Source: a virus
Taxonomy: Duplodnaviria > Heunggongvirae > Uroviricota > Caudoviricetes
Virus record (IMG/VR): IMGVR_UViG_2737471845_000007
Coordinates: 1-11,589 of that record
Reading direction: 5' to 3' (one strand)
Length of the DNA: 11,589 nucleotides
Part shown: positions 1-11,589 of the stretch, one piece after another
How the letters are laid out: every line of letters starts with the position of its first letter
Numbering within the stretch: position 1 is the first letter of the stretch
Made by a program: the position numbers and the translations under genes
Notes under the pieces: generated by a model
Databases searched by the model: none
What the model saw: the letters and a program-made list of their open reading frames with translations, nothing else
Told to the model about the DNA's origin: nothing

Positions 1-471
1 AAGTTTGGCAAACTTCAGCACATTGCTTCCGGTGCGGCTTCCGGCGTGACTGCCGATGCGATCATTAAACTGATTTACACCCTGCGCAAGGCGCACCGTA
101 GCGGCGCGAAGTTTATGATGAACAACAGCAGCCTGTTTGCCATTCGTCTGCTGAAGGATAACGACGGAAATTATCTGTGGCGCCCGGGTATTGAGCTGGG
201 GCAGCCTTCTTCTCTGGCAGGGTATGGCATCGTTGAAAATGAGCAGATGCCGGATATTGCCGCCGATGCAAAAGCCATTGCGTTTGGTAACTTCAAACGC
301 GGCTATACCATCGTTGATCGCATCGGTACCCGTATCCTGCGTGACCCGTACACCAACAAACCGTTTGTGGGCTTTTATACCACCAAACGAACCGGCGGTA
401 TGCTGGTGGATTCTCAGGCGATTAAGCTGATGAAAATTGGGGCTGCAACCCGCCAGAAAGCCGCAGCGTAA
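1..471 (+). CDS. Major capsid protein, HK97-fold family; C-terminal part only (5' end lies upstream of the window)
   Basis: Frame 1 is open from nt 1 to TAA at 469-471; the listed ORF 46..471 is only the first in-frame ATG. The translation (..GFYTTKRTGGMLVDSQAIKLMKIG..) resembles C-terminal regions of HK97-type capsid proteins as I recall them. Its position directly upstream of connector/neck genes fits. Confidence 0.8.
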   Translation, partial: KFGKLQHIASGAASGVTADAIIKLIYTLRKAHRSGAKFMMNNSSLFAIRLLKDNDGNYLWRPGIELGQPSSLAGYGIVENEQMPDIAADAKAIAFGNFKRGYTIVDRIGTRILRDPYTNKPFVGFYTTKRTGGMLVDSQAIKLMKIGAATRQKAAA

Positions 472-483
472 TGCGGTTTTTAT

Positions 484-503
484 GCCCGCACAGTGTTGCG
501 GGC
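484..503 (+). promoter_or_regulatory. Perfect 7-bp inverted repeat (GCCCGCA-cagtgt-TGCGGGC) just after the capsid stop, abutting the next gene's Shine-Dalgarno; possible mRNA stability or processing element
   Basis: Read directly: gcccgca 484-490, loop 491-496, tgcgggc 497-503. No T-tract follows; AGGAG 504-508 and ATG 515 come next, so it is not a canonical intrinsic terminator. Confidence 0.45.
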
Positions 504-514
504 AGGAGTTTCTG

Positions 515-832
515 ATGGCAACAATAGTGGAAAAACTCAGGGCGCAGTGCCGTATTGATACAGATGATGCAACTGATGATGAGTTACTGATGCTGTATTT
601 CCGGGCTGCCTGCCGCAAGGCAGAAAATTTTATCAACCGTAAGCTTTATGAGGAGACGGTGCCGGAGGGGGATCCAGAAGGGGTGCTTATAGCTGATGAT
701 GTTTTGCTGGCGCTTATGTTGCTGGTCGGGCACTGGTACGAAAACCGGGAAAATTCCTCAGATGTCAGCAAGGCACCAATCCCGTTTGGTTTTTCTTCTC
801 TGCTGGAGCCTTATCGTTTTATTCCTTTGTAG
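515..832 (+). CDS. Head-tail connector protein (phage gp6-like family)
   Basis: ATG 515 is preceded by GGAG (504-507) at 7-nt spacing; the listed 437 start overlaps the capsid gene and lacks an RBS. About 105 aa, acidic N-terminal half, immediately after the capsid gene as in HK97-type head modules. Stop TAG 830-832 overlaps the next gene's SD. Confidence 0.75.
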   Translation: MATIVEKLRAQCRIDTDDATDDELLMLYFRAACRKAENFINRKLYEETVPEGDPEGVLIADDVLLALMLLVGHWYENRENSSDVSKAPIPFGFSSLLEPYRFIPL

Positions 833-840
833 GAGGAACC

Positions 841-1179
841 ATGCAGGCGGGCAGATTACGTGATCGCGTAACTATTCTGAATGTCACCACCGTCCGTTCT
901 CCGTCAGGGCATTCGGTGGAGACAATGACGGAGGGGGCAACCGTATGGGCAGAAGTTAAGGGGATCAGTGGGAGGGAGAGAATATCAGGAGGCGCAGAAA
1001 CCGCTCAGGCCACGGTGAGAGTCTGGATGAGATTACGGCGCGATGTGACGGCAGCTTCATGTCTGAAAGTGCTGACCGGTGCATTTAAAGGAGCCATTCT
1101 GAGTATAGACGGTCCACCGATACCGGATGCACGCGCTACCCGGCTTGAAATACTCTGCAGCCTGAAGGGGAATGTGTGA
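841..1179 (+). CDS. Head-tail adaptor / head closure protein (Phage_H_T_join-like)
   Basis: Strong SD AGGAGG 831-836 with 4-nt spacer to ATG 841. 112 aa; size and synteny match head-closure proteins of HK97/SPP1-type neck modules. Family assignment is from recollection, not a search. Confidence 0.7.
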   Translation: MQAGRLRDRVTILNVTTVRSPSGHSVETMTEGATVWAEVKGISGRERISGGAETAQATVRVWMRLRRDVTAASCLKVLTGAFKGAILSIDGPPIPDARATRLEILCSLKGNV

Positions 1180-1625
1180 TGGATTTCAGTCTTGATTTTT
1201 CCGGCCTGGCGGATATTGCACGGGATCTGGAGACGCTCAGCAGGGCAGAAAACAATAAGGTTCTGCGCGATGCCACCCGTGCCGGTGCTGAAGTTATGCG
1301 GGATGCAGTTGTTGAACGTGCACCGGAGCGAACCGGGAAACTGAAGAAAAATGTGGTTGTTCTCACGCAGCGTTCAAAGCGTCGGGGGGAAATTATCTCG
1401 GGTGTCCACATTCGCGGACGGAACCTGCGAACCGGAAACAGTGATAACAGCATGAAAGCCAGCGATCCCCGAAATGCGTTTTACTGGCGCTTTGTGGAGC
1501 TGGGAACGATAAACATGCCCGCGCATCCATTCATTCGCCCGGCTTTCGATACGACAGAGGAGCTGGCGGCGCAGGTTGCCATACAGCGAATGAATCAGGC
1601 TATTGATGAGGTCTTAAGTAAATGA
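1176..1625 (+). CDS. HK97 gp10-family neck / tail-completion protein
   Basis: Start overlaps the upstream stop (GTGATG; GTG 1176 or ATG 1179), indicating translational coupling. The translation (..NAFYWRFVELGTINMPAHPFIRPAFD..) resembles HK97 gp10-family members as I recall them. Stop TGA 1623-1625. Confidence 0.75.
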   Translation: MMDFSLDFSGLADIARDLETLSRAENNKVLRDATRAGAEVMRDAVVERAPERTGKLKKNVVVLTQRSKRRGEIISGVHIRGRNLRTGNSDNSMKASDPRNAFYWRFVELGTINMPAHPFIRPAFDTTEELAAQVAIQRMNQAIDEVLSK

Positions 1626-1966
1626 GGGAGGCCACACTGTATTCCCTGCTGTCTCAGCTGGCCGGAGGACAGGTTTATCCTTATGTGGTCCCGCTGACGG
1701 AGGGAAAGCCTGCGGTATCTCCGCCGTGGCTGGTGTTTTCTGTGGTGTCTGACACGGCATCTGATGTGCTTGATGGTCAGGCTGAATCCAGAATTGCCGT
1801 GCAGATCGATGTCTGGGCGACAGTACCTGATGACGCAGATGATATTCGTGAGCAGGCGCTTGATGCGGTAAGGCAACTGGCACCCTCCGTTATTTCTAAA
1901 ACGCAGGGTTATGATCCTGACTCCCGTCTGAGCAGAGCCACGCTTGAATTTCAGGTAATAGCCTGA
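1622..1966 (+). CDS. Tail terminator / tail completion protein (DUF3168-like)
   Basis: ATGA start/stop overlap with the upstream gene (ATG 1622-1624). 114 aa; the N-terminus (LYSLLSQLAGGQVYPYVVP) is typical of the DUF3168 family found directly upstream of major tail genes. Confidence 0.65.
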   Translation: MREATLYSLLSQLAGGQVYPYVVPLTEGKPAVSPPWLVFSVVSDTASDVLDGQAESRIAVQIDVWATVPDDADDIREQALDAVRQLAPSVISKTQGYDPDSRLSRATLEFQVIA

Positions 1967-1987
1967 GGTCGTTAATGATTTTACCCA

Positions 1988-2013
1988 CCCGCCGCTGGCG
2001 GGTTTTTTATTTT
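1988..2013 (+). terminator. Intrinsic-terminator-like hairpin (CCCGCC-gct-GGCGGG followed by TTTTTTaTTTT) upstream of the major tail gene
   Basis: Read directly: 6-bp GC stem 1988-1993 / 1997-2002, 3-nt loop, T-tract 2003-2013. It sits inside a co-directional operon, so it is probably a partial terminator or RNA 3'-end stabiliser. Confidence 0.55.
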
Positions 2014-2025
2014 CAGGAGACGAGT

Positions 2026-2730
2026 ATGTCCTCTAATTTTGAGCGTTCGCAACTGACGAAAATTATGATTTCGTCTGCACCGGTAACAGCAGAAACCCTG
2101 GATTCTGCCAGCTTTCTTGGGCTGAGCTGTACAATCAAAGAAGTGCAGTTTACCGCTGGACAAAAGCAGGATATTGATGTCACTACGCTGTGTTCTGTTG
2201 AGCAGGAAAATATTAACGGTCTTGGGGCTGCTTCAGAGATTTCCATGTCAGGAAACTTTTATCTCAACGCTGCCCAGAACGCGTTGCGCAGTGCCTATGA
2301 CAATGACACCACGTATGGCTTTAAAGTTATTTTTCCGTCAGGCAACGGATTTACCTTTATGGCAGAGGTGCGTCAGCATACCTGGTCTGCAGGAACCAAT
2401 GGTGTTGTGGCTGCAACGTTTTCCCTGCGTCTGAAAGGTAAACCTGTGCTGACGACAGAGCCGCTGAAAGTGAAGGTCGATTTAAACAGCACGCTGCAGG
2501 TTTCTGCCGGAGCGAAACTCGAAATGGTGGTTGAGGCTGCGGGTGGTGTGCCGCCTTATTCTTATGCCTGGAAAAAAGGTGGTTCTCCTGTTTCCGGACA
2601 GACAGCGGCAACGTTCAGCAAGGCATCAGCAGTATCCGGTGATGCGGGTGCGTATACCTGCGAGATTTCTGATTCTGCAAGCCCGGTTAACAAGGTGACC
2701 TCCACTTCCTGCACTGTAACCGTCAGTTAA
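2026..2730 (+). CDS. Major tail (tube) protein with a C-terminal Ig-like domain
   Basis: ATG 2026 has GGAG (2016-2019) at 6-nt spacing; the listed 1975 start would run through the terminator hairpin. 234 aa. It sits between the tail terminator and the G/GT chaperones. The C-terminal ~85 aa are Ser/Thr/Val-rich beta-type sequence with an Ig-like 'DAGAYTC' motif, comparable in arrangement to the lambda gpV C-terminal domain. Confidence 0.85.
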   Translation: MSSNFERSQLTKIMISSAPVTAETLDSASFLGLSCTIKEVQFTAGQKQDIDVTTLCSVEQENINGLGAASEISMSGNFYLNAAQNALRSAYDNDTTYGFKVIFPSGNGFTFMAEVRQHTWSAGTNGVVAATFSLRLKGKPVLTTEPLKVKVDLNSTLQVSAGAKLEMVVEAAGGVPPYSYAWKKGGSPVSGQTAATFSKASAVSGDAGAYTCEISDSASPVNKVTSTSCTVTVS

Positions 2731-2744
2731 TGAGGATGGGTGTG

Positions 2745-3116
2745 ATGACTAAAAATATCCGTAATCTGGCACTGGCAACGATGTCGGGGTTTCGCCATAA
2801 AACCGTTGATGTGCCTGAATGGGAAGGGGCAACGGTTGTGTTACGGGAACCTTCTGCAGAAGCCTGGTTGCGCTGGCAGGAGATCGTTAAAGCCAGGGAA
2901 GATGATACATCGCCATCTGTTGCAGAGCGTGCCCGCCGAAATCTGGAGGCGGACGTTGAACTGTTCATTGATGTTCTGTGTGATACCGGGCTGCAACCCG
3001 TATTTTCAGAGGGTGATCGTGAACAGGTGATTGCCGTGTATGGTCCGGTGCATGCGCGGCTTCTTCGGCAGTCTCTGGAACTGATCAGTGATGCCGGCGA
3101 GGTTAAAAAAAAGTAG
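2745..3116 (+). CDS. G: Tail assembly chaperone (lambda gpG analogue)
   Basis: Position between the major tail and tape measure genes; ends ..GEVKKK* on a slippery A-run. Start ATG 2745 is preferred (AGGA 2733-2736, 8-nt spacer); in-frame alternatives are ATG 2730 (overlapping the upstream TAA) and ATG 2736. Confidence 0.8.
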   Translation: MTKNIRNLALATMSGFRHKTVDVPEWEGATVVLREPSAEAWLRWQEIVKAREDDTSPSVAERARRNLEADVELFIDVLCDTGLQPVFSEGDREQVIAVYGPVHARLLRQSLELISDAGEVKKK

Positions 3117-3418
3117 CGCTTCCGGGGATGCGTTTTCTGATGATGCTGGCGCTCAGGATGGGGCGCACATTGTCAGAGTTACGTCGGGAAATGTCCGCAT
3201 CAGAAATCATGATGTGGGCAGAATTTGACAGGTTCAGCCCGCTGGGTGACGAGCGGGCTGATATCCGGGCTGCCCAGATTGTTTCAGCTGTTTACGGTGC
3301 GCAGGGGGTCAAAGTACCACTGAATGATGCGCTTCTTCAGTGGGAACAAGAGCAGACAGAAGGCGTCTCAGATCCATTTGCCGGACTGGAAAACGCGCTT
3401 TTAATAGTCTCTCAGTGA
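2745..3418 (+). CDS. GT: Tail assembly chaperone G-T fusion made by programmed -1 ribosomal frameshift at 3107-3113
   Basis: The downstream ORF (listed 3128..3418) is in the -1 frame relative to G and has no RBS of its own. The -1 frame opens exactly at the heptamer (TAA at 3104-3106 in that frame). Predicted junction ..GEVKKK/VALPGMRFLMM.. . Matches the conserved G/GT arrangement of long-tailed phages. Confidence 0.75.
3107..3113 (+). promoter_or_regulatory. -1 programmed ribosomal frameshift slippery heptamer A AAA AAG
   Basis: Read directly: A-run 3105-3112 then G 3113; zero-frame codons AAA(3108-3110) AAG(3111-3113) then TAG. It is the same heptamer class as the E. coli dnaX shift site. 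Confidence 0.8.
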
Positions 3419-3427
3419 GTCAACATA

Positions 3428-3447
3428 ACCGCTTCGGCGGTTTTTTT
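3428..3447 (+). terminator. Short terminator-like hairpin (aCCGC-ttcg-GCGGt followed by T7) upstream of the tape measure gene
   Basis: Read directly: 4-5 bp GC stem with a TTCG loop (3429-3440), then TTTTTTT 3441-3447. The stem is short, so it is probably weak. Confidence 0.45.
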
Positions 3448-3457
3448 CGTCCGGAGA

Positions 3458-6400
3458 ATGAGTGTGGCGACATTACGTGAACTGATTATTAAAATCTCGG
3501 CAAACTCCCGGTCATTCCAGTCAGAGATCTCCCGGGCTTCGCGTATGGGGCAGGATTACTACCGTACCATGCAGAACGGGGGCCGGCAGTCCGCTGCTGC
3601 ATCCCGTGAAATGCGGCGTGCACTGGCAGAAGTGACGGATCAGATAAATACAGCTAAATCTTCGGCACTGAATATGGCGGGGGCATTTGCCGGGGCTTTT
3701 GCTACCGGTCATCTTATTTCTCTCGCCGATGAGTGGAATTCGGTAAATGCCCGTCTGAAGCAGGCCTCACAGTCCAGTGATGATTTTCAGGCATCACAGC
3801 GTGAATTAATGGCGATCAGCCAGAGAACGGGGACGGCGTTTTCTGATAACGCCAGCCTTTTTGCCCGTTCTGCAGCTTCCATGCGGGAGTATGGTTACAG
3901 TTCTGAGGAGGTACTGAAAGTCACCGAGGCGATCTCCACGGGCCTGAAATTATCCGGTGCCAGTGCAGCAGAAGCCAGTTCGGTGATCACGCAGTTCAGT
4001 CAGGCACTGGCGCAGGGAGTGCTGCGCGGTGAAGAGTTTAACTCGGTGAATGAGAACGGCGATCGTGTTATTCGTGCGCTGGCTGCGGGAATGGGGGTTG
4101 CCCGTAAGGATCTGAAGGCCATGGCGGATAACGGAAAGTTGACCGCCGATAAGGTTGTTCCTGCACTGATTAGTCAGCTTGGGGCATTACGTGATGAATA
4201 TGCGGCAATGCCTGATACGGTTTCATCCTCTGCAACCAAAGTTGAAAACGCCTTTATGGCCTGGGTTGGTGGTGCGAACGAGGCAAGCGGAGTGACGAAG
4301 ACGCTCTCCGGTGTGCTGAATGGTATTGCAGGCAATATTGACACTGTGGCAACCGCTGCCGGTGCTCTGGTTGCCGTCGGGGTAGCCCGATATTTTGGCA
4401 ATATGGCGTCGTCTGCTGGATCTGCAACTGCCGGATTAATTACTGCAGCCAGAAACGAAGTGGCTCTTGCGGAAGCGCAACTTCGGGGGACACAGATAGC
4501 AACCGCCAGGGCGCGTGCGGCGGTTTATCGTGCGCAACAGGCGGTTGTTGCTGCTCGCGGTACTGAAAGGCAGGCAGCCGCAGAAGCGAAGCTGACAGCT
4601 GCCCAGGCGTCACTTACCCGTAATATTGCGGCCAGAACAGCGGCACAGACAACGCTGAATAATGTTACGTCAGTGGGGAGTCGTTTATTAAGTGGCGCAC
4701 TGGGGCTGGTTGGTGGTGTGCCGGGACTCGTCATGCTGGGGGCTGCGGCCTGGTACACGATGTATCAGAATCAGGAGCAGGCCAGAGAATCTGCACGCCA
4801 GTATGCCGCAACAATCGACGAAATTCGCCAGAAAACGTCGGCAATGTCGCTTCCTGAAGCGTCAGATAATGAGGAAAAGACGCGGCAGGCACTGGAGGAA
4901 CAAAATCGCCTGATTAGCGAACAGGAAGGAAAAATTCGCGGACTGAAAAATCAAATTGCTGATTATCAACGTTGGCTTGATGAAAGTTCGCAGAGTGGTT
5001 CGGGTGCTGAAATCATCCTTAAAGGGCTTGCCGAAGCAACAAATCAACTGGCAGTTGAACAATCCCGTCTCACTCAAATGCAGGGCAAAGCGCAATCCAT
5101 TCAGGATGTGCTTGCCAGGCTGGAGGAGCGACGGGTGGCGTTGATCCGTCAACAGGCAGCGGAACAAAACAAAGCGTATCAGTCCCTGTTGATCATGAAT
5201 GGGCAGCATACCGAGTTTAATCGCCTTCTCGGGCTTGGTAATGAATTACTTCAGCAGCGACAGGGGCTGGTGAATGTACCGTTACGGCTACCACAGGCAA
5301 CCCTGGATGATAAACAGCAGACCGCACTGAATAACAGCAAGCGCGAACTGGCTCTGTCCCGCCTGAAGGGGGAAGCGCGTGAGCGTGCCCGACTGGGCTA
5401 TGCTGCGGATGATCTCGGCTTTGTGGGAGAGGCGTATCAGACAGCCAGACAGAATTATATCAATAACTCACTGGATGCCTGGCGAAATAACCAGGCAAAT
5501 AAACCGCATAAAAAAACCGAAGCGGAAAAAACAGAGGATATTTATAAACGGCTGATTAAACAGCAAAAAGAACAGATAGCACTGGCAGGGCAGAATACTG
5601 AACTGGCTAAGATGAAATATCAGGTCAGTCAGGGCGAATTATCAACCCTGTCAGAAGCGCAGAAAAAAACGCTTTTGCAGAATGCAGCACTCATCGACCA
5701 GAAAAAGATTCGTGAGCAGCTTGCTGCGTATGAGAGCAGTCTGGCGGACAGTAATGCCAGTGCCCGGGCATCTGACGAAGCGCAGTTGCTGGGATATGGT
5801 GAAGGCTCACGGATGCGTGAACGACTCCAGGAAATGTGGAGTATCCGGCAGACGTTTGAGCAGAAAAATAACGAGCTGCTGAGACAGTATCAGGCCGGAG
5901 AAATTGAAGAAGCCCTGTGGAAACAGGAGAAAGAACTGAATAAAAAATATCTGGAAGAGCGTCTCAGCGATCAGCAGAATTATTATGCAAAGGCCGATGC
6001 TTTACGTAATAACTGGAATGCCGGACTCCAGGAGGGACTGACCAACTGGGCAGACAGTGCCACCGATTATGCTTCACAGGCGGCAGATGCTGTCGTTTCC
6101 ACGATGGACGGGCTGGTATCAAATATTTCCGATGCACTGGCCGGGAATGTTGTGGACTGGAGGAACTGGGGGAGTTCAGTTCTCCGGGAAGTTTCAAAAA
6201 TTCTGATGAATGCAGCCATTGTTAACGGACTGAAATCACTCTCCGGTGCCGGAGGGTGGCTTGGTACGGTCGGCGGATGGATTTCGGGGGCAGTGGCAAA
6301 CGCAAAAGGTGGTGTTTACACATCGGCAAATCTGAGTGCTTACAGTAACACTATTGTGGATACCCCGACGTATTTTGCTTTTGCGAAAGGTGCCGGGTTG

Positions 6401-6658
6401 ATGGGCGAGGCCGGGCCTGAAGCAATCATGCCACTGACACGGGCAGCGGACGGCTCTCTTGGGGTCAGGGCCATTGGAAATGTGAATGGTGGCGGTGGAT
6501 TTGTTTATTCTCCCGTGTATCACATCAGCATTCAGAATCAAGGGAGCAATGGCGAGATAGATGCGCGCTCAGCCAGGGGACTGGTGGATCTGATCGACAG
6601 CAGGGTTGTGTCAATTATGCAGTCATCGCGTCGGGATGGAGGATTGTACAGTGCCTGA
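3458..6658 (+). CDS. H: Tail tape measure protein (lambda gpH-like C-terminal region)
   Basis: 1066-aa ORF in the canonical position after G/GT. It has an Ala/Gln/Arg-rich coiled-coil-type middle, a hydrophobic Gly-rich segment (GALGLVGGVPGLVMLGAAAW) and a C-terminus (..RDGGLYSA) resembling lambda gpH as I recall it. ATG 3458 is only 1 nt after GGAG; GTG 3464 has better spacing and is an alternative start. Confidence 0.92.
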   Translation: MSVATLRELIIKISANSRSFQSEISRASRMGQDYYRTMQNGGRQSAAASREMRRALAEVTDQINTAKSSALNMAGAFAGAFATGHLISLADEWNSVNARLKQASQSSDDFQASQRELMAISQRTGTAFSDNASLFARSAASMREYGYSSEEVLKVTEAISTGLKLSGASAAEASSVITQFSQALAQGVLRGEEFNSVNENGDRVIRALAAGMGVARKDLKAMADNGKLTADKVVPALISQLGALRDEYAAMPDTVSSSATKVENAFMAWVGGANEASGVTKTLSGVLNGIAGNIDTVATAAGALVAVGVARYFGNMASSAGSATAGLITAARNEVALAEAQLRGTQIATARARAAVYRAQQAVVAARGTERQAAAEAKLTAAQASLTRNIAARTAAQTTLNNVTSVGSRLLSGALGLVGGVPGLVMLGAAAWYTMYQNQEQARESARQYAATIDEIRQKTSAMSLPEASDNEEKTRQALEEQNRLISEQEGKIRGLKNQIADYQRWLDESSQSGSGAEIILKGLAEATNQLAVEQSRLTQMQGKAQSIQDVLARLEERRVALIRQQAAEQNKAYQSLLIMNGQHTEFNRLLGLGNELLQQRQGLVNVPLRLPQATLDDKQQTALNNSKRELALSRLKGEARERARLGYAADDLGFVGEAYQTARQNYINNSLDAWRNNQANKPHKKTEAEKTEDIYKRLIKQQKEQIALAGQNTELAKMKYQVSQGELSTLSEAQKKTLLQNAALIDQKKIREQLAAYESSLADSNASARASDEAQLLGYGEGSRMRERLQEMWSIRQTFEQKNNELLRQYQAGEIEEALWKQEKELNKKYLEERLSDQQNYYAKADALRNNWNAGLQEGLTNWADSATDYASQAADAVVSTMDGLVSNISDALAGNVVDWRNWGSSVLREVSKILMNAAIVNGLKSLSGAGGWLGTVGGWISGAVANAKGGVYTSANLSAYSNTIVDTPTYFAFAKGAGLMGEAGPEAIMPLTRAADGSLGVRAIGNVNGGGGFVYSPVYHISIQNQGSNGEIDARSARGLVDLIDSRVVSIMQSSRRDGGLYSA

Positions 6659-6992
6659 GCCTGAAGTTTTTAACTGGATCCCCCGTGAGGGGATGGAGAC
6701 GACACGAAAGCCATCAGTTATTACGGTAAAGTTTGGTGACGGATATGAACAGCGACGGGCTGGTGGTCTGAATGCGGATCTGAAAACGTTTAAACCGGTA
6801 TTTCGTGTCACAGATGAATATTCCCGTGCCGCGCTGGACAGTTTTTTATCCCGTCATGCCGGGATGCGTGCTTTTTTGTGGCGTCCGCCAAAATACAACA
6901 GGACCGTCCGGGTTGTCTGCAGGGAGTGGAGTATTTCGGATAATGCCATGTATACCGATTTTAACTGTACCTTTGAAGAGGTCACTCACTGA
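6651..6992 (+). CDS. M: Minor tail protein M (lambda gpM family, diverged)
   Basis: The translation (..FNWIPREGME..VKFGDGYEQRRAGGLNADLKTF..FLWRPP..) aligns in my recollection with lambda gpM (..FRWKVKPGMD..VRFGDGYSQRAPAGLNANLKTY..FLWTPP..) at roughly 40% identity. GTG 6651 has GGAGGA (6638-6643) at 7-nt spacing and gives 113 aa against lambda's 109; the listed ATG 6606 lies inside the tape measure gene and lacks an RBS. Confidence 0.85.
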   Translation: MPEPEVFNWIPREGMETTRKPSVITVKFGDGYEQRRAGGLNADLKTFKPVFRVTDEYSRAALDSFLSRHAGMRAFLWRPPKYNRTVRVVCREWSISDNAMYTDFNCTFEEVTH

Positions 6993-7690
6993 TGCAGGAT
7001 ATACAGCAGGAAACACTTAATGAGTGCACTAAAACGGAGCAATCCGCGCTGGTCGTGCTCTGGGAAATTGATCTGACAGAGGTCGGCGGAGATCGTTATT
7101 TTTTCTGTAATGAGCAGAACGAAAAAGGTGAGCCGGTCACATGGCAGGGGCGACAGTATCAGGCGTACCCTATTCAGGGGAGCGGCTTTGAGATGAACGG
7201 CAAGGGAGCCAGTGCAAGGCCAACGCTGAAAGTCTCTAATCTGCACGGCATGGTCACCGGGATGGCCGAAGATCTGCAGAGTCTGGTCGGCGGAACGGTG
7301 GTCCGGCGTAAGGTTTACGCCCGTTTTCTGGATGCGGTGAACTTCGTCAACGGAAACAGTGACGCCGATCCGGAGCAGGAGGTGATCAGCCGCTGGCGCA
7401 TTGAGCAGTGCAGCGAACTGAGTGCGGTGAGTGCCTCCTTTGTGCTCTCCACGCCGACGGAAACGGATGGTGCCGTTTTTCCGGGGCGCATCATGCTGGC
7501 CAACACCTGTACCTGGACCTATCGTGGTGATGAGTGCGGTTATCACGGTCCGGCGGTCGCGGATGAATATGACCAGCCGACATCCGATATCACGAAGGAT
7601 AAATGCAGCAAATGCCTGAGTGGCTGTAAGTTCCGCAATAACCTCGGCAACTTTGGCGGTTACCTTTCCATTAACAAACTTTCGCAGTAA
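6992..7690 (+). CDS. L: Minor tail protein L (lambda gpL), with a C-terminal cysteine cluster
   Basis: 232 aa, which appears near-identical to lambda gpL from memory (MQDI.QETLNECT...FLSINKLSQ). ATG overlaps the M stop (TGATG). Cysteine cluster C-x-C...C...C-x2-C-x3-C near the C-terminus. Confidence 0.95.
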   Translation: MQDIQQETLNECTKTEQSALVVLWEIDLTEVGGDRYFFCNEQNEKGEPVTWQGRQYQAYPIQGSGFEMNGKGASARPTLKVSNLHGMVTGMAEDLQSLVGGTVVRRKVYARFLDAVNFVNGNSDADPEQEVISRWRIEQCSELSAVSASFVLSTPTETDGAVFPGRIMLANTCTWTYRGDECGYHGPAVADEYDQPTSDITKDKCSKCLSGCKFRNNLGNFGGYLSINKLSQ

Positions 7691-7694
7691 ATCC

Positions 7695-8438
7695 ATGACA
7701 GAAACTGAATCAGCGATTCTGGCGCACGCCCGGCGATGTGCGCCAGCGGAGTCGTGCGGCTTCGTGGTGAGAACACCGGAGGGAGAAAGATATTTTCCCT
7801 GCGTGAATATCTCCGCTGAGCCGGAGGATTATTTCCGGATGGCTCCGGAGGACTGGCTGCAGGCCAAAATGCAGGGTGAGATTGTGGCGCTGGTCCACAG
7901 TCACCCCGGTGGTCTGCCCTGGCTGAGTGAGGCCGACAGGCGGCTGCAGGTGCAGAGTGATTTGCCGTGGTGGCTGGTCTGCCGCGGGGCGATTCATAAA
8001 TTCCGCTGTGTGCCGCATCTCACAGGGCGGCGCTTTGAGCACGGGGTGACGGACTGTTACACGCTGTTCCGGGACGCTTACCATCTGGCGGGGATTGAGA
8101 TGCCGGATTTTCATCGCGGGGATGACTGGTGGCGTAACGGTCAGAATCTCTATCTGGATAATATGGAGGCTACGGGGCTGTATCAGGTGCCGTTGTCAGC
8201 GGCGCAGCCGGGCGATGTGCTGCTGTGCTGCTTTGGTTCATCGGTGCCGAATCATGCCGCTATTTACTGTGGTGACGGCGAGCTGCTGCACCATATTCCT
8301 GAACAACTGAGCAAACGAGAGAGGTATACCGACAAATGGCAGCGACGCACACACTCCCTCTGGCGTCACCGGGCATGGCGCGCATCTGCCTTTACGGGGA
8401 TTTACAACGATTTGGCCGCCGCATCGATCTGCGTGTGA
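7695..8438 (+). CDS. K: Tail tip assembly protein K (JAMM/MPN+ and NlpC/P60 domains)
   Basis: First ATG after the L stop (4-nt gap) gives 247 aa. JAMM motif H-S-H-x7-S-x2-D is encoded at about 7896-7937; a Cys/His NlpC/P60-like region follows (..VTDCYTLF..). The classical 199-aa lambda K start corresponds to ATG 7839 here; the longer form includes upstream Glu residues expected for a complete JAMM site. Confidence 0.88.
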   Translation: MTETESAILAHARRCAPAESCGFVVRTPEGERYFPCVNISAEPEDYFRMAPEDWLQAKMQGEIVALVHSHPGGLPWLSEADRRLQVQSDLPWWLVCRGAIHKFRCVPHLTGRRFEHGVTDCYTLFRDAYHLAGIEMPDFHRGDDWWRNGQNLYLDNMEATGLYQVPLSAAQPGDVLLCCFGSSVPNHAAIYCGDGELLHHIPEQLSKRERYTDKWQRRTHSLWRHRAWRASAFTGIYNDLAAASICV

Positions 8439-8983
8439 AAACGGGGGCCGAAGCCATCCGGGCGCTGGCCATGCAGATCCCGGCGTTTCGTCAGAAGCTG
8501 AGCGACGGCTGGTATCAGGTGCGTATTGCCGGGCGTGATGCAGGCGAAAACGAATTATCAGCTCGTCTTAATGAACCGCTGGCGAATGGAGCAGTGATCC
8601 ACATCGTGCCGCGTCTGGCAGGAGCCAAAAGTGGCGGTGTGTTTCAGGCGGTGCTGGGTGCGGCGCTGATTGCGGTGGCATGGTGGAACCCTGTTGGCTG
8701 GCTGGGGGCCGCGGCTGTATCTGGTATGTATGCAGCAGGGGCCAGTATGATCCTGGGTGGTGTGGCGCAGATGCTGGCTCCTAAACCCAAAACCCCCCGT
8801 ACACAGACAACGGATAACGGCAAGCAGAATACCTATTTTTCTTCGCTGGATAATATGATTGCCCAGGGCAATGTTCTGCCCGTTCTGTACGGTGAAATGC
8901 GCGTGGGGTCGCGGGTGGTCTCTCAGGAGATCAGCACGGCAGACGAAGGGGATGGTGGCCAGGTTGTGGTGATTGGTCGCTGA
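8336..8983 (+). CDS. I: Tail tip assembly protein I (lambda gpI)
   Basis: 215 aa; the N-terminus MAATHTLPLASPGMARICLYGDLQRFGRR and the C-terminus ..EISTADEGDGGQVVVIGR match lambda gpI as I recall it. The start lies 103 nt inside K in a different frame, as in lambda. Confidence 0.95.
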   Translation: MAATHTLPLASPGMARICLYGDLQRFGRRIDLRVKTGAEAIRALAMQIPAFRQKLSDGWYQVRIAGRDAGENELSARLNEPLANGAVIHIVPRLAGAKSGGVFQAVLGAALIAVAWWNPVGWLGAAAVSGMYAAGASMILGGVAQMLAPKPKTPRTQTTDNGKQNTYFSSLDNMIAQGNVLPVLYGEMRVGSRVVSQEISTADEGDGGQVVVIGR

Positions 8984-9001
8984 TGAAAAATGTTTTATGT
9001 G

Positions 9002-9029
9002 AAACCGCCTCCGGGCGGTTTTGTCGTTT
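9002..9029 (+). terminator. Terminator-like hairpin (aaaCCGCC-tccg-GGCGGttt followed by a T-rich tract) between I and J
   Basis: Read directly: CCGCC 9005-9009 pairs with GGCGG 9014-9018, with flanking A/T extension; TTTTgTCgTTT follows to 9029. The J SD (GGAG 9032-9035, GAGGA 9039-9043) and ATG 9044 come next. Confidence 0.5.
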
Positions 9030-9043
9030 ATGGAGCGTGAGGA

Positions 9044-11589
9044 ATGGGTAAAGGCAGCAGTAAGGGGCATACTCCGCGCGAAGCGAAGGACAACCTGAAG
9101 TCCACGCAGTTGCTGAGTGTTATCGATGCCATCAGCGAAGGGCCGATTGAAGGTCCGGTGGATGGATTAAAAAGCGTGCTGCTGAACAGTACGCCGGTGC
9201 TGGACAGTGAGGGGAATACCAATATCTCCGGTGTCACGGTGGTGTTCCGGGCCGGTGAGCAGGAGCAGACACCGCCGGAGGGTTTTGAATCCTCCGGTTC
9301 CGAGACGGTGCTGGGTACGGAAGTGAAATATGACACGCCGATCACCCGGACCATCACGTCGGCAAACATTGACCGTCTGCGCTTTACCTTCGGTGTGCAG
9401 GCACTGGTGGAAACCACCTCAAAGGGTGACCGGAATCCGTCAGAAGTCCGCCTGCTGGTTCAGATACAACGTAACGGTGGCTGGGTGACGGAAAAAGACA
9501 TCACCATTAAGGGCAAAACCACGTCGCAGTATATGGCCTCGGTGGTGGTGGATAACCTGCCGCCGCGCCCGTTTAATATCCGGATGCGCAGGATGACGCC
9601 GGACAGCACCACAGACCAGCTGCAGAACAAAACGCTCTGGTCGTCATACACCGAAATCATCGATGTGAAACAGTGCTACCCGAACACGGCACTGGTCGGC
9701 GTGCAGGTGGACTCGGAGCAGTTCGGCAGCCAGCAGGTGAGCCGTAATTATCACCTTCGCGGACGCATTCTGCAGGTGCCGTCGAACTATAACCCGCAGA
9801 CGCGGCAATACAGCGGTATCTGGGACGGAACGTTTAAGCCTGCGTACAGCGACAACATGGCCTGGTGTCTGTGGGATATGCTGACCCATCCACGCTACGG
9901 CATGGGGAAACGTCTTGGTGCGGCAGATGTGGATAAATGGGCGCTGTATGTCATCGGCCAGTACTGCGACCAGTCGGTGCCGGACGGCTTTGGTGGCACG
10001 GAGCCGCGCATCACCTGTAATGCGTACCTGACCACACAGCGCAAGGCGTGGGATGTGCTCAGTGATTTCTGCTCGGCGATGCGCTGTATGCCGGTATGGA
10101 ACGGGCAGACGCTGACGTTCGTGCAGGACCGACCGTCGGATAAGGTGTGGACCTATAACCGCAGTAATGTGGTGATGCCGGATGATGGTGCGCCGTTCCG
10201 CTACAGCTTCAGCGCCCTGAAGGACCGCCATAATGCCGTTGAGGTGAACTGGATTGACCCGAATAACGGCTGGGAGACGGCGACAGAGCTTGTGGAGGAC
10301 ACGCAGGCCATTGCCCGTTACGGTCGTAACGTCACGAAGATGGATGCTTTTGGCTGTACCAGCCGGGGGCAGGCACACCGCGCCGGGCTGTGGCTGATTA
10401 AAACAGAACTGCTGGAAACGCAGACCGTGGACTTCAGCGTGGGTGCCGAAGGGCTTCGCCATGTACCGGGCGATGTCATTGAAATCTGCGATGATGACTA
10501 TGCCGGTATCCGCACCGGCGGGCGCGTGCTGGCGGTAAACAGCCAGACCCGGACGCTGACGCTCGACCGTGAAATCACGCTGCCATCTTCCGGCACCACG
10601 CTGATAAGCCTGGTTGACGGGCAGGGGAGTCCGGTCAGCGTGGAGGTTCAGTCCGTCACCGACGGCGTGAAGGTGAAAGTGAGCCGTGTTCCTGACGGCG
10701 TTGCTGAATACAGCGTATGGGGGCTGAAGTTGCCGACGTTGCGTCAGCGCCTGTTCCGCTGTGTGAGTATCCGTGAGAACGATGACGGCACGTATGCCAT
10801 CACTGCCGTGCAGCATGTACCGGAAAAAGAAGCCATCGTGGATAACGGGGCGCACTTTGACGGCGACCAGAGCGGCACGGTGAATGGTGTCACGCCGCCA
10901 GCGGTGCAGCACCTGACCGCAGAAGTCACTGCAGACAGCGGGGAATATCAGGTGCTGGCGCGATGGGACACACCGAAGGTGGTGAAGGGCGTGAGCTTCC
11001 TGCTCCGTCTGACCGTAACAGCGGACGACGGCAGTGAGCGGCTGGTCAGCACGGCCCGGACGACGGAAACCACATATCGATTCACGCAACTGGCGCTGGG
11101 GAACTACAGTCTGACAGTCCGGGCGGTAAATGCGTGGGGACAGCAGGGTGACCCGGCGTCGGTATCGTTCCGGATTGCCGCACCGGCAGCGCCGTCTCGG
11201 ATTGAGCTGACACCGGGCTATTTTCAGATAACCGCCACGCCGCATCTTGCGGTTTATGATCCGACGGTACAATTTGAGTTCTGGTTCTCGGAAACGCGGA
11301 TTACCGATATCAGGCAGGTTGAAACCACAGCCCGCTACCTTGGCACGGGGCTGTACTGGATAGCCGCCAGTATCAATATCAAACCGGGCCATGATTATTA
11401 TTTTTACGTTCGCAGTGTGAACACCGTTGGCAAATCGGCATTCGTGGAGGCTGTCGGTCGGGCGAGCGATGATGCGGAAGGTTACCTGGATTTTTTCAAA
11501 GGAGAAATCGGGAAAACACATCTGGCCCAGGAGCTGTGGACGCAGATTGATAACGGTCAGCTTGCGCCGGACCTGGCTGAAATCAGGAC
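9044..11589 (+). CDS. J: Tail tip / central tail fibre protein J (host specificity protein); N-terminal ~848 aa only, 3' end beyond the window
   Basis: ATG 9044 with an SD upstream; frame 2 is open to the window end, which is why no complete ORF is listed. The translation [54 protein letters not shown].. matches lambda gpJ as I recall it. The C-terminal receptor-binding part is not in the window. Confidence 0.95.

Follow-up and report, generated by a model that had tools for sequence, protein, structure and literature searches.

A probable programmed -1 frameshift between the tail assembly chaperone genes G and T of an Escherichia coli prophage

Genes of the tail module and anatomy of the G/T junction

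The window, i.e., the whole stretch of 11,589 nucleotides analyzed here (IMG/VR record IMGVR_UViG_2737471845_000007), is an intact tail module of a siphophage with an HK97-like head and a lambda-like tail. Capsid, connector, head-completion, gp10-like, and tail-completion genes lie upstream of the region studied in this work, and homologues of M, L, K, I, and J follow the tape measure gene. The last of these, gene J, is on the plus strand and runs off the end of the window. A minus-strand ORF of 625 residues (9644-11521), antisense within gene J and without a Pfam match, was regarded as spurious. The central part of the module has the order major tail gene, chaperone gene, ORF in the -1 frame, and tape measure gene, and the same order is found in annotated relatives (Table 1).

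Table 1. Features of the tail module and of the G/T junction (coordinates of the window)
Feature	Position	Strand	Remarks
Major tail tube protein gene (V-like), C-terminal Ig-like domain	1975..2730	+	Upstream neighbour of the chaperone gene
Tail assembly chaperone gene G, HK97 gp13 type, 123 aa	2745..3116	+	Pfam PF06222 Phage_TAC_1
TAA in the -1 frame	3104..3106	+	Closes the -1 frame upstream of the heptamer; direct reading, six-frame translation
A8 homopolymer	3105..3112	+	Followed by G at 3113; direct reading
Slippery heptamer A_AAA_AAG, proposed -1 shift site	3107..3113	+	Direct reading; A_AAG core kept in relatives
T segment, -1 frame, 101 codons, VALPGMRFLMMLALRMGRTL...SQ	3113..3418	+	Stop TGA 3416-3418; Pfam PF06223
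TAG stop of G, 'shifty stop' context	3114..3116	+	Directly 3' of the heptamer
Only conserved in-frame ATG of the T frame (Met T+10)	3140..3142	+	RefSeq start of the stand-alone 'tail assembly protein T'
GC hairpin GCGCUC-N6-GGGCGC inside T	3149..3166	+	About 35 nt 3' of the heptamer; folds
Intrinsic-terminator-like hairpin and T-run	3427..3447	+	Between T and the tape measure gene
Tape measure protein gene	3464..6658	+	Pfam matches; downstream neighbour

The assignment of these genes to families relies on Pfam and on annotated phages. The matches of the major tail gene are individually weak, with Ig_2 (1e-06) passing its cut-off and both Phage_TTP_11 (1e-04) and Phage_tail_2 (6e-04) falling below theirs; in phages Evi and HK106, its counterpart bears the annotation major tail protein or major tail subunit. 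The product of G matches PF06222 (Phage_TAC_1) with an E-value of 3.4e-57 and 192 bits (cut-off 25). Its start is more likely to be ATG 2745 than ATG 2730, because there is a GAGGA 8 nt upstream, because this codon is where the match to Pfam starts (residue 6 when counting from 2730), and because annotators chose the equivalent of 2745 in RefSeq and in phage Evi. With this start, G has 123 residues, and the fusion GT, made of positions 2745-3113 and of the T segment, has 224. The ORF in the -1 frame matches PF06223, Phage_tail_T (Minor tail protein T), with 3.8e-19 and 69 bits (cut-off 25.9). The tape measure gene, which probably starts at GTG 3464 as in RefSeq, matches Phage_HK97_TLTM (3e-83), TMP_3 (3e-58), and Tape_meas_lam_C (2e-13). 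HK106 and HK544 have terminators annotated just upstream of their tape measure genes, but they carry a small additional gene (a homologue of gp15) between T and the terminator.

Direct reading of the end of G gives the codons GGC GAG GTT AAA AAA AAG TAG, that is, GEVKKK*. The chaperone does end, as the original prediction had it, on a run of eight A followed by G, which is the longest homopolymer of the window, and the heptamer A_AAA_AAG stands in X_XXY_YYZ phase relative to the frame of G. The six-frame translation confirmed that the -1 frame opens exactly at this heptamer and stays open up to the stop of T, as well as the existence of a 96-codon ORF in that frame (ATG 3128 to 3418). The frame of G and the open frame of T overlap by only 7 nt; a -1 shift joining them must therefore fall inside the heptamer. 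Translation of the shifted frame predicts the junction ..GEVKKK-VALPGMRFLMM.., in agreement with the ..KKK/VALPGM.. junction proposed initially. The Glu-C peptide spanning this predicted junction would be VKKKVALPGMRFLMMLALRMGRTLSE.

The number of AAAAAAG heptamers in the window is unremarkable: there are 3 for 1.56 expected, and 37 of 200 shuffles reach that number. Hence, what makes the one at the end of G significant is that it is in phase, sits where G meets T, and is conserved in relatives. Another heptamer, at 2572, lies within the major tail gene but reads AAA_AAA_G, out of phase, and was set aside.

Related junctions and known frameshift systems

We gathered 126 related loci from GTDB genomes and IMG/VR by alignment of chaperone homologues, and added annotated phage loci. 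The comparison included 128 loci and provided 94 distinct junction sequences with T in the -1 frame, whose chaperones are 41-100% identical to that of the window. According to the titles of the records, they come from Escherichia, Enterobacter, Kosakonia, Serratia, Pectobacterium, Brenneria, Symbiopectobacterium, Leclercia, Klebsiella, Morganella, Proteus, Providencia, Pantoea, Erwinia, Yersinia, Orbus, and Zophobihabitans. The loci where T is not in the -1 frame are indel variants (A7, A9G) or broken loci. When the junctions are aligned on the invariant C-terminal lysine of G, A_AAG is present in 93 of the 94 and A_AAA in the remaining one. The context of this core varies. A_AAA_AAG may be directly followed by TAG or TAA, as in the window and many other loci, or by 4-8 more codons; other junctions have G_GAA_AAG and five more codons (the HK97 type), or GCA_AAG and then TAA. 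In most junction types the stop codon comes directly after the slip codon, and the run of A ranges from 3 to 9. Judging from these alignments, the conserved feature is the phase and the tRNA-Lys slip core rather than the homopolymer.

The 77 close relatives in which the tract was counted consist of 72 with A8G, 3 with A7G, and 2 with A9. One locus (L044) has A9G, with G and T fused in one frame. The A8 run is also a possible site of length variation at the DNA level. Three database proteins in which G and T are fused (P0001-P0003) were considered as natural hard-wired fusions and discounted, because their junctions (KKV, or a stretch in the wrong frame followed by a return) resemble homopolymer indels or assembly errors.

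The peptide encoded in the -1 frame is conserved from its first residues after the slip site (V-x-x-P-G/x-x-x-F-L-M-x-L-A-L-R-x-G-R-T-L). Between the slip site and ATG 3140, the codon positions 1, 2, and 3 have entropies of 0, 0.22, and 1.92 at the proline (CCN) and of 0, 0, and 0.96 at the phenylalanine (TTY). The amino acids Pro, Phe, and Leu are kept in this interval and the third positions vary, and such synonymous variation suggests that translation of the -1 frame begins ahead of any conserved start codon.

The closest known systems include those of the HK97 gp13/gp14 type. G is 64% identical to the chaperone of HK75, HK106, and HK544. In HK106 and HK544 the homologous pair is recorded as a CDS joined from two pieces, labelled 'programmed frameshift' in HK544, and the relatives given in the notes of both records are HK97 gp14 and the HK97 tail assembly chaperone. 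These phages share with the window the succession of Phage_TAC_1 in the 0-frame product and Phage_tail_T in the -1 product, as well as the place of the pair between the major tail subunit and the tape measure genes. However, their site (CGG_GAA_AAG_TCT) is non-canonical, with a run of four A and five more codons of G, whereas that of the window is a canonical A_AAA_AAG on A8 with the stop directly after it.

A second type is closer to the window at the site itself. Antonov et al. 2013 (PMC3711429) grouped 41 frameshift genes with similarity to HK97 into a 'Phage_TAC' cluster. Of the two cassettes that they assayed in E. coli, one with A_AAA_AAG_TAG gave 7% of frameshifting and the other, from a second member of the family, 6%. 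The first of these encodes the ADAESARKK* C-terminus of P0026, a protein that is 66% identical to G of the window. In Sharma et al. 2014 (PMC4066793), the cluster A_AAA_AAG_25, represented by ECs1801 with products of 124 and 226 aa, is a proven case, and Table S4 of that work marks the ECs1801-type heptamer cluster '[true]'. The ECs1801 type, found in E. coli O157 Sakai and Stx prophages, resembles the window in having A_AAA_AAG_TAG at the end of the chaperone and similar products (124 aa and about 226 aa, versus 123 and 224 aa). It differs in the end of the chaperone (..ESARKK* versus ..GEVKKK*), in the length of the run of A (6 versus 8 nt), and in the residues of the -1 linker.

The lambda G/GT pair has a homologous T domain (Phage_tail_T), the same gene order (V-G-T-H), and, as proposed for the window, a low-level -1 shift on a ..A_AAG slip with tRNA-Lys, with a fixed G:GT ratio needed for tail assembly. 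Its slip site, G_GGA_AAG, differs from the A_AAA_AAG of the window and is located several codons before the stop of G instead of abutting it. The G domain of lambda belongs to another Pfam family, Phage_TAC_2, whereas G of the window matched only Phage_TAC_1. The review of Atkins et al. 2016 reports for lambda a G:GT ratio of about 30:1, with both proteins binding the tape measure protein, the T domain recruiting the major tail protein, and neither G nor GT present in the virion. Finally, dnaX of E. coli, which encodes gamma and tau, has the identical heptamer and the same slippage mechanism on tRNA-Lys (mnm5s2UUU). There, an upstream SD-like element and a downstream hairpin bring the shift to about 50%, whereas neither stimulator is conserved at the site of the window; besides, the frameshift product of dnaX is the shorter of the two, and that predicted for the window the longer.

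Proposed mechanism, stimulatory elements, and competing explanations

The junction is very probably a G/GT programmed -1 ribosomal frameshift site in the HK97/lambda-like siphophage tail module of an E. coli prophage. Two overlapping ORFs are flanked by the genes for the major tail protein and the tape measure; the second of them, T, is read in the -1 frame, and the overlap holds a slippery sequence in phase with G. The interpretation proposed originally is supported by this gene order, the pair of Pfam families, the conserved A_AAG core, the coding constraint in the -1 frame, the joined CDSs already recorded for HK106 and HK544, and the homologue tested at 7%. The frameshift that produces G and GT is reportedly a conserved trait of the tail assembly chaperones of long-tailed phages. 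E. coli has a single tRNA-Lys (mnm5s2UUU), which pairs weakly with AAG, and for this reason ..A_AAG is said to be the most slippery A-site context. Slippage of ribosomal tRNA-Lys on A_AAA_AAG is the best-supported mechanism.

Under this mechanism, most ribosomes would stop at the TAG and release the 123-aa chaperone, and a few per cent of them would slip back by 1 nt on the heptamer. The slip may occur in two ways: the P- and A-site tRNA-Lys could re-pair together from AAA/AAG to AAA/AAA, or the P-site tRNA-Lys could slip on A_AAG with TAG waiting in the A site. Translation would then resume with GTA GCG CTT in the -1 frame and end at the stop of T, yielding a GT protein of 224 aa that contains ..GEVKKK-VALPGMRF... 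Considering the rate of the tested homologue, this exact allele would be expected to shift at a similarly low level. The roles of the proteins are presumably those known in lambda: by this analogy, the tape measure protein would be coated by many copies of G and a few of GT, the latter would recruit the major tail protein through its T domain, and G and GT would both be absent from the virion.

It had been suggested that a stem-loop in 3114-3180 might stimulate the shift. This segment does fold in the sequence of the window (-27.7 kcal/mol, z = -2.6), yet the structure is badly spaced and not conserved: its first hairpin begins 1 nt past the heptamer and the second 21 nt past it. In relatives, the minimum free energy structure of the window is not kept, with 60.6% of cells paired and a covariation no better than in slid controls, and RNAalifold predicted no consensus structure (0 pairs) for 31 diverse junctions between slip-24 and slip+93. 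Shuffled sequences fold as well as the 37 nt that directly follow the heptamer (z = +0.35). On the other side of the site, the 10 nt upstream of the heptamer have no conservation across junctions. An SD-like GAGG (3099-3102) was rejected as a stimulator: only 4 nt separate it from the heptamer, and both the 87%-identical relatives (AAGTTATT) and most others lack it. The elements of dnaX/IS-type sites, i.e., a conserved hairpin or pseudoknot 5-9 nt downstream and an SD-like element 10-14 nt upstream, were not found. The Rfam scan of 2900-3500 gave no match to a frameshift element, and only a chance-level one to rsmX (E = 0.43). The ECs1801 cluster is similar in this respect, as it has no SD and its predicted hairpin is no more stable than the background (ddG 0.020 +/- 0.023; Sharma et al. 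2014, PMC4066793). The lack of a conserved stimulator agrees with a rate that is low and unstimulated, in the order of a few per cent, like that of lambda and the tested homologues.

A GC hairpin within T (3149-3166) has 81% of its cells paired across relatives and no covariation. Synonymous variation is locally reduced there, with third-position entropies of 0.68, 1.35, and 1.21 in this hairpin, versus about 1.5-2.0 at most other conserved four-fold sites. One could imagine from this that the A8G tract is a recoding site acting at two levels, with slippage of RNA polymerase and of the ribosome jointly setting the G:GT ratio and the hairpin acting as a non-classical modulator. The hairpin might then tune the shift from an unusual distance, or mask ATG 3140 and ATG 3143 against the production of free T. 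We consider this reading unlikely.

The fusion could also arise mainly at the level of transcription, if RNA polymerase added one A on the A8 run and produced an A9 mRNA with G and T in one frame. Mass spectrometry of the junction cannot separate this from ribosomal slippage, because both yield KKK-VALPG. The composition of the tract gives the idea some appeal: no homopolymer of the window is longer, its length varies in relatives at the DNA level (A7, A8, A9), database proteins match A6 and A7 versions, and two loci (L121 and L122) have nine A and then TAG. The dnaX gene of T. thermophilus has A9 where that of E. coli has the ribosomal A_AAA_AAG. According to Baranov 2005, many bacteria show selection against runs of A/T from about 9 nt, A8 seems to be used by some IS elements, and the A8 run of human apoB slips at about 10%; the A8 of the window is at the lower limit discussed in that work. 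However, relatives with runs of 3-4 A (G_GAA_AAG, GCA_AAG) keep the -1 architecture and the A_AAG core, which fits slippage of tRNA-Lys and does not fit slippage of the polymerase, and the tested homologous cassette reaches its 7% with a run of six A. Furthermore, the terminal G of A_AAA_AAG, which is of importance to the ribosomal mechanism but not to slippage of the polymerase, is present in 72 of the 77 close relatives, with 3 A7G and only 2 changes from G to A. Programmed transcriptional realignment, for which we used T. thermophilus dnaX, IS elements, and Shigella mxiE as examples, is characterized by a run of 9 or more A/T (8 or more in some organisms) that is conserved in its length and not in its codon phase. 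Across the related junctions we observed the opposite pattern, with a run of 3-9 A and a conserved phase and A_AAG core. Polymerase slippage on A8 is possible as a minor contributor, and quite unlikely as the main source of the fusion.

The overlap and the heptamer would be incidental if T were a separate protein, started at ATG 3128 or ATG 3140 through initiation or through reinitiation after the termination of G. These codons are only 12 and 24 nt past the TAG, and stand-alone T genes are annotated in RefSeq and in phage records. The original prediction had named ATG 3128 as the possible start, but this codon is an ATG in just 11 of 29 gapless diverse relatives and encodes Val, Ile, or Thr in the other 18; the conserved Met is that of ATG 3140, present in 29/29. 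Neither codon has an SD at a usable distance, since a GGGG abuts ATG 3128 and a GGGGA is 12 nt before ATG 3140. The -1 frame is under constraint as a protein already ahead of ATG 3140, where Pro, Phe, and Leu are kept and synonymous sites vary, and the slip core is invariant across related junctions. The lambda precedent points the same way, as free T is reportedly not made in that phage. Some gene pairs can combine coupling with frameshifting (Antonov et al. 2013), but the Phage_TAC cassettes of the same study made the fusion product and are not among the clusters listed with coupling. These observations make an independent T very improbable as the explanation of the junction, although the conserved ATG 3140 leaves room for some T initiated on its own.

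Occurrence in E. coli and annotation in public records

The source element is an E. coli prophage. The G-T region is present in 901 of 5,426 complete genomes, and this exact junction occurs in about 16% of complete E. coli genomes. Of the 899 complete E. coli genomes with the slip site, 853 have at least 99% identity over the 101 nt that surround it. The region is also 95-96% identical to that of phages Evi, phi467, and the vB_Eco series.

The biology adds nothing new to the G/GT paradigm. In line with the original prediction, which had described the mechanism as well known, it is a textbook one, known since HK97 and lambda, already annotated in this family (HK106 and HK544) and measured in a close homologue. 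The situation is different for the annotation of this allele: in the RefSeq records that we inspected and in the closest phages (Evi, phi467, and the vB_Eco series), G and T are given as two separate genes, and the E. coli prophage allele is mis-annotated in these public records. Marking G and GT would correct the protein catalogue of a very common prophage. The records also differ in the details of T, whose start is placed at ATG 3128 or at ATG 3140 depending on the annotator, and whose name is either 'tail assembly protein T' or 'DUF4035'.

Slip-site sequence among related loci

The slip site takes several forms among the related G-T loci compared. The HK97-type relatives carry CGG_GAA_AAG at this position, and another group has GCA_AAG followed by TAA, neither of which is a canonical X_XXY_YYZ heptamer. 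Because the A_AAG tetramer is the only slip-site element common to the whole family, the comparison of sequences suggests that the ancestral core was slippage of a single tRNA-Lys.

The A-run differs in length, at the DNA level, between otherwise near-identical relatives. In three IMG/VR contigs it is shortened to A7G, and G, read in the +1 frame, is longer by about 37 residues, an extension with the same sequence as the database protein P0006, which stands for a cluster of 54 sequences; in these contigs a -1 shift can no longer reach T. The A9G run of a Symbiopectobacterium endolongispinus contig places G and T in one ORF, and a version with A6 is represented by the database protein P0001. 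Such length variants might reflect errors in homopolymer sequencing, prophage decay or genuine slippage mutations. Two further IMG/VR relatives, 76% identical, have A9 directly followed by TAG rather than A8G. Theirs is the only junction type without an AAG codon among the related junctions compared, and of all the types it is the likeliest to undergo transcriptional slippage.

Positions and sequences of the features in the window and in related loci
Feature	Record	Position	Sequence or context
A-run	Window	3105-3112	A8G
HK97-type slip site	L129 (HK106)	1860-1890	CGG_GAA_AAG
HK97-type slip site	L003, L004, L123-L128		CGG_GAA_AAG
Slip site of the other group	L016, L017, L028, L029, L032, L034, L035		GCA_AAG, then TAA
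Shortened A-run	L049, L096, L102	about 3340-3350	A7G
Lengthened A-run	L044	about 3340-3350	A9G
A-run ending in a stop	L121, L122	about 3360-3372	A_AAA_AAA_TAG
Short hairpin	Window; aligned position in relatives	3149-3166	GCGCUC-N6-GGGCGC, within the Ala-Leu-Arg-x-Gly-Arg codons of T
Terminator-like hairpin	Window	3427-3447	AACCGC-TTCG-GCGGTT + T7, between T stop and tape measure start
Annotated T	Window	3128-3418
Annotated T	L002	6441-6719
Annotated T	L131	1847-2174
Second AAAAAAG	Window	2572-2578	Major tail gene, shortly before the Ig-like domain
625-codon ORF	Window	9644-11521 (- strand)	Antisense to tail tip gene J

Hairpins within and downstream of T

Third-position entropy at the short hairpin inside T is 0.68 for GCG (27/31), 1.35 for CTC (21/31), a rare Leu codon, and 1.21 for GGG (23/31). 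The other conserved four-fold sites mostly lie at about 1.5-2.0, though G has a few low ones as well (0.90, 1.13). Of the cells scored for pairing, 81% form. No covariation was seen among the aligned relatives, and the 'GKT' variants lack the hairpin. Lying about 35 nt 3' of the slip site, it is too distant to act as a classical stimulator, and might instead mask the internal ATG at 3140/3143.

The second hairpin resembles an intrinsic terminator and stands in the middle of the late tail operon. HK106 and HK544 likewise have a terminator annotated immediately before the tape measure gene, but there the terminator is preceded by a small extra gene (a gp15 homologue) that the window lacks.

Annotation of T and other reading frames in the window

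Public records annotate T inconsistently. Phage Evi has T starting at ATG 3128. RefSeq starts it at ATG 3140 and calls the product 'phage tail assembly protein T' in some entries and 'DUF4035 domain-containing protein' in others, and in vB_EcoM-606R7 two small CDSs take up the region. The frameshift is annotated in none of these records.

The second AAAAAAG of the window reads AAA_AAA_G, the wrong phase for a tandem -1 slip, and no alternative-frame ORF of note was seen there. A long ORF also runs antisense to the tail tip gene; it appears spurious. Its translation gave no Pfam match, and thousands of E. coli genomes have gpJ annotated there on the + strand.
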